Shown: positions 1-64,000 of the stretch, one piece after another | Numbering within the stretch: position 1 is the first letter of the stretch | Layout: each line of letters begins with the position of its first letter | Assembly (NCBI GenBank): GCA_015067075.1 | Contig: SVND01000002.1 | Location: forward strand, 10,087-74,086 | DNA: 64,000 bases | Origin: Oscillospiraceae bacterium | GTDB lineage: Bacteria; Bacillota; Clostridia; Oscillospirales; SIG530 | Direction of reading: 5' to 3' | Translations under genes and position numbers: made by a program | The notes under the pieces: generated by a model | Databases searched by the model: none | What the model was told of the DNA's origin: nothing | Seen by the model: only the letters and a program-made list of their open reading frames with translations

Positions 1-1109
1 TAAGCTGCCGCACCTTGGGGATTCTTTGCGTCAGTGGGAAGAGAATAGAATGCGAACTGCTCGTAAATATAATACTTGTCTGCCTGAGGGTCGCGGGGGA
101 AAGGAACAAAGTCAACGATTCCTTCTTTAAGCATATCAAGGAAAGCTACCTTAAACCAGAGACCGCCCCAAAGCATAGCAACCTTGCCTGCGCCAAACTG
201 TTCCTTTTGGTCGCTTCCGTCGTAAAGAACGCTGTCACTGACGGAAAGCTGTGTGTAAAATTCAACGGCACGGGCAACCTTTTCTGAACGAATGTTGTTG
301 GAAACGGAGCCGTCGGGCTCAATGCTTACAAGGGACGTACCTGTAGAATAAACGAGATACAAGCCTGTCTGAATGGCAGCACCCCAAATTTCGGGAACAC
401 CGTCGCTGTCTTCGTCGATAGTGAGTGCCTTTGCGGCGTCACGGAACGTATCCCAAGTCCAATTACCCTGTTCAAGAAGCTCCTTCGGAGTTGTAATACC
501 GTTTTCTTCGAAAATCTCCTTGTTGTACCAGCAGAAGTCCCAACGGGACGGACGCTCACGGAGAGTGTAAACGCTTCCGTTTATGCGAACGTTGTTGAAG
601 CAATTTTCAAGGTCCTTCCAAAGGTTTGTTTCAATATCAATGTAATTGTTCCAAGGCTGTAAAATGCCGCGGCTGATAAGGGAAAGGGAATTTCCTGCGT
701 GTGTAAGGTCAGGTGCTTCGCCGCCCATTGTAAGAGTGATGAGCTTCGTTGTGTAATCGTCGTTACCAATATGGATAGGCTCAATGGTTACACCGTAAAC
801 GTCGCGAATGATGGAATGCTTTGTTGCGTCGGGCTCTGTATAGCCTGCAGACGTAAGGTATGTAACTGTTTTGTTCGGAAGATCGTAAGCCTGAAGCTTG
901 ATGGACGGGTCGACGGAGTAGTGATTGTAATCAACGAATTTTCCACCTTCAGTATAATCTTCGCCAGGTGTGGGTGTATCGTCGGAAGAGGGTGCTGAAG
1001 TGGGTGTAACGTCGTCATTTGAGTTTGCTCCGCCACTACATGCTGCAAGAGAGAAAAGCATGGAAAAAGCGAGAAGCAGGGAAACCAACGATAATAATGT
1101 TTTTTTCAT
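1..1109 (-). CDS. ABC transporter extracellular solute-binding lipoprotein (family 1, sugar-type); 3' end lies outside the window
   Basis: Absent from the ORF track because it runs off the window edge. Manual translation from ATG 1109..1107 (AGGAGG at 1116-1121 on the minus strand, 6-nt spacer) gives MKKTLLSLVSLLLAFSMLFSLAAC-SGG (lipobox). The frame stays open to position 1 (..GGEAPDLTHAGN..WDFCWYNKEIFEENGITTPKELLEQGNWTWDTF..AMLWGGLW..). Confidence 0.85.
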   Translation of the reverse strand, partial: MKKTLLSLVSLLLAFSMLFSLAACSGGANSNDDVTPTSAPSSDDTPTPGEDYTEGGKFVDYNHYSVDPSIKLQAYDLPNKTVTYLTSAGYTEPDATKHSIIRDVYGVTIEPIHIGNDDYTTKLITLTMGGEAPDLTHAGNSLSLISRGILQPWNNYIDIETNLWKDLENCFNNVRINGSVYTLRERPSRWDFCWYNKEIFEENGITTPKELLEQGNWTWDTFRDAAKALTIDEDSDGVPEIWGAAIQTGLYLVYSTGTSLVSIEPDGSVSNNIRSEKVARAVEFYTQLSVSDSVLYDGSDQKEQFGAGKVAMLWGGLWFKVAFLDMLKEGIVDFVPFPRDPQADKYYIYEQFAFYSLPTDAKNPQGAAA

Positions 1110-1256
1110 ATAGTACCTCCTAATTGTTTTGTTATATTAATTATACTATACGAAAACCATCTTGGCAAGTGCCAAACATGCTTTTTTTGTTTTCAAAAAA
1201 AGCTATTTTGCGAGATGCACAATAAGGAAACGAAAATTTTTGTGTAAAATGCCTAT

Positions 1257-1285
1257 TTGAAAAAAACTTAAAATTTTGATAAAAT
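1257..1285 (+). promoter_or_regulatory. sigma-A-type promoter (TTGAAA-17-TAAAAT with TG extended -10)
   Basis: TTGAAA at 1257-1262, 17-nt spacer, TGaTAAAAT ending at 1285. About 35 nt upstream of the 1320 start, which has a GGAGGAG RBS. Confidence 0.5.
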
Positions 1286-1319
1286 ATACTTATAGATCAT
1301 ATCAAAAGCGGAGGAGCGT

Positions 1320-1646
1320 ATGGAGAGTATAGGAAAAACGGTCGTTCACGGTTTGTTTGGCAAAGGGCGCATCACCCGAATGGATGACACACACGTAAAG
1401 GTGAAATTTGAAAATAAAAGCGTGGGAGAAAAGCTGTTTGTTTTTCCCGATGCGTTTGCAAGGTATATTACTTTTGAGGACGAGGTGCTTCAAAGTGAAG
1501 CTGAGAAGCTGTTTGACGAGCGCAAGCGTTTGGCGGATGAGGCGGCACTGACAGCGGAGCGAGAGATAGCCGCGGCGGCTGAAGCGAAAAAGAAAAAGGC
1601 GGTTGCTGCAGCGGCAAGGCGCCGTGCGACAAAGAAAAATACTTAA
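1320..1646 (+). CDS. small protein: N-terminal Tudor/SH3-like segment resembling the PcrA/UvrD C-terminal domain, plus Ala/Lys/Arg-rich basic tail
   Basis: Good RBS (GGAGGAG) and a terminator directly downstream. The N-terminus VVHGLFGKGRITRMDDTHVKVKFENKSVGEKLF fits the V-x-H-x-x-FG-x-G..V.F pattern. The tail is AAAAEAKKKKAVAAAARRRATKK. Confidence 0.7.
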   Translation: MESIGKTVVHGLFGKGRITRMDDTHVKVKFENKSVGEKLFVFPDAFARYITFEDEVLQSEAEKLFDERKRLADEAALTAEREIAAAAEAKKKKAVAAAARRRATKKNT

Positions 1647-1649
1647 TAT

Positions 1650-1684
1650 GAAAAGGCTTTTCCGAGTGTGGAAAAGCCTTTTTT
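1650..1684. terminator. intrinsic terminator (possibly bidirectional)
   Basis: AAAAGGCTTTTCC-gagtgt-GGAAAAGCCTTTT followed by a T run. Lies between convergent genes 1320..1646(+) and 1742..2182(-). Confidence 0.8.
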
Positions 1685-1741
1685 GCCGTTAGCGTAAAAA
1701 AACGTGGACTTTCTGTGCGCTTTGTGGTAAAATAATTGATA

Positions 1742-2182
1742 CTACTTGAGGTAAGCTTTAAGCCTTTGAATGTGGTTGTGCTCGTTTTCCACAAGCTGTG
1801 AGCCGATGGACGTCACATCGTCAGGCAAGTCGGGGTAACGATTGAGGTTTTTCGTCATATCGATTATGCCCATGTTACTTCCCTGAATAACGCTCTCGGC
1901 GATATGGGAGGACGACGTATCCGTAAGCATATTCATTTTAATGGATGCCCAAAGTCCAACCTTGGACATTGCGCTGTTATCCTTGACGGCAAGCTGATTT
2001 TCATTGAGCTTTACAGCGGCGGCTGATGCAGTGCTGTTATAGTTGTCAAGCTGTGTCTGTAGATCGGCGGCAAGCGCTGAGTCGTTTACCATGGGAATGA
2101 CTGTGTTAAGAGAGTCAATGCCCATTTTTGCGTTTTGATATACGGCGTTTAAAAATTGTGCGCAATGTATATTTTGTTCCAT
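1742..2182 (-). CDS. hypothetical protein, predicted helical bundle (no family assigned)
   Basis: 146-aa ORF with plausible codon usage. Helical, heptad-like sequence (..DLQTQLDNYNSTASAAAVKL..NEHNHIQRLKAYLK). I recognise no catalytic motif. Confidence 0.65.
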   Translation of the reverse strand: MEQNIHCAQFLNAVYQNAKMGIDSLNTVIPMVNDSALAADLQTQLDNYNSTASAAAVKLNENQLAVKDNSAMSKVGLWASIKMNMLTDTSSSHIAESVIQGSNMGIIDMTKNLNRYPDLPDDVTSIGSQLVENEHNHIQRLKAYLK

Positions 2183-2262
2183 TTGTATCCCTCCAAATTG
2201 TGTTTACAAATAGGGTTTCCGAAAAGACACAATATATGTATGGCGGAAAGGAAAAATTTTAA

Positions 2263-3030
2263 ATGATCGAAAAATATAATTTCAGACATGATCTTTTGGA
2301 CGAAAAGGCGATATCTGCGCGCATAAGGCTGGAAAATCCCGCAAATGAGGCGCAGGTATGGCGTCAAAAGGAAAGCGGTATTTTAATAATGCTTTCAACG
2401 GCAGGCTTTGAGATATATCCGTCCTACGACAGTCCGACGATCCCCATATTTTACGAGGAGCAGGCGCAGGAGCTGGCCGGCTTTTTGAATATGCATCCGC
2501 CGTACACAGTGATCGGCATGCCTGAGCTGTTACAGCCTATGTTCCCATATTTGCAAAATGATTACACATATCAGATAGCTGAAATGGCGTCACTTAAAAA
2601 GAGCGTTGAAATGCCGGACGCAGATGATATCCGTTTTGCAAAATACGAGGATATAAGGGGAATTTACGACTTTTTATCGGGAATAAAGGAGTTTACCATG
2701 CCCGAATATGAGGAATTTGAATACACGGTCTATCGCAGAAGCGTTAAAAAAACGGGACGATTTTGTTTTACCTTGTGTGACGGCGAGATCGGTGCGACGG
2801 CGGCATCTATGGCAGAGAGTAACAGCGCGGCGTTTTTGTATTCCGTTGCAAGCGCCGAAAAATTCAGAGGAAGAGGATTTGCGAAAAAAACCGTTTGCGC
2901 CCTTTGCGCAACGCTTCAAAGGGAGGGAAAAACGCCGTATATACGATATGTAAACCCTGCGGCGAAGGCGCTTTACATGAAAATAGGATTTACACGCGTT
3001 TGCGACGTGGCGATAATGAATCCGCAATAA
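2263..3030 (+). CDS. GNAT-family N-acetyltransferase
   Basis: C-terminal acetyl-CoA motif A: ..FRGRGFAKKTVCALCATLQREGKTPYIRYVNPAAKALYMKIGF.. (R-x-x-G-x-G/A). Confidence 0.8.
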   Translation: MIEKYNFRHDLLDEKAISARIRLENPANEAQVWRQKESGILIMLSTAGFEIYPSYDSPTIPIFYEEQAQELAGFLNMHPPYTVIGMPELLQPMFPYLQNDYTYQIAEMASLKKSVEMPDADDIRFAKYEDIRGIYDFLSGIKEFTMPEYEEFEYTVYRRSVKKTGRFCFTLCDGEIGATAASMAESNSAAFLYSVASAEKFRGRGFAKKTVCALCATLQREGKTPYIRYVNPAAKALYMKIGFTRVCDVAIMNPQ

Positions 3031-5530
3031 GCTTTTCTGTTTCTACGGCGATAAGCGGAATGATGGAAAGTGTGGCAACGGTGAGCCATTGAACGCCGCT
3101 TAAGGCGGTGACACGGAAAATTCCGTTGAGCTGTGGCACGCAAATTACGACGACCTGCAAAAGAGTGCAAATTATAAAGGAAAAGGTGAGCCATTTGTTG
3201 CTGAAAATACCTTTTTTGAAAATGGAATGGCGCGAGCGCATATTAAAAGAATGGACGAGCTGAGAAAGACTTAAAACGGAAAAGCACATTGTCCGTGCAA
3301 TGTCGATGCTCGCGAAAAAATATCTGCCTATGGCAAAGGCGGCAAGAGAAAGACCGCCTATCATCAAGCCTTCACAAGCGATAAGCCTGCCGAGTCCGTC
3401 AGCAAAAATACTTTTGCGGCGGTCGGTGGGCTTTCTGTCCATTATATCGCTGTCTGCGCTGTCAACACCGAGGGAAATGGCGGGTAATGAATCTGTGACA
3501 AGATTTATCCACAAAAGCTGTACGGCAACGAGTGGCGCGGGAAAGCCTAAAAGCATGGCGATAAAAACTGTAAGAAGCTCGCCGATATTGCTTGAAAGAA
3601 GAAACTGAACGGCTTTTTTTATGTTGTCGTATATACTGCGCCCTTCCTTTATTGCGTCAACGATGGTTGCAAAATTGTCGTCCGTAAGCACCATGTCAGC
3701 CGCCCCCTTGGCAACGTCCGTGCCCGTTATACCCATGGCACAGCCAATGTCAGCCGTTTTAAGTGAGGGTGCATCGTTTACGCCGTCACCCGTCATGGCA
3801 ACGGTATGACCTTTGCGGCGCAGCGCCTTGACTATACGAACCTTTTGTTCAGGTGTAACGCGAGCGAAAACGCGCAGGTGCTCAAGGCTGTTTTCAAGCT
3901 GCTTGTCGGACATCTCGGCGAGCTGACTTCCCGTCACAGCTTGCGTTATATTGTCAGCAATGCCGACCTGCTTTGCGATAGCCAAAGCTGTTTCTGCGTT
4001 GTCGCCCGTTATCATGCAAACGCGGATACCTGCGCCCTTACAAAGCGCAACGGCGTTTTTTATTTCCGGACGGGGTGGGTCTATTATGCCGAAAAGTCCG
4101 CAAAAAACAAGGTCCTTTTCTTCCGTATCGGAGGGCGAAGCTGTGTCGCGGTACGCCACAGCAATTACACGAAGTGCCTTGCGTGCCATGACCGAAACGG
4201 CGTCAAGTATGCTTTGCCTTGCTTGTTCGTTCATTTTGCAAAATGGCAGGATCACATCGGGCGCGCCTTTTATGATGAAGCGTGTACCTGCACCATATTT
4301 GCAAACGACGCTCATTCGTTTAAGCTGTGAGGAAAAGGGCTGCTCTCGCAATCGTGAATGAGCTTTGCGAAGCTCCAAGGCGTTTATACCGCTCCCCATG
4401 GCATAGGCTTCAATTGCCTGCTCCGTAGGATCACTTCCGTTACTGCAAAGACAAGCCATAGTAAGTGCAGCCTTTTTGTCGCCGTAGCTTTCGGTTACGG
4501 TCATTTTATTTTCGGTTATAGTCCCCGTTTTATCCGAGCAGATGACGGAAACTGAGCCGAGCGCTTCAACGGCGGGAAGCTTTCTAACGATCGCGCGCCT
4601 CTTTGCCATCGTGCTGACACCGATGGCGAGCATTACGGTGACGACGGCGGGAAGCCCCTCAGGAATAGCGGCGACGGCGAGGCTGACGGAGGTCATAAAC
4701 ATATCGAGCACGGGAATATGGCGCAAAAGCCCGAAAAGAAATATTACACCGCAAATGGCAAGGGCGCACATTCCGAGAAGCTTACCTGTTTTGGCAAGCC
4801 TTAATTGTAAAGGCGTTTGCGGAGAATCGCTTTCGGAGATTATTTTCGCGATTTTTCCGACCTGTGTGTTCATACCAACATCGACAACGAGCGCCAATGC
4901 GTTGCCGCAGGTGACGACGGTAGAGGAAAAAAGCATATTTTTCATGTCACCGGGATGATGGGCTTTTGCGGATATGACGGCGGAGGTTTTTTCCACGGCG
5001 ACCGATTCGCCTGTAAGCGCAGATTCGTCACAGCGAAGGGAAGCGGCACTTATGATTCGGCAATCGGCGGGAACGAGGTCGCCTGCCTTGACTCTTATAA
5101 TATCACCGACGGTGACGTCCTGCGCGTCGACGGTCTTAAAAACGCCGTCGCGAAGCACGTATGCCGAGGGTGACGTCAGCTTTTTCAGCGCATCAAGTGC
5201 TTTTTCAGCGCGATATTCCTGCACAACACCGATGACGGCGTTGACGGCAACGATGGCGAGGATAATGAGTGAGTCGATATAGTCGCCGCTTTTTGAGATG
5301 AAGGCTGTCAAAAACGATACTACAGACGCGGCGATAAGGATAAGTATCATATAATCGGAAAGCTGTTCGGCAAAGCGCTTTAAAAGACTTTTCGGCTTGG
5401 CTTCGTTAAGTTTATTTTTACCGTAGGTATCAAGCCTTTTTAGTGCCTCTGTTTCTGAAAGACCGCGCTTTATATCGGTTTTGACAAGCGAGGCTGTTTT
5501 TTCGGCGGATATGTTGTAGTATTCAGCCAT
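2990..5530 (-). CDS. P-type (type II) calcium-translocating ATPase
   Basis: Motifs CSDKTGTITENKM (DKTGT phosphorylation site), PEGLPAVVT, MITGDN and TGDGVNDAPSLK. The N-terminus ..RGLSETEALKRLDTYGKNKL is typical of Ca-ATPases. I prefer the start at ATG 5530 (MAEYYN..) with an AAAGGAG RBS; the track start at 5548 lies inside that RBS. Confidence 0.9.
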   Translation of the reverse strand: MAEYYNISAEKTASLVKTDIKRGLSETEALKRLDTYGKNKLNEAKPKSLLKRFAEQLSDYMILILIAASVVSFLTAFISKSGDYIDSLIILAIVAVNAVIGVVQEYRAEKALDALKKLTSPSAYVLRDGVFKTVDAQDVTVGDIIRVKAGDLVPADCRIISAASLRCDESALTGESVAVEKTSAVISAKAHHPGDMKNMLFSSTVVTCGNALALVVDVGMNTQVGKIAKIISESDSPQTPLQLRLAKTGKLLGMCALAICGVIFLFGLLRHIPVLDMFMTSVSLAVAAIPEGLPAVVTVMLAIGVSTMAKRRAIVRKLPAVEALGSVSVICSDKTGTITENKMTVTESYGDKKAALTMACLCSNGSDPTEQAIEAYAMGSGINALELRKAHSRLREQPFSSQLKRMSVVCKYGAGTRFIIKGAPDVILPFCKMNEQARQSILDAVSVMARKALRVIAVAYRDTASPSDTEEKDLVFCGLFGIIDPPRPEIKNAVALCKGAGIRVCMITGDNAETALAIAKQVGIADNITQAVTGSQLAEMSDKQLENSLEHLRVFARVTPEQKVRIVKALRRKGHTVAMTGDGVNDAPSLKTADIGCAMGITGTDVAKGAADMVLTDDNFATIVDAIKEGRSIYDNIKKAVQFLLSSNIGELLTVFIAMLLGFPAPLVAVQLLWINLVTDSLPAISLGVDSADSDIMDRKPTDRRKSIFADGLGRLIACEGLMIGGLSLAAFAIGRYFFASIDIARTMCFSVLSLSQLVHSFNMRSRHSIFKKGIFSNKWLTFSFIICTLLQVVVICVPQLNGIFRVTALSGVQWLTVATLSIIPLIAVETEKLIADSLSPRRKRV

Positions 5531-5619
5531 TTTTATTGCTCCTTTCATGCTGATATAAAAATATATGGGACAGGCAAGATAAAAATGTATACAAAATCGA
5601 CGGTATGGAGTAAAAACAG

Positions 5620-5648
5620 TTGATTTTTTATGCTGTTTATAGTAAAAT
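5620..5648 (+). promoter_or_regulatory. sigma-A-type promoter for comEC (TTGATT-17-TAAAAT)
   Basis: TTGATT at 5620-5625, 17-nt spacer, TAAAAT at 5643-5648. The track ATG at 5630 sits inside this promoter. Confidence 0.45.
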
Positions 5649-5677
5649 ATAATATTATATTAAAAACAGGTGTAAAT

Positions 5678-7999
5678 ATGAAAAAGCCGCTGATGTGTAT
5701 CTGTTCGGTTTACCTCGCGTCACTGTTTGTATACATTTTCCTTTATGACACCATGAAAATTCATACGCTTATGGTGCTGTTTACCTGCGTATCATTGCTG
5801 ATGTGCGCAATCGGCACCGTATACGCCTGCAAAAGAAAAAGTATTGCGCTTTTGACAGCAGGGCTTACTGTTATTCTGACATCCCTGACGGCGGCGTTTT
5901 ATATCAACAACGTCTGGCTCGATACGTTGTCCTTTTGCGGTCATTATGAAAGAATATCGGCAACGGTGCAAAGTATATCAAAATCGAATGATAAGGTTTA
6001 CAAATACGCTATAAGAATTGACGAGCTCGACGGTGAAAAGGTAAATATAAAGGCTTATTATTACAACGAGGACGGCAGGATTTGCGATGTTGATGATAAA
6101 ATAGCTTTTACAGGCGAGCTTGAAGAATTTACAAGTGACGATTATTACAGGGCAAAAGGTATATTTTTGCGCATAGACAGGGATTACAATAACGAGTCTC
6201 TGTCTGTAGAAAAAGCGCAAAAGCACACGTGGCGTTACGGTATACAAGCCTTTCGCGATTTTCTTGAAAGGAAGCTGGAGGAAAACAGCGCAGATGTAGC
6301 TGTTTTTGCAAAGGCGGTAATGCTGGGTGACAAAAGCGGACTTGGGTTTTCTACGGAAGAAAGCTTTCGCAGGGCGGGACTTTCTCACGTTTTTGCCGTG
6401 TCGGGCTTGCACCTTTCCTTTATCAGCACGGCTGTTTACGGAGTTCTGTCGCGGATAACGGCTAAAAGACGGGTTGCCGCCGCAGTCAACATGGCAGTGG
6501 TCGTGCTGTTCATGGCTGTAACGGGATTTTCTGCATCTGTAATGCGAGCGGGAATAATGACGCTTTTATTTTACGGAGCGAAGCTTTTCGGTACGAATTC
6601 CGACTCGAAAACATCCCTTGTTTTTGCCGCAAGCTTGCTTTGCGCCGTAAATCCCTTCGCGGTCACAGACGTAAGCCTGCAGCTCTCTTTTTGCGCAACT
6701 CTTGGCATACTGCTTTTGTATAGTCCTATATACGAGCGAATGGCGAAAATATTGCCGAAGCAAAGAATAATAGCAAGTATACTGTCGTATTTATTTTCCG
6801 CCATAGCAGTCACAGTTGCCGCATCTATCGGAGTTTTGCCCATCACAGCTATTGTGTTTTCAAGCGTACAAACGTTGTCGGTGGTGTCGAATCTTTTGTG
6901 CGTTTGGGCTGTATCCGCATTTTTCATTGCTGAGCTTGTAATGGTTGCAGCAGGAAAAATACCGTTTATTTCAGACGTGGGGCGAGGTTTTATCAAATTG
7001 CTTTCAGAGTATATAACGAACTGCGCAAATTTAATATCCGATATTCCCTTTGCATCGGTGTACGTACCGAAACAGCTTGCGTTTTTACTGGTCTTCTATG
7101 CCGCAATTTGCGTTTTGCTGTATCTACTGTTTAAAAAATACGAAGCTAAAGTATCGGCTGTTATTCCCATACTCGGCGCGGTGGCGATTTTAATAGTATA
7201 CGCGGCGTTTTCGGGCTTTTATTCCATCAAGCAGGCAAACGTGCTTGAAATAACGGCTGTAGACGTGGGACAGGGTAGCTGTATCGTGGCACAAAAGGAT
7301 GGAAAGGCGTGCATGATAGATTGCGGCAGCGAAAGCGACGGTGCGGCAACGAATGCGATAGCTTTTTTGCGTGAAAACGGCGTAAGCCGACTTGAGTTTA
7401 TTGCGGTGACACATTATCATAAAGACCATGTAAACGGTATTATTGACGTGATGAAAACGGTAAAAACGGATGCCGTTATTTTACCGCCTATACCGAAAAC
7501 GAGCGAAATGGCTGATGCCATAAAAGCGGCGTCAACGGAGTGCGGCGCTGAAATCATCGTTCCCGAAAGCGATCTTCTTATAACGGCGCTGAACGGCGTG
7601 TCAGTGTATGTGCTCTCCGATTATTTTTACCAAACGCCGAATGATGAAACGCAGTCCATGACGGTGATGCTTGATTACAACAATTCCGAGTTCCTTACGA
7701 CGGGTGACATGTCGTCACAGCAGGAGATGCTTTTGGCTGAATACGGCGACAAGCTCGATTGTGACGTTTTCATGGCAGGTCATCACGGCTCGGAATATTC
7801 AAACAGCGACAAGCTGCTTTCGCAGATAACGCCTGAAATAGTGATAGCGTCTGCCGGCAAGAATAATTCTTACGGTCATCCGACGGTTGAAGCTGTTGCA
7901 AGGTTTGATTGGATAGGTGCAAGACTTTACCGCACGGATAGAGAGGGAAATATAACTGTACGCACAAGCGGAAATTCAGTTTTTGAGATTGCAGAATGA
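5678..7999 (+). CDS. comEC: DNA internalization-related competence protein ComEC/Rec2 with C-terminal metallo-beta-lactamase domain
   Basis: Polytopic membrane core (..GLSHVFAVSGLHLSF..MRAGIM..) plus an MBL domain (VDVGQGSC..AVTHYHKDHVNG..GHHGS). The start is taken at MKKPLMCIC (5678). Confidence 0.85.
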   Translation: MKKPLMCICSVYLASLFVYIFLYDTMKIHTLMVLFTCVSLLMCAIGTVYACKRKSIALLTAGLTVILTSLTAAFYINNVWLDTLSFCGHYERISATVQSISKSNDKVYKYAIRIDELDGEKVNIKAYYYNEDGRICDVDDKIAFTGELEEFTSDDYYRAKGIFLRIDRDYNNESLSVEKAQKHTWRYGIQAFRDFLERKLEENSADVAVFAKAVMLGDKSGLGFSTEESFRRAGLSHVFAVSGLHLSFISTAVYGVLSRITAKRRVAAAVNMAVVVLFMAVTGFSASVMRAGIMTLLFYGAKLFGTNSDSKTSLVFAASLLCAVNPFAVTDVSLQLSFCATLGILLLYSPIYERMAKILPKQRIIASILSYLFSAIAVTVAASIGVLPITAIVFSSVQTLSVVSNLLCVWAVSAFFIAELVMVAAGKIPFISDVGRGFIKLLSEYITNCANLISDIPFASVYVPKQLAFLLVFYAAICVLLYLLFKKYEAKVSAVIPILGAVAILIVYAAFSGFYSIKQANVLEITAVDVGQGSCIVAQKDGKACMIDCGSESDGAATNAIAFLRENGVSRLEFIAVTHYHKDHVNGIIDVMKTVKTDAVILPPIPKTSEMADAIKAASTECGAEIIVPESDLLITALNGVSVYVLSDYFYQTPNDETQSMTVMLDYNNSEFLTTGDMSSQQEMLLAEYGDKLDCDVFMAGHHGSEYSNSDKLLSQITPEIVIASAGKNNSYGHPTVEAVARFDWIGARLYRTDREGNITVRTSGNSVFEIAE

Positions 8000-8021
8000 T
8001 TTTTGAAAAGGATTGGTTGAA

Positions 8022-8849
8022 ATGAAAATAGGTGTAGTGGGTCTGGGACTTATCGGCGGTGCTGTTGCAAGGGCAATGAGTGCAAGCGGAAATGAGGTCT
8101 ACGGCTTTGATATAGATGAAAGCGTTATAAAAAACGCGGTAGATGACGGCGTAATATGCGAAAAACTTACGGAGGATAAGCTTTGTCAAATGCAGGTTAC
8201 CGTGGTCGCGCTTTATCCGCAAATAACCATAGATTATGTAAGCAAAAATAAAGATAAATTTGCAAAGGGCAGTATCGTCGTTGACTGCTCGGGCACAAAA
8301 CGCATGGTGTGTCAAGCGCTTTTCCCCATAGCAAAGGAGCAGGGTTTTTGCTTTATCGGCGGTCATCCCATGGCAGGTACGGAAAAATGGGGATATAGCT
8401 CGTCCCATCTTGTATCCTTTGCAAAGGCGACGATGCTTTTAACGCCCGATAAGGGTCAGCAGGCGCAGACACAGATTCTTTATGACCTTTTCATGAATGC
8501 AGGCTTTGCCGCAGTCAAGGTCACAACGCCGTCACAGCATGACAGAGTTATTGCTCTCACGTCACAGCTTGCTCATGTGGTCAGCAGTGCGTATATCAAA
8601 AGCCCGGTTGCTATGGAGCACCACGGCTTTTCAGCGGGAAGCTTTCGAGATATGACGCGAGTTGCCTCTCTTAACGCTGACATGTGGACGGGGCTTTTCA
8701 TGGAAAACGGCGATTACTTATGTGACGAGATAGATGCGCTGATAGAAAGACTTGCCGAGTATTCAGCGGTGATACGTCAAAAGGATGGAAAAAAGCTTAA
8801 GGCGATGTTGGAGGACGGCAAGGAGATCGCGGCGAAGTTGAAGGAATAG
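8022..8849 (+). CDS. tyrA: prephenate dehydrogenase
   Basis: Rossmann motif MKIGVVGLGLIGGAVARA plus ..GGHPMAGTEKWG..HDRVIALTSQLAHVV.. AAAGGA RBS 9 nt upstream of ATG 8022. Confidence 0.85.
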   Translation: MKIGVVGLGLIGGAVARAMSASGNEVYGFDIDESVIKNAVDDGVICEKLTEDKLCQMQVTVVALYPQITIDYVSKNKDKFAKGSIVVDCSGTKRMVCQALFPIAKEQGFCFIGGHPMAGTEKWGYSSSHLVSFAKATMLLTPDKGQQAQTQILYDLFMNAGFAAVKVTTPSQHDRVIALTSQLAHVVSSAYIKSPVAMEHHGFSAGSFRDMTRVASLNADMWTGLFMENGDYLCDEIDALIERLAEYSAVIRQKDGKKLKAMLEDGKEIAAKLKE

Positions 8850-8879
8850 GTCGTTTTTTGTCGGAGAGTTAAAAAGGAC

Positions 8880-8908
8880 TTGACAATAAAGCTATACTAA
8901 AGTATAAT
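8880..8908 (+). promoter_or_regulatory. perfect consensus sigma-A promoter (TTGACA-17-TATAAT) for prfB-secA
   Basis: TTGACA at 8880-8885, 17-nt spacer, TATAAT at 8903-8908. Confidence 0.6.
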
Positions 8909-8966
8909 ATTATGATAGAAAATTATATCCGGACGGTTAAAGCCGCCGAGGAAAGGATCAATATAC

Positions 8967-10085
8967 ATGGTCGAATTTGATGAAATAAGACTGAAAATAG
9001 CGGCATACAAGCAACAGCTCGAAGAACTTGCTTTAGCGCTTGGACTTGAAAAAATGAAGGCAGAGATAGCGGAGCTTGAACAGCAATCTGCCGCTGAAGA
9101 TTTCTGGATGGATCTTGAAAACTCACAAAAGGTTTTACAGAGAACGAAAATGCTCAAAAACGCTGTTGAGGATTATGACAAGCTTTACGGCGAATGGGAG
9201 GATGCAGGGGCGCTTTGCGAGCTTGGCGACGAAACGGAGGATCTTTCCGTGCTTGACGAGGTGGTTGAAGCTTTTGCAGGCGTTGAAAAGCGCCTGGAGG
9301 AAAAACGCCTTGAAACTTTGTTGTCGGGTGAATACGATAAGAATAATGCCATTCTCAACTTTCATGCAGGTGCAGGCGGCACAGAAGCGCAGGATTGGGC
9401 TGAAATGCTTTACCGTATGTATACGAGATGGGCTGAACGTCACGGCTATAAGATAAAAGTGCTTGACTATCTTGACGGTGATGAAGCGGGTATGAAGAGT
9501 GCGTCGCTCCTTATCGAAGGAAACAACGCTTTCGGATATCTCAAATCCGAGGCAGGCGTACACCGTCTTGTCCGTGTTTCACCCTTTGACTCTTCAGGCA
9601 GACGTCACACATCCTTTGCATCCGTTGAGGTAATGCCTGAAATGGATGATGACGTTGAGATCGAGATCCGCGACGAAGATCTTAAGGTCGACACTTATCG
9701 AAGCAGCGGTGCAGGCGGTCAGCACGTTAACAAAACAGAATCGGCTATCCGTATAACGCATATTCCCACGGGTATCATTGTTGCTTGCCAGAACGAGCGA
9801 AGCCAGCATCAAAACCGTGAAATGGCGATGCGTATGCTCAAATCCAAGCTTATGGAGATAAAAGAGCGCGAGCATCTTGACAAGATCGAGGATATCAAGG
9901 GCGATCAGAAGGAGATCGGCTGGGGTTCGCAGATACGTTCCTATGTATTTATGCCCTACACCCTTGTAAAGGATAACAGAACGGGATTTGAAAGCGGAAA
10001 TATCGGCGCAGTAATGGACGGCGATCTTGACGGATTTATAAACGCATACCTTAAAGCTATGAACCTTGGCGAGCTTAATAACTAA
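8967..10085 (+). CDS. prfB: peptide chain release factor 2 (single continuous ORF, no programmed frameshift)
   Basis: SPF tripeptide (VRVSPFDSSGRRHTSF) and GGQ motif (SGAGGQHVNKTESAIRITH). 372 aa in one frame. Confidence 0.95.
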   Translation: MVEFDEIRLKIAAYKQQLEELALALGLEKMKAEIAELEQQSAAEDFWMDLENSQKVLQRTKMLKNAVEDYDKLYGEWEDAGALCELGDETEDLSVLDEVVEAFAGVEKRLEEKRLETLLSGEYDKNNAILNFHAGAGGTEAQDWAEMLYRMYTRWAERHGYKIKVLDYLDGDEAGMKSASLLIEGNNAFGYLKSEAGVHRLVRVSPFDSSGRRHTSFASVEVMPEMDDDVEIEIRDEDLKVDTYRSSGAGGQHVNKTESAIRITHIPTGIIVACQNERSQHQNREMAMRMLKSKLMEIKEREHLDKIEDIKGDQKEIGWGSQIRSYVFMPYTLVKDNRTGFESGNIGAVMDGDLDGFINAYLKAMNLGELNN

Positions 10086-10118
10086 GCTTGCCCATATTTC
10101 AGGAAGGATACAGTTATA

Positions 10119-12863
10119 ATGAGTCTTCTCAAAAAAATATTCGGTACCCACAGCTCCAGAGAGCTGAAAAAAATATATCCTATCGTTGATAAGATTGAAA
10201 AAATATCGGAAGAGTATACAAAGCTGACGGACGAAGAGCTTAAGGCGAAAACGCCCGAGTTTAAGCGGCGCTATAAAGACGGTGAAACTCTTGACGAGCT
10301 TTTGCCCGAAGCCTTTGCGGCTGTGCGCGAGGCGGCTACGCGTGTTTTAGGCGAGCGCCATTACCGTGTACAGCTTATAGGCGGCGTTATTTTGCATCAG
10401 GGACGTATTGCTGAAATGAAAACCGGTGAAGGTAAAACGCTTGTCTCCACCTTGCCCGCATACCTTAACGCTCTTACCGGTGAGGGCGTTCATATCGTTA
10501 CGGTCAACGATTACCTGGCAAAGCGCGACAGTGAATGGATGGGTAAGATATACCGCTTTATGGGCCTTTCCGTCGGACTTATCGTCCACGGTCTTACGAA
10601 CGAGCAGAGAAAAGAAGCTTACAAGGCTGACATAACGTACGGCACGAATAACGAGCTCGGCTTTGATTATCTTAGAGATAATATGGTCTTGCACGCTGAA
10701 AATATGGTACAGCGCGGTCACGTTTTTGCTATCGTTGACGAGGTTGACTCTATCCTTATAGATGAGGCGAGAACACCGCTTATTATATCAGGTATCGGTG
10801 AAAAGCCTACTGATATGTATAAGATGGCTGACAGATTTGCACGCTCACTCAAGCAGGTAAGAGTCAAAGAAATCGACACCAAAGAGGATACCGACCAGCT
10901 TGGCGGAGATTATATCGTCGATGAAAAGGCGAGAAGTGCCGTGCTTACAACAAGTGGTGTTGAAAAGGCTGAAAAAGCATTTGGCGTTGAGAACTTGTCC
11001 GATGTGGAAAATACGGAGCTTTCTCACTATATCAATCAGGCTATAAAGGCTCACGGTATAATGAAGCGCGACGTTGATTACGTTGTCCGCGACGGCGAAG
11101 TAATCATCGTCGACGAGTTTACGGGACGCCTTATGTTTGGCAGACGTTATTCCGACGGATTGCATCAGGCAATCGAGGCGAAGGAAAACGTAACTGTTGA
11201 AAACGAGTCGAAAACTTTGGCAACTATCACCTTCCAGAATTTCTTCCGACTTTACCGCAAGCTTTCGGGTATGACGGGTACGGCTTTGACGGAAGAGGAT
11301 GAATTCCGTGACATTTATTCTCTTGACGTTATTGAGATCCCGACGAATAAGCCCATTGCCCGTGTCGACAAAAGCGACGTTGTATATAAGAGCGAAAAGG
11401 GCAAATTCCGTGCAGTTATCGCTAAAATACGTGAAAGCCATGAAAAAGGGCAGCCCGTGCTTGTTGGTACGGTGTCCATTGAAAAGTCTGAAATTCTTTC
11501 CGATATGCTTAAAAAGGAAGGAATAAAGCACGTTGTTTTGAACGCAAAGCAACATGATAAGGAAGCTGAAATAGTCGCACAGGCAGGTAAAAAAGGCGCT
11601 GTAACTATTGCGACGAACATGGCAGGACGCGGAACGGATATAAGCCTCGGCGGTAATGCCGAATATATGGCGAAATCCGAGATGCGTAAAAACGGATATG
11701 AGGATGCGCTTATTGATGAGGCGACAGGCCATGCGGAAACGCAGGACGAAGCTATTATCGAAGCGAGAAATACTTTCCGCACGCTTTTGGCAAAATATAA
11801 AGCCGAAACCTCAGGCGAAGCACAGCAGGTGCGCGATGCGGGCGGTCTTTGCATAATCGGTACGGAGCGGCATGAGTCAAGACGAATCGACAATCAGCTT
11901 CGTGGCCGCGCAGGCCGTCAGGGTGACCCCGGCGAATCGCAGTTTTTCCTGTCCCTTGAGGACGACCTTATGCGTCTTTTCGGCGGTGACCGCGTTACAA
12001 GCCTTGTTGGTACGCTCGGTCTTTCCGAAGACGATCCGATTGAAGCGAGCATACTTTCAAATACTATTGAAAACGCGCAGAAAAAGCTTGAGGGTATGAA
12101 CTTCCAACGCCGTAAAAACGTTCTTCGCTACGACGAGGTCATGAACCAACAGCGTGAAATTATTTACGGTGAGCGTCAGAAGGTATTGCAGGGCGAAAAT
12201 CTCAAGGATACTATCCTTAAAATGATACCTGATATTATGAGAAGTGAGCTTGATCTGCACTCAAGCGAGAACGATAACGCCCATGAGGGTATCCTTGATG
12301 CATCGGCTCTTGTTCCTGTAAAGCAGGCGTTTTCCTATGTGCTTCACGAGGGTGACTTTGACACGAGTGTTCAGGAAACGTATACTCGCGAGCAGGTAAT
12401 TGAAATGCTGGTTGAGCGTGCAATGCAACGCTACGAGGAGCAGGAAAAGCTTATCGGAAGCGAGCGCTTGCGTGAGCTTGAGCGTGTTGTAATGCTCAAG
12501 GCTGTTGACAACAAGTGGATGGATCATCTTGATCAGATGGATCAGCTTCGCGCGGGTGTAAACCTCAGCGCCTACGGTCAGAAGGATCCTGTTGTGGAGT
12601 ATAAATTCGAAAGCTTCGATATGTTCGACGGCATGATAAATGAGATAAAAACGGAAACAGTTCGCACTATTTTATCTATCAGAGTTGTTCGTGACGACGA
12701 CCTTAAGCGCAAGCAAGTTGCGAAGGCAAATCTTGAATCCCTTGGAGGATCGGAAGAAAAGCCTGCGAAAAAGCCTGTTAAGAATGCGGCGGAAAAGGTT
12801 GGAAGAAATGATCCATGCCCCTGCGGAAGCGGCTTGAAATATAAAAAGTGCTGCGGCAGATAA
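10119..12863 (+). CDS. secA: preprotein translocase ATPase SecA
   Basis: [10 protein letters not shown] Walker [30 protein letters not shown], and the C-terminal zinc motif [14 protein letters not shown]. Confidence 0.97.
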
Positions 12864-12896
12864 ATATCTTGCCATAAACAGCACAAGGAGAATATT

Positions 12897-13244
12897 ATGG
12901 TAATCGAAAAAAGCAAATATAAAACGGACGCAAGAAAAAATATGAAGGGCGGCGACGGAACAGTTTATGTAACGGAATTCGTTTCCTCCGCCGAGCTTAA
13001 CGAAAAGGGCAGACTTTTCGGAAATATCCATCTTGACCCCGGCGCATCTATCGGATATCATGTCCATGAAGGCGAAAGCGAGCTTTTCTACATTATTAAA
13101 GGAGAAGCTATATATAACGATAATGGTACAGAATATCCTCTTTGCGAAGGTGATACTGCTGTCGTTACTTCAGGGAACGGTCATAGTATCGCAAACAAAG
13201 GCACTGAGCCTGTTGACCTTATTGCGCTTATCCTTTACGCATAG
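12897..13244 (+). CDS. cupin domain protein
   Basis: GYHVHEGESELFYIIKGEA..GDTAVVTSGNGHSIAN matches the two cupin His-containing motifs. Good AAGGAG RBS. Confidence 0.75.
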   Translation: MVIEKSKYKTDARKNMKGGDGTVYVTEFVSSAELNEKGRLFGNIHLDPGASIGYHVHEGESELFYIIKGEAIYNDNGTEYPLCEGDTAVVTSGNGHSIANKGTEPVDLIALILYA

Positions 13245-13267
13245 TCTGTAATGGTGACATAATAATA

Positions 13268-13297
13268 CAAAAAGAGCAAGAGAAATCTTGCTCTTTT
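13268..13297. terminator. bidirectional intrinsic terminator
   Basis: AAAAAGAGCAAGA-gaaa-TCTTGCTCTTTTT between convergent genes. Confidence 0.8.
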
Positions 13298-13307
13298 TAT
13301 ATATAAT

Positions 13308-14615
13308 TTAATTTTTAGTTGAAATTGCGGCGCCGAAAGCGGCTTCTTCTTTGTTCAAAGGCATTTCCAAGGTCATATGGAAGCGAGAAGCAAACATTTC
13401 GCGGGTGACGTGACTTTTACGAATGCCGTTTCCCGAAGCTATAAGCTTTGTGGGTACACTCTCAAGCAACGGGAGAATTTTTTCATATGTATCGTAAAGC
13501 TCGTTTACCGTTCCCTCCAAAACGCCGACGACAAAATGAGTAGCTGTAAAATTAGAGGTGGAAATGCCGCTTACCGTGCCGCGCAGGGCTGGATTTTCGC
13601 GAGTGCCTGCAAATAAGGTGGAAAAATCAAGTTTTTCTGTTAAAGTGTCGTATTGCTCCGACAGCTTATCCATGGCGTCGTAAAGGCGCTTATCGTCACA
13701 GCCTGCCATTTTCAGCACGTCGCGGAAAAAGCCTTCAAGTATCTGATAAGCTCTGCCGCCGCAAAGAGAAGCACCGACAAGGATGAACTTGTCTCCATTA
13801 AGAGGACGCACGTCGATTCCCGATACGGATTGTGCGGATAAAGCTGTTTCGCCGTTAACGGCGACAGATATCTGACTTCCCGTGCCGACGTTTATGAGAA
13901 TGCTGTTTTCGCTGTCGCTTACAGAACCGAGAAAGCTCGCTTGATTATCGCCTATAGCGGTGAAAACCGTGGCGTTTTTAAGCTTGCCAAGGGGCGAAAT
14001 ATTGCGGACTACCTTTGGGAAAAATGAAGGAGAAATCCCTGCTCTTTTTGCGGCGGCAAGGTCAAATTCGCATTTTTCAATATCGAAAATCCCTAAACTT
14101 GCGGCATCGGAAGCGTGCATTACGGGAAAATTGTTTCCTGCAAGTTTCATGGCGATGTAATCGTGAATTGTGAGGAAGAAAACGGCGTCATTGGGTACTA
14201 AACCGTTTTCCATATTGTAAAAATGCGTTACCGTGCCGTAGCCTGTGGCGAGGCGATAGCCGGATATGCAGGCAAGCTTTTGAGCGTAGGACATATCACC
14301 GCAAAGCTCGTCGCCTCTGCCGTCCTGCCACGTATACAGCGGGCTTACGGCTTTACCGTTTATATCGGTATATAGAATACCGTGCATTTGCCCTGTAACG
14401 CCGATATGGGTGACATCGTACTTTGCCAAAAGGTCGTTTACAATGGCGATAGCTTTGTTTTCGATAACGGTAACGTCCTGTATGCGCTCAAAGCTGTCAC
14501 TGCTTTCGATAAAAGCGTTGCTTTCCGTGTTAACAGTTTCCATAACGCAGTTTTTGTTATCGACCACAACGGCGCAGATCGTAGTTGTTCCTATATCAAT
14601 GCCTAATTTATACAT
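13308..14615 (-). CDS. FGGY-family carbohydrate kinase (sedoheptulokinase-like)
   Basis: ASKHA N-terminus MYKLGIDIGTTTICAVVVD, ..GVTGQMHG.., ..INVGTGSQIS.., C-terminus ..ASGNGIRKS..EEAAFGAAI. The start lies 16 nt after the GRE stop, so the gene is in the same operon. Confidence 0.8.
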   Translation of the reverse strand: MYKLGIDIGTTTICAVVVDNKNCVMETVNTESNAFIESSDSFERIQDVTVIENKAIAIVNDLLAKYDVTHIGVTGQMHGILYTDINGKAVSPLYTWQDGRGDELCGDMSYAQKLACISGYRLATGYGTVTHFYNMENGLVPNDAVFFLTIHDYIAMKLAGNNFPVMHASDAASLGIFDIEKCEFDLAAAKRAGISPSFFPKVVRNISPLGKLKNATVFTAIGDNQASFLGSVSDSENSILINVGTGSQISVAVNGETALSAQSVSGIDVRPLNGDKFILVGASLCGGRAYQILEGFFRDVLKMAGCDDKRLYDAMDKLSEQYDTLTEKLDFSTLFAGTRENPALRGTVSGISTSNFTATHFVVGVLEGTVNELYDTYEKILPLLESVPTKLIASGNGIRKSHVTREMFASRFHMTLEMPLNKEEAAFGAAISTKN

Positions 14616-14631
14616 ATCGTCAGCCTTTCAA

Positions 14632-16986
14632 TTACATTTGTGTCGAGGAGGGGTCAAGTCGGGTGATAATATCTTTCTGAATGGCGGGAGAAAGGTCAAG
14701 GAAGTTGACGAAAGTGCCATGAATTCGCATAATATAAACACCGCTTGGAGCATATTTTTTAGGATTTGCAAGAACCTTGCGAAGCATATCCGCTGTCGTT
14801 ACGTTAACATACAGATAGAAGGGTGAAACGGTGTCTTTGTTCGAGCTGTTGAAAAACAAAGGAGCGATAACACGGGAAGCAAATTGCTCGCCCTTTTCCT
14901 CGTAGGTAGCACCTGTGAAATATTTCGGGTCGACACCGAAATGCGATGCATAGCCGCCGTTCATTTTTTCATAGGGCAGCTTGAAGGCGGAAAGCATGCG
15001 GAAGCCAAGTCCGTTTTGTGCATCGCCGTAAAGAGGGTCGACACCGTAATTGAGCATATCGCGGGAATGTCTTCCGTCAGGCGTTGCACCGACCCAATAG
15101 CCGTAAAGCAAGTGGGTGGAGGGTGTGCTGTAATCGGGGCGGAAGGCGTTTCCAAGATAGTTTTTCTTTGAAGCAATAAGGTCGGCTATCTTATCGGCAA
15201 TCTCCGATGCTTTTTCATCAACCTCGGAGATATTGTTTCCGAACTTAGGATATGTCGCAAGGAGCTGACGAAGAGGCTCGTCGTCCTTGAAATCGGTCAT
15301 AAGAGCGCTTACAAGCCTGTCTGCGCCGTCGGGATTCTCATTTATGTAATGCTTTACAGCGATAAAGGAGTCAGCAACGACTGAAAGACCGTGGATGAGA
15401 CAGCCGTTTCCGTTATATTTTGTTCCCTGGTGCTCGGGATCGCGCATATCGTAGCCGCTTTCAATGCCGCCCATAAGCGTTGACAAAAGCGGTACACGAA
15501 GATGGGAAAGAGCCTTTGCCGCGCCGTTTGCGGCTTCAGTCATTTTATCGGCATAGAATTCAGCGTTTGCATAGAAAAGATCTTCAAGCCGTTCAAGGCG
15601 TTCCTTGGCGGAAAGCCCTGTAGGCTCAGCAAGGCGCTCGCCCGTTATCTCGGAAATACCGTCTGTAATAGTGAGCTCTAAAATCTTTCCGAGATTAAAC
15701 CAGCTGCTTGTTGTATTTCCGTTGTCCTTGCCCATAATGAGCGGCTCCTGGCAACCTGCGATGGAATAATCGGGAATATCAGCTTCATCCACGCCGGCGC
15801 GCTTTAAAACGGCAAACATGGCGTCGTCGTTGAAAAGGGAAGGGGTGAGAGTGCCGGGCGTGAAGAAAAAGCGTCCCATGGCGCGATAAAGCTCATTTGG
15901 CGTGTTTTTATGAAGCTTTACGGAAAGAATGGGCTGTGGCAAATTCATGTCGTAGTAAGCGTCCATGAGCGCGTAGGAGCATTCGTTTGTAAGGTCGTTG
16001 CCTTTTGTATCCATGCCTGAAATGATAATATTTTGAGAAATTGCCCAGCTTCTGTCGCCAACGTTGAAAAACACGAGGAAGTGGCGGAAATAAGCGGCGG
16101 CAGTATCGCGGCTGCAATTTTCCATGGCGCGATAAGGCTCAAAAATGCGGTCCGCATTACCGACGGAGAAGGCAAAGGGATTGGGCGCTTGCTCGATGCA
16201 CATAAGCTGCCAGATGAGCATAAAGGACTGAATGGCCTCGTAAAGAGTGCTTGCACCGTTTTCGGGTACACGTTCAAGCGTTGCAATAAGCTTTTCAAGC
16301 TCCGCCCTGCGCTGATCGTCAGCCGTTTCAAGCTGAGTCTTGGCAAGCTCGCCGTAGCGGCGTGCAAGCACACGGGCGGCACTTAAGGCGACAGCCATAG
16401 CCGTGAAATTATCGCGGCGCACAGCGTCTTCTTCAGCGGAGGCTTTAGCTTCAAGCTCGCTTATAATGGCGCCGATACCGCATTTTAAAATGGGACGGAT
16501 GTCGGGAATAACGTGGCCCGTTACCTGCTCGATGAAAAAGCAGACCTCTTTCGTATAGTCTGTAACACCGTCGTAAACAGCGGAAAGATCGCGAACGTAA
16601 GGCGTAGCTTCGTTATAATCGCGGAGAGCTTTGATTCGCTCCTTGGTAAATTCACCATTGGGCTCAATGTCGTCGAAAACAGCCGTAGGGTCGCAGTAGC
16701 CGCAGAAGGATTCAACGGTGAATGAGGGGTTTATAAGCGCGTAGCTTCGTGCAAATGCATCGGACTGCGAGCCTGCAAAAATTGCGTTTTCGCTAAGACG
16801 CAGGGGAAGCGCTTCAGCTACACGAACAAGTGTGTGTGCCTTTTTAAGCTCCTGTGTCATGCCTGCAAAATCGCTGTCGCATTGACGTTCTATCTCTTTA
16901 ATAATAAACCAACCGTCAAGGCGCATGGTTGAATGCTCTTCATTAAAAAGAAGCTTTGCTTTTTCGATAATTCTGTTTGTATTCAT
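14632..16986 (-). CDS. pyruvate-formate-lyase-like glycyl radical enzyme, uncharacterised clade
   Basis: 784 aa. The C-terminal glycyl-radical domain VYIMRIHGTFVNFLDLSPAIQKDIITRL aligns with the PFL pattern ..RVSGYAVRF..QQDVITR (Gly757, codon 14716-14718). Thiyl loop SIAGCQEPLIMG (Cys412, codon 15751-15753). Confidence 0.9.
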   Translation of the reverse strand: MNTNRIIEKAKLLFNEEHSTMRLDGWFIIKEIERQCDSDFAGMTQELKKAHTLVRVAEALPLRLSENAIFAGSQSDAFARSYALINPSFTVESFCGYCDPTAVFDDIEPNGEFTKERIKALRDYNEATPYVRDLSAVYDGVTDYTKEVCFFIEQVTGHVIPDIRPILKCGIGAIISELEAKASAEEDAVRRDNFTAMAVALSAARVLARRYGELAKTQLETADDQRRAELEKLIATLERVPENGASTLYEAIQSFMLIWQLMCIEQAPNPFAFSVGNADRIFEPYRAMENCSRDTAAAYFRHFLVFFNVGDRSWAISQNIIISGMDTKGNDLTNECSYALMDAYYDMNLPQPILSVKLHKNTPNELYRAMGRFFFTPGTLTPSLFNDDAMFAVLKRAGVDEADIPDYSIAGCQEPLIMGKDNGNTTSSWFNLGKILELTITDGISEITGERLAEPTGLSAKERLERLEDLFYANAEFYADKMTEAANGAAKALSHLRVPLLSTLMGGIESGYDMRDPEHQGTKYNGNGCLIHGLSVVADSFIAVKHYINENPDGADRLVSALMTDFKDDEPLRQLLATYPKFGNNISEVDEKASEIADKIADLIASKKNYLGNAFRPDYSTPSTHLLYGYWVGATPDGRHSRDMLNYGVDPLYGDAQNGLGFRMLSAFKLPYEKMNGGYASHFGVDPKYFTGATYEEKGEQFASRVIAPLFFNSSNKDTVSPFYLYVNVTTADMLRKVLANPKKYAPSGVYIMRIHGTFVNFLDLSPAIQKDIITRLDPSSTQM

Positions 16987-17000
16987 ATACGTCAGCCTTT

Positions 17001-17873
17001 CTAAGTTTTTATAAGGTTAAAACTGTTTTGTTTCATAATATCAGAAAAAATTTTGAGCGATTGCGCAGGAACGTAAGCATCGTCAGTCATTGTGTAATCA
17101 TAGCCGCATTGTTGCCACTTGACACGGCCGAAATCGTGGAAGGTAAGAAGCTCAACGGTGAAAAGTTCTTTATCCAAGGAGCTTAAAAATTCTGCGGTAG
17201 CCAATGCGTTTTCCTCATCGCAGTTGTAGCCGTTTACAAGGGGAATGCGTACGTTTACCTTTTTGCCGGATTTGACGGCGGTGCGGATATTCGCAAAAAT
17301 ATTGTCGCAAGGTACGCCTGTAACGGCAAGGTGACGGGCAGGCACGGCAAGCTTAAGGTCCATCATCAGATTATCGATGAAGGGGAAAAGGCTCGGTAAA
17401 AGCGGATGCGTACCGTTTGTTTCCAAGGCTGTGTTTATGCCTTCGCCGTGCAGTTTTTGCAAAACAGCCTTCAGCGGTTCAAACTGCATCGTAGGCTCAC
17501 CGCCTGTGAAGGTAACGCCGCCTCCGTCGAAAAACATGGGCGATGCGCCGTGCACCTGCGAAATGACGTCGCTGATGTCAAGGTGTTCGCATTTGACGAA
17601 GATGCCCTTACTGCGATTGAGCGTAAGGCACGGTCTGTCGCCGCAGCTTTCGCACATCGTTCGGTCGAGCACCCTGTTGGCTATAGCGCCCTTGGGACAA
17701 AGCTCGTCACAAATCAGCTTCTGATCGGTCATTATTGGCGCTGATGCGTGCATCCCTTCGGGGTTTGCGCACCACGGACAGCGCATATTACAGCCTTGTA
17801 AATGGAAAACAAGCCTGTTGCCGGGGCCGTCCTGAGAATAATTAAAGCCTTTTTCGAATACCTTTAGTTTCAC
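17001..17873 (-). CDS. glycyl-radical enzyme activating protein (radical SAM)
   Basis: CNMRCPWCANPE (C28-x3-C32-x2-C35), a GGGVTFTGGEP SAM-binding motif, and a Cys-containing insert (CDELCP..CESCGDRPC). Ends 14 nt before the GRE start. Confidence 0.9.
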   Translation of the reverse strand: MKLKVFEKGFNYSQDGPGNRLVFHLQGCNMRCPWCANPEGMHASAPIMTDQKLICDELCPKGAIANRVLDRTMCESCGDRPCLTLNRSKGIFVKCEHLDISDVISQVHGASPMFFDGGGVTFTGGEPTMQFEPLKAVLQKLHGEGINTALETNGTHPLLPSLFPFIDNLMMDLKLAVPARHLAVTGVPCDNIFANIRTAVKSGKKVNVRIPLVNGYNCDEENALATAEFLSSLDKELFTVELLTFHDFGRVKWQQCGYDYTMTDDAYVPAQSLKIFSDIMKQNSFNLIKT

Positions 17874-17905
17874 AAAAATCTCCGTTCATACTTTGTAAAG
17901 AACAT

Positions 17906-17924
17906 TAGTTCATGCTGTGAACTA
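17906..17924. promoter_or_regulatory. perfect 7-5-7 inverted repeat TAGTTCA-tgctg-TGAACTA upstream of the GRE operon (candidate operator or 5'-UTR hairpin)
   Basis: Read directly from the sequence. It lies 33-51 nt upstream of the activase start codon. A possible minus-strand promoter (TTGTAC-17-TATAAT at 18008..17980) lies upstream of it. Confidence 0.3.
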
Positions 17925-18009
17925 TATCTATATAATATTGTACACCAAAATCGAAAAAAATGCAATAGTATTTTAATATATTATACATTAAAAATTTGAA
18001 ACGTACAAG

Positions 18010-18046
18010 ATGAAAAAAGAAAAAAGCTGTCGTAATGACAGCTTTT
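18010..18046 (-). terminator. intrinsic terminator after the thioredoxin-like gene
   Basis: AAAAGCTGTC-attac-GACAGCTTTT followed by a T-rich run on the minus strand. Confidence 0.75.
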
Positions 18047-18049
18047 AAA

Positions 18050-18649
18050 CTATTCGGTTATCATTTTTATGCCGTTAACAAGGCTGTTATAGCTGAGCAT
18101 ACCGTTTCCGTGAGCGACGAGCTCACCGTCACTGTTGATGAAATAGGTGATTGGAAAGGCTGAAACGTAATAAGCTTTGACGGCGTTCAGCTCCGTATCG
18201 TAGAAAACATCGAAGTCAAACTGCTGCTGTTCCACGTATGACTTTGCCTTTTCCATTGTTTCGCGAGTTCCGTCTGTGGCGTTGACCATGACGAACTGTA
18301 CGTCGGGGAAGTCCTTATATGCCTGATTGAAATCTGGCATTTCCTCTCGGCAATAGTAGCACCATGTAGCCCAAAAGTTTATAACGATGGGCTTGCCCTT
18401 GAAATCAGACAGCTTTACCTCGTTCCCATCAGCATCCAAAACGGTAAAATCAGGTGCGGAAAACTCCACGGCAGCATCGTCTTCGTCACTGTCGTCGCTT
18501 TCTGCGGGGGCAGGTGTTTCCGTAGGTGTGCTTTCAATGAGATTGTTGCCCGTATAGTCGTCGCTGTATTTATTATAAAGTACGGCGGCAACGGTGATGA
18601 CGGCGACTAAAAGCACGGCGATAATTATCCATTTAATTGTGTTTTTCAT
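18050..18649 (-). CDS. membrane-anchored TlpA/ResA-like thiol-disulfide oxidoreductase
   Basis: N-terminal TM helix and a thioredoxin-fold motif VINFWATWCYYCREEMP (CxxC). Confidence 0.85.
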   Translation of the reverse strand: MKNTIKWIIIAVLLVAVITVAAVLYNKYSDDYTGNNLIESTPTETPAPAESDDSDEDDAAVEFSAPDFTVLDADGNEVKLSDFKGKPIVINFWATWCYYCREEMPDFNQAYKDFPDVQFVMVNATDGTRETMEKAKSYVEQQQFDFDVFYDTELNAVKAYYVSAFPITYFINSDGELVAHGNGMLSYNSLVNGIKMITE

Positions 18650-18659
18650 ATAAAACTCC

Positions 18660-19319
18660 TTATGAAAGCAAAGCTAAAAACTTTCCGAAAAGCCCTGTTG
18701 CCATCAGAGCGCCGACAATGATGAGCAAAGCTCCGCTTACGATGTTGATTATATTATAATGCTTTTTGATAAAGGTAAAAGCGGTTTTCAGCTTGTCGAT
18801 CAAAATTGCGCTGATGAAAAAGGGAATACCAAGCCCTAACGAGTAAAGCAAAAGCATGATGATGCCCTGCATGATACTGCCTTGGCTTGCGGCGAGCATA
18901 AGAGCCGAGCCTAAAAACGCGCCGACGCACGGCGTCCAGCCAACGGAAAAAACTATTCCAAAAAGCAGGGAGGAGAAAAAGCCTAAATTTTCCGTCTTGG
19001 CAAAGCCCATACCTTTAAAGAGACTGAGCTTGAAAACGCCGAGAAAATGTAAACCGAAAAATATGACGATAAGTCCCGTAACGATGTTGACGGCTGTTTT
19101 GTGTTCGCTTAAAAGCTTGCCGAAGGTGGAAGCGAGAACGCCGAGGAGGATGAAAACAACTGTAAAGCCGAGGATGAAGCCGAGGGCGTTGATCACGGTC
19201 TTCTTCGTGCTTTTTTCCTTGCCGCCTGCAAAATATGAAACGTAGATGGGGAGCATTGGCAAAAGACAGGGCGAGATGAAGGTGATAATACCTTCTAAAA
19301 ATGAAATGAAATATTGCAT
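18660..19319 (-). CDS. ccdA: cytochrome c biogenesis protein CcdA / DsbD-family thiol-disulfide transporter
   Basis: Six-TM protein with FISPCLLPMLPIY and GWTPCVG Cys motifs. Adjacent to the TlpA-like gene. Confidence 0.85.
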   Translation of the reverse strand: MQYFISFLEGIITFISPCLLPMLPIYVSYFAGGKEKSTKKTVINALGFILGFTVVFILLGVLASTFGKLLSEHKTAVNIVTGLIVIFFGLHFLGVFKLSLFKGMGFAKTENLGFFSSLLFGIVFSVGWTPCVGAFLGSALMLAASQGSIMQGIIMLLLYSLGLGIPFFISAILIDKLKTAFTFIKKHYNIINIVSGALLIIVGALMATGLFGKFLALLS

Positions 19320-19423
19320 TAAGTTACTCCTTTGTATGGGCTGATATAATTATTATATCCGTTTTCTCGAACATGTCAAGTATATTATATATTAAAAAAA
19401 ACGCAATTACCGTAACTAAGTCA

Positions 19424-19457
19424 CAAAAAAAGAGCAAATACGTTTTGTATTTGCTCT
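19424..19457 (-). terminator. intrinsic terminator after the amino-acid ABC operon
   Basis: AGAGCAAATAC-loop-GTATTTGCTCT with a 7-T run on the minus strand. Confidence 0.8.
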
Positions 19458-19463
19458 TTAGCT

Positions 19464-20225
19464 TTAATCTTCGTTAAATCTTGCGAGGAAAGCTTTTGTA
19501 CGGGCGTTCGTCGGATTGTCAATAACATCGTGGGGATTACCCTGCTCGATGATATAACCGCCGTCCATGAAGATAACGCGGTCTGATACGTCGCGGGCAA
19601 AAGCCATTTCGTGAGTTACGATGACCATCGTCATTTTTTCATGGGCGAGCTGTTTGATAACCTTTAAAATTTCACCTGTAAGCTCCGGATCGAGAGCACT
19701 TGTGGGCTCGTCGAAAAACAGAATATCGGGGCTCATGGCAAGGGCGCGCGCTATGGCGACACGCTGCTGCTGACCGCCCGAAAGCTGATAGGGATAGGAA
19801 TCGGCCTTGTCGGAAAGACCGACTTTTTCTAAAAGCTCCAACGCGTTTTTATGCGCTTGCTCAGCGGGCAACTTTGCCACGTGAATTGGAGCTTCCGTTA
19901 AGTTTTGAAGCACGGTCATATGGGGAAACAGGTTGAAATTCTGGAAAACGAGACCGAATTTACGCTTTGCCGCACGTTGCTTTTCAGCATCGGCGTAAAT
20001 GCTCTTGCCGTTTACATCGCGGCAGATCTCAGTATCTCCGTAGCGTATACTGCCCTTATCGGCGCGCTCAAGCAGAGTACAACAGCGCAGAAGCGTTGAT
20101 TTACCTGAGCCTGACGGACCGATTATGGATAAGACCTCGCCCTTATCGATGGAGAAGGAGATGTCCAAAAGGACATCAACATTGCCGAAGGATTTAGAAA
20201 GATTTTCAACATTCAATACATTCAT
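19464..20225 (-). CDS. amino acid ABC transporter ATP-binding protein
   Basis: [13 protein letters not shown] Walker [16 protein letters not shown] signature, [14 protein letters not shown] Walker B. GlnQ/ArtP-like. Confidence 0.9.
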
Positions 20226-20237
20226 GGGCGTTTGTTC

Positions 20238-20882
20238 CTATCTATAATATGACAGCTTTTTCTCCGCAACGTTAAAGCATTTCGATACGACGGCATTCAT
20301 AATGAGATAGAATACACCTGCAATAACGATTGGAATGATGCTGACAAGCTGAGTTTGTAATCTTTCGGCGACACGTGTAATCTCGATAACGCCGATTATC
20401 TTCGCCAAGGAGGTATCTTTAACGAGCGTCATAAACTCGTTTCCCATGGGCGGAAGCACCTTTTTTATAACCTGGGGAAGAATTATTTTAAAAAACGTCT
20501 GCGTCTTTGTAAATCCAAGCACGCTTGCAGCTTCGCGCTGTCCCACGGGGATGCTTTCGATGCCGCCGCGGTATATTTCGCAAAAATATGCGGCGTAGTT
20601 AAGTCCAAAGGCGATCATTGCAGTTTGCATACGGCTAAAGCCCATAGCGCCAAGTCCGACGAACCAGAAAAATATGAGCTGTAGCATTAAGGGCGTACCC
20701 CTCATGACGAGAAGGTACGCTCTTATTATGTATTGCAACGGTGCAAATTTAGACATTCTGCCCAACGCAAGGATAAGACCCAAGGGCAATCCTATAAGAA
20801 GCGTTGCGCCAAACAGCGAGAGCGTTTCCAAGGAAGCTTCGCAAAGCTGTTTGCATATGTTCAACAATACATCAATGTTCAT
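20238..20882 (-). CDS. amino acid ABC transporter permease (His/Glu/Gln/Arg/opine family)
   Basis: Five-TM permease with EAA-like loop ..GIESIPVGQREAASVLGFTKTQTFFKIILPQ.. Confidence 0.9.
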   Translation of the reverse strand: MNIDVLLNICKQLCEASLETLSLFGATLLIGLPLGLILALGRMSKFAPLQYIIRAYLLVMRGTPLMLQLIFFWFVGLGAMGFSRMQTAMIAFGLNYAAYFCEIYRGGIESIPVGQREAASVLGFTKTQTFFKIILPQVIKKVLPPMGNEFMTLVKDTSLAKIIGVIEITRVAERLQTQLVSIIPIVIAGVFYLIMNAVVSKCFNVAEKKLSYYR

Positions 20883-20887
20883 TTCTG

Positions 20888-21739
20888 TTAGTTCTTAGCA
20901 GCGTCCTCAAGCTCTGTAAGGTGCTCAATGTAGTAACGAGCAACGATCTCGTCCATGATGACGACGTCGCCTGTGCCGTTTGCAAGCTCATACATAGCAA
21001 GAACGTTGTTTTCAACTTCAACAGCTTCTGCAAGGGAATCCTTAACAGCGGCGTTGCCTGCGAGAGCGTCAACAGCTGTGGAGCCTGCCTGTAAAACGGC
21101 AGTCTTTCCTGCAAGGTCAGCAAGAGTGCTGATGGGAGAGCTCTTGAGAGCTACAACTACCTGACGGTTAGCCATGTAGGATTCGCTAAGGTTCATAGCT
21201 TCTGCACGTGTTTCGTTGATCGTCATACCGTTCCAGATGCAGTCGATGTTGCCTGCGTTAAGCTCGCTGACGTTCTGAGCCCAAACGATAGGCTGAAGAA
21301 CAAGCTCGACGCCCATTCTCTTGCAAACTTCCTTAGCAAGGTCGATGTCGAAACCGATGATTTCGCCGTCCTTGTTGTAGCCCATGGGCGGGAAGCTATC
21401 GTCAAGACCGAGGATGAATTTGCCGGCTTCCTTAACCTTTGTCAAAGAGCCGTCATCTTCTGTTGCTGTGGGTACAAATGTGTCGGGAACTGTTGTAACG
21501 TCTGCGCCGAACCATGTGTTGGAGATGGAAGCGAGAGTGCCGTCAGCCTTCATTTCGCAAAGGATGCGCTGAACTTCGTCGCGAAGTGAGCAGTCAGCCT
21601 TACGGAAACCGATACCGTACTGTTCATCAGCAAGAGTTTCGTCGAGAACCTTGTATTCGCGAGCTGTCTGACCTGAGCAGCCTGCGAACATTACTGCGAT
21701 AAGGAGCATCGCAAGAACGAGTGAGAGAATTTTTTTCAT
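20888..21739 (-). CDS. amino acid ABC transporter substrate-binding lipoprotein
   Basis: Lipobox MKKILSLVLAMLLIAVMFAGC-SG and a family-3 SBP core (..GFDIDLAKEVCKRMG..DCIWNGMTI..). Confidence 0.9.
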   Translation of the reverse strand: MKKILSLVLAMLLIAVMFAGCSGQTAREYKVLDETLADEQYGIGFRKADCSLRDEVQRILCEMKADGTLASISNTWFGADVTTVPDTFVPTATEDDGSLTKVKEAGKFILGLDDSFPPMGYNKDGEIIGFDIDLAKEVCKRMGVELVLQPIVWAQNVSELNAGNIDCIWNGMTINETRAEAMNLSESYMANRQVVVALKSSPISTLADLAGKTAVLQAGSTAVDALAGNAAVKDSLAEAVEVENNVLAMYELANGTGDVVIMDEIVARYYIEHLTELEDAAKN

Positions 21740-21793
21740 CTTTTTTTCCTCCGTTTATGTGTGAAGCTTTTCGCTTCATAATTTATGTGATAT

Positions 21794-21822
21794 ATTATAC
21801 ACTAAAATTTCATTATTGTAAA
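21794..21822 (-). promoter_or_regulatory. sigma-A-type promoter for the amino-acid ABC operon (TTTACA-17-TATAAT)
   Basis: Minus strand: TTTACA at 21822..21817, 17-nt spacer, TATAAT at 21799..21794. The ~55-nt 5' UTR contains a TGAAGC-gaaa-GCTTCA hairpin. Confidence 0.5.
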
Positions 21823-22012
21823 GTGCTAAAACACAAAAAAGTGAAATATTTTATAAAAAAACAGAGCTGAATTGGGAAAATTGCACGTTGACGGCGCATA
21901 CAGATTGTTTTTTTAGGAGTAACGCGATGGAAACATGGCATTCAATGCTATGATAAGCGTAATTTAAACACCCGACAGATCATATTCTTCTCTATCGGGT
22001 GTGTTTGATGAG

Positions 22013-23134
22013 TTATTTCTTTTTTTCGCGTCCTTCGCGGATAACGTAGACGAGCATATCGCGCCGTCCAAATTCGTTGCATTCTTCCTCTGTTTCATAG
22101 AAAAGGTCAACGCGCATATTTTTTATTGCGCCGCCGCAATCCTCCGCAACACAGTAGCCGTAAACGACGCCGCCGCGCGGTGAAACGATATACATCTTAC
22201 TGCCATAGGGGATTATTTTCGGGTCAACTGCGATATAGCCGACCTGAACGGGCTTACCTGTGGCTGTAACTGGGCCTGCGGCGTAGGAATAAGCCGTGGC
22301 TTTTACCTTGAGCATATAAAGGTACTCAACCTCGTTGCCGTCCTTATCGGTGAAGGTGGGCAGATTATCGGGGTCGTATGTAGGCTTGACGTAAGGTGTG
22401 GGTGTAGGCGTTCCGATGGGAGTAGGTGTCGGTGTCGGAGTGGGCGTGGGGGAGGGTTTCGTGCCGTAGGCAATGACGGTGTTGATTGGATTTTTCAGCG
22501 TTACGCTTTCAAGCTGTGATACCTCGGTCAGCACGCCGTCAACGTATTTAAGCTGTTCAACTATCTCCAAAAGTCCGTATTCTCCCGTTACGGATACCTC
22601 CGTATTTCCTTTAAGCAAGGTTTTATCCTCAACAGTTTCCGTACTGTAAGGGATGCGCTCAGTGACAACGTCGGTAACGTAGTCTACGCGCGTTATGTCG
22701 ATCTGCATCTCGGGAGCGACGGTAGCGCTTACGGAATGGGAAAGAATATCGTCGCTGTCGTACGTTATATCAAGTTGGTCTAAAATTGAAGCGACGGTGC
22801 CGCCTGATGATAAAGCGGTAGAAGTGCTTCCGTCAGCGGTGACGTGGACGGGAAATTCGGTAGTGATTGAAATTTCAGTCGTATTCCATGATAATTGAGT
22901 TTCCGTTACCTTATCATATTGCCCGAGAGAGATGTCAAGATGCTTCAAAACTTCGTGTGTTTCTTTTGATAAGAGCGAGCGATGGGTGAATACTTCACCG
23001 TCGACGGTTACGTGGAAAAAGCGCACGGAAAGGAGCAAAAGTGCAAGCAAAAGTACAAACGCCAACACGAGAATAAATATAGCGGGACCAAGGTTCATCG
23101 AGTCCTGTTTTTTCTTGGCTGAATCGTTGTTCAT
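22013..23134 (-). CDS. secreted cell-wall protein with DUF348-like repeats, G5-like region, Pro/Thr linker and C-terminal 3D domain (YabE/RpfB-like)
   Basis: N-terminal TM helix, linker [21 protein letters not shown], and C-terminus ..ATAYSY..ATGKPVQVGYIAVDPKIIPYGSKMYIV..VAEDCGGAIKNMRVDLFY. The start is taken at ATG 23134 (GGAGG 5 nt upstream). Confidence 0.8.
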   Translation of the reverse strand: MNNDSAKKKQDSMNLGPAIFILVLAFVLLLALLLLSVRFFHVTVDGEVFTHRSLLSKETHEVLKHLDISLGQYDKVTETQLSWNTTEISITTEFPVHVTADGSTSTALSSGGTVASILDQLDITYDSDDILSHSVSATVAPEMQIDITRVDYVTDVVTERIPYSTETVEDKTLLKGNTEVSVTGEYGLLEIVEQLKYVDGVLTEVSQLESVTLKNPINTVIAYGTKPSPTPTPTPTPTPIGTPTPTPYVKPTYDPDNLPTFTDKDGNEVEYLYMLKVKATAYSYAAGPVTATGKPVQVGYIAVDPKIIPYGSKMYIVSPRGGVVYGYCVAEDCGGAIKNMRVDLFYETEEECNEFGRRDMLVYVIREGREKKK

Positions 23135-23318
23135 AAAAACCTCCATGTAGATCTGAACTTAAACGCATATTGAAATATTATATGCAAAATGCATTAAAAT
23201 ATGCTTAAAATTCAAACTTATATGGGTAATTTCACGAGTTTTTTCTTTGAAAAAACGCAAAAAAACCAAATTAAGTGCAAACGGAGAGCAAAATCGCTCT
23301 CCGTTTGAATATAAAATG

Positions 23319-23723
23319 TTATCTTTTTGAGAACTGGGGAGCGCGACGGGCTGCCTTGAGACCGTACTTCTTTCTTTCCTTCATTCTCGGGTCGCGAGTA
23401 AGGAATCCTGCCTTCTTGAGAGGAGCGCGGAATTCGTCGCCAGCCTGAAGGAGAGCGCGAGAAAGACCATGACGGATAGCGCCTGCCTGACCGGAAACGC
23501 CGCCGCCGATAACTGTAGCGATTATATCAAACTTGCCTTCTGTGCCTGTAACTGCGAAGGGCTGTCTGACGATGAGCTTAAGAGTATCAAGACCGAAGTA
23601 ATCGTCGATGTCACGACCGTTGATCGTAACAACGCCTGTGCCGGGAATGATGCGGACGCGGGCGACAGAGCTCTTTCTTCTGCCTGTGCCGTAGAAATAC
23701 GGCTTTGTGTTATAGTTAACCAT
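23319..23723 (-). CDS. rpsI: 30S ribosomal protein S9
   Basis: ..[16 protein letters not shown].. and C-terminus ..[17 protein letters not shown]. Confidence 0.96.
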
Positions 23724-23737
23724 TCTTCATTTCCTCC

Positions 23738-24166
23738 TTACTTCGTGTATGCTTCCGGCTTCTGAGCTGCGTTGTTGTGCTCTGCGCCGCTGTAGATGTG
23801 AAGTCTCTTAAGGCTGTTTCTGCCGATAGAGTTTGCGGGAAGCATGCGCTTTACAGCAAGAGAGAAAGCGAGCTCGGGCTTTGTTGCCATGAGCTTTCCG
23901 TATTTTACTTCTTTGAGACCGCCAACGTAACCGCTGTGTGTTCTGTACATCTTCTGCTCAAGCTTCTTACCTGTGAGAACAACTTTGGAAGCGTTGATAA
24001 CGATAACGTTGTCGCCGCAGTCAACGTGCGGTGTGAACGTGGTCTTGTGCTTGCCGCGAAGAAGAACAGCGACATCAGAAGCGACACGACCGAGAGATTT
24101 GCCGGCAGCGTCAATGATATACCATTTGCGCGTGACGGTTTCAGGTTTTGCCATGTAGGTGGACAT
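23738..24166 (-). CDS. rplM: 50S ribosomal protein L13
   Basis: ..[44 protein letters not shown].. Confidence 0.96.
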
Positions 24167-24240
24167 TCGGTTTACCCCCGTAATTAATATATTTTTATTT
24201 TTTTACGCTAAACATAACGCCTTTTTTCAGGCGCTCGAAT

Positions 24241-24269
24241 ATTATATATGTTTTTTATCATTTTGTCAA
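24241..24269 (-). promoter_or_regulatory. perfect consensus sigma-A promoter (TTGACA-17-TATAAT) for rplM-rpsI
   Basis: Minus strand: TTGACA at 24269..24264, 17-nt spacer, TATAAT at 24246..24241. The ~70-nt leader has a small CGCCT-gaaaaa-AGGCG hairpin, possibly an L13-leader-type element (not verifiable here). Confidence 0.55.
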
Positions 24270-24420
24270 GAGGTTTTTTCAAAAAAAATAATTTACCGCT
24301 GATGAACTCTTTAAATCTCGCTCAATCTCTTTAAATCTCCTGTTTTCTCATTTTGCAATTTCGTTTTTTTGTACAAAATATATGCCGTTTCTGTTGCGAA
24401 ACGGCAAAAAATATAAAAAT

Positions 24421-24915
24421 TCAGCTTTTTTTCGTCTGCCAATATGCGTCGTGTCCCATGAGAACGGCGATAGCGACGAGGATTGCGCCAACGGTTATGA
24501 ATGAGTCGGCAACGTTGAAAACGGCAAAATCCACAAACAAAAACTCAAACATATCCACAACGTAGCCCTTAAGGAAAATTCCACTTCTGAACATTCTGTC
24601 GATTATATTGCCTATACCGCCGCCGATGATGAAAGCAAGAGCGACGGTAAACAGGTCGAGCTTGAGATTTTTTCTTGTGAAAAGATAGACGGAAACTGCG
24701 GCAATGAGAATGATGGTGAAAATTGAAAGTATCTCGGTGTGCTCGCTGAAAATACTGAAAGCAGCACCTGTATTATGAACGTAGCGCAAGCCGAAAATTC
24801 CGTCAATCAGCGTTACGCTCTCGCCCAGCGCCATATTTCCAACAACGATGAGCTTTGAGATCTGGTCTAAAACGACGATGCCGATAATGATAAGTGTTAA
24901 AAATAAATATATCAT
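24421..24915 (-). CDS. lspA: lipoprotein signal peptidase (signal peptidase II)
   Basis: ..YVHNTGAAFSIF.., ..GGGIGNIIDR.., ..VVDMF..FAVFNVADSFITVG.. Confidence 0.9.
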   Translation of the reverse strand: MIYLFLTLIIIGIVVLDQISKLIVVGNMALGESVTLIDGIFGLRYVHNTGAAFSIFSEHTEILSIFTIILIAAVSVYLFTRKNLKLDLFTVALAFIIGGGIGNIIDRMFRSGIFLKGYVVDMFEFLFVDFAVFNVADSFITVGAILVAIAVLMGHDAYWQTKKS

Positions 24916-24972
24916 AAAATATCTCCCTATGTTTATGCAGATATTTTACCACATATTTATCGGCAAGTCAAG

Positions 24973-25353
24973 TCAGAACACGTTTTCAAAGCTGATTATA
25001 TGCATATTTATTATATTTTCTATGACAGAGCGCGTAGCGGCAAGCTCGGCGCGAAGCGGCTCTGTATCGCCGATGAGGGCGTATTCGCAGATAGTTTTTA
25101 TTCCGCTGTCTGCCTGCTCCAGCTCCTCGTGGTGATTGAGCACGCTGTAAAAGGGCTTGCATTTTTCCCAATAGTTGTCGATGTCGTCAGCAAGCTTCGC
25201 AATATTATCCAAGTTGCCCTTTTGGCAAAGGATATAAAGCTCGTCCATCATAGAAAGCATTTTTTCGCCGGTTTTCCGCATATATTCCGCGTCTATTATA
25301 CAAAATGTAAGTATAATACATAATATAATAAAAGCAATAAGGGCGCGTTTCAT
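24973..25353 (-). CDS. DUF4363-like small membrane-anchored protein
   Basis: N-terminal TM helix plus a helical domain with ..YWEKCKPFYSVLNHHEELEQ.. It sits directly downstream of a DUF421 (YetF-like) gene, a pairing I recall as typical for this family. Confidence 0.55.
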   Translation of the reverse strand: MKRALIAFIILCIILTFCIIDAEYMRKTGEKMLSMMDELYILCQKGNLDNIAKLADDIDNYWEKCKPFYSVLNHHEELEQADSGIKTICEYALIGDTEPLRAELAATRSVIENIINMHIISFENVF

Positions 25354-25360
25354 TTTTACC

Positions 25361-26059
25361 TCACTTTGTTATCATATTCGTTCCGTCTACGTCATTTTTT
25401 AAGCAGAAAGCTGTCTTGCCGTCTTTGTCTACCGTCATAAGCAGTATCTGTTCGGGAGTAAGATTGCGTTGCTTCAGCTTTTTTGTAAGCCAAGCCATAT
25501 CGTAACCGCTGTTTTTCAAAGCATCGCCGTAAACTGAGCCGTCCATGATGATAGCGGCGGGAATGCCCTTGTAATCAGTTTTTATGCCCATATCCTTACG
25601 TGTCGGCTGATCGTTTTCAGGCTTAAGCATCACGCTGAGTTGTCCGTTCGTTTCCAAAACGGCATAATCCACGGTGGAAATGTCGAATACGTTTTTCAGT
25701 CTAAGCTCTTCTGAAAGATCGTCCATACTTATGCGGTGCTTTTGAAGCGACTTTGTGCAGACGGTTCCTTTTGCGATAAGGACGGATGGAGTGCCGTATA
25801 TTTTATTGCGCAGTTTTCTGCTTTTCAGCGACGCGCCCGAAAGCAAAAGCTCCATGCACATGAGGGCGACAAGGGGGATTATTCCGTTGATGAGCGGTAT
25901 GCCTGTGTCCTGCATGGGCACGGCTACAAGGTCGGACACAAGGATAGCCATGACAAGCTCCGTAGGCTGTAGCTGACCGATCTGACGTTTTCCCGACATA
26001 CGCATTGCGATAATAAGCAAGGTATATAAAATAAGTGTGCGGAAAAGTACGACACCCAT
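25361..26059 (-). CDS. DUF421 (YetF-like) membrane protein
   Basis: N-terminus ..LIIAMRMSGKRQIGQLQPTELVMAILVSDL.. and a C-terminal soluble domain. Family recognised from memory. Confidence 0.7.
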   Translation of the reverse strand: MGVVLFRTLILYTLLIIAMRMSGKRQIGQLQPTELVMAILVSDLVAVPMQDTGIPLINGIIPLVALMCMELLLSGASLKSRKLRNKIYGTPSVLIAKGTVCTKSLQKHRISMDDLSEELRLKNVFDISTVDYAVLETNGQLSVMLKPENDQPTRKDMGIKTDYKGIPAAIIMDGSVYGDALKNSGYDMAWLTKKLKQRNLTPEQILLMTVDKDGKTAFCLKNDVDGTNMITK

Positions 26060-26071
26060 ATTGCCTCCGTT

Positions 26072-26221
26072 TTACAGATCGTCCGCGTCCTGCACGGGCT
26101 TTTCATATTTGTCCTTCGGTATGCCTGTATAGCTACCCTGGGGATCTGTCTTGCTGTAGTTATCATCCGTAATTTGTTTGACTTTTTCTGTTGCAATCGT
26201 GTTTTTTTCTTGTTTTTTCAT
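26072..26221 (-). CDS. small hydrophilic protein (49 aa), not in ORF track
   Basis: Manual translation gives MKKQEKNTIATEKVKQITDDNYSKTDPQGSYTGIPKDKYEKPVQDADDL. GAAAGGA RBS. The stop lies 12 nt before the DUF421 start (GGAGG RBS in between), suggesting co-transcription. Confidence 0.45.
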   Translation of the reverse strand: MKKQEKNTIATEKVKQITDDNYSKTDPQGSYTGIPKDKYEKPVQDADDL

Positions 26222-26280
26222 AAAAACGGTCCTTTCTTCGTTATAAATTATAGTATTTCAAAAAAAATTTAAAAAATGAG

Positions 26281-26309
26281 TTGAAAAATTTAAAAATATG
26301 GTGTATAAT
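26281..26309 (+). promoter_or_regulatory. sigma-A-type promoter for SRP RNA (TTGAAA-17-TATAAT)
   Basis: TTGAAA at 26281-26286, 17-nt spacer, TATAAT at 26304-26309. Confidence 0.55.
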
Positions 26310-26317
26310 ATAAAAAC

Positions 26318-26504
26318 AAAGACCGGAATCGTATGAGCATTTCGAAAGAGTACTGCCGGTTCAGGGCAGAGCCCGCTTGAACGGGATGCCGTGAACCATG
26401 TCAGGTGGGGAACCAAGCAGCATTAAGCGGATTTTGCCGTGTTTTGCGCAAGCCCTGTCCTGAACCGACAGCATTGTACCGAAGCATACGTACCGGTCTT
26501 TTTT
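26318..26504 (+). ncRNA. ffs: signal recognition particle RNA (small cytoplasmic / 4.5S-type RNA)
   Basis: Terminal helix AAAGACCGG..CGTATG / CATACG..CCGGTCTTT, then a T run. The long helix TGCCGGTTCAGGGCAG / CTGTCCTGAACCGACA is also present. The domain IV core GTCAGGTGG-GGAA-CCAAGCAGC matches the conserved GUCAGGUCC-GGAA-GGAAGCAGC motif with a GGAA tetraloop. The position just upstream of dnaX is the classic Firmicute arrangement. Boundaries are +/- a few nt. Confidence 0.8.
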
Positions 26505-26530
26505 CAAAAAAAGGCGGAAAGGATAAGATT

Positions 26531-28174
26531 ATGGCGTATCAGGCATTGTACAGAAAGTGGCGTCCCATGGCGTTTGCCGATGTGGTGGGACAGCCTCACG
26601 TAACGGAAACGTTTAAAAACCAAATAATTACGGGTAAGGTTGGCCACGCGTATATTTTTACGGGAACGCGCGGCACAGGTAAAACGACCTGCGCAAAGAT
26701 ACTGTCGAAGGCTGTAAATTGCGAGCATCCGGTTGACGGCGATCCCTGCAACGAATGCCCCTCCTGCGTTGCAATAAACGAGGGAAGCGTATACGACGTT
26801 TTTGAAATGGACGCGGCGAGCAACAGCAGAGTTGACGATATGCGCTCTGTCCTTGACGCTGTAATTTATACGCCGGCGCAGGTTAAAAAACGCGTTTATA
26901 TCATTGACGAGGTGCATAATCTGTCCTCGTCTGCATTTAATGCGCTTTTAAAAACGCTGGAAGAGCCGCCTGAGCACGCGCTTTTTATCCTTGCAACAAC
27001 GGAAATAAACAAAGTTCCCGCAACTATATTGTCGCGTTGTCAGCGTTTTGATTTCAGACGCATTACAACGGCTGACATTGCGGGCAGAATCAAATATATA
27101 TGCGAGCAGGAAAAGATAGAGGCTGATGAGGATGCGATAACGCTTATTGCGAAGCTCGGCGACGGCTCCATGCGTGACGCGCTTTCGATTCTTGATCAGT
27201 GTATTGCCATAACGAAGGGTATGCTTACCGCTGACGGAGTAAGAGAAGCTGTTGGTGTAATGGATGAAAAGTATCTTTTTGAAATATCTGCCGCGGCAAA
27301 AGCCGGTGATACTACGGCTGTTATTGAGATTTTTGACAAGGTATATTCACAGGGAAAGGACGTATCGCTTTTCTGCTCCGAGCTTTTGTCCCATTTCAGA
27401 GATATACTTATAATGAAAACGGCGAACGAGCCGCAGACACTCCTTGATTGCACGACGGAGACACTGAGAATGCTTGAGAGGGTTTCTGCAAAATATACGG
27501 TGGAAAGCGCACTTTACGCCATATACGTGCTCGATGAAATACACGGAAGACTTCCTTTTTCCGTATCGAATAAGCGCGTTGAAATGGAAATTGCCCTTTT
27601 GAAGCTGTGTTCGCGCCGATATTCCGCAGAGCCGCAGGCGATAGCTGCGAGAATGAGCGAGCTTGAAGCGGAGCTTATAACGCTGAAGGCGGCACTTGAC
27701 GGAAAAACCGTTATAGTCGCGGAAAAGGCAGATGAGCAGGAAATGCCAACAAAGCCGATGGCGGCTGAAGAGCCGAAGGCGGAGAAAAAGGAAAAGCCGA
27801 AGCCCAGAGCATCAACTGCGGAGGAACGGGCGAAGGCAAAGGAAATACTTGAAAGCATCAAACAAACGGCAAAGCAAAACGACGAGCTGATGATTTTTTC
27901 GCGCTTAAAGGAAGCATCGGCATACTACGCTGACGGCGTTTTGACGATAAAACTGCCTGATAAGTTTTCCGTAAAGCTTTTTGAAAACGGAACGGCTAAA
28001 AGCCAGATAACGAAATATGCCACAGCGGCGGCAGGCGAGGCCGTCGTATTGAAGCTGACAAGCGTGGATGACGAAATAGAGGCGGAGCAAGAGGAAAAGC
28101 CGAAAAGAACAACGAAAGCTGATGTTTCCGAGCTTGCCGATGCCTTTCCTGACATAATAGACGTTGAAGAATGA
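26531..28174 (+). CDS. dnaX: DNA polymerase III subunits gamma/tau
   Basis: MAYQALYRKWRPMAFADVVGQ.., GTRGTGKTT Walker A, Zn module CEHPVDGDPCNECPSC, IIDEVH, SRCQRF. The track start at 26405 would read through the SRP RNA; ATG 26531 has a GGAAAGGA RBS. Confidence 0.94.
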   Translation: MAYQALYRKWRPMAFADVVGQPHVTETFKNQIITGKVGHAYIFTGTRGTGKTTCAKILSKAVNCEHPVDGDPCNECPSCVAINEGSVYDVFEMDAASNSRVDDMRSVLDAVIYTPAQVKKRVYIIDEVHNLSSSAFNALLKTLEEPPEHALFILATTEINKVPATILSRCQRFDFRRITTADIAGRIKYICEQEKIEADEDAITLIAKLGDGSMRDALSILDQCIAITKGMLTADGVREAVGVMDEKYLFEISAAAKAGDTTAVIEIFDKVYSQGKDVSLFCSELLSHFRDILIMKTANEPQTLLDCTTETLRMLERVSAKYTVESALYAIYVLDEIHGRLPFSVSNKRVEMEIALLKLCSRRYSAEPQAIAARMSELEAELITLKAALDGKTVIVAEKADEQEMPTKPMAAEEPKAEKKEKPKPRASTAEERAKAKEILESIKQTAKQNDELMIFSRLKEASAYYADGVLTIKLPDKFSVKLFENGTAKSQITKYATAAAGEAVVLKLTSVDDEIEAEQEEKPKRTTKADVSELADAFPDIIDVEE

Positions 28175-28187
28175 GCTTATAATAACA

Positions 28188-28220
28188 AGTGGTACTATAC
28201 TACAGCTATACAGTACCACT
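28188..28220 (+). other. 9-bp stem hairpin between dnaX and the next gene (no U-tract)
   Basis: AGTGGTACT-15 nt-AGTACCACT. It is followed by GAAAAAGAGGG (the RBS of the next gene), so it may be a partial terminator, processing site or stabiliser. Confidence 0.3.
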
Positions 28221-28237
28221 GAAAAAGAGGGTTAAAA

Positions 28238-29611
28238 TTGAGATTACGATTGTTTTCGCTCATAGATGAGGTGCTTGCGCTTTACGAGAGCAAAAGCGCG
28301 CAGTATTATGAAGCGACCAATAACATCTCCGCACAGATGTACAAGGTGTTCAGAGGACGCGGTGAATATGTTGCCAATGTTACGGCGAGGGTGAAATCGC
28401 CTGCAAGCATGAGGGAGAAGATAATCCGCAACAGGATCTACCAGCGGTGTGATACTGCACAGATGGTGCTGGACGATATGACGGACATTATCGGAATAAT
28501 GCTTGAATGCCGTTTCGTAAAGGACGAAGCGCAGCTTTATGAAATACTTAAACAAGTATTTATTATAAAGGAAGAGGACGGATTTTATTCAAACCCTGCA
28601 ATTGAGGGGATAACGCTTGATATGGATTCGCCTCAGCCACAAATGCAGAAAAACGGCTTTCCTATTTACAGAGTTGACGGAAAATATTGCGCGGATGGTA
28701 AAACAATGCGCTTTGAGCTTCAGATAAAGGCTATTGTCAATATGTTTTGGGGCGAAATTGAGCATAAAATAATATATAAAAACAGCAGATATATGCTGAT
28801 GGACTCTTTTCTGCGGGAGCTTTTGGCATCTGTCCACGAAAATCTCATATGCATTGACAAGCAGCTTATGCTTATCTATGAGCAGGCGTCAAATGCGAAG
28901 GAAAATAAAAATACAGAGGCTAAAAATAACTTTCAAAGCTTTGTTGCGAAAACGCTCAACGATATTTTCCAGTTGAAAATCGTTGATTCCATCGGTTTTT
29001 CAGTCAATTTCAAGCAAACCTGCGATATTTTAAGCCAATTTATTTATAAAATAAACCTTAAAAGGGATGAAAATCATATTGAGAGGCTGCTTTATGAGCT
29101 TATCGACAGGTTTAAGGCTGTTTCAACGAGCAATATAGATTTCGAGCAGACCATCGAGCTTGGAGAAAGCTTTGATTTTGACGATGACTTTTGCGAAACG
29201 GTGGCGGTGGCTGTATCAAAGGCGGCAAATAAGGATTTTGAGTGGAATTTGTTCCTTAAAATGCTTTTTGCCATCGAGCCGGGCGACGATACAGAGGATT
29301 ACTGCGTGCTTATCCGCGTAATAAAAGCGGCTTATGAGCCTGAAACTATGTTTATTCCGCTGTATAATATGTTCGATTCTACGAAATCAGCACAAATCAA
29401 GGATGAAATTTTGCTGACTTTAGCAAAGGTACTTGCAAATTATTGCAAAATAGATATAATATATAGGGAAAAGGTAGACGCTGTTTGCAATATAACACTG
29501 CAGACGGTGACAGATATTGCGTATCACGCAGAGCCTGAACTGTATTGGGAAGAGGAGAAGGCGAATATTCTTTTTACATTCTACGAAAGCGTAAAAAGAG
29601 TTTTTGAGTAA
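28238..29611 (+). CDS. divergent RelA/SpoT-domain (small alarmone synthetase-like nucleotide pyrophosphokinase fold) protein with ~270-aa uncharacterised C-terminal domain
   Basis: TTG start with an AAGAGGG RBS. Residues ~45-185 align motif by motif with SAS cores: ARVKSPASMREKIIRN (RxKxxxSxxxK), DIIGIMLECRF (DxxGxR with R->M), KNGFPIYRV (degenerate GYRSxH), ELQIKA..MFWGEIEHKIIYK (EhQIRT..W..EH..YK). I recognise no motif in residues 190-457. Confidence 0.75.
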   Translation: MRLRLFSLIDEVLALYESKSAQYYEATNNISAQMYKVFRGRGEYVANVTARVKSPASMREKIIRNRIYQRCDTAQMVLDDMTDIIGIMLECRFVKDEAQLYEILKQVFIIKEEDGFYSNPAIEGITLDMDSPQPQMQKNGFPIYRVDGKYCADGKTMRFELQIKAIVNMFWGEIEHKIIYKNSRYMLMDSFLRELLASVHENLICIDKQLMLIYEQASNAKENKNTEAKNNFQSFVAKTLNDIFQLKIVDSIGFSVNFKQTCDILSQFIYKINLKRDENHIERLLYELIDRFKAVSTSNIDFEQTIELGESFDFDDDFCETVAVAVSKAANKDFEWNLFLKMLFAIEPGDDTEDYCVLIRVIKAAYEPETMFIPLYNMFDSTKSAQIKDEILLTLAKVLANYCKIDIIYREKVDAVCNITLQTVTDIAYHAEPELYWEEEKANILFTFYESVKRVFE

Positions 29612-29626
29612 ACGGAGGAAACTAAA

Positions 29627-30238
29627 ATGAAAATTTGTACATATTGCAATGCATCGAATACTGATGCGGCAACATCCTGCGAAAAATGCGGAAGCAGAGA
29701 GCTTGAAAATAAGTGCTATAACTGTGCCACAGCTTTTAAAGGTGATAAATGCCCGAATTGCGGTGTAAAAGCAGGCGAACGCGGAAGAAAGTGCGATAAG
29801 TGCAACATCACGGTTTTTACAGCCACATGTACAAATTGCGGCGCTGTAATTTTCCCCGAGCTTGTGGAGCAGGAGGAAGCGGCGGCAAAGAAGCGTGCGA
29901 ATAAGCAAAACAACGTGTTCAAGCGCATCGGTGACTGCATAAGATACGGAGAGTACATACCGAAAAGCTTGCGCGGCGGTCCGTTTAAGTATGCACTTTT
30001 AACATGGCTTTTCCTGCCGTTCATCGTTGCGTTTTGCTCCTTTAAAACATTTTGGTTTGCATCTATACCGCTTATTCCGTTCGTGATATTCTTCTATGTA
30101 ACGGCGCAAAAGCTGTGGAACGAGCGTAAAATAAAGGTGTATTTGTTCCCGATTTTAACCTTGCTCATCGGAGGATCGCTGTCTTTAGGAATATGGGCGC
30201 TGATAAAATTCGTACTTTTCAGCGGAACACTTCAATAA
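29627..30238 (+). CDS. triple zinc-ribbon protein with C-terminal 3-4 TM helices
   Basis: GGAGG RBS; the start lies 15 nt after the previous stop. Six CxxC pairs form three ribbons (C4/C7-C18/C21, C30/C33-C42/C45, C56/C59-C68/C71). A basic linker (AAAKKRANKQ) is followed by hydrophobic helices (LLTWLFLPFIVAF.., FASIPLIPFVIFFYV.., VYLFPILTLLIGGSLSLGIWALIKFVLF). Confidence 0.72.
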   Translation: MKICTYCNASNTDAATSCEKCGSRELENKCYNCATAFKGDKCPNCGVKAGERGRKCDKCNITVFTATCTNCGAVIFPELVEQEEAAAKKRANKQNNVFKRIGDCIRYGEYIPKSLRGGPFKYALLTWLFLPFIVAFCSFKTFWFASIPLIPFVIFFYVTAQKLWNERKIKVYLFPILTLLIGGSLSLGIWALIKFVLFSGTLQ

Positions 30239-30244
30239 AATAAT

Positions 30245-30284
30245 AAAAGCTCACATAATTCGAAAGAATATGTGAGCTTTTTTG
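30245..30284 (+). terminator. intrinsic terminator ending the two-gene module
   Basis: AAAAGCTCACATA-11 nt-TATGTGAGCTTTT followed by a T run. Confidence 0.8.
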
Positions 30285-30334
30285 TATGATGTTTAAAAAA
30301 AATTAAAACAATCCTTTATTTTTCTTATGAAGTG

Positions 30335-30343
30335 TGATATAAT
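30335..30343 (+). promoter_or_regulatory. extended -10 promoter element (TGaTATAAT)
   Basis: TG at 30335-30336 and TATAAT at 30338-30343. The -35 is weak (CTTTAT region). The predicted TSS is near 30350, at the foot of the long hairpin. Confidence 0.4.
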
Positions 30344-30347
30344 ATTA

Positions 30348-30492
30348 TTGCTACACAGTTTAATATGTTTCGGAAAGGCATACAATAGGTAAAAATGTAT
30401 GCTTTGATTTTCATGCCTTTTCCGGAATGAACTGTGTAGCAACAGATCAAGGCAACGTTTTTCGGTGCGTGGCTTTGGCTGCGCACTTTTTT
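30348..30492 (+). promoter_or_regulatory. structured leader RNA / candidate cis-regulator or sRNA: nested long hairpin plus intrinsic terminator
   Basis: Perfect 13-bp outer stem TTGCTACACAGTT (30348-30360) / AACTGTGTAGCAA (30430-30442). Inner stem CGGAAAGGCAT / ATGCCTTTTCCG with one bulge. An alternative pairing GCATAC (30378-83) / GTATGC (30397-402) competes with the inner stem. A 9-bp terminator GTGCGTGGC-tttg-GCTGCGCAC (30465-30486) plus TTTTTT follows, immediately before the RBS of the 30511 gene. Confidence 0.4.
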
Positions 30493-30510
30493 ATTTTGTA
30501 GGTGAAATTC

Positions 30511-30783
30511 ATGAAAATAGGTTTGAGGAAACCGAGCTTTAGGAAATCTTTTAAAGCGAGGACTAGCGGAAGACTGAAAAGAAAAATTAAAAAAACGATA
30601 AATTCTTTTTACGGTAAAAAGGGTATGGGGATGATTAAAAATCCAAAGAGGGCGATTAAAGGTAAAATATATAGGAAAACAACGTTTTCGTGTAGCAACG
30701 CAAATGCATGGATACATATATTATTGTTTTTTACAACGTGTGGAATTGGAAATATAATTTATCTATTACTAAAGAAAAAATAA
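30511..30783 (+). CDS. small highly basic protein with C-terminal TM helix
   Basis: MKIGLRKPSFRKSFKARTSGRLKRKIKKTINSFYGKKGMGMIKNPKRAIKGKIYRKTT.. followed by the hydrophobic segment WIHILLFFTTCGIGNIIYLLL. GGTGA RBS. The start is taken at ATG 30511 rather than the track GTG 30502. Confidence 0.6.
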   Translation: MKIGLRKPSFRKSFKARTSGRLKRKIKKTINSFYGKKGMGMIKNPKRAIKGKIYRKTTFSCSNANAWIHILLFFTTCGIGNIIYLLLKKK

Positions 30784-30796
30784 AAGGAGAAACAAA

Positions 30797-31423
30797 ATGA
30801 AAAAATATATAAATGCTTTGTTTATAATACTGATTTCGTGCTTGATTTTATCAGGATGCGTGTCAGGAGATTTAAATGACGGCGAAAATACACCAGAGCC
30901 GACATTGGAAGAGAAAATAGAGGTTACTTCGACACCTGTTTCTACGCCTACATCAACACTGACGACAACTCAAATGCCAACATTCGCAAATACACCTACG
31001 ACTGTTCCCACATCAACGCCCACGCCGACTTCAACTCCAACACCAGCGCCGACAGCAACGCCTACACCGACTCCTACAAACACGCCCACACCGACACTTA
31101 CACCGACACCTACATCCACACCCACGCAAACACCCACGCCCACACCTACTCCTACACCTACTCCTACACCGACGAATACACCTACTCCTGTGCCGACGCC
31201 AACAAAAGCGCCTACTCCGACACCGAAACCTACATCTACACCAACACCAGCTCCTACAAATACACCGGATGAAAACGAAGAAAAAGTATGGATACCAACA
31301 AAAGGTGGAAAAAAGTATCATAATAAATCCACATGCAGTTCAATGGAAGATCCCGAGCTTGTAACAATATCGGAAGCTGAAAAACGAGGCTTTGGACGGT
31401 GCAAAAAATGTAAATGGTATTAA
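30797..31423 (+). CDS. lipoprotein with ~115-aa Pro/Thr-rich linker and C-terminal Cys/His mini-domain
   Basis: Lipobox [20 protein letters not shown]-rich low complexity. C-terminus [45 protein letters not shown] (YH-x4-C..C-x2-C), a putative metal-binding module seen at the ends of many Firmicute secreted proteins. Confidence 0.8.
30926..31267 (+). repeat. coding low-complexity Pro/Thr repeat (ACN-CCN codon repeats)
   Basis: Imperfect reiteration of ACACCTACTCCTACACC-like units encoding [11 protein letters not shown].. inside CDS 30797..31423. Confidence 0.85.
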
Positions 31424-31443
31424 CGGAGAAAAATAATAACAGT

Positions 31444-31479
31444 AAAAGCTACGCATACAAAGCTATGCGTAGCTTTTTT
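31444..31479 (+). terminator. intrinsic terminator
   Basis: AAAAGCTACGCATA-caaagc-TATGCGTAGCTTTT followed by a T run. Confidence 0.85.
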
Positions 31480-31551
31480 GTATAAATCTTTGCCGCATAA
31501 ATGGGACAAAGGGTGCATATGCTTTATCATCAACGAAAAAAGGGTGATGAT

Positions 31552-32778
31552 ATGAAAAGATTGATTTCCTTAGGCTTGGCTTTGTTTTTGATGATGGGAT
31601 GTGTTTTTGCATCGGAGCCGCCTGTATACGAGGACGAGGACTCGCAATACGGCATGGCGACGGGAATATCCTCGGCTTGGGATGAGGAATATGTGGATGC
31701 GGCATCAATAGGAGGTGTCCCCGAGCTTTCCGTGCCATCGGCGATACTGATGGATGTAAGCACGGGAACAGTGCTTTTTGAAAAAAACAGCAGCGTGCAA
31801 AGGCCGCCTGCAAGCGTTACGAAAATAATGACGCTTCTTTTGATAATGGAGGCGCTGGATAGCGGTAAATTAAAGCTTGACGATATGATAAGCTGCAGTG
31901 AAGAGGCGGCGTCTATGGGCGGCTCGCAGATTTGGCTTGAGCCGGGTGAGCAGCTTTCGGTAAGCGATATGCTGAAATGTATCACAGTAGCTTCGGCAAA
32001 CGATTGCTGTGTTGCAATGGCAGAGGCGATAGCAGGCAGTCATGAGGGATTTGTTGCCATGATGAACAGCAGGGCAAAACAGCTTGGCATGGAAAATACA
32101 AGCTTCGTTAACTGCACGGGGCTTGATGTGGATGGTCATGTTACGACGGCAAATGATATTGCGCTGATGACACGCGAGCTTTACAAGCATGAGAAAATTT
32201 TTGAATATACGACCATATGGATGGATACGGTGCGCGACGGTAAGTTTGGTCTTGCCAATACAAATAAGCTCATTCGCTTTTACAGCGGTGCGACAGGTAT
32301 GAAAACCGGCTCGACAAGTAAAGCAAAGTTTTGCCTTTCAGCGACGGCGGAAAGAAACGGTCTTAAGCTTATTGCTGTAGTGATGGCGGGAGAAACGTCT
32401 GATCAGCGGTTTGGTGACGCGAAAAAGCTACTTGATTACGGATTTGCAAACTGGGCGCATGCCGATGACAAGGAAACGAGCGAAAAGGTTTTCGAAATAC
32501 CTGTGGAAAAGGGCAAAAACGCCACGGTTTCGGCAAAGCTTGTAGGTGAGGCGAGCTTTTTGGTGGAAAAAGGCGCAAACACATCCTTGGAAAAGGAAAT
32601 AAAACTGGCGGAAAAGCTTCAAGCGCCCGTTGCCATGGGGCAAACTGTGGGTGAGGTCGTATACAAAATGGATGGCAAGGAGCTTGGCAGAATTAAAATA
32701 GCTACAACTGCAGAATGCGAGCGCAAGGGATTTTTTGATTATTTCGCGGAAAATATAAGGAAAATGCTTTGTGCTTAA
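31552..32778 (+). CDS. D-alanyl-D-alanine carboxypeptidase (class C low-MW PBP, DacB/DacF-like)
   Basis: Signal peptide MKRLISLGLALFLMMG. Motifs PASVTKIMT (SxxK), ASANDC (SxN) and MKTGST (KTG). GGGTGA RBS before ATG 31552. Confidence 0.88.
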   Translation: MKRLISLGLALFLMMGCVFASEPPVYEDEDSQYGMATGISSAWDEEYVDAASIGGVPELSVPSAILMDVSTGTVLFEKNSSVQRPPASVTKIMTLLLIMEALDSGKLKLDDMISCSEEAASMGGSQIWLEPGEQLSVSDMLKCITVASANDCCVAMAEAIAGSHEGFVAMMNSRAKQLGMENTSFVNCTGLDVDGHVTTANDIALMTRELYKHEKIFEYTTIWMDTVRDGKFGLANTNKLIRFYSGATGMKTGSTSKAKFCLSATAERNGLKLIAVVMAGETSDQRFGDAKKLLDYGFANWAHADDKETSEKVFEIPVEKGKNATVSAKLVGEASFLVEKGANTSLEKEIKLAEKLQAPVAMGQTVGEVVYKMDGKELGRIKIATTAECERKGFFDYFAENIRKMLCA

Positions 32779-32788
32779 AAGTGAAATA

Positions 32789-32817
32789 TTGACAAGAGTA
32801 TATGTATAGTGTATAAT
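32789..32817 (+). promoter_or_regulatory. perfect consensus sigma-A promoter (TTGACA-17-TATAAT)
   Basis: TTGACA at 32789-32794, 17-nt spacer, TATAAT at 32812-32817. Confidence 0.6.
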
Positions 32818-32849
32818 AAAAATAAATTACGAACGTGGAGACCGTGCCA

Positions 32850-33512
32850 ATGGATGTAGAAAGCATTTTTAACGAACTTGTAAAAATAGATGAAAAGCTT
32901 GTGTTTACAGATGAGGATGTAGCATTCCTTATCGAGCATTCGGCGAATGAGGATGCAGAAAACAGAGGTTTCATCGCGGAATTGCTGATAAATGTTAAAA
33001 CTGAAGAATCAAAAGATACGCTACTCAGATTGACAACTGATGAAAGCTGGATCGTACGAGCAAGTGCATACGATTCGCTCTCTGTTTTTGATGATGAAAA
33101 AGTCGCCGAATATCTTAAAGAGAGGATCAAAAAGGAGAAAAGGACAACAGCGAAAAGCTATGCAATTATGAGTTTGGGAGATATCCTTAAAAGGATAAAT
33201 AGAAAAACAAAGCAGGATATCTCCTTTCTTAAGGAGAACGAGGAAAAAGAGAAGAGTACAGGTGTTAAATTGGCGTGTTATTATTCACTTTATTTGCTGG
33301 GAGAAAAGGAGTATATCCATAAGATCATAAAGGAAATGGATAATAGAATGTACACTTTGCGTTGTGCATGTATTAACACACTTATGGAGATTGTAGATAA
33401 AGAAAACAAGGATATTATAATTGATGCGTTAGAGAAAAGGCGTTTTACAGAAAAAGTACCGGCTGTTTTATCTGGAATAAAAGAGCTTATCAAAAAGGCG
33501 AAAATGATTTGA
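32850..33512 (+). CDS. HEAT-repeat protein
   Basis: Repeated ..D(E/S)xWxVRAxAxxxLxxxxD.. units (e.g. LTTDESWIVRASAYDSLSVFDDEKV, RCACINTLMEIVDKE). The start is taken at ATG 32850 (GGAGA 8 nt upstream) rather than the track GTG 32835. Confidence 0.7.
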   Translation: MDVESIFNELVKIDEKLVFTDEDVAFLIEHSANEDAENRGFIAELLINVKTEESKDTLLRLTTDESWIVRASAYDSLSVFDDEKVAEYLKERIKKEKRTTAKSYAIMSLGDILKRINRKTKQDISFLKENEEKEKSTGVKLACYYSLYLLGEKEYIHKIIKEMDNRMYTLRCACINTLMEIVDKENKDIIIDALEKRRFTEKVPAVLSGIKELIKKAKMI

Positions 33513-33606
33513 TATAAACCTATTACGGGATTTGCGATATGTTTGCCAAAGGCGAAACATGAGATAAACAGAACGATAAAATTGAGTTTTAAGGAGAAAA
33601 CAGCTT

Positions 33607-34119
33607 ATGAAATTATTCGATATGTTTAAGAAGAAAAATGAGGTCATTAAAGGAAATGACAATATGGAGCACATTTGGAAACTTACCGACACGAATGATT
33701 TTGTTGTGGCGATGACAGAGCATCTTGACAAGAAAACAAACTATGGTGAAGATGTGTCTGTTTTAAGCGAAGCGGAACGAATTTTTTATATTACTCAAAC
33801 GCTTGAAATGGAAGTTAATAATGGCGGCTTTTCTCAGTTTTTCTATAATTCCAGCGGAAATTTCTCTAACGAATTAGTAAGTGCTTTCACAATGATCGGA
33901 GCAAATGCAACAGCAGCAATTTGTCAGAAAGCAATTTCAGCATTTGGACGTGATATTCCTGTTGATAAAGATGAGCGAGAAGAAATGTTGGACAAGCTGG
34001 AAAGCGATGAAATTGATAGAATTCTCGAAGAATGTGATGGTGCGTTCTTAGATTATGAAGATAATTTAAATGAACTGAACTATAACTTTGTAATGAAAAA
34101 CAAAGAATCTTTTATTTAA
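33607..34119 (+). CDS. DMP19/DUF4375-family protein (DNA-mimic / immunity-protein-like)
   Basis: Family hallmark ..ERIFYITQTLEMEVNNGGFSQFFYNSSGNF..AF..IGA... AAGGAG RBS. Confidence 0.72.
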   Translation: MKLFDMFKKKNEVIKGNDNMEHIWKLTDTNDFVVAMTEHLDKKTNYGEDVSVLSEAERIFYITQTLEMEVNNGGFSQFFYNSSGNFSNELVSAFTMIGANATAAICQKAISAFGRDIPVDKDEREEMLDKLESDEIDRILEECDGAFLDYEDNLNELNYNFVMKNKESFI

Positions 34120-34150
34120 AGCAAATTTAATTTATCAAATATAATAACAA

Positions 34151-34185
34151 AAGCCTCGACAGAACATTAAAATTTGTCGAGGCTT
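34151..34185. terminator. hairpin terminator between convergent genes
   Basis: AAGCCTCGACA-13 nt-TGTCGAGGCTT, flanked by T-rich sequence on both strands. Confidence 0.65.
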
Positions 34186-34260
34186 AATTATTTGTTTGCC
34201 GCATAGCAAATATGCGTCATATGAGAAAAATGATTCGTAATTTGTACATCACGCTTTTTG

Positions 34261-35136
34261 TTATTTCAGCATTAGAGCAACGGTATTATTTGCGTTTTTC
34301 AAAGCATCCATAGGTGTGGCAGATGCAAAATGCGCGGCGGCAAAGGCGGCAAGGAAGGTATCGCCTGCGCCTGTGGGGTTAGTAATCGTTACATTTGGCG
34401 CATCTATCGTGTAAAATCCGCTTTCATCGGTGTAAACGGCGCCGTCTGCACCGAGCGTGCAAAGAATACGTGTGCCTGTTTCGGAAAAAATGCGGGCACT
34501 CGCATCGATAGCATCTGCTTTTGTTTTTATTTTGCACCCGGTAAGGCGCGAAAGCTCATATGCGTTTGGTTTTATCAAATAGGGCTTTGCTTTAAGTCCG
34601 AGAGCAAGCGCCTCGTCATCGGCATCAAGCAAAACAGGGATATTTTCCTTGTTTGCCATGCTGATAATATCTGCGTATGCACTTTTTTCTACACCCAAAG
34701 GTAAACTTCCGCAAAGGAAAAGTGCCTTGCAAACGGGGAAAAGCTCCTTCAAAGCTGAAATCAGGGCGCTGTATTCATCGGAAGTGACAGCAGCACCCTT
34801 TTCGTTGATTTCCGTGTGACTGCCGTTTTTTTCGTCAATAATCTTGATATTCATCCGCGTTTCTGAAGCTGTAGTACACCAGAGATGTGGGATAGCTTCG
34901 TCGGATACGATTTTATCAAGACGCGCGCCGTTCATTGAACCGCAAAAAGCTACGGCAAAAGTAGGCACGTTGAGTTTTAAAAATGCGCGAGATACATTGA
35001 TTCCTTTGCCGCCTGCCTTGTATTCGGTCCGCTGTGTGCGATTGAGCGCACCCGAGCGAAATGTATCAAGGTAGACGGATTTATCTATGCACGGATTGAG
35101 CGTAACGGTGATGAATTTTTTGTCAGATAAGCTCAC
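34261..35136 (-). CDS. PfkB-family hexose-phosphate kinase (1-phosphofructokinase / tagatose-6-P kinase-like)
   Basis: ..ITVTLNPCIDKS.., ..AGGKGINVSRA.., C-terminus ..NPTGAGDTFLAAF.. Overlaps the mtaB stop by 14 nt. Confidence 0.8.
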   Translation of the reverse strand: MSLSDKKFITVTLNPCIDKSVYLDTFRSGALNRTQRTEYKAGGKGINVSRAFLKLNVPTFAVAFCGSMNGARLDKIVSDEAIPHLWCTTASETRMNIKIIDEKNGSHTEINEKGAAVTSDEYSALISALKELFPVCKALFLCGSLPLGVEKSAYADIISMANKENIPVLLDADDEALALGLKAKPYLIKPNAYELSRLTGCKIKTKADAIDASARIFSETGTRILCTLGADGAVYTDESGFYTIDAPNVTITNPTGAGDTFLAAFAAAHFASATPMDALKNANNTVALMLK

Positions 35137-36415
35137 CGAAAAGTCCCTCCTCGTGTGTCGATGTTATTTTTACGTTTATGACCTTTCCGCTGATATCCCT
35201 GTCGGACTTGGCGTGGACACAGATATAGTTTTCGGAAAATCCATCGTATACGCCTGCGCTTTTTTCTCTTTCAAAGAGCACGGACAGCGTTTTACCGATG
35301 AACGATGCTTCATATTGACGCCGTGTTTCATCAGTTGCCGCAATCATGGCGGCGGAACGCTCCGCTTTCACAGGCTCGGGAATCTGGTTTGGCATTTTAT
35401 CTGCCAAGGTGCCTTTGCGGCGCGAATAGGAAAAAACGTGAGCTCGGGCAAAACCGACGGCTTTTGCAAATTCAAGGGAGCTTGCAAACTCATCATCCGT
35501 TTCACCGGGAAAACCGACCATAATATCTGTAGTTATTGCTCCATTGGGGAAGACCTTGCGAATTTTTTCTACTGCTTGCATATACTGCTCGGCAGTATAG
35601 TGGCGATGCATACGCTTAAGCGTTTCAGTGCATCCGCTTTGCAGAGAAAGGTGAAATTGCGGGCAAAAGCCGGGAATAGATGCCAAAGATGCGAGAAATT
35701 CATCGGTGATAACCACGGGCTCAAGGGAGCCAAGTCGAATGCGCGTCGTCACGGACTCGCGGCTTATCATTGCCATAAGGTCGGCAAGGGAGGTGTCGGT
35801 GCCTCTTCCGTAGGATGCAAGGTGGATGCCGCAAAGGACTATCTCACAAAAGCCCGCTTCCGCAAGAGCTTTTACCTCGCTGACAGCTTCATCGGGAGCT
35901 TTGGAGCGAAGCGGACCGCGGGCAAAGGGGATAATGCAATATGTACAAAAATTGCGGCAGCCGTCTTGAATCTTCACGGTGGCACGCGTTCTGTCAGTCA
36001 TCTTCGATATGAGCGACGGCGTAAAGGTGTGGATATTTTCAAGCAGACCGACTTCGCGCAAAGGCAAGCATGATATTCCATCACGTTTTGAGATGAAATC
36101 GCAAATTATTTGTGCGGCGTGATTTTTCTCCTCTGTACCGATGAGTATATCGGCGTGGGGAACGTTTTCCGACGTTTGAGGCAGACAACCTGCGGCGACA
36201 ATAACGGCGTTGGGGTTGAGCCTGCGTGCACGGGAGAGGATCTGGCGTGATTTTTTATCGCTGACGGCTGTTACGGTGCAGGTGTTTACAATGTAAACAT
36301 CGGCAATGTCGCTGAAATCAACGGTATCAAAGCCTCGCTGTTCCATTTGCTCGCGCATGACCTCGGTCTCGTATTGATTTACCTTACAGCCTAATGTGTA
36401 ATATGCAGCTTTCAT
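35123..36415 (-). CDS. mtaB: tRNA t6A37 methylthiotransferase MtaB (radical SAM, MiaB family)
   Basis: MKAAYYTLGCKVNQYETE.. (UPF0004 domain), radical SAM motif CRNFCTYCIIP, C-terminal TRAM-like end. Confidence 0.85.
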   Translation of the reverse strand: MKAAYYTLGCKVNQYETEVMREQMEQRGFDTVDFSDIADVYIVNTCTVTAVSDKKSRQILSRARRLNPNAVIVAAGCLPQTSENVPHADILIGTEEKNHAAQIICDFISKRDGISCLPLREVGLLENIHTFTPSLISKMTDRTRATVKIQDGCRNFCTYCIIPFARGPLRSKAPDEAVSEVKALAEAGFCEIVLCGIHLASYGRGTDTSLADLMAMISRESVTTRIRLGSLEPVVITDEFLASLASIPGFCPQFHLSLQSGCTETLKRMHRHYTAEQYMQAVEKIRKVFPNGAITTDIMVGFPGETDDEFASSLEFAKAVGFARAHVFSYSRRKGTLADKMPNQIPEPVKAERSAAMIAATDETRRQYEASFIGKTLSVLFEREKSAGVYDGFSENYICVHAKSDRDISGKVINVKITSTHEEGLFGELI

Positions 36416-36433
36416 AGAGCTCCTTTTTTGAAT

Positions 36434-36464
36434 AAAGCCTGTTCAAAAAATCTGAACAGGCTTT
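36434..36464 (-). terminator. hairpin terminator after infB
   Basis: AAAGCCTGTTCA-loop-TGAACAGGCTTT. The U-tract on the minus strand is modest (TTTATT). Confidence 0.6.
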
Positions 36465-36511
36465 TATACAGTAGAATAGGTTGAATAAATAAGAGTTAAA
36501 TGCTGAATTTA

Positions 36512-39145
36512 TCAGCGTTCTACCTCTTTCATTATAAATGCTTCGTAAATATCGCCTTCGCGTACATCATTGAAATGTTCGAGACCGATACCGCATTCAA
36601 AGCCCTGTAATACTTCCTTGGCGTCATCCTTAAAGCGCTTGAGGGAGTCGATCTTATCCTCGGCGATAACAACACCGTCGCGGACGATACGAAGCTGAGC
36701 GTTGCGGGTGATTTTGCCTTCCTTAACATAGCAGCCTGCGATAGTGCCGACACCTGACACTTTGAATGTCTGGCGGACTTCAGCGTAACCGAGAAGCTCT
36801 TCAACGTACTTGGGAGCGAGAAGACCCTTCATAGCGGCAGTGATCTCGTCGATGCAATCGTAGATTACGCGGTATGTGCGGATATCGACCTTGTTTGCTT
36901 CGGCGGAAGCACGTGCTGTGCTGTCGGGACGGACGTTGAAGCCGACGACGATAGCGTTTGAAGCTGATGCAAGCATAATATCGGATTCGTTTATACCGCC
37001 GACACCGCCGTGGATGACGCGGACACGAACTTCTTCATTGGAAAGCTTTTCAAGAGACGTCTTAATGGCTTCCACAGAGCCTTGAACGTCAGCCTTGACG
37101 ATGAGGTTAAGGTCAAGAGTGCCCTGACCAAGCTGATTGAACAGATCCTCAAGACCGCCCTTCTGATTGAGCTTGAATATACGCTCTTTTTCTTCGTCAC
37201 GGCGCTGGTCAGCAAGCTGACGAGCCATTTTTTCATCGGCAACAGCGTAGAAAAGGTCGCCTGCAGAGGGAACTTCCGCAAGACCGATTATTTCAACGGG
37301 AACGGAGGGCGCGGCTGCATCTATCTTTTTGCCCTTGTCGTTTGTCATGGCGCGGACTCTGCCGACAGATGTGCCAGCAATGATTATATCACCTGAATGG
37401 AGCGTACCGTTTTGGACAAGAAGCGTTGCCACTACGCCGCGGCCTTTATCAAGTCTTGACTCGATAACGATACCCTTTGCGGCACGGTCGGGATTTGCAC
37501 GGAGATTTTGCATATCAGCGACGAGAAGTACCATTTCCAAAAGCTCTGGAATACCTGTCTTTTCAAGAGCGGAAACGGGAACGCATATGGTATCGCCACC
37601 CCATTCTTCGACAACAAGACCGTGCTCGGTGAGCTGTTGTTTGATTCTGTCGGGATTTGCCGTGTATTTATCCATCTTGTTCATGGCGACGATAATAGGA
37701 ACGTTTGCCGCCTTTGCATGGTTGATAGCTTCGATAGTTTGCGGCATGATACCGTCGTCGGCGGCGACAACGAGGATAGCAATATCCGTTGCCTGTGCGC
37801 CTCGGGCACGCATGGCGGTGAACGCCTCGTGACCGGGAGTGTCAAGGAAGGTAATATCTCTGCCGTCGATGTTTACGCGGTAAGCACCGATGTGCTGAGT
37901 AATGCCGCCTGCTTCTGTAGAAGTAACGTGAGAGTTTTTGATAGCGTCGAGAAGGGAAGTCTTACCGTGGTCAACGTGACCCATAACAACGACGACGGGC
38001 GCACGCGGTACAAGGTTCTCATCTGTATCAACGCTGTCGTCAATAAGACGCTCTTCGATTGTGACAACTATCTCATGCTCTACCTTTGCGCCAAGCTCCT
38101 CGGCACAGATTGCGGCTGTATCAAAGTCGATGACCTGAGATGCGTTTGCCATAACACCAAGAGAAATAAGCTTTTTAACGACCTCGGCGACGTTTTTCTT
38201 AAGGCGTGTCGCAAGCTCGCCGACGGAGATCTCGTCGGGAATGGTGATCTTCAAGGGAGCTTTCTTTGCCTTTTCAAGGGCGAGTCTGTTGAGCTTTTCA
38301 GCTTCAGTTTCACGCTTGCCGAAGGGCTTGCTCTGGTTTTTCTTTATTTTTTGCGTTTCCTTACCGGAATTCTTAAGACGGTCGGGAACGAAGTTTTCAA
38401 GACGTTCATCGTATTTTGAAAGGTCAACGTGAGCGCCTGCACCTCTTGTGTCGACTACGCGGCGCTTTTGCTCCTCGATAGTTGTAACGGCAACGGGCTG
38501 CTGCGGTTGATTCTGGATGGGCTTTGCAGGCTGCTTTTGCTGTTTTTGAGGATTGCGCGGCTGCTGAGGAGCGCGCTGTTGTGTCTCAAAGGTACGTTGC
38601 TTTTTCTGATCGCGCTGATTCTGTTGGGGCTGAGCCTGATGAGGTTTTTCTGCCTTTTCAGGCTTTTTAGCTGCTTCCTGTTGGGGTTTCTTGGCAACTT
38701 CCTGTTGCGGCTTTTTAGTATCGGCGGCAACGGTCGTGTCGATTTTAACGGAGCTGATATTGGATGCCTTTTCCTTTGCAGGCTGCTTTGCGGGAGCTTT
38801 AGCAGCAGGTTTTTCGCTCTTTGCTTCAGCCTTTTTCGGCTCTTTTACGGTCTCTGTTTTTGTGGGAGCTTCTTCTGGCACCTTTTCAGCTATAGGCTCA
38901 GCTGATGCTTCTTCCTTAGCAACAGGCTTTACGAGAGCAAAATACGGCTCAAAATCAGCGGCTTCCTTTTGTTTTGTGAAGTAGTCAAAGAGCAGGTCAA
39001 GCTCCTTGTCCTCAAGTATGGTCATGTGATTTTTCGGTGTCATGCCGTACTTAGTCAATACGTCGGCAACATCCTTTGTTTTGACACCCATATCTTTAGC
39101 AAATTCGTGTACTCTATATTTCATATTAGCCATATTATCGATCAT
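36512..39145 (-). CDS. infB: translation initiation factor IF-2
   Basis: [13 protein letters not shown]1 motif, DTPGH, NKMD, and a long Lys/Gln/Pro/Ala-rich N-terminal region. Sits at the end of the nusA operon. Confidence 0.97.
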
Positions 39146-39456
39146 TCCTTCCCTTTAAAAAGCTCAATGATTGCTTTTGCAAAGCCTCTGTGTGCAATGC
39201 CTATTACAGCCGCCTCGGTAAATCCGATGGCGTGACCGAGCTGTGCTTTAGTTAGCTCGCTTTCGGCAAGGGGTACTTCATAGAGCTTAGATATATTAAG
39301 AGCTTTCTTTGATGCGTTTTTGGCGGCGTCTGCCGCGGTTATAATGAGACTGCAGGTTCCGCGGTCACACGCATCGTAAATGTTGTCAAGTCCTATGACA
39401 ACTCGGCCTGCATTTCTTGCAAGTCCTACAAGACCGCAAATTCTTTGATTTATCAT
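39142..39456 (-). CDS. ylxQ: L7Ae/L30e-family RNA-binding protein YlxQ
   Basis: Position between ylxR and infB with 4-nt overlaps. Sequence ..[12 protein letters not shown].. is characteristic. Confidence 0.8.
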
Positions 39457-39758
39457 GTGTTCGCTTCACCATCCTTTTCGGCATCATTATCGGCTTGCTC
39501 AATTTGTTCGATAAGTGCATCGTATATTTCGTCGGCGATAGGCGAGGAAAATGCTTTTTCAAGCCGTTTTGCCTTGCGCGCCTTTTTCAGACATTCCGCA
39601 TTCTTGCATATATATGAGCCGCGTCCGGGTGCTTTTCCTTTGAAATCAAGGGAAACGTTGCCTTCAGCACTTCGCACGATGCGGATAAGCTCTTTTTTAG
39701 GGAACATCTGCATACAGCCGACGCACATTCTCATCGGTATTTTTCGCATTTTCGTCAC
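39453..39758 (-). CDS. ylxR: YlxR-family RNA-binding protein (DUF448)
   Basis: MRKIPMRMCVGCMQMFPKKELIRIV..GRGSYIC.. is the hallmark. Confidence 0.87.
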   Translation of the reverse strand: MTKMRKIPMRMCVGCMQMFPKKELIRIVRSAEGNVSLDFKGKAPGRGSYICKNAECLKKARKAKRLEKAFSSPIADEIYDALIEQIEQADNDAEKDGEANT

Positions 39759-39769
39759 CTACTTCCGGT

Positions 39770-40795
39770 TTATTTGCAAACTATGTCTATTTTCAAACCT
39801 GTAACGCGAGCGGCAAGACGGACGTTTTGTCCTTCCTTACCTATAGCGAGGGAAAGCTGATCTTCGGGAACGGTCGCGCGGAAAGTCTTTTCAGCAATCA
39901 TTTCTACGTTGAGAACCTCGGCGGGAGCGATGGCTGCCGCAACAAATTTAAGGGGATCTTCACTGTAACGGATAAGGTCTATCTTTTCACCGTTGAGTTC
40001 TTCGACCATGTTGGAAATTCTTACACGCTTAGGTCCGATGCAAGCGCCGATGGGATCTACATTGGGATCGGCAGATGCGACAGCAACCTTGGTGCGGCTT
40101 CCTGCTTCACGGGAAATGGACTTTACTTCAACAGTACCGTCGAAAACTTCGGGAACTTCCATCTCGAAAAGACGGCGGACAAAGCCGGGGTGAGAGCGGG
40201 AGATAACTATCTGCGTGCCCTTGATGCCCTTGCGAACGTCAACAACGAAAACCTTGATGGAATCGCCTTCGTGATATACTTCGCCTGCAATCTGCTCGTT
40301 AGGCATAAGGATAGCCTCTGCCTTGGGAAGCTCAACTGTAATGGCGTTTGTTTTCGGATCTATTTTGCGAACGACGCCTGTGATTATTTCATGGTGCTTG
40401 CTTTCAAATTCCTTATGTGTAGCATCACGTTCAGCCTCGCGGATACCCTGAATAATGACCTGCTTTGCAGTCTGAGCGGCGATACGGCCGAAGTTTTTCG
40501 TTTTGATCTCAACCTCTACAGTGTCGTCGAGCATATATTTTTTTCCGATGGTGTGAGCCTGCTCAAGACTGATCTCGCAGTTGGGATCGAGCACTTCTTC
40601 AACGACTTTTTTGCGAAGGTATACCTTTACGTCGCCCGTAGTATCGCTGATAGTTACTTTAACGTCTTCTGCACCGTTGAAATCCTTTTTTACAGCGGTA
40701 AGAAGAGCCATCTCGATTTTTTCCTTCATATAATCGCGGGGGATGTTCTTTTCTTTTTCAAGCAGATCAAGTGCTAACAAAATTTCGTTGTTCAC
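39770..40795 (-). CDS. nusA: transcription termination/antitermination factor NusA
   Basis: N-terminus ..LLALDLLEKEKNI.., an S1 domain and two KH domains (..PIGACIGPKRVRISNMVEELNGEKIDLI.., ..LAIGKEGQNVRLAARVTGLKIDI). Confidence 0.95.
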   Translation of the reverse strand: MNNEILLALDLLEKEKNIPRDYMKEKIEMALLTAVKKDFNGAEDVKVTISDTTGDVKVYLRKKVVEEVLDPNCEISLEQAHTIGKKYMLDDTVEVEIKTKNFGRIAAQTAKQVIIQGIREAERDATHKEFESKHHEIITGVVRKIDPKTNAITVELPKAEAILMPNEQIAGEVYHEGDSIKVFVVDVRKGIKGTQIVISRSHPGFVRRLFEMEVPEVFDGTVEVKSISREAGSRTKVAVASADPNVDPIGACIGPKRVRISNMVEELNGEKIDLIRYSEDPLKFVAAAIAPAEVLNVEMIAEKTFRATVPEDQLSLAIGKEGQNVRLAARVTGLKIDIVCK

Positions 40796-40827
40796 GATTC
40801 TTTCCTCTCTGTTCGTATAATAATGTA

Positions 40828-41307
40828 CTAAAAAATAATTTTTAAACGGATATACGCAGCATCACTGCGCTTGAATACGATCTGTTCGCCTTTTTCGTCG
40901 GTCAAGGTGACATTTTCGCCGTCGTATGCGCTGAGTGTACCTGAAACTTCGCGCTTACCGCCCTTGCCGCCGAGCGCTTTGTAGAATTTAGCTTCAACCT
41001 GCTCGCCCATGTAACGGTCAAAATCCTTCTGAAGTTTGAGCGGACGGTCAAGACCGAGGGAGGAGACCTGCAATCTGTAGGGCGTTTTGATTATATCGGC
41101 ATCATCCAAAGGCTCGTCAATAAGCCTGCTCATGTTTTCGCAGTCATTGATGGAAATTCCCTCAGGTTTGTCGATGTAAAGGCAAAGGATCCAATCGGCA
41201 CCTTCCTTTTTAAATTCAACGTCCCACAAGGTAAGGCCCAGCTGTTCAGCATAAGGCGCGCAAAGCTTTTCCACGGCTGATGCTATGTCAATTCTGCCTG
41301 TACTCAC
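40828..41307 (-). CDS. rimP: ribosome maturation factor RimP
   Basis: ..YAEQLGLTLWDVEFKKEG..ILCLYIDKPEGISINDCE.. I prefer the GTG start at 41307, which has an AAGGAGG RBS 7 nt upstream. The longer track ORF (to 41394) lacks an RBS. Confidence 0.88.
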   Translation of the reverse strand: MSTGRIDIASAVEKLCAPYAEQLGLTLWDVEFKKEGADWILCLYIDKPEGISINDCENMSRLIDEPLDDADIIKTPYRLQVSSLGLDRPLKLQKDFDRYMGEQVEAKFYKALGGKGGKREVSGTLSAYDGENVTLTDEKGEQIVFKRSDAAYIRLKIIF

Positions 41308-41438
41308 AAATTTTCCTCCTTGCATAAACAACGGAGAGCGGCAAAACCACTCTCCGATAGTAATCATACTAAACTTACTTTGATAGTATAACATATTTTA
41401 AATTGAATTGCAAGTGTTTTTTTGAAAAAATTTAATAA

Positions 41439-42569
41439 TTACAAAGTAATTTTACGCAATTTTTCGCAATAATACTGTATATTTTCCCATTTAGCTTCGG
41501 GAGTTATACGATGGTCGGGGCAGGGAATGTATCCGCCGAGAGCAATGAGGGGCTTAAGACGCTCTATTTCAGCATCTACTGCCGCGTAATCCTGCTCGAA
41601 AATGTGCTTGCACATACCGCCTACGCCGCGGATGGTCTTGCCGTATTTTTCACGCCACGGTGCGATGCTTGCGTGCCATGTGCCGTATTCAATGGGGAAC
41701 ATGGTGGTTACTCCGCCGTCAAGCCAAACAGGAATGAGCGCATCGATAAAGCCGTCACAGTCGACGGAAACATTGCGGATGCCGTAGGATTTTACAAGGT
41801 CGGTTATGCGCTTATATTGGGGCAGAACGTATTCGCGGAAAACGGAGGGGGAAACGAGCGGTCCGTTTTTAAAGCAGATATCCTCCCAAAAATGTGCAAA
41901 ATCAAAGGTAACGCCGCTTTCAAGCTCTGCTTTGACTATCTTGTACCACAAAGAGCCCATAGTTTCGATCATTTCTGCGAAAAGATCCTCGTCATCGGCA
42001 TAAAGGTAAGAAATACCCTCAACGCCCATGAAATCACGAAGCGTGCCGTACATACTTCCGCAGTATATGCCGAGGGGGTATTCCATATCGCGGTTTTTGA
42101 GTGACTGAAGATAGCCACTGTCAATTCTGTCCTCGCTAAATTGCATACGGGGCAGGAAATGCTCCTCCCAGCTTGTGCGGTCTTTGAGAACATGATCAAC
42201 CTCAGCGGGGATAGAGCCGGCATCGCCGCGGTGTTTCTCGATAACGCCGTAGGGATTTTGCCAAAGCTCAAAGCCGTCGGGCGTTTCGCCGATTTTTTTC
42301 TGCTCAAAATTGTGAGAAAGTGCCCCCATACCGCTTCTGGGAAACGCTACGGTGAAGTAGTTATAATCGAAACCGAGCTTTTCCGAAATAATTCGGTCGG
42401 ACGGAGTGCCGTCGCCGCAGGTGTTTGCAAGCTCGGCTGTTATATGGCCTTCGCGAACCCACTTTTGAAGGGCTTCGCCCCAAAATCCGAAATGAACAAC
42501 AGGGATCCTATCTGCTTTTTCGTAATTAAGTACTGCTAAAAGTCGTTCTCTGTGTGTCATATACGTCAC
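41439..42569 (-). CDS. uroporphyrinogen decarboxylase (URO-D)-family protein, MtaA/CmuA-like
   Basis: Family-level recognition from length, the N-terminus ..THRERLLAVLNYEKADRIPV.. and the C-terminus ..GGYIPCPDHRI.. No corrinoid partner gene is adjacent. Confidence 0.7.
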   Translation of the reverse strand: MTYMTHRERLLAVLNYEKADRIPVVHFGFWGEALQKWVREGHITAELANTCGDGTPSDRIISEKLGFDYNYFTVAFPRSGMGALSHNFEQKKIGETPDGFELWQNPYGVIEKHRGDAGSIPAEVDHVLKDRTSWEEHFLPRMQFSEDRIDSGYLQSLKNRDMEYPLGIYCGSMYGTLRDFMGVEGISYLYADDEDLFAEMIETMGSLWYKIVKAELESGVTFDFAHFWEDICFKNGPLVSPSVFREYVLPQYKRITDLVKSYGIRNVSVDCDGFIDALIPVWLDGGVTTMFPIEYGTWHASIAPWREKYGKTIRGVGGMCKHIFEQDYAAVDAEIERLKPLIALGGYIPCPDHRITPEAKWENIQYYCEKLRKITL

Positions 42570-42653
42570 CTATGCCTTTCCTCGTTTATGTGATTTTAAC
42601 ATAGTAAAACTAATTCGTCAATGTAAAAAAGAGCGTTTTTTTGTAAAAAAGAG

Positions 42654-43484
42654 CTATATTCCTTCGCTTTCATCTGTGTTGGTATTTTCCGCAGGCGTAG
42701 GGATGAAATTTTGGACGAATTTGCCCTTGCCGCGGGTGCGGACATAGAAAAATCCGATAAAGGAGAAGACAACGGCGCCGATAAAGTTTACAAATAGATC
42801 CTTCATCGTATCGTAAAGCCCAATGTCGATATATCCGCCGTATGCGGCGAGCCAATCGTTGCCGTTTACAGCTACGCTTTCGATGGGAAGATGAACGACC
42901 TTGTTAAGGCCGTCAGGGTCGAGAGTGACGGAGTTGATCTGCGAGATGATGGCATCCTTTTGCATATCAGTGTGCAAAAGGATATCTGCACCGAATTCGA
43001 AAAATTCCCACAAAACGCCGATCGTCATGGAAAAGCAAAACGCCGCCATTGCCATGTAAAACGGTGAGAGTGAAACAGAGGGGCGCTGACGTCTGTTCAA
43101 AAGGTCAACGGTGGAAAAGCCGATAGCGGCGCAAAGAAAGCCGTTTATGGTGTGGAGCATCGTGTCCCAAAATGAAAATATGGTATAAAAGGAGTGAAGC
43201 TCACCGAGAATTTCTGCGGCAAAAATGAAAAGATATACGATGATCTCAAGGGCGTCGGGCAGTTCTATGCGAAACTGCTTTTTTGCAAAGCTCGGCAAGG
43301 TGAAAAGCACTAAGGTCAGCACGCACAAAAATACGTTTTCGTAATTTTTATTGAAAAGCTGAAGGATCAGCGCGGTGATAACTAAAAAACGTAAAATGAA
43401 ATATGCTATAAAAGTCTTTTTATGAGCCTTGTATTGCTCGCGCAAACGAAGAATAAACCTTTCTTTTTTATCTTTGGATTTCAT
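42654..43484 (-). CDS. polytopic membrane protein (possibly YjdF/DUF2238-like)
   Basis: At least 6 hydrophobic helices. ..FWDTMLHTINGFLCAAIGF.. resembles the DUF2238 core. The family call is tentative. Confidence 0.55.
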   Translation of the reverse strand: MKSKDKKERFILRLREQYKAHKKTFIAYFILRFLVITALILQLFNKNYENVFLCVLTLVLFTLPSFAKKQFRIELPDALEIIVYLFIFAAEILGELHSFYTIFSFWDTMLHTINGFLCAAIGFSTVDLLNRRQRPSVSLSPFYMAMAAFCFSMTIGVLWEFFEFGADILLHTDMQKDAIISQINSVTLDPDGLNKVVHLPIESVAVNGNDWLAAYGGYIDIGLYDTMKDLFVNFIGAVVFSFIGFFYVRTRGKGKFVQNFIPTPAENTNTDESEGI

Positions 43485-43501
43485 AGTTATACCTCAAACA
43501 G

Positions 43502-44320
43502 CTATTGCTGTTTTATAATATCGGCAAGAGAAAAATTGCCCGTGTACGAAGCACTGCTTGCCTCGCCGTTTTTAAACGTTACCTTTACAATAGTTTGTAA
43601 TTTTTTTGTTTCAAAATCAACTTTTCCGCTGTCGTCCAAAGCTGTAACGAGAAATACATAGCAAGTCTTTCCAACGGATGTTTTCTCTTCACAAACGGAG
43701 GAAGCAAATTGCATACGCCATGCGGAATCAAGCAGGTCTGCCTCTTTCGGCGCACCTGCGACAAAATAAATGGCATCGTCCGTTTCTTTAATATAAACGC
43801 CGTTTGCATAGCTGTATTCGCCTTCGGAAAGTCCGGGTGAAAGTTCAGAAGAGTCATGTCGGCAACGGCGGGCGGCAGAGGTGAGAAGCTCCTGAGTTGC
43901 TCCTGCGTTCATAAAAAGGGAATAGGAGATACCAAGCTCGTCATCGTACCACAAGGCAACGCCCTGCTTGCCGGGGAAATAGCGCAACTCAACGGAGTCA
44001 CCGCCGATTACAGCGCTGGAATTATGGTCGTAGGCAAGCTTTGTTTGCGAAACGTCTGTGTAGCTGTCAGTCTTTGCGGCGCGAAGGGTGTAGTCGATAC
44101 CGCTTATGGAAAAGCGTGCTTCACCGATGTCGTAGCTGTCGGTCTCGTAAGCAAAATAGACCGTATTTGCGGCATTTTCGGGAATGACAAGCTCTGTGCC
44201 GAGAATTGTTTTAACGGTGATTTCGTTGACGGCTCTTGTGGTGTTGTTATTGCAGGCGCATAAAGAAAAAATAAGCGCGGCAATAATGAAAAAAGCTGAA
44301 ATTCTATTTTTTAAAGTCAA
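43502..44320 (-). CDS. hypothetical lipoprotein
   Basis: Lipobox FFIIAALIFSLCAC-NNN. No recognisable domain. Confidence 0.65.
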   Translation of the reverse strand: MTLKNRISAFFIIAALIFSLCACNNNTTRAVNEITVKTILGTELVIPENAANTVYFAYETDSYDIGEARFSISGIDYTLRAAKTDSYTDVSQTKLAYDHNSSAVIGGDSVELRYFPGKQGVALWYDDELGISYSLFMNAGATQELLTSAARRCRHDSSELSPGLSEGEYSYANGVYIKETDDAIYFVAGAPKEADLLDSAWRMQFASSVCEEKTSVGKTCYVFLVTALDDSGKVDFETKKLQTIVKVTFKNGEASSASYTGNFSLADIIKQQ

Positions 44321-44323
44321 TGC

Positions 44324-44899
44324 TTAATCTTCCTTTCCGAAAAGTCCAAGCTCATTCATTTTCTTTTCAATTTCAAGAAAATCATCAAGAGCTTCACCTT
44401 TTTTGTCGGGGGCGCGTAAAAGTGCGGCAGGGTGATATGTGGCGATAATATGAAAAGAGCCGCGTTCAAACCATTTTCCGTGATCGACTGTTATGCGAAA
44501 ATCAGGTCCTATAAGCTTTTTTGCGGCAATTCTGCCAAGACATACGATTATTTTCGGGCGTATAAGACGAACTTGGGCGCGAAGCCATTGCATACATATT
44601 TCCTGCTCCTGCTCAAGCGGATCTCGGTTTTGAGGCGGACGGCATTTTACGATGTTCGCAATGTATATTTTAGTGCGGTCAAGTCCGATGTAGTCGAGAT
44701 ATCTGTCAAGTAAAAGACCTGCAGGACCGACGAAGGCTCTGCCCTTTATATCCTCTTGCTCGCCCGGGCCCTCCCCGATGAACATTATATCAGTCATGGG
44801 ATTTCCGTCGCCGAAAACAACGTTCGTCCGCTTTTCAAAAAGCTGACATTCTTTACACTGTGTGCATTTGTCGCGAAGATCGCTCCATGCGTTTGCCAT
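44324..44899 (-). CDS. uracil-DNA glycosylase, family 4
   Basis: N-terminal Cys cluster CTQCKEC, GEGPGEQEDIKGRAFVGPAG, NIVKCRPPQNRDP, ..TYHPAALLR. Confidence 0.87.
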   Translation of the reverse strand: MANAWSDLRDKCTQCKECQLFEKRTNVVFGDGNPMTDIMFIGEGPGEQEDIKGRAFVGPAGLLLDRYLDYIGLDRTKIYIANIVKCRPPQNRDPLEQEQEICMQWLRAQVRLIRPKIIVCLGRIAAKKLIGPDFRITVDHGKWFERGSFHIIATYHPAALLRAPDKKGEALDDFLEIEKKMNELGLFGKED

Positions 44900-44920
44900 A
44901 TTGATGCATCCTTTTCAAAA

Positions 44921-45868
44921 TTACAATTTTTTCGCCTTTATCATAGCTAGTGCGGCGATGCCGACGGCGTTGTCGCGGGAAAGCTCCGCAGGAGCAAAGC
45001 GGCATTTAAAACGCTTTGTCATGCGAGCGCGTATAATGGAGTTTGACATTACACCGCCTACAAAAAGAATGGGACGTGTACCGTATTGCGTGAATGCGTT
45101 TTCTATAACGGCGCAAAGACTGCGCTCAATATAAGTTAAAAGAAACAGCGCCACGTTTTCAGCGCTTTCACCGTTTTCCAAAAAGCGCAGGCAAAGATTT
45201 TCAGCGCCTGAAAGAGAGCAGGAAAGCCCTTTTACAGAAACGGCGTGGGACAGATTTTTATCGGCGTTTTGAGCAAGCTTGTCTATTTCCTTTCCGCAAG
45301 GGAAGGAAATGCCGAGTTTTACGCCGATACGGTCAACTACCTGACCTGCGTGAAGGTCGCTGGTAGCACCGATGAGCTGACAAGCGATGTCGCCGTCGCG
45401 GTTTTCACAAAGAAGAAGCTCCGTAGTGCCGCCTGAAACGTGGAACGCGTAAAAGCTTTCGGCAAAATCAGGCGTATCGAATGCATCAAGCCCAAAAAGC
45501 CCTGCGGCGATATGTCCTTGCTGATGAGAAAGATCAAAGCAGGGAACACCGAGAGCTGCTGCTATGGTATGAGCGTAGCCTTGACCGACGGTGAAGGCGG
45601 GCATATACGAGCCCTCCACGTTACGCGGTCTTGTTGAAACTCCGACAGCGGCAATGCGCGAGGTGTCAATTTCGCTGAAAAGCTGCTGTAAAAGCGGAGG
45701 AAGGTTGCGGCTGTGCATGAAAACGGCATCGCTTTGTCTGACGCCGCGCATACCGTCGCCGACAGATAAAAGCTGTGTTTTCGATATGTGTTCGTTTTCG
45801 CAAACGATGGCGGCGGAGCTTGTGTAATTGCTGGTATCTATGCCGAGGAAAAGAGGTGAGCTATTCAT
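44921..45868 (-). CDS. Kae1/TsaD (glycoprotease, ASKHA)-family paralog
   Basis: GIDTSNYTSSAAIV (compare GIETSCDETAAAV in TsaD) and SHQQGHIAAG (HxxxH metal motif). Overlaps the nusB stop by 8 nt. Confidence 0.65.
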   Translation of the reverse strand: MNSSPLFLGIDTSNYTSSAAIVCENEHISKTQLLSVGDGMRGVRQSDAVFMHSRNLPPLLQQLFSEIDTSRIAAVGVSTRPRNVEGSYMPAFTVGQGYAHTIAAALGVPCFDLSHQQGHIAAGLFGLDAFDTPDFAESFYAFHVSGGTTELLLCENRDGDIACQLIGATSDLHAGQVVDRIGVKLGISFPCGKEIDKLAQNADKNLSHAVSVKGLSCSLSGAENLCLRFLENGESAENVALFLLTYIERSLCAVIENAFTQYGTRPILFVGGVMSNSIIRARMTKRFKCRFAPAELSRDNAVGIAALAMIKAKKL

Positions 45869-46292
45869 TTGCGCAGTCCTTTGCGTATGCGCCGAGCACG
45901 CCGTTTACAAATGAAGCGGCTTTTTCGTCCTCGTATTTTTTTGCAAGCTCGATCGCTTCGTTTATGATTATGTTTTTCTCCTTCAGTTCGCTGTAAAGAA
46001 GCTCGTAGAAGGCGAGACGGAGCACAGCGAGAGATACCTTTGATATTCTTGCAAGCTTCCAGCTTTTTGCGTAGCGGCTTATGGTATCGTCTATCTGAAT
46101 GATATAATCTACTGTTCCGCAAAACGTATCGCAAGCGAAACTGTCAAGGGTAACGCCTTCAGCCTCCTGATAGCTTTCTATTGTATCGGAGGCTGTAAGA
46201 TCGGTATTAAAATCGTGAGTAAATATCAGACAGAATGCGTGCTCTCTGGCTTTATGTCTGCTCATAGGTTTTTCGTCCATTGTTTTATTCAC
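45861..46292 (-). CDS. nusB: transcription antitermination factor NusB
   Basis: ..SRHKAREHAFCLIF.., ..ISKVSLAVLRLAFYEL.., ..INEAIELAKKY..ASFVNGVLG.. Confidence 0.88.
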   Translation of the reverse strand: MNKTMDEKPMSRHKAREHAFCLIFTHDFNTDLTASDTIESYQEAEGVTLDSFACDTFCGTVDYIIQIDDTISRYAKSWKLARISKVSLAVLRLAFYELLYSELKEKNIIINEAIELAKKYEDEKAASFVNGVLGAYAKDCANE

Positions 46293-46310
46293 CTTTCGTT
46301 TTACAGCCGC

Positions 46311-46697
46311 TTATTCAGCAGACTTTTCAGGCTTTTCGAAAATTATTCCGGCAACGGTAACGTTGATCTTGTCTACCGTGTAGCCTGTCATGCTCGTAAG
46401 GTTCTTGTATACGTTTTCCTGAACGTCAGCGGCAATATCGGGGATCTTTCTGCCATAATAAACGATGAGGGAAATATCAACGGAAATTTTCTCATCGGAA
46501 GATATTTCGACTTTAATACCCTTTGTTTCGCGCTTGTTGGAGATAAGACCTTTAAGATCGCCCGTGAAGGTTTTTGCCAAAGCGGCAACGCCGTCGATCT
46601 CCGTTGCGGAAACACCTGTTATGGTCGCTAAAACATCGTCAGAGATGCGGATATTTCCGTTAGTGATATTTGTGCTGTTTTGTGTGTTTTGTTCCAT
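46311..46697 (-). CDS. Asp23/Gls24-family envelope stress protein
   Basis: ..IRISDDVLATITGVSATEIDGVA.. and ..IPDIAADVQENVYKNLTSMTGYTVDKINVTVAGI. Confidence 0.88.
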   Translation of the reverse strand: MEQNTQNSTNITNGNIRISDDVLATITGVSATEIDGVAALAKTFTGDLKGLISNKRETKGIKVEISSDEKISVDISLIVYYGRKIPDIAADVQENVYKNLTSMTGYTVDKINVTVAGIIFEKPEKSAE

Positions 46698-46736
46698 TTT
46701 AATTATACTCCTTAAATCGTTACGATTTGTATATTA

Positions 46737-47357
46737 CTATTTTACCTCATTTACCTTGATTTTGTCAACAGATAATCCTGTTTCTGATAAAATAATATCT
46801 TTAATTTGTGCAACTTGTGCCCCTGTGAGGTTCTCTTTCCGCACCATAACGGTCGCACCGCTGCTGCTGACGGTCGCCATTACGTGCTCAAAGCCCTTTG
46901 CATTGAGCAAGCTTTCGATGTTTGCCTCCGTGGCGATACTGGCGGCTATCTCCGACATTTCGCCTGCAGCTGTGTCACGGGCATCCTCAGAGGAAAGGCT
47001 GTTTTCGATTATGGCTTTCAGTATCTCCACGGATTCGTCACGAGCCTTTGTTTTGGCAAGTTTTGCGTTTGAGAAAAATTCATCGTTGCTTGCATCGTCG
47101 CTTGTGGGTGCTGCGGTGGGTATGGCTGTGGGCGTAGCGTTTTCACCGCTGAAAAGAGTGCTTATGTAATCGTCATCATTTCCAAACTCCGTGCTTGTAA
47201 GACTCCAATTAAGATAAAGTGCCAAGGCTATGGCGAGAATAAAAAACGCAACGGCGACGTAGCCGCGTTTGTTGGCAAAATATTTTACAGCCTTATCACT
47301 TGCGTTTTTAAAAGAAAAATTTCCCTGTCCTTTTTTGATTTGATTGTTTTTGTCCAT
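46737..47357 (-). CDS. spoIIIAH: stage III sporulation protein AH (SpoIIIAH-like)
   Basis: N-terminal TM helix and a C-terminal YscJ/FliF-like end ..NIESLLNAKGFEHVMATVSSSGATVMVRKENLTGAQVAQIKDII.. Conserved position before Asp23-nusB. Confidence 0.75.
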   Translation of the reverse strand: MDKNNQIKKGQGNFSFKNASDKAVKYFANKRGYVAVAFFILAIALALYLNWSLTSTEFGNDDDYISTLFSGENATPTAIPTAAPTSDDASNDEFFSNAKLAKTKARDESVEILKAIIENSLSSEDARDTAAGEMSEIAASIATEANIESLLNAKGFEHVMATVSSSGATVMVRKENLTGAQVAQIKDIILSETGLSVDKIKVNEVK

Positions 47358-47397
47358 AATATGTACTCCTTATAAAATATTTTGTAATCAAAACTTA

Positions 47398-47895
47398 TCA
47401 CGAAAAGGTGACGAATATTCTGCTCGACGGTATGCCGAGGGCTGTTTTTACGGCTTCTGTTATTTTATATTCAAAAGAGCTTGCGTTTATGCCGTCACAT
47501 ACGATTACAGCACCCATTATTTGCGGAAGTATTTGTCTGATGAGTATGGGTTGTTGTTCGCCTGAGGATGAGGAAACTGTAACGAGCTTATTTTGAGAAC
47601 TGCTTTGGGAAGGGGAGCTTGAGGCGGAGCTATCACTGTGATAAACGTACTGCGTGCCGCTTTCCAAGGTGACTGTCACGCTTACGGGTGCTTTTCCCGT
47701 GATGCTTTTTACGATTGCGGCAAGCTGTGATTCCAGCTGTTTTACAAACACCTTGTCGGCTTCGGCTGCCTGCGCAACAAGGTCGGGCTCTTCTGTTTTT
47801 TGAGTAAAAAGCGACGGCGTTAAAAGAAGAAATGCACCCAATGCCGCGATGATAAGCGCTACGGGAAAAAGTTTGCTGTCTAAAATGCTTTTCAT
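47398..47895 (-). CDS. spoIIIAG: stage III sporulation protein AG (SpoIIIAG)
   Basis: N-terminal TM helix, ..LESQLAAIVKSITG..VSVTVTLESG.., C-terminus ..ILPQIMGAVIVCDGINASSFEYKITEAVKTALGIPSSRIFV. Confidence 0.75.
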   Translation of the reverse strand: MKSILDSKLFPVALIIAALGAFLLLTPSLFTQKTEEPDLVAQAAEADKVFVKQLESQLAAIVKSITGKAPVSVTVTLESGTQYVYHSDSSASSSPSQSSSQNKLVTVSSSSGEQQPILIRQILPQIMGAVIVCDGINASSFEYKITEAVKTALGIPSSRIFVTFS

Positions 47896-47898
47896 TTT

Positions 47899-48720
47899 TT
47901 ACCTTTCTTGTTGTTTGGCTCGGCGTTTAGCCAGTGATGCATTGAGCTCACCGCCTAAAATAAGCACAGCGCTCGTCAGATAAAGCCAGAACATCAGCAT
48001 TATCACCACGCCCAAGGAGCCGTAAATACGGGAATAATCAGCTATTTCGGAAACGTAATATGAGAAAGCCGCAGTCATTGCCATCCAGCACACGAGCGCA
48101 AACGCCGTGCCGGGAATTATGGTGTGCCAGGGGGGACGGTTTGCGGGAAGCAGAAAGTAAATAAGGGAGAGCGCGCCGAAAATAAATACTCCTAAAACGA
48201 AAAAGCGCGCAGCGTTCCATATTTCGAAATACTTCAGCCATTGTCCCGAATAGAGCATAAGCTCGGAAAGTATACCTCGCCCTAAAATCAAAATGAGAAG
48301 CGTTGCAATAAAGGTTGCGGCGAGCACACCTGTTACGGCAACGGAGCGCAAAAAGGCACGGCGGCGTGAAATGTGACCTTGAGTATCATATGCGCGGTTT
48401 ACGGCGAAAATGAGGGCGTTTACAGCCCGTGAAAACGAAAAGAGCGTAAGGAAAACGCCTGTTATAAATATGGCGGGGCCTTCTATTGTGGAAATATATT
48501 CAAGGTAACTCGTTATGAGGAAAAAGATCTCATCGGGAAAAAGCGCTTTGATAGTGTTTGAAAAAATAGCGTCGGTAAGGTCGGCGGCGCTTAAAAGCAC
48601 GTTTAAAGTGATCAGCATGGGAAAGATCGAAAAAAGAAGAAAATAAGCTAAAACAACGCCTGATCTTGAGACCTCATGATCGAAAAAGCGCGATATCATA
48701 TCTCTTATAAGACGAAGCAT
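47899..48720 (-). CDS. YihY/BrkB-family membrane protein
   Basis: ..AYFLLFSIFPMLI.., ..YGSLGVVIMLMFWLYLTSAVLILGGELNA.. I prefer the start at ATG 48720 (AAGGAG RBS). The stop is 3 nt before spoIIIAG. Confidence 0.85.
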   Translation of the reverse strand: MLRLIRDMISRFFDHEVSRSGVVLAYFLLFSIFPMLITLNVLLSAADLTDAIFSNTIKALFPDEIFFLITSYLEYISTIEGPAIFITGVFLTLFSFSRAVNALIFAVNRAYDTQGHISRRRAFLRSVAVTGVLAATFIATLLILILGRGILSELMLYSGQWLKYFEIWNAARFFVLGVFIFGALSLIYFLLPANRPPWHTIIPGTAFALVCWMAMTAAFSYYVSEIADYSRIYGSLGVVIMLMFWLYLTSAVLILGGELNASLAKRRAKQQER

Positions 48721-48854
48721 ATAGATCCGCTCCTTTACGGCGGCAATGCAGCATGAAAAAATCTTTGTATATGAATATATGCGGCTGCATTGCGAAAAAT
48801 ACATATGACGGTGAACCGTTGACGAATATTATTATACGCAGAGGAATGATAAAT

Positions 48855-49301
48855 ATGAAAATGTCGAAAAATGAATATAAAAGATTAGCTGAAAAGCCAA
48901 CTCCCATAGGTATAATAGCTAAGGATTGTATTTTGGCTTTTGTCGTAGGCGGGCTTATTTGTGTTTTAGGTCAGCTTATTTGCGACGGCTGGATGAATAT
49001 GCTTGATTTTACTAAAAAAGAAGCCGCTACAGCGACTTCCGTATCCTTGATATTTTTAAGTGCCTTGTTTACGGGCCTTAAGCTTTACGACAAGCTGGCA
49101 AAGCACGCAGGTGCAGGTACGGTAGTGCCCATAACGGGCTTTGCAAATGCAGTTGTTTCTCCTGCCCTTGAATTTAAAAGCGAGGGCTTCGTTCTCGGCG
49201 TGGGTGCGAAAATGTTTACAATAGCAGGGCCTGTTATCGTTTACGGCACGGTGGCAAGCATCGTTTACGGCGTAATATATTGGGTGGTAAAAATGCTTTA
49301 A
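48855..49301 (+). CDS. spoVAC: stage V sporulation protein AC (SpoVAC/SpoVAEB family)
   Basis: ..ILAFVVGGLICVLGQ.., ..HAGAGTVVPITGFANAVVSPALEFKSEGFVLGVGAKMF.. The start is uncertain among the clustered ATGs at 48846-48861. Confidence 0.8.
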   Translation: MKMSKNEYKRLAEKPTPIGIIAKDCILAFVVGGLICVLGQLICDGWMNMLDFTKKEAATATSVSLIFLSALFTGLKLYDKLAKHAGAGTVVPITGFANAVVSPALEFKSEGFVLGVGAKMFTIAGPVIVYGTVASIVYGVIYWVVKML

Positions 49302-49390
49302 CGTGCGATGAAGGGTATTGTTTCGCAAATGCTTTTGTGGTATAATGTGCGTATAATAAATTATGCACGTTATGAAGGTAGAATTACGGT

Positions 49391-50068
49391 ATGGGAAAAA
49401 CACTTAAGCAATCGTTTGTTGCGACAATTCCCGTTATGACAGGGTATCTTGTGCTGGGCTTCGGATTTGGAATTATACTTAAAGCCAACGGCTACAGCAT
49501 ACTCCTCGCTCTTGCCATGAGTGTTTTCATATACGCAGGATCTATGCAGTATATAGCTATAGGTCTGCTCACGGGCGGCGTGTCGCTGATAACCGCGTTT
49601 CTTACAACGCTTATGGTCAATGCAAGGCATTTGTTTTACGGTATATCAATGCTGGATAAATACAGAGGGACGGGGAAGATAAAGCCTTATCTTATATTTG
49701 CACTGACCGATGAAACGTATTCGTTGGTGTGTCACGACAACGCGAATGTCACGGCGGAAAGCAGGAATAATTATTATTTTTTTGTATCGCTTTTCAATCA
49801 TATTTATTGGGTGGCGGGCTCTTTATTGGGTGCCGCCGTTGGCTCGCTTGTAAAGTTCAACAGCGAGGGTATAGATTTTGCGCTGACGGCGCTTTTTCTT
49901 ACAGTTTTCATTGAGCAATGGCTGAGCACGAAAAAACATAGCCCTGCAATTATAGGCGTTTCGGTATCTGTAATATGCCTTGCGGTATTCGGAAGCGAAA
50001 AATTTCTTATTCCTGCCATGCTTGTTATAGCGCTCTTACTTTCACTTATAAAGGAGGGCGAAAAATGA
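49391..50068 (+). CDS. azlC: AzlC-family branched-chain amino acid exporter subunit
   Basis: ..IPVMTGYLVLGFGFGI..FIYAGSMQYIAIGLL..NARHLFYG.. Confidence 0.85.
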   Translation: MGKTLKQSFVATIPVMTGYLVLGFGFGIILKANGYSILLALAMSVFIYAGSMQYIAIGLLTGGVSLITAFLTTLMVNARHLFYGISMLDKYRGTGKIKPYLIFALTDETYSLVCHDNANVTAESRNNYYFFVSLFNHIYWVAGSLLGAAVGSLVKFNSEGIDFALTALFLTVFIEQWLSTKKHSPAIIGVSVSVICLAVFGSEKFLIPAMLVIALLLSLIKEGEK

Positions 50069-50391
50069 ACGGAACGTATGTATGGATAACGGTTGCGGTT
50101 ATTGCTTTGACTACGGCGGCAATTCGATTTTTGCCCTTTTTGATATGGAGCGGAGACAGGAAAACGCCGAAAATAATTGAAAAGCTGGGCAAGGTGCTTC
50201 CCTTTGCCGTTATGGGAATGCTGGTTGTGTACTGCTTAAAGGACGTAAGCTTTACGAGTGTGTCGGGATTTTTACCGCCGCTGATAGGATGCGCAGTCGT
50301 TGCCGTTTTTCACATATGGAAGCGAAACACGCTGATAAGCATTGTTTCGGGAACAGTCTGCTATATGTTATTGGTGCAGTTGGTATTTTAA
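50065..50391 (+). CDS. azlD: AzlD-family branched-chain amino acid exporter subunit
   Basis: MNGTYVWITVAVIALTTAAIRFLPFLIW.. The ATGA overlap with the azlC stop indicates translational coupling. Confidence 0.8.
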   Translation: MNGTYVWITVAVIALTTAAIRFLPFLIWSGDRKTPKIIEKLGKVLPFAVMGMLVVYCLKDVSFTSVSGFLPPLIGCAVVAVFHIWKRNTLISIVSGTVCYMLLVQLVF

Positions 50392-50398
50392 AAACAAG

Positions 50399-50428
50399 AA
50401 GGTCTGAGAAAAATCTCAGACCTTTTTT
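50399..50428 (+). terminator. intrinsic terminator
   Basis: GGTCTGAGA-aaaa-TCTCAGACC followed by TTTTTT. Confidence 0.85.
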
Positions 50429-50492
50429 AGTGCTGTTGTAACGCTTGTATCCCACGGTATAGCCAACAGCTAAAATGGCATTCGGTTCGGTT

Positions 50493-51353
50493 TTATACAT
50501 TTTTTTGTTCGGTAATTATCTGCTCATAAAGATCAGCTATCTGACGGGCACGCTGTCCTGCAAGACGGATAAACTCCTCGGTAGAAAGGTTGTCGTATAT
50601 CAGATCATTCGGCGCAGTAGAGGATGAACGTTTTTTTAGCTCAAAGTTCAGAATTTTTTGCTTCGGCAGGTTTTTTAACCTGACAATAGCGTTTTCCCAA
50701 AGTATTCTTCCGTCGTAGGGGAGAAAATGCAAATCATCTTTTCCGGTGGGAACACCGCTTGGATCTCTCAGACCAAGATTGTCGTTGATATGTGTCATGA
50801 TCAGTCGCTGACCGAAGGATTCCAAAAAGTCCAGCTTGTGAGGATAGCAATGGTCGTGACCTGAGTCCCAGCAAAAACCGATATGGGAACGATCACGATA
50901 ACGTGTCATCAACGCCTGAAGATATTCCTCACCCTCTAGGTTTTCGAAGGCAATAGAAACGTTTCTTTTTTCGGCGTAGTCTGTAATGTTGTCAAAAACG
51001 GAAAAATCCAAGGGTCCATTTGGAAAGGTATACTGTAAGCCTTGCCAACAATGTACAACAGCAACGGGAATTCCAAATTGAGCGCAAGCGTCGATACAGC
51101 CGATGATGTTATTTTTAGTTATTAGGGACTGAACGTCTTTGGAGTTCCAAAGGTGAGCAATACCGCCGTGGGGCGCGTGGAGTGATTGGATCGTCATGTT
51201 GCACTTTTGTAGGTGGTTTGCAAGAGAATCCAAAGACAAAGCCTGAGACCAGACGGGAGAAACTGCGGAAAAGCCTGCGTCGCTGAGCAATGTAACAACA
51301 CGCTCCTCGGAGAGGTCGTACTGTGATTGCAGAGAGAAACCGATATCTACCAT
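50493..51353 (-). CDS. sugar phosphate isomerase/epimerase (xylose isomerase-like TIM barrel) family protein
   Basis: ..IQSLHAPHG.., ..VVHCW.., ..IAFENLEGEE.., ..GFCWDSGHDH.., ..HINDN.. metal-ligand pattern. Confidence 0.78.
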   Translation of the reverse strand: MVDIGFSLQSQYDLSEERVVTLLSDAGFSAVSPVWSQALSLDSLANHLQKCNMTIQSLHAPHGGIAHLWNSKDVQSLITKNNIIGCIDACAQFGIPVAVVHCWQGLQYTFPNGPLDFSVFDNITDYAEKRNVSIAFENLEGEEYLQALMTRYRDRSHIGFCWDSGHDHCYPHKLDFLESFGQRLIMTHINDNLGLRDPSGVPTGKDDLHFLPYDGRILWENAIVRLKNLPKQKILNFELKKRSSSTAPNDLIYDNLSTEEFIRLAGQRARQIADLYEQIITEQKNV

Positions 51354-51476
51354 ATATAAAACACTTCCTTTGCTTTACATATTATAGCATAGACCATTTT
51401 TTGCGTCAATATTTCCATAGCTGTTTTTGTAAATTGCTCTGATAACAGTGACGGAGAAAAAATTTTCTTACATATT

Positions 51477-51506
51477 AAAAGGAGATGGATCATTCCATCT
51501 CCTTTT
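51477..51506 (-). terminator. intrinsic terminator after darA (symmetric, could act on both strands)
   Basis: AAAAGGAGATGG-loop-CCATCTCCTTTT. Confidence 0.8.
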
Positions 51507-51515
51507 AATATGTGT

Positions 51516-51842
51516 TTACAGCTTTTCAAACGTATCAACGTTGAGTACGAAGAAGATAGCGCCGCCGACGGTTGCTTCCTCGGCAATATCGTCGCTTTTA
51601 AGTCCTCTGCCGAAGGAACGTGCGGAAGCGTTTATCTGCTTTCTTGTGGAACAATGCTTTTTCAAAATATCCTTTATAGCGTCTATCTTATCGTCCTCTG
51701 TACCGATGAGAAGAGTGGTGTTGCCGACCATAAGAAATCCGCCTGTTGTGGAAAGCTTGGTGACGAAAAATCCGTCCTGAGTAAGTGCAGACGTGACGAT
51801 AGCGCTATCGTCGTTGTGGATAACTGCTAAAACAAGTTTCAT
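51516..51842 (-). CDS. darA: PII-like cyclic-di-AMP receptor DarA (YaaQ, DUF970)
   Basis: MKLVLAVIHNDDSAIVTSALTQDGFFVTKLSTTGGFLMVGNTTLLIG..VGGAIFFVLNVD closely parallels B. subtilis YaaQ as I remember it. Confidence 0.88.
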   Translation of the reverse strand: MKLVLAVIHNDDSAIVTSALTQDGFFVTKLSTTGGFLMVGNTTLLIGTEDDKIDAIKDILKKHCSTRKQINASARSFGRGLKSDDIAEEATVGGAIFFVLNVDTFEKL

Positions 51843-51928
51843 TTTTATTCCTCACTATTCAAAATGTATTATTAACTGAATATTATATATATATTATACA
51901 GCACACGGACAAAATTGTAAAGAGTTTT

Positions 51929-52420
51929 TTAAATGTCCATATTGAGTATACGCATGCTGGACTTGTCCAGCTCGTTCAGATTTGGTATTTCATAACGGTT
52001 GTCGTCGGAGTCACGGACTAAAACTCTGCCGTCGTACAATACCTTTATATCGCTGTGACGGTTGCGGATATCAAAACTGCGCACGCCGCGGTCAGTTTCC
52101 ACCGTCCATTTGAGAATGCCGTATTTTTCTTCTCTTTCCAAAAGACGAATGATCCTCGGAATAAGGTAATACTCGTTAAGACATTCTTCAATAACAGCTC
52201 TTGATTCGGGCATTAACGTGGCAAGATCGCGGATGACGGCGTGCTCCTCTTTGTTTTCAACGTCCAGCAAGGTAATGTACTTTGTCAGACCGCTGAGAGG
52301 AAAGAGGCGGCGCGGCTCAAGACCGTAGAACTTTTCACCGTTATAATATTCTATATCAACAAGGTTCCAATCAGCTTTTGTAACGCGGATCTGGTCACCT
52401 TCAACATAATTTATAGCCAT
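51929..52420 (-). CDS. DUF1854 domain protein
   Basis: ..LEPRRLFPLSG..ITLLD..EEHAVIRDL..YLIPRI..WTVETDRG..F.. fits the family pattern. Located directly downstream of an ABC exporter gene, the usual context. Confidence 0.72.
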   Translation of the reverse strand: MAINYVEGDQIRVTKADWNLVDIEYYNGEKFYGLEPRRLFPLSGLTKYITLLDVENKEEHAVIRDLATLMPESRAVIEECLNEYYLIPRIIRLLEREEKYGILKWTVETDRGVRSFDIRNRHSDIKVLYDGRVLVRDSDDNRYEIPNLNELDKSSMRILNMDI

Positions 52421-52475
52421 ATATTAACCTGTGCCTTCAAAGGCTTCCTTTCTTCGATATGAGCGGGTGCTCTTT

Positions 52476-54743
52476 TTATTCGAAATTGGCTTCCTCTTTA
52501 TCCTTGCGAAGCTGCTCGGACATGGACTGTATCTGAATGAGCTTGTAATACTTGCCCTTGAGTGCCATAAGCTCCTCGTGTGAGCCGTTTTCGATTATTT
52601 CACCCTTGTCAACAACGATGATCTTGTTTGCTTTGCGCAAGGTGGAAAGACGGTGAGCTATCATGAGTGTCGTTCTGCCGCTTATCAAACGCTCAATAGC
52701 TGTTTGAATGAGGTTTTCCGTCTCAGAGTCAACGGCGGCGGTAGCTTCGTCGAAAATGAGTATGCTGGGATTTTTAAGCACGGCACGGGCAATGGAAAGA
52801 CGCTGCTTTTCACCGCCTGAAAGACCTACGCCGCGCTCGCCGAGCATGGAATCATACGCATCGGGTTGAAGAGCGATGAAGCCGTGGGCGTTGGCGACGG
52901 TTGCGGCGTGCATGACGGCCTCAACAGGCGCGTCGGGAACGCCGTATGCGATGTTGTTGAAGATGGTGTCGGAGAACATCATGGGCTCTTGCTGAACGTA
53001 GCCGATACGGGAGCGGTAGTATTCCATATCAATATCGCGGATGTCCTTGCCATCCATAAGAATTTCACCGTCGTAATGGTCGTAAAAGCGCATGATAAGG
53101 TTTATCAAGGTGGATTTACCTGAGCCTGTCGTTCCGACGATACCGACTATGTCACCGGGCTCAATAACGAGATTGATGTTGGAAAGGACTTTTTTTGTAC
53201 GGTCGAAGGAGAAATTTACGTTGCGGAACTCAATTTTGCCTTCAATCTTTTCGGGAATGTTGCCCTTTTGGAAATCGTGCTCAGGCTCTGTGTCGAGGAT
53301 ATCGAGAACACGCTCTGCCGATGAAAGAGCACCTTGATAAGAGTCGCTGAGGTTAGCAAAGAAGTTTACGGGACCGTAGAACATACTTGTATACGAAATA
53401 AAGGAAACAAGTATACCTGCGGAAAGTGCAGCGCCGTTTGAATCAATTACCCAATTGCCGCCCACAAGCCAGATAAGTAAAGAGCCGCAGGTAATAACGA
53501 AGGAGACGATGTTGGGGAAAACGGTTGTGATACGCGCGGAGCGGATATCGACCTTGCGCCATTCATCGTTGTATTTTTCAAAGCGGGAAACTGCACGCTG
53601 CTCGCCTGCAAAGGATTTGATAACGCGCACGCAGGGGATAGTGTCGGTAAGCACCGATGTAACGGCAGACCAGCGACGCCATATTCTGCGGTAGAAGGGT
53701 GCAATTTTTCTGCCGAAAATACGTGCACCGATTACGACGAAGGGAACGGGAATAAGGGAAAGCAGAGAAAGCTTCCAGTTCATGGCGAACATTATGGCAA
53801 TAATTCCGACCATAAGGAAAAACTGAACGACAACTTCCTGAGAAATTCGGAGCATGAAGCCCTGAATGGTTGCCGTGTCGCCGCTGATACGGTTGATAAC
53901 GGAGCCTGTGGAGGTCTTATCGTAAAACTTCATGGGCAGATACTGCGCTTTGCGGTAAACGTCGTTTCGCAGGTCACGAACGATGTTGTCGCCCGATACG
54001 CGAAGCATATAGCCGCGGAATACACCGATAAGATGCTGGACAATATACGTGCCGAAAAGCACGAGTACGACGATGTTGAGCATTTCTTTATTGTTATTGG
54101 GAAGAATATCGTCAACGAGGATACTCGTAATGTACGGCGGAACGAGCGCCATACCCGTGGTTATAAGGGAAAGTAAAAGGGAAAACAGAAGACGGCCGGT
54201 TTCGGGCTTGACGTATTTAAGCAGCTTTCCTGCAAGATTTTTCTTTGACTGACACTGTATGCAGTCTGCGCCGGGACGCAAAAGCGTGCGTCCGCATTTG
54301 GGACAAACGCTCATCATTTTTTCATAAGTAGCATCAACAATGTCAAGCTCCTCTGCCAGATCAGCTGTGCCTGTGCTCATATGCTCAATGAACAAAGCGG
54401 CGGCATCGCAAAGTGATGCGACGGCGTAAGTGGAGCGGAATGCTTTGCATTTTTCTCCCGATTTGAACGTAACGCTCAGACGGGCATTACCGTACATGCG
54501 CTTGACCTCGATCTTTTCAACGTCGGTATGTACATAAGCGCGGATTCCGCCGTCGAGAGATGCATCTGTGACGAAAAAGCGTTTTTCGCTGACGAACAAA
54601 ACTGTTTGCGCGTATTTTCCGTCAAGACCGAGATCGCCTACAACGGCAAAAAGCACGGATTCGCCGCTGTCAAGCTGCTTTGTGACCAAGGATAATGCTT
54701 GCTGCGGTATTGGTCTGTTGGTAATAGGTGATTTCTCCTCCAT
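52476..54743 (-). CDS. ABC exporter (fused TMD-NBD, MsbA-like) with ~170-aa N-terminal PH-like + zinc-ribbon extension
   Basis: NBD motifs GTTGSGKST, LSGGEKQRLSIARAV, ILIFDEATAAVD. Six-helix TMD. The N-terminal extension ..ESVLFAVVGDL..VLFVSEKRFFV.. is PH-like, followed by CPKCGRTLLRPGADCIQC. Confidence 0.88.
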   Translation of the reverse strand: MEEKSPITNRPIPQQALSLVTKQLDSGESVLFAVVGDLGLDGKYAQTVLFVSEKRFFVTDASLDGGIRAYVHTDVEKIEVKRMYGNARLSVTFKSGEKCKAFRSTYAVASLCDAAALFIEHMSTGTADLAEELDIVDATYEKMMSVCPKCGRTLLRPGADCIQCQSKKNLAGKLLKYVKPETGRLLFSLLLSLITTGMALVPPYITSILVDDILPNNNKEMLNIVVLVLFGTYIVQHLIGVFRGYMLRVSGDNIVRDLRNDVYRKAQYLPMKFYDKTSTGSVINRISGDTATIQGFMLRISQEVVVQFFLMVGIIAIMFAMNWKLSLLSLIPVPFVVIGARIFGRKIAPFYRRIWRRWSAVTSVLTDTIPCVRVIKSFAGEQRAVSRFEKYNDEWRKVDIRSARITTVFPNIVSFVITCGSLLIWLVGGNWVIDSNGAALSAGILVSFISYTSMFYGPVNFFANLSDSYQGALSSAERVLDILDTEPEHDFQKGNIPEKIEGKIEFRNVNFSFDRTKKVLSNINLVIEPGDIVGIVGTTGSGKSTLINLIMRFYDHYDGEILMDGKDIRDIDMEYYRSRIGYVQQEPMMFSDTIFNNIAYGVPDAPVEAVMHAATVANAHGFIALQPDAYDSMLGERGVGLSGGEKQRLSIARAVLKNPSILIFDEATAAVDSETENLIQTAIERLISGRTTLMIAHRLSTLRKANKIIVVDKGEIIENGSHEELMALKGKYYKLIQIQSMSEQLRKDKEEANFE

Positions 54744-54932
54744 AAAAACCCTCCTTTTTCACTTCGGCGAGATGTTACGCCGATAAAAAATGCAGACAAC
54801 GCCCATAACACGAAAAGTGCAATAAAGATAGGACTTTACAGCTGAAAACTAGTAACCTTACGGATATGTTGTTTTTTATTTCGAGTTATAAGAATGCCTG
54901 CTACTTTCTGAAAAAAATGTTTTTGTACGTGT

Positions 54933-54960
54933 ATTATAACACTCAAAAATTATATGTCAA
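54933..54960 (-). promoter_or_regulatory. strong sigma-A-type promoter for the ABC-DUF1854 operon (TTGACA-16-TGtTATAAT)
   Basis: Minus strand: TTGACA at 54960..54955, extended -10 TGTTATAAT ending at 54933. Implies a ~180-nt 5' UTR. Confidence 0.5.
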
Positions 54961-55051
54961 TACTTTTTTGTAAAAAAATTTGGTAAAATGACAAAAAAGT
55001 TTTTTTAAATAATTTTGACGAAGAAAATGCTTAAATATAGTAAAAAAATGC

Positions 55052-55080
55052 TTTACAAAAGCAGATGAATGAAGTATAAT
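55052..55080 (+). promoter_or_regulatory. sigma-A-type promoter for ddl (TTTACA-17-TATAAT)
   Basis: TTTACA at 55052-55057, 17-nt spacer, TATAAT at 55075-55080. Confidence 0.5.
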
Positions 55081-55160
55081 ATTTAAATAGTGCCAATATA
55101 AATAATTATATTAACATATAAATAAAGTGCTGAAATTGTGCTTATTAAGAAAGGATCGAA

Positions 55161-56357
55161 GTGAAGATGAAAACGAGAGTAGCTGTTTTTTTCGGAGGAA
55201 AAAGTACAGAGCATGAAATATCTATCATATCTGCCGTTCAGGCAATGGCATCATTCGATCGTGAAAAATATGAGGTCGTTCCCATCTATATAACAAAAGA
55301 AAACGAAATGTACACAGGCTTTGGCTTCGACAGTATTGAGTCCTACAGAGATATCCCCCTTCTCCTCAGAAGAGGTATGCGTGTTACGCTTGAAAAGAAA
55401 GGCGGCAAGGTCGCTGTTGTGCGCAGTCCGAGAAAGCTTTTCGGAAGCGTTTTGTTTGACAATATAGACGTTGCTTTTCCCATTGTTCACGGTACAAACG
55501 TTGAGGACGGAACGATAGCGGGCTGGATAGAAATGCTTGGCTTGCCTTACGTTGGCTGCGACGTGCTTGCCTCTGCCGTAGGCATGGATAAGTACGTTAT
55601 GAAGGCGATACTTAAGGATAACAGCATCCCCGTGCTCGATTGCCGATGCTTTTCACGGTTTGAATTCGATAAAAATCCCGACGGAGTTATAAGCCGTATC
55701 GTAAGCGCGTTTGCTTACCCCGTTATAGTAAAGCCCATTAATTTGGGATCAAGTATAGGCATAAAAAAAGCATCCGACGAGCAGGAGCTTTTGGATGCGC
55801 TTGAGCTTGCTTTTACATTTTCAACGCGTGCATTGGTTGAGCCTGCAGTAGTTGAGCTCAGAGAGATAAACTGCGCCGTTTTGGGTGACAGTGAGAGTGC
55901 TGAGGCGTCCGAATGCGAAGAGCCTGTAAGTGCGGATGAAATACTGTCCTTTGAGGAAAAATATATGGGCGGCGCGAAAAAAACGGGTTCAAAGGGGATG
56001 GCTTCTCTTTCGAGAAAGCTTCCTGCCGATATAGACAGCACTCAGCGTGAGAAAATACGCGAGCTTGCAGTAAAAGCGTTCAAGGTGCTGGGTTGCAACG
56101 GCGTTGCGAGAATTGACTTTTTGCTTGACGGCTCGAACGGACATATCTATATAAACGAGATAAACACTATTCCGGGCTCGCTTTCCTTCTATCTTTGGGA
56201 GCCTTTGGGAATAAAATATCCTCAGCTTATTGATAAGCTTATTTCACTTGCGCTGAAAAGGCAGCGAGAAAAAGCAAGTCTTATGTTCTCCTTTGAAAGC
56301 AACGTCATTTCGGCGGCAAAGCTTGGAACAAAGGGCTCAAAGGGTGCAAAGCTTTAA
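55161..56357 (+). CDS. ddl: D-alanine--D-alanine ligase
   Basis: ..RVAVFFGGKSTEHEISIISA.., ..HGTNVEDGTIAGWIEMLGLPYVGC.., ATP-grasp C-terminus ..ARIDFLLD..IYINEINTIPG.. The start is either GTG 55161 or ATG 55167. Confidence 0.92.
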   Translation: MKMKTRVAVFFGGKSTEHEISIISAVQAMASFDREKYEVVPIYITKENEMYTGFGFDSIESYRDIPLLLRRGMRVTLEKKGGKVAVVRSPRKLFGSVLFDNIDVAFPIVHGTNVEDGTIAGWIEMLGLPYVGCDVLASAVGMDKYVMKAILKDNSIPVLDCRCFSRFEFDKNPDGVISRIVSAFAYPVIVKPINLGSSIGIKKASDEQELLDALELAFTFSTRALVEPAVVELREINCAVLGDSESAEASECEEPVSADEILSFEEKYMGGAKKTGSKGMASLSRKLPADIDSTQREKIRELAVKAFKVLGCNGVARIDFLLDGSNGHIYINEINTIPGSLSFYLWEPLGIKYPQLIDKLISLALKRQREKASLMFSFESNVISAAKLGTKGSKGAKL

Positions 56358-56360
56358 GCT

Positions 56361-56714
56361 TTACTTTGAATGGTAAAGATAATATGCAACTATATGGCGG
56401 TAATGACCGACAGTTTCGTCCACACCGTAAAGGTTGACGCCGTTGAGTGCCAACAGCTCGCCCAGGTCTAAGCCATCAAGCTTACAGCGGAAAACGATGT
56501 TGTTGCCGCAGGCAACGATAATGCTGTCGTCGGTAAGGTTTATTACGCCGTCTCTGCCGAGAATCGTCTCGCCGTATGTTTCGTCGTTTCTGCACGTGAC
56601 ATACTTGACGGGACGTCCGTGAAGCTTTTTAAGGACGTCGGCTTTTATATCGTCGTCAATACGCTTGTTTTTGCGTTTGTCGGAAAAAAACGAGAAAAGG
56701 TTTAATTTAGCCAT
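56361..56714 (-). CDS. hypothetical protein
   Basis: 117-aa ORF with coding-like composition. Its stop is 3 nt from the convergent ddl stop. No recognised motif. Confidence 0.55.
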   Translation of the reverse strand: MAKLNLFSFFSDKRKNKRIDDDIKADVLKKLHGRPVKYVTCRNDETYGETILGRDGVINLTDDSIIVACGNNIVFRCKLDGLDLGELLALNGVNLYGVDETVGHYRHIVAYYLYHSK

Positions 56715-56801
56715 ATAATACCTCTGATTTTGATTTTAACAGTATTATACAATACATGACGAAAAAAATCAACAGTACATTAACCCGAAAGGATAGGAAA
56801 A

Positions 56802-57494
56802 ATGACGAAAGGTGAGCATACAGCACACAGACAACGGCTTAAGGAACGCTATCTGCGAGAAGGTATGGATTCCCTTGAGGAACACGTTGTTTTAGAATTG
56901 TTATTATTTTTCGCCATACCGAGATGCGACACGAACAAAACGGCGCACAAGCTCATTGACAGATTCGGAAGTCTGCATGCCGTGTTTGATGCACCGATGG
57001 AGGAGCTTATAGCTGTTGACGGAATAGGTGAGAGCAGTGCGCTTTTAATTAAAGCTGTCCCCGATTTTTACAGGAGATACGCTAAAAGCAAGATGCAAAA
57101 TGGCAGCTTTGTCAATAGCCTTGAGGATATCGGAAAATACCTGATGCCTTTTTTTGCAGGTGTGAATGTTGAGGTCATGTACCTGCTTTTGTTGGATGGA
57201 CATCGCCGTATAATTGCCTGCGAAAAAATGACGGCAGGCTCGGTAAATATGGCGGCGCTGAGCGTGCGTGAAATAGTTGCGGCTGCTTTGAAATATAACG
57301 CGGTTGCCGCAGTAGTTGCACATAATCATCCCAACGCCGTGCTCATACCGTCGCAGACAGATATTGTAACGACGGAAAAGATATACAGAGCGCTTAAGGC
57401 TGTGGATGTGACGCTGCTGGACCATATGATAATGTCTGATACGGATTTCGTCAGCCTGCATCAGTCAGGTATGATGAGTCAGCTACAAAGATAA
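56802..57494 (+). CDS. radC: RadC-family JAB/MPN domain protein
   Basis: ..HRQRLKERYL.., HhH segment ..ELIAVDGIGESSALLI.., JAMM motif ..VAHNHPNAVLIPSQTD.. Confidence 0.88.
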   Translation: MTKGEHTAHRQRLKERYLREGMDSLEEHVVLELLLFFAIPRCDTNKTAHKLIDRFGSLHAVFDAPMEELIAVDGIGESSALLIKAVPDFYRRYAKSKMQNGSFVNSLEDIGKYLMPFFAGVNVEVMYLLLLDGHRRIIACEKMTAGSVNMAALSVREIVAAALKYNAVAAVVAHNHPNAVLIPSQTDIVTTEKIYRALKAVDVTLLDHMIMSDTDFVSLHQSGMMSQLQR

Positions 57495-57550
57495 ATATTA
57501 TAAAAAATACGGCGCAGAGATGCGCTGTTTAACTGAAAGGAATAGGAAAA

Positions 57551-58882
57551 ATGGGACTTAAACTTAATGTAAAAAACATGAAAAGCTTTGTTTCCGAACA
57601 GGAGCTTACAGGTATTTCAGCGCAGGTAAAAGCGGCGCACGAGCTTCTTCACACGGGAACAGGCGAGGGAAATGATTTTATAGGATGGCTTGACCTTCCT
57701 GAAAATTATGATAAAGCTGAATTTGCGGAAATCAAAAAAGCGGCTAAAAAGATAATCTCCGACACGGATGTTCTCATCGTTATCGGTATCGGCGGCTCTT
57801 ATCTCGGCGCTCGCGCAGTTATCGAGGGCTTGACCTCTCCGTTTTATAATTTTATCGCCAAGGATACCCCGCAGATTTTCTTTGCAGGTAACAATATCAG
57901 CTCTGCATATCTTGCCGAGCTTGTCGCTATGTGCGAGGGCAAGCGCGTTTCCGTAAACGTCATATCAAAATCAGGTACGACAACAGAGCCTGCCATTGCT
58001 TTCCGTGTGTTCAAAAAATGGATGGAGGAGCGTTACGGCGACGAGGCGAAGGACAGAATTTACGTTACGACGGACAAGAGCCGCGGCGCGCTGAAAAAGC
58101 TTGCTGACACAGAGGGGTACCGCACGTTTGTCGTTCCTGACAACGTAGGCGGAAGATTTTCCGTTTTAACAGCTGTCGGACTTTTGGCTATTGCAAGCGC
58201 GGGCATTGACATAGATGCTCTTATGGCAGGTGCGGCAAAGGCTCGTGCTGATTTTGCAAATCCCGACCTTTATGAAAACGATTGCTACAAGTATGCGGCA
58301 TATCGCAACATCCTTTACAGAAAGGGCAGAACAACTGAGGTTCTGGCTTGCTTTGAACCCTCCTTCACATATATGGCTGAATGGTTCAAGCAGCTTTACG
58401 GCGAAAGCGAAGGCAAGGATCAAAAGGGTATTTTCCCTGCAGCCGTATCTTTCTCCACAGACCTTCACTCTCTCGGTCAGTATATTCAGGACGGACTTCG
58501 CAATCAGTTTGAGACGTTTGTTATGTACGACACGGTAAAGACGGACGTTACGGTTGAAGCTGACGAGGAAAACGTTGACGGACTCAACTTCCTTGCAGGA
58601 AAATCCGTTTCTTATGTAAACCGCAAGGCTTACGAGGGCACTGCACTTGCACATACAGACGGCGGTGTACCGAACATGACGATCGAGCTTTCCGATATGG
58701 GTGCTGAAACAATGGGCTACCTTATCTACTTCTTTGAAAAGGCTTGCGCAATTTCAGGCTACATTCTCGGCGTAAATCCCTTCAATCAGCCCGGCGTTGA
58801 AGCATATAAGAAGAATATGTTCGCCCTTTTGGGCAAGCCCGGCTATGAGGATATGAAAGCGGAGCTTGAAAAGCGACTGTAA
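57551..58882 (+). CDS. pgi: glucose-6-phosphate isomerase
   Basis: ..[13 protein letters not shown].., ..[10 protein letters not shown].., ..[13 protein letters not shown].., ..ESEGK.. Confidence 0.95.
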
Positions 58883-58904
58883 AGCGGTAGTAGCAAAATT
58901 TTTA

Positions 58905-58932
58905 TTGACAAGTTGAAAATTCGTGTTATAAT
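58905..58932 (+). promoter_or_regulatory. sigma-A-type promoter for greA-lysS (TTGACA-16-TGtTATAAT)
   Basis: TTGACA at 58905-58910, extended -10 TGTTATAAT ending at 58932. Confidence 0.55.
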
Positions 58933-58979
58933 ATAAGAATATATATTTTAAAGCATATTCAAGAAAGGAAATTATCAGT

Positions 58980-59459
58980 ATGAGCGACATAAAAGTTACA
59001 CTTCTCACTCAAGAGGAGCATGATAAAATTCAAAGCGAGCTCGATTATCTGAAGACACAACGCAGAAAGGAAGTTGCTCAAAGCATCGAAACTGCCCGCG
59101 GATTCGGTGACCTTTCCGAAAACAGCGAATATGATGAAGCGAAAAACGAGCAGGGTATGGTTGAAAACCGTATCGCGGAGCTTGAAGCGATGCTCCTTAA
59201 CTTTAAGATAGTTGAGGAATCTCAGCATGCCTCTGAAACCATTACGATAGGTACAAAAGCAGAGATACTTGATATAGAGTTTGATGAGGTAATGTCCATA
59301 AAGGTAGTCGGCGTTGTCGGCGCAGACCCGCTCAATGGAAAGATCTCCAACGAATCGCCTCTCGGAAAGGCTCTTATCGGCCATGAAGCAGGTGAAGAAA
59401 TAGTTGTTGATGCTCCCGCAGGACCAATAAGATATAAGATCTTGTCTATATCTAAATAA
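58980..59459 (+). CDS. greA: transcription elongation factor GreA
   Basis: ..[48 protein letters not shown].. Confidence 0.94.
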
Positions 59460-59490
59460 CAGCGTTTATCTAAATGAAAGGATGAAACCG

Positions 59491-60990
59491 ATGTCGGAAG
59501 AAAATATGAACGTATCCGCGGAAAAGGAGCAAAGCCTTTCTGCTGAAGCCGTTGTACGCCGAGAGAAGCTTGATGCTCTCCGTCAGGCAGGCAAGGATCC
59601 GTATGTTATCACAAAATATGATGTTACTCACACGTCTGACCAAATAAAGAATGATTTTGAAAGCCTTGAAAACAGCGACGTATCTATTGCAGGCCGTATT
59701 ATTACACGCCGAATAATGGGTAAAGCAAGCTTTTTCACTCTTCAGGACAGCAAAGGCCGTATTCAGGTATATATCCGCCGCGACGATGTCGGTGAGGATG
59801 TATACGCTGATTTTAAAAAGTGGGATATTGGCGATATCGTCGGTATAGTTGGCTTTGTATTTAAGACGAAGACAGAAGAAATTTCTGTTCACGCAAAGTC
59901 TATCGTGCTTTTGACAAAATCACTTCAGCCGTTGCCTGAAAAGTATCACGGTCTTGTTGATACCGATACACGCTATCGCCAAAGATACATTGACCTTATC
60001 GTAAATCCCGAGGTTAAGGATACCTTTATTAAGCGCTCCAAGATAATCAGCACTATCCGCAGATTTTTGGATGAACAGGGATTTGTCGAGGTTGAAACGC
60101 CCATGCTTGTTTCCAACGCAGGCGGCGCGGCGGCTCGTCCCTTTGAAACGCATTTCAACGCTCTTGACGAGGACCTTAAGCTTCGTATATCCTTGGAGCT
60201 TTATCTCAAGCGCCTTATCGTCGGCGGTATTGAGCGAGTATATGAGATAGGCAGAGTTTTCCGTAACGAAGGACTTGACACACGTCATAATCCCGAGTTT
60301 ACACTTATGGAGCTTTATCAGGCGTATACCGATTATCACGGTATGATGGATCTTACCGAGAATATGTACAGATATGTTGCACAGCAGGTGCTTGGCACGA
60401 CGACTATCGTTTATAAGGGCATCGAGATGGATCTGAGCAAGCCCTTTGAGCGAATCACAATGGTTGACGCCGTTAAGAAGTATTCAGGCGTTGATTTCAG
60501 CGAGATACACACACTTGAGCAAGCTCGTAAGGTTGCTGACGAAAAGCACGTTGAATATGAACAGCGCCATACAAAAGGTGAGATACTCAATCTGTTCTTT
60601 GAGCAGTTTGTTGAAGAACACCTTGTTCAGCCGACGTTTGTTATGGACCATCCCATTGAGATTTCTCCCCTTACGAAGAAAAAGCCCGGCAATCCTGAAT
60701 ACGTTGAGCGCTTTGAGTTTTTCATGAACGGATGGGAAATGGCAAACGCTTACTCCGAGCTTAACGATCCCATAGATCAGCGTGAACGCTTTGCGGCACA
60801 GGAAGAGCAGCTTGCAAAGGGCGACGAGGAAGCAAACCATACGGACGAGGATTTCCTCAATGCTCTTGAAATAGGTATGCCTCCCACAGGCGGTATCGGC
60901 TACGGTATCGACCGTATGTGCATGCTCTTTACAGATTCCGCAGCTATCAGAGACGTTCTCTTGTTCCCCACGATGAAAAGTTTAGATTAA
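59491..60990 (+). CDS. lysS: lysine--tRNA ligase (class II)
   Basis: ..[19 protein letters not shown].. (OB fold), ..FVEVETPML.., ..[17 protein letters not shown].. and ..[13 protein letters not shown].. The start is taken at ATG 59491 (GAAAGGA RBS 8 nt upstream). Confidence 0.95.
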
Positions 60991-60996
60991 AAGCAG

Positions 60997-61028
60997 AAAC
61001 CCAAGATATCCTTTGACATCTTGGGTTT
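60997..61028 (+). terminator. hairpin terminator after lysS
   Basis: AAACCCAAGAT-10 nt-ATCTTGGGTTT. The T-tract is weak. Confidence 0.65.
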
Positions 61029-61063
61029 AACTGTATTTAAGTTGATAAAATGAGGGTTGTTTA

Positions 61064-61456
61064 ATGGAAAAGTATGATATTATTTTTGACAGCGAAAAAG
61101 AAAAAAGCGGAAAGAGCTTTCAAATAGCATCGGGATATATTTCCGAAACAAGGATTCTTTTTGAAAAAGAACGAGTAGCGGCAATTATACATGCAAAGGG
61201 TAAGGTTGAAATTTATAATGTGAATGGTCAGATTGAAGCTATAGGCGAGCTCCCTGAAGTTGAAATCGGCAAGCAGGTCTATGAAGAGGTATGCTGTGAT
61301 GTGAAGGATAGCAGGATAATCATGAGCTTTCCCACCTATACTTGGATAGATAATTATCCTCATTGTGACGGTGAGCATGACAGATGGGAAACGAGAAAAA
61401 TAGGGGAAAAAGTATTAACATTCGATCTGCAAAATAAAACGGTCGCAGTTAAATAA
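61064..61456 (+). CDS. hypothetical protein (130 aa)
   Basis: ORF with a GAGGG RBS region and AT-rich composition. No recognised motif (..WIDNYPHCDGEHDRWETRKIG..). Confidence 0.55.
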   Translation: MEKYDIIFDSEKEKSGKSFQIASGYISETRILFEKERVAAIIHAKGKVEIYNVNGQIEAIGELPEVEIGKQVYEEVCCDVKDSRIIMSFPTYTWIDNYPHCDGEHDRWETRKIGEKVLTFDLQNKTVAVK

Positions 61457-61615
61457 AAATTGGATATAAAAAAGCTCTCCAATAAATGGCGGGTGCTCGT
61501 AAAACAGTTTCGCCACAGCAACTTATCTTGCTGTAGCGTTTCTTGCGCGCGAATAGTATTGCGATAATTGTTTTCGTATGGTATATTAGCAAAAACCAGT
61601 ATATGAGGTGATTAA

Positions 61616-62740
61616 ATGTCTTTCTTCTCTTCGTTATTTGGAAAGAAATCTGTAAAAAACATCATTCAACCAAATGTTGAAAAGGTGGAAACTAGCAAAA
61701 GAATTACCAACACTCCTTCGCTTCACTTAAAAGGCAAACCGGATGCATACGGACTGTATCCGGCTGAGCTTGTTATGCTTTTGCTTGCAGAAAAATACAA
61801 AACAACTGAAACTAACTTTCCGAGTTATTTGATCCATACATATGAGATTTCCAATCCTTTGAAAATGTTAAAAGATCTGCACAGCAGGACGTTTCTGGAA
61901 ATAGGAAATGCAAAGGACTGTTTGCCGGGATTTAAGCTAACGGAACTCAAGGAGATGGCGGTAGCTTTAAACATATCTATCAAGGGAAAAAAGGAGGAGA
62001 TCATCAATCAGTTGTCTGATGTTTCGGAGGAGGCATTGTGTGCTTTCGTTAAAGAACGTACATGGAAGCTTACAGAAAAAGGAGCTGAAGCACTCAAAGC
62101 AAATCCATATATCCAGTATTTTTTAGACAAACACAGTTATAGCGTTACTGAAGTAGGGGTAAATATTTGGACAGTAAATGAGGAATTCGTTAAAGATCCT
62201 AAAAGACCGTACAGAGATATTATTTATAGCCAACTTAATAAGGCTATGAACGAAGCATTTATCCAGTTTCAAAAGAATCCTGCTTCTGGAACATCTGCAA
62301 CGAGTCGTTATTGTGAATGCTACCGTTTAATGGGTTTGTTTATTGAAGAGGAAGGTAAATCTTATATCAACGCGTCTGATATGTACTTCCAATACTTATT
62401 CAAGAGGATTAATATTCACGCAGGATTACAACTTTTGGTGAATTGGAAGACGTTTAATTATGATAAAAAGTTTAGAGAAACATTCATAAGTCGATACTAT
62501 GATGAGATTCAACTCTATCCTTATCAAAAAGCGGAATTACTTCGACTGTTGGATGAACTCAATGTAAGTGACGATGAGGTTCGGAAAAACTTGATTACGT
62601 CTTTCGAAAGAGCACAAGACGAAGGTGTTATGAGTGTGAAAGAAGCTGCTGATTTTATTATACTGGAATTGTCCGGTGATGTAGACCAATCCAGAGAGTT
62701 GGCATATAAACTAGCAAGAAAAGCAGTCAGAAAAATTTAA
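61616..62740 (+). CDS. SAP-domain-containing protein of unknown function
   Basis: GAGGTG RBS. Residues ~107-141 (FKLTELKEMAVALNISIKGKKEEIINQLSD) match the SAP helix-extended loop-helix motif. The rest is unrecognised. Confidence 0.68.
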   Translation: MSFFSSLFGKKSVKNIIQPNVEKVETSKRITNTPSLHLKGKPDAYGLYPAELVMLLLAEKYKTTETNFPSYLIHTYEISNPLKMLKDLHSRTFLEIGNAKDCLPGFKLTELKEMAVALNISIKGKKEEIINQLSDVSEEALCAFVKERTWKLTEKGAEALKANPYIQYFLDKHSYSVTEVGVNIWTVNEEFVKDPKRPYRDIIYSQLNKAMNEAFIQFQKNPASGTSATSRYCECYRLMGLFIEEEGKSYINASDMYFQYLFKRINIHAGLQLLVNWKTFNYDKKFRETFISRYYDEIQLYPYQKAELLRLLDELNVSDDEVRKNLITSFERAQDEGVMSVKEAADFIILELSGDVDQSRELAYKLARKAVRKI

Positions 62741-62886
62741 AGCAAGGAGATATATAGCATAGAAAATGCTTCGCTATCATTAACGAGATAATCGTTTCGG
62801 ATGACGGGTTTGTTCGATTCCTTTTTGCGTATACTAAGGGCGCACTTCTATACATAGCGTCCTGCTATGTAGTGCAAATAACGATT

Positions 62887-62916
62887 AAAGCCAAGCTGCA
62901 AATGCGGCTTGGCTTT
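62887..62916 (-). terminator. hairpin terminator downstream of the PIG-L gene (may also serve the + strand gene)
   Basis: AAAGCCAAGC-10 nt-GCTTGGCTTT, with T-rich flanks on both strands. Confidence 0.65.
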
Positions 62917-62957
62917 AACTGTTTTACGAAGCCCCGCCTAAGGAGAGCTTTTTGTTT

Positions 62958-63683
62958 TTACGGAAGGAGCTTATGTGCGCCTGCGATGATGGGCCAATCT
63001 GTGGCGAGAGCGAACGCTTCAACGTGGGAAACATTTGCTGTACCGCAAGCGGAAGCATAAAACCGACTTTCCACAGAAAGCATTTGCGTGTAGCTTACAC
63101 CGAAAGCATCTCTGCTCCAATCGCCGCATTGTGATGCGTGACAAGCAAGCATTTTTTGCTTCGTTTCAAAGGTGTCGGTGATGTCGACAAAATATTGCGG
63201 ATTTGTTTTACTGTCGATACCTGAAGCGGAAGTGCAATAAAAAAGCGGGGGAAGATGGTCGATAACGGGATGCTCAGTTTCCATGAGCTTAACTGTAGCA
63301 AGAACGCGACATTCAAAAGCAAGGTAACCGCAGATATCGTGGTCTTGATTATAGTCGTTGTACTTGGGAGGAGCAAAGATTACATCGGGACGAGCAATAC
63401 GAATAGCTTCAATGAAAGCCATACGTGTTTCACGGTTGTCAAAGAGCATTTCATCCTCATAGCCTAGCCAGATAAGCTTTGCACCGATAACGTCTGCGGA
63501 AGCCTGAGCTTCTTTGCGACGAAGCTCTGCAATTTCCTTGCGAGTCATACCGTAGGAACCAATCTCACCGTTTGTAGCAACGCACATATAAACTTCGTCG
63601 CCGCGAGCGGCGTATTTTGCAAGTGTTCCTGCTATATGAAATTCAATATCGTCGGGATGAGCACCGAATGCCAATATTCTCAT
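62958..63683 (-). CDS. PIG-L/LmbE-family deacetylase
   Basis: MRILAFGAHPDDIEFHIAGT.. (AHPDDxE motif) and ..NQDHD.. His/Asp metal ligands. Confidence 0.85.
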   Translation of the reverse strand: MRILAFGAHPDDIEFHIAGTLAKYAARGDEVYMCVATNGEIGSYGMTRKEIAELRRKEAQASADVIGAKLIWLGYEDEMLFDNRETRMAFIEAIRIARPDVIFAPPKYNDYNQDHDICGYLAFECRVLATVKLMETEHPVIDHLPPLFYCTSASGIDSKTNPQYFVDITDTFETKQKMLACHASQCGDWSRDAFGVSYTQMLSVESRFYASACGTANVSHVEAFALATDWPIIAGAHKLLP

Positions 63684-63704
63684 ACTTATACCTCATCTCA
63701 CTAT

Positions 63705-63732
63705 AAAAAAGGATGCATAAAGCATCCTTTTT
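63705..63732 (-). terminator. intrinsic terminator between the two PIG-L paralogs
   Basis: AAAAAGGATGC-ataaa-GCATCCTTTTT (symmetric). Confidence 0.8.
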
Positions 63733-63740
63733 ATTGTACA

Positions 63741-64000
63741 TTAGGGAAGAAGCTTGTGAGCGCCTGCAATGATGGGCCAATCTGTAGCAAGAGTGAATGC
63801 TTCAACATAGGAAACACCTGCTGTACCGCAAGCGGAAGCGTAGAACTTGTTTTCGTTGACTATCATATCAGCGTAGCTTACGCCGAAAGCGTCACGGCAC
63901 CAGTCGCCCTGCTGAGATGCATGGCAAGCAAACATCTTCATCTTTGTATCAAACGTATCTGTTACGTCAACAAAGTACTGCGGATTCGTCTTGTCGGAAA
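63741..64000 (-). CDS. PIG-L/LmbE-family deacetylase paralog, C-terminal part only (5' end outside window)
   Basis: The frame stays open to the window edge. The C-terminal 64 aa (..CHASQQGDWCRDAFGVSYADM..FYASACGTAGVSYVEAFTLATDWPIIAGAHKLLP) are near-identical to the C-terminus of 62958..63683. Confidence 0.8.
   Translation of the reverse strand, partial: SDKTNPQYFVDVTDTFDTKMKMFACHASQQGDWCRDAFGVSYADMIVNENKFYASACGTAGVSYVEAFTLATDWPIIAGAHKLLP

Follow-up and report, generated by a model that had tools for sequence, protein, structure and literature searches.

The locus

GREs, the glycyl radical enzymes, carry out chemically hard steps of anaerobic metabolism. Here, an operon from an Oscillospiraceae bacterium combines a GRE that has atypical glycine and cysteine loops with a carbohydrate kinase. 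Which reaction may such a GRE catalyze, and does the kinase act before or after it? The window, i.e. the whole stretch of 64,000 nucleotides that was analysed, carries three minus-strand genes in the order activase, GRE, FGGY kinase between two strong terminators.

18046..18022, minus strand: terminator at the end of the upstream gene, which bounds the unit upstream
17001..17873, minus strand: GRE-activating enzyme (radical SAM), 290 aa, GTG start, GGAG 7 nt upstream
14632..16986, minus strand: glycyl radical enzyme of the first-described 'RIHGTF/AGCQEP' type, 784 aa, PF02901
13308..14615, minus strand: FGGY-family carbohydrate kinase of the short subfamily, 435 aa, PF00370 and PF02782
13265..13302, minus strand: intrinsic terminator closing the operon, 17-pair stem and T run, right after the kinase stop

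A first-pass annotation had proposed this three-gene operon; its ORF coordinates and the gaps of 14 and 16 nt were exactly reproduced. The closing terminator is also used by a convergent cupin gene. A riboswitch or leader RNA was rejected since the Rfam scan returned only sub-threshold matches on the terminator hairpin. The 755-aa ORF at 52476..54743 was considered as another GRE of the window but was identified as an ABC exporter and not a PFL.

The glycyl radical enzyme

PF02901 matched residues 21-629 of the GRE with an E-value of 6e-103. A Ruminococcaceae MAG has a 100% identical protein, deposited as hypothetical. The AF2 model, built from an alignment of 54 diverse GREs, had a pLDDT of 92.1 and a pTM of 0.93. 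It replaced an earlier model from a 16-sequence single-family alignment (pLDDT 71), in which the Cys and Gly loops were of low confidence. In Foldseek the model matched 1r8w with a TM of 0.86, and the best 50 matches listed were all GREs; TM-values against eliminases and isomerases were 0.82-0.86. The protein has the PFL-like 10-stranded β/α barrel with a C-terminal hairpin-tip glycine and a finger-loop cysteine, in agreement with the PFL fold assigned earlier to the 784-aa product. Three short segments are predicted to be catalytic.

14710..14727, minus strand: Gly loop R754-I-H-G757-T-F759, predicted radical site G757 at 14716..14718
15742..15759, minus strand: Cys loop A410-G-C412-Q-E414-P415, aligned with GC433VE435P of glycerol dehydratase
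16513..16515, minus strand: His158 (in EQVTGH), aligned with His164 of glycerol dehydratase

G757 aligned with G763 in the RVAGY loop of glycerol dehydratase. In the AF2 model it is located at a hairpin tip between strands 752-755 and 758-761; similarly, C412 is at the tip between strands 407-410 and 414-417. In the 54-sequence alignment G411 and C412 were invariant, and E414 and His158 were each conserved to at least 90%. C412 is the predicted thiyl radical site and E414 the predicted general base. The residue numbers initially given for G757 in RIHGTF (754-759) and for C412 and E414 in AGCQEP (410-415) were correct. His164 of glycerol dehydratase is the proposed acid for the oxygen leaving group. 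The GRE has both hallmarks of the CxE class, the Cys-x-Glu (C412-Q-E414) that defines it (PMC13450708) and the His164-equivalent H158.

The Gly loop is unusual. PF01228 (Gly_radical) did not match the C-terminus at E≤0.01, which supports the original view of this loop as atypical; a GrcA model matched weakly (E 2e-4). The C-terminal stretch reads R-I-H-G-T-F-V-N-F-L-D-L-SPAI-Q-KD-I-IT-R. The strict glycyl-radical fingerprint RVxG[FWY]x6-8[FL]x4Qx2[IV]x2R (PMC13450708) is broken by V to I and aromatic to T exchanges, with R, G, L, Q, I and R retained.

A conserved family

RIHGTF was present in 119 of 120 database homologues and AGCQEP and EQVTGH in all 120; among the GREs of 83 GTDB loci RIHGTF and AGCQEP were each found in 81. 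Only PF02901 was detected on all 120 homologues. About 200 homologues from across families were approximately 64% identical overall, with near-invariant loops nonetheless; thus, the loops are not peculiar to one genome. In species-representative genomes relatives are encoded at no fewer than 514 loci; they occur in more than 500 anaerobic Clostridia species, and metagenomic sequences number in the thousands. Invariant positions of the family include many Arg, Lys and His residues.

The first-pass annotation had asked whether the GRE clusters with a characterized enzyme or shares its motifs with a known class. Neither is the case. The best PDB relative is the glycerol dehydratase of Clostridium butyricum (25% identity, phmmer E 8e-62), and the loops of glycerol dehydratase, propanediol dehydratase, HypD and E. 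coli PflD and YbiW read GC[VI]E and RVAGY. We found no curated model or solved structure covering the family and, in open-access full texts, no paper on it or on a GRE-FGGY pairing. It is a large and strongly conserved family.

The activase

The activase scored 190.4 bits against TIGR02494 (cutoff 174.35) and matched PF04055 (Radical_SAM) and PF13353 (Fer4_12). This general model scored best; the PflA model gave 137.7 bits against a cutoff of 231.75. With its gene adjacent to that of the GRE, the protein qualifies as a dedicated radical-SAM activase. Two cysteine-containing segments were read from the translation.

17769..17792, minus strand: CX3CX2C motif CNMRCPWC, residues 28-35, which binds the SAM-cleaving [4Fe-4S] cluster
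17628..17711, minus strand: reduced ferredoxin-like insert, C55-x3-C59-P ... C74-x2-C77-x4-C82

The insert consists of CDELCP at 55-60 and CESCGDRPC at 74-82 with cysteines 55, 59, 74, 77 and 82; C95 is just past it. The translation thus bears out the earlier reading of CNMRCPWC and of an insert with five cysteines instead of eight. By definition the ferredoxin-like auxiliary domain has eight extra cysteines and two auxiliary [4Fe-4S] clusters, and it is present in nearly all non-PFL, non-RNR activases (PMC13450708). The window activase lacks this domain; its five cysteines could leave room for one auxiliary cluster at most. An insert of this type, of about 80 aa, was found in 9 of 67 family activases, and 58 had none.

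These features raise the question whether the GRE uses a chemistry outside the eliminase/isomerase scheme, such as epimerisation, C-C cleavage or a redox-neutral sugar rearrangement. The Gly loop and the ferredoxin-less activases would then reflect a different radical-handling regime. Compatible with this are the 58 activases devoid of the otherwise common auxiliary domain and the long branch of the GRE, which scores 212 bits to glycerol dehydratase compared with 479 for the intermediate relative P0257. The clade-specific sequences also fit, i.e. RIHGTF, which is unique and preceded by a 3-residue insertion, and the equally unique GGYASHFG segment. Yet the triad C412, E414 and H158 is strictly kept, and a second cysteine as in PFL is absent. 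We consider such a chemistry improbable.

The kinase and its neighbours

Both FGGY domains were found in the third gene product (PF00370, FGGY_N, E 5e-23; PF02782, FGGY_C, E 9e-9), as expected from its initial description as an FGGY carbohydrate kinase. The catalytic motif GDNQAS at residues 222-227 places it in this family. It reached no NCBIfam equivalog cutoff (XylB 114 of 380 bits, GntK 86 of 649, GlpK 61-68 of 498-590). Its best solved relatives are glycerol kinases. 'Sedoheptulokinase' is an automated JGI label on homologues with 47-52% identity.

The cognate activase adjoins the GRE in 72 of 75 family loci, and the FGGY kinase is directly downstream of the GRE in 65 of the 74 loci with enough sequence. 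The kinase association, which had been singled out for checking, is thus conserved, and this extends to a sister clade (see below). In 43 of 68 loci the gene after the kinase encodes a mannose-6-phosphate-isomerase (PMI)-like cupin. This protein matched the B. subtilis mannose-6-P isomerase 1qwr (E 4e-23) with the metal motif QAHPD/E/H retained. A ROK regulator is located upstream, often divergently, in 15 of 70 loci. The 115-aa convergent cupin of the window (12897..13244) was rejected as a substitute for the missing PMI-like gene because it is conserved in no other locus.

Most family loci are situated among housekeeping genes, e.g. of pyrimidine biosynthesis. The absence of a transporter from the operon had been noted previously; the window has no linked transporter, and the same holds for most family loci. 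No PTS genes occurred among the annotated recurrent neighbour families, and no homologue of an FsaA-type aldolase was present in 80 family loci or in the window. In Christensenella tenuis the family GRE is beside a CUT2 monosaccharide ABC transporter and a polyol-type dehydrogenase. A URO-D/MtaA-like gene was dismissed as a partner: it was observed beside the GRE in loci L063 and L083 and, at a distance of a few genes, in L096 and L098, and the other 79 family loci lack it.

Upstream of the activase two further elements were recognized.

17937..17965, minus strand: candidate promoter read from the sequence, TTGCAT, 17-nt spacer, TACAAT
17907..17923, minus strand: palindrome AGTTCA-N5-TGAACT, candidate operator just downstream of the -10 box

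A generic promoter scan missed the former because the -35 hexamer is weak; the layout is conserved in loci L007, L010 and L056. The lone palindrome match in the window is not significant by itself (at least one match in 21 of 100 shuffles). The same palindrome was found at the equal place upstream of the activase in these three loci, all of which have a divergent ROK gene. It is a candidate operator, probably for a ROK-family repressor. The earlier statement that the operon has no regulator thus holds for the genes of the window, but a conserved candidate operator exists.

A sister clade with 36% GRE identity carries the motifs AGCQEP and RVHG. In four of four independent contexts GRE, FGGY kinase and activase occurred together; neighbours were sugar ABC transporters, a ROK regulator and small cupins. 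The sister-clade kinase exceeded the XylB equivalog cutoff (513-539 versus 380 bits) and is a true xylulokinase. A xylulokinase beside an importer speaks for a ketose, produced by the GRE, as the kinase substrate and against the imported compound. A metagenome scan with the sister-clade protein P0250 yielded 8 loci; the six checkable GREs were generic, none with AGCQEP and mostly with RVAGYS.

The combination of isomerase, kinase and radical enzyme is loosely reminiscent of sulfoglycolytic clusters. The GRE might then be a C-S or C-N lyase for a sulfo- or amino-sugar, e.g. desulfonating a sulfoquinovose-derived ketose, with isomerase and kinase in their sulfoglycolytic roles. CxE GREs do include the C-S lyases IslA and HpsG and the C-N lyase CutC, and the C-S lyases bind sulfonate via two Arg and one Gln (R189, Q193 and R678 in IslA; PMC13450708). 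However, the R189 and Q193 positions correspond to Q154 and H158 here, as extrapolated by the phmmer offset (query 160 = IslA 195) and not directly aligned. With Gln and His at these positions a sulfosugar lyase is unlikely. H158 is a dehydratase-type His, and no sulfite exporter, sulfite reductase or deaminase was noticed among the recurrent neighbours. Taken together we regard a C-S or C-N lyase as rather implausible.

Proposed function

Our preferred explanation, to which we give about an even chance, is a functional Cys-x-Glu/His GRE which cleaves a C-O bond of a neutral, sugar-like compound and forms the core of a sugar-catabolic module, with the kinase acting on its product. The assignment to sugars or polyols is based on gene context. 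The GRE had previously been considered an eliminase acting on a sugar or polyol. The CxE motif, the histidine and the kinase linkage agree with this; as judged by sequence, however, the newer 'GRE isomerase' class is equally compatible and not separable from eliminases.

The reaction might proceed as follows. With its [4Fe-4S] cluster and SAM the activase would take a hydrogen from G757. The glycyl radical would generate a thiyl radical on C412, which in turn would take a hydrogen from a hydroxyl-bearing substrate carbon. E414 would deprotonate the substrate hydroxyl and H158 protonate the neighbouring oxygen leaving group. The C-O bond would then break by a chemistry as in glycerol dehydratase and in the ring-opening isomerases YbiW and PflD. 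The likeliest substrate would be a neutral sugar derivative beyond the reach of ordinary isomerases, e.g. an anhydro-alditol, an alditol or a C1-blocked sugar, and the product a 2-ketose or deoxy-ketose. This would be phosphorylated at the terminal hydroxyl by the FGGY kinase, which is sedoheptulokinase-like here and a xylulokinase in the sister clade. In relatives the PMI-like cupin and the ROK repressor would complete the module.

Several points disagree with this proposal. The strict glycyl-radical fingerprint is broken and PF01228 is silent; FsaA is absent, a transporter is seldom linked, and the order in the YbiW/PflD pathway is the opposite. If the product were a 1-deoxy-ketose, the PMI-like isomerase would be left without an obvious job.

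Does the kinase act on the substrate instead? The FGGY kinase would then phosphorylate an imported or internal sugar and the GRE would cleave a C-O bond of the sugar phosphate, either in catabolism or for removal of a toxic dead-end sugar phosphate. FGGY kinases typically act on ketoses, polyols or sugar acids, not on locked pyranoses, which speaks against this order. With the imported compound as kinase substrate, a XylB-type xylulokinase beside an importer, as in the sister clade, would be hard to explain. Furthermore, the GRE is not close to YbiW and PflD (19-23% identity; PflD-type equivalog NF007437 181.9 bits, cutoff 1109), and no FsaA-type aldolase is linked. On the other hand, YbiW and PflD are the only characterized sugar-acting GREs and take 6-phosphates (PMC13450708). 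The many invariant Arg, Lys and His residues could bind phosphate, and the transporter-free loci among housekeeping genes fit an internal metabolite. We consider this the less likely order, possible though at a clearly lower probability than phosphorylation of the GRE product.

Significance

With each newly assigned GRE family a pathway of relevance to the gut has come to light: choline to TMA, hydroxyproline, isethionate, anhydroglucitol. To know the substrate of the present family would mean one more carbohydrate pathway for Oscillospiraceae, Acutalibacteraceae and Christensenellaceae, anaerobes of gut and rumen that are abundant but poorly understood. Tentatively, and with less assurance than for the function itself, we suggest a widespread unrecognized radical sugar route in at least 500 Clostridia species. 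In it a GRE of a new class would form a ketose from an otherwise inert neutral sugar derivative, and this product would be trapped by a dedicated FGGY kinase; the RIHGTF loop and the mostly ferredoxin-less activases would represent a new mode of GRE-activase recognition. A 2026 review names GRE-activase specificity and the purpose of the ferredoxin-like domain as open questions. For both, the family lends itself as a test case, with its non-canonical Gly loop and its activases that have no auxiliary cluster or a single one.

Comparison with known systems

The window kinase shares both FGGY domains and the GDxxA motif with XylB, glycerol kinase and sedoheptulokinase. It is shorter, 435 aa compared with about 480-500 aa, and occupies the place in the operon that a catabolic sugar kinase typically has. 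The activase has the CX3CX2C radical-SAM core in common with PflA. Like 58 of the 67 family activases the PFL-activating enzyme is devoid of a ferredoxin-like insert (PMC13450708), whereas the window activase retains a Cys-rich remnant of approximately 28 residues (CP...Cx2Cx4C) which could hold one auxiliary cluster.

The glycerol dehydratase (1r8w/1r9d) and the 1,2-propanediol dehydratases (5i2g, 9rco) have the same 10-stranded barrel over the full length (TM 0.84-0.86), the same catalytic set of hairpin Gly, Cys-x-Glu and His164-type His, and a separate radical-SAM activase encoded next door, as here. Is the operon then a glycerol/diol module with a B12-independent glycerol or propanediol dehydratase and a glycerol kinase? 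That the best solved relatives of GRE and kinase are glycerol dehydratase and glycerol kinases would fit. However, identity to these dehydratases is only 22-25%. The PFL2/glycerol dehydratase model TIGR01774 gave 248.9 bits against a cutoff of 678.2, with all NCBIfam equivalogs far below cutoff, and the GlpK scores are similarly low. S282 and D447 of glycerol dehydratase, which we take to be ligands of the glycerol C3-OH, are replaced by A272 and T426 in the alignment. Near the active-site strands the GRE clade has a 2-residue insertion (EQxPNPF) and an 11-residue deletion before AISQN; GGYASHFG replaces NGTLFNQKF. The loops are GCQEP and RIHGTF instead of GCVEP and RVAGY, and most family activases lack the ferredoxin-like domain. 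The partner genes, i.e. sugar kinase, PMI-like isomerase and ROK sugar regulator, also set the family apart. Thus, a glycerol module was rejected as very improbable.

YbiW and PflD, a precedent for a role of GREs in sugar breakdown, are GRE isomerases, C-O lyases for 1,5-anhydroglucitol-6-P and 1,5-anhydromannitol-6-P in 'anhydroglycolysis' (PMC13450708). The E. coli enzymes differ from the window GRE in their loops (GCVEL/GCIET and RVAGYS) and operate with PTS phosphorylation and an FSA aldolase, in contrast to the soluble FGGY kinase and FsaA-free loci found here. Common to both systems are the carbohydrate-catabolism setting, the CxE motif with the histidine and a phosphorylation step in the pathway; C-O cleavage to a ketose derivative, as in YbiW and PflD, is what we propose for the window GRE.

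The operon and its surroundings

ORF calling placed the three minus-strand genes exactly where the first-pass annotation had them, with gaps of 14 nt between activase and glycyl radical enzyme (GRE) and 16 nt between GRE and kinase. The unit is composed as follows.

18046..18022, minus: strong terminator, belonging to the upstream thiol-disulfide oxidoreductase gene
17965..17937, minus: promoter layout TTGCAT-17-TACAAT, upstream of the activase
17923..17907, minus: perfect palindrome AGTTCA-N5-TGAACT, 3' of the promoter layout
17873..17001, minus: activase, 290 aa; GTG start, GGAG 7 nt upstream
16986..14632, minus: GRE, 784 aa
14615..13308, minus: FGGY kinase, 435 aa
13302..13265, minus: 17-pair terminator, 3' of the kinase stop

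Because terminators are present on both flanks, activase, GRE and kinase constitute a discrete transcription unit. An identical 11-nt stretch, AAAGGCTGACG, precedes the ATG in the spacers before the GRE (16987-17000) and before the kinase (14616-14631). As a ribosome-binding context common to both spacers, it suggests matched translation-initiation regions. An Rfam scan in and around the operon returned no family at threshold.

A single-domain cupin of 115 aa (12897-13244, plus strand) converges with the kinase and has the terminator in common with it. It matched PF07883 and, exactly at cutoff, PF01050, the C-terminal domain of type-II mannose-6-phosphate isomerases (PMI). The cupin is without counterpart in 80 related loci and therefore probably unrelated to the operon; its position nevertheless deserves mention, since in most relatives this operon end is occupied by a PMI-like cupin. 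Directly upstream of the operon (18050-19319, minus) are a signal-anchored, ResA/TlpA-like thiol-disulfide oxidoreductase and a polytopic membrane ORF of 219 aa (18660..19319), putatively CcdA-like, followed by an amino-acid ABC transporter at 19464-21739. A terminator lies between these genes and the GRE unit, to which they are unrelated. Further away, a release-factor gene (8967-10085, plus) is one uninterrupted ORF of 372 aa. SPF and GGQ motifs were read directly; therefore the factor is of the RF2 type. A programmed +1 frameshift is a common prfB feature used by many bacteria; no sign of it was seen in this ORF.

The GRE is atypical in its loops and intact in its fold

The GRE has a PFL-like barrel (PF02901, E 6e-103). 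Translation confirmed C412 and E414 in AGCQEP and G757 in RIHGTF. The published GRE fingerprint is RVxG[FWY]x6-8[FL]x4Qx2[IV]x2R (PMC13450708); here R, G, L, Q, I and R are kept, whereas Val is replaced by Ile and the aromatic residue by Thr. The Pfam Gly_radical model did not match the C-terminus at E<=0.01. Thus, the loops called atypical in the first-pass annotation are real, yet they are kept throughout the family: RIHGTF was present in 119/120 database homologues and in 81/83 GREs of genome loci, AGCQEP in 120/120 and 81/83, respectively, and EQVTGH in all 120 database homologues, at an overall identity of just ~64%.

In HMMER alignments G757, C412, E414 and H158 corresponded to G763, C433, E435 and H164 of Clostridium butyricum glycerol dehydratase. 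Across 54 sequences from the wider GRE world G411 and C412 were invariant, and H158, E414, R754 and G757 were at least 90% conserved. An AlphaFold model built on this alignment (pLDDT 92.1, pTM 0.93) has C412 and G757 at the tips of the β-hairpins 407-410/414-417 and 752-755/758-761, which in the model are the classical Cys and Gly finger loops. Over the full length of the model, Foldseek returned glycerol dehydratase as the best match (TM 0.86, 25% identity), followed by the propanediol, hydroxyproline, choline, isethionate, PflD and YbiW enzymes (TM 0.82-0.86). Motif conservation, the residues equivalent to those of glycerol dehydratase, the confident model and the full-length fold match demonstrate that this GRE is not a degenerate copy.

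The GRE did not cluster with a characterised enzyme, an outcome that the first-pass annotation had left to be checked. All NCBIfam equivalogs were far under cutoff (bits/cutoff: HypD 179/1100, sulfopropanediol dehydratase 174/1000, CutC 136/1050, PflD-type model 182/1109), and the broad PFL2/glycerol-dehydratase subfamily model gave 249 bits at a cutoff of 678. The best solved relative reached only 212 bits when the single sequence was the query and 281 bits when a family profile was used. These scores and the partner genes contradict an ordinary module of glycerol dehydratase and glycerol kinase, as do A272 and T426, which occupy the positions of S282 and D447 of glycerol dehydratase. A sulfonate or amine lyase is unlikely as well: the positions of the sulfonate-binding Arg189 and Gln193 of IslA, extrapolated by offset from the IslA alignment, would here be Gln154 and His158.

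The activase has a reduced auxiliary insert

The activase was identified as a GRE activase by TIGR02494 (190 bits, cutoff 174). CNMRCPWC (28-35), CDELCP (55-60) and CESCGDRPC (74-82) had been correctly read, as had the reduced auxiliary insert, and the reduction extends to the whole family. In 58 of 67 parsed activases the spacer from CX3CX2C to GGGVT has 31-50 residues with 0-2 Cys, as in the PFL-AE-like type. The other nine, including that of the window, have an insert of ~80 residues with one CP...Cx2Cx3-4C set, Cys enough, as judged from sequence, for a single auxiliary cluster. Nearly all GRE activases except PFL-AE and RNR-AE have eight extra Cys (PMC13450708). Therefore, the family is unusual among CxE-type GREs.

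A large family with a sharp edge

In a collection with one genome per species, two peptide patterns specific to the family yielded at least 514 loci that were confirmed. Most hosts are MAGs of Acutalibacteraceae, Oscillospiraceae and other Clostridia, sampled from humans, ruminants, chickens, termites and digesters; carriers without a MAG label include Christensenella tenuis NSJ-35 and 'Bacterium 1XD8-76'. A Ruminococcaceae MAG encodes a hypothetical protein with 100% identity to the window's GRE. When representatives at 50% identity were searched exhaustively, the family showed a sharp edge: full-length relatives at 59% and 56% are followed by a set of isolated intermediates, namely P0246 (43%), P0248 (40%), P0250 (36%) and P0257, P0261 and P0263 (31-33%), and then by the bulk of GREs at ~30%.

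In an alignment with Escherichia coli PflD and YbiW, family and intermediates had a signature in common: AGCQEP, R[VI]HG, TPSTH, a two-residue insertion (EQxPNP[FY]AFS) and an 11-residue deletion before A[IV]SQN. In PflD, YbiW and generic GREs the loops instead read GC[VI]E and RVAGYS. Beyond the common signature, the window's family has RIHGTF, GKDNGNTTNSW, GGYASHFG and three inserted residues ahead of the Gly loop. It is a long branch; against glycerol dehydratase P0257 scored 479 bits and the window's GRE 212. In P0248 VVGDELP replaces IAGCQEP, so the catalytic Cys is lost, and RVPGA replaces RIHGT; this suggests a paralogue that has been re-purposed or is non-catalytic.

The kinase and other neighbours

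The kinase has both FGGY domains and a GDNQAS catalytic motif. It remained under every equivalog cutoff (XylB 114/380, gluconokinase 86/649, GlpK 68/590), and among solved structures it is related only distantly to glycerol kinases and xylulokinases (E 1e-9 and weaker). Homologues at 47-52% identity are labelled 'sedoheptulokinase' by the JGI automated annotation and 'FGGY family carbohydrate kinase' by NCBI. For the neighbourhood, ORFs were called in 80 genome loci, clustered and re-checked by tblastn.

Neighbours of the GRE in family loci; for activase and kinase the denominators are loci with enough sequence.
Activase, next gene upstream of the GRE: 72/75
FGGY kinase, next gene downstream of the GRE: 65/74
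352-aa protein, next gene after the kinase: 43/68 (somewhere in the locus: 45/68)
ROK-family regulator, upstream and in most cases divergent: 15/70

The kinase association proposed in the first-pass annotation is thus conserved in homologous loci. The 352-aa protein is a type-I PMI-like cupin (TIGR00218 84 bits, cutoff 116) which matched Bacillus subtilis PMI 1qwr (E 4e-23) and has the metal motifs QAHPD, E and H. The ROK regulator resembles NagC/Mlc. In the 64 kb of the window neither the PMI-like and ROK genes nor a 224-aa accessory gene was found; it has the three-gene core only, as have about 20 other loci. Transporters are usually absent. An exception is Christensenella tenuis, with the order URO-D/MtaA-like gene, activase, GRE, CUT2 monosaccharide ABC transporter and Zn-dependent polyol-type dehydrogenase. 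URO-D/MtaA-like genes (PF01208) were seen near GREs of three sub-clades and were absent from the other 79 family loci.

L063 7767-9041: Christensenella tenuis, immediately upstream
L083 3-443: P0246 contig, immediately upstream
L096 2309-3433 and L098 3368-4495: sister-clade contigs, a few genes off

At one locus (L074) a second, canonical-type GRE (Gly loop RV[GS]GFS) with its own eight-Cys activase immediately follows the activase, GRE, kinase and PMI-like genes.

The same -35/-10/palindrome layout as in the window was located 5' of the activase in the distant relatives L007 (8939-8953), L010 (8987-9001) and L056 (8997-9011), all of which carry a divergent ROK gene. The palindrome is probably a conserved ROK operator, and the window's operon is probably under a ROK repressor encoded elsewhere in the genome.

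A sister clade, the P0250-type GREs, is 36% identical to the window's GRE and has AGCQEP and RVHGMS. GRE, FGGY kinase and activase were together in 4/4 independent contexts (L084, L096/97, L098/99, L100/101). Here the kinase is over the XylB equivalog cutoff (513-539 bits vs 380), the activase has the full two-ferredoxin insert, and in some contexts the neighbours include two small cupins, a ROK regulator and sugar ABC transporters of the CUT1 or CUT2 type. Therefore, the association of this kind of GRE with a cupin, a ROK regulator and an FGGY kinase of ketose type predates the family itself. The sister-clade locus is an uncharacterised 'radical pentose-like' module of its own.

A proposed reaction

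GRE and activase form a complete, conserved pair, in which the Gly, Cys, Glu and His residues of C-O-cleaving eliminases and isomerases are retained. The linkage of this pair to a ketose-type sugar kinase is tight and ancient, and in most genomes it extends to an aldose-ketose isomerase and a sugar-responsive repressor. The four retained residues and the conserved kinase linkage support the cautious initial interpretation, an eliminase-type GRE on a sugar or polyol-like substrate. A thiyl radical on C412 would take hydrogen from a carbinol carbon, E414 would remove the hydroxyl proton, and H158 would protonate the vicinal oxygen leaving group, which may be water or the oxygen of an ether. The carbonyl compound so formed would be a ketose or deoxy-ketose.

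We favour an order in which the GRE acts first and the kinase then traps the product, because FGGY kinases are kinases of ketoses, polyols and sugar acids and because in the sister clade a genuine xylulokinase adjoins an importer, sensible only where the imported compound itself is not xylulose. This scheme has two weak points. The role of the PMI-like protein has no explanation if the product is a 1-deoxy-ketose, and no linked aldolase was found in the 80 family loci and the window. A serious rival, to which we give a minor share of the probability, is the reverse order, i.e. a GRE acting on a sugar already phosphorylated by the kinase. This is the order of YbiW and PflD on anhydro-alditol-6-phosphates, and it is also consistent with the missing transporters and with the housekeeping genes around many loci. 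The family is well suited to experimental work: it is abundant, highly conserved and encoded in a compact module, and pairs an unusual Gly loop with an unusual activase. The candidate regulator and operator could reveal the inducer.

Comparison with characterised GREs

A search of open-access full texts returned no paper on this GRE family. A 2026 review lists all characterised classes: formate lyases, decarboxylases, X-succinate synthases, C-O/C-N/C-S eliminases, the isomerases HplG/YbiW/PflD and aminoacyl radical enzymes; none of their members has the family's motifs or gene context (PMC13450708). This is a large, uncharacterised family within the known kind of GREs and not a new kind of system.
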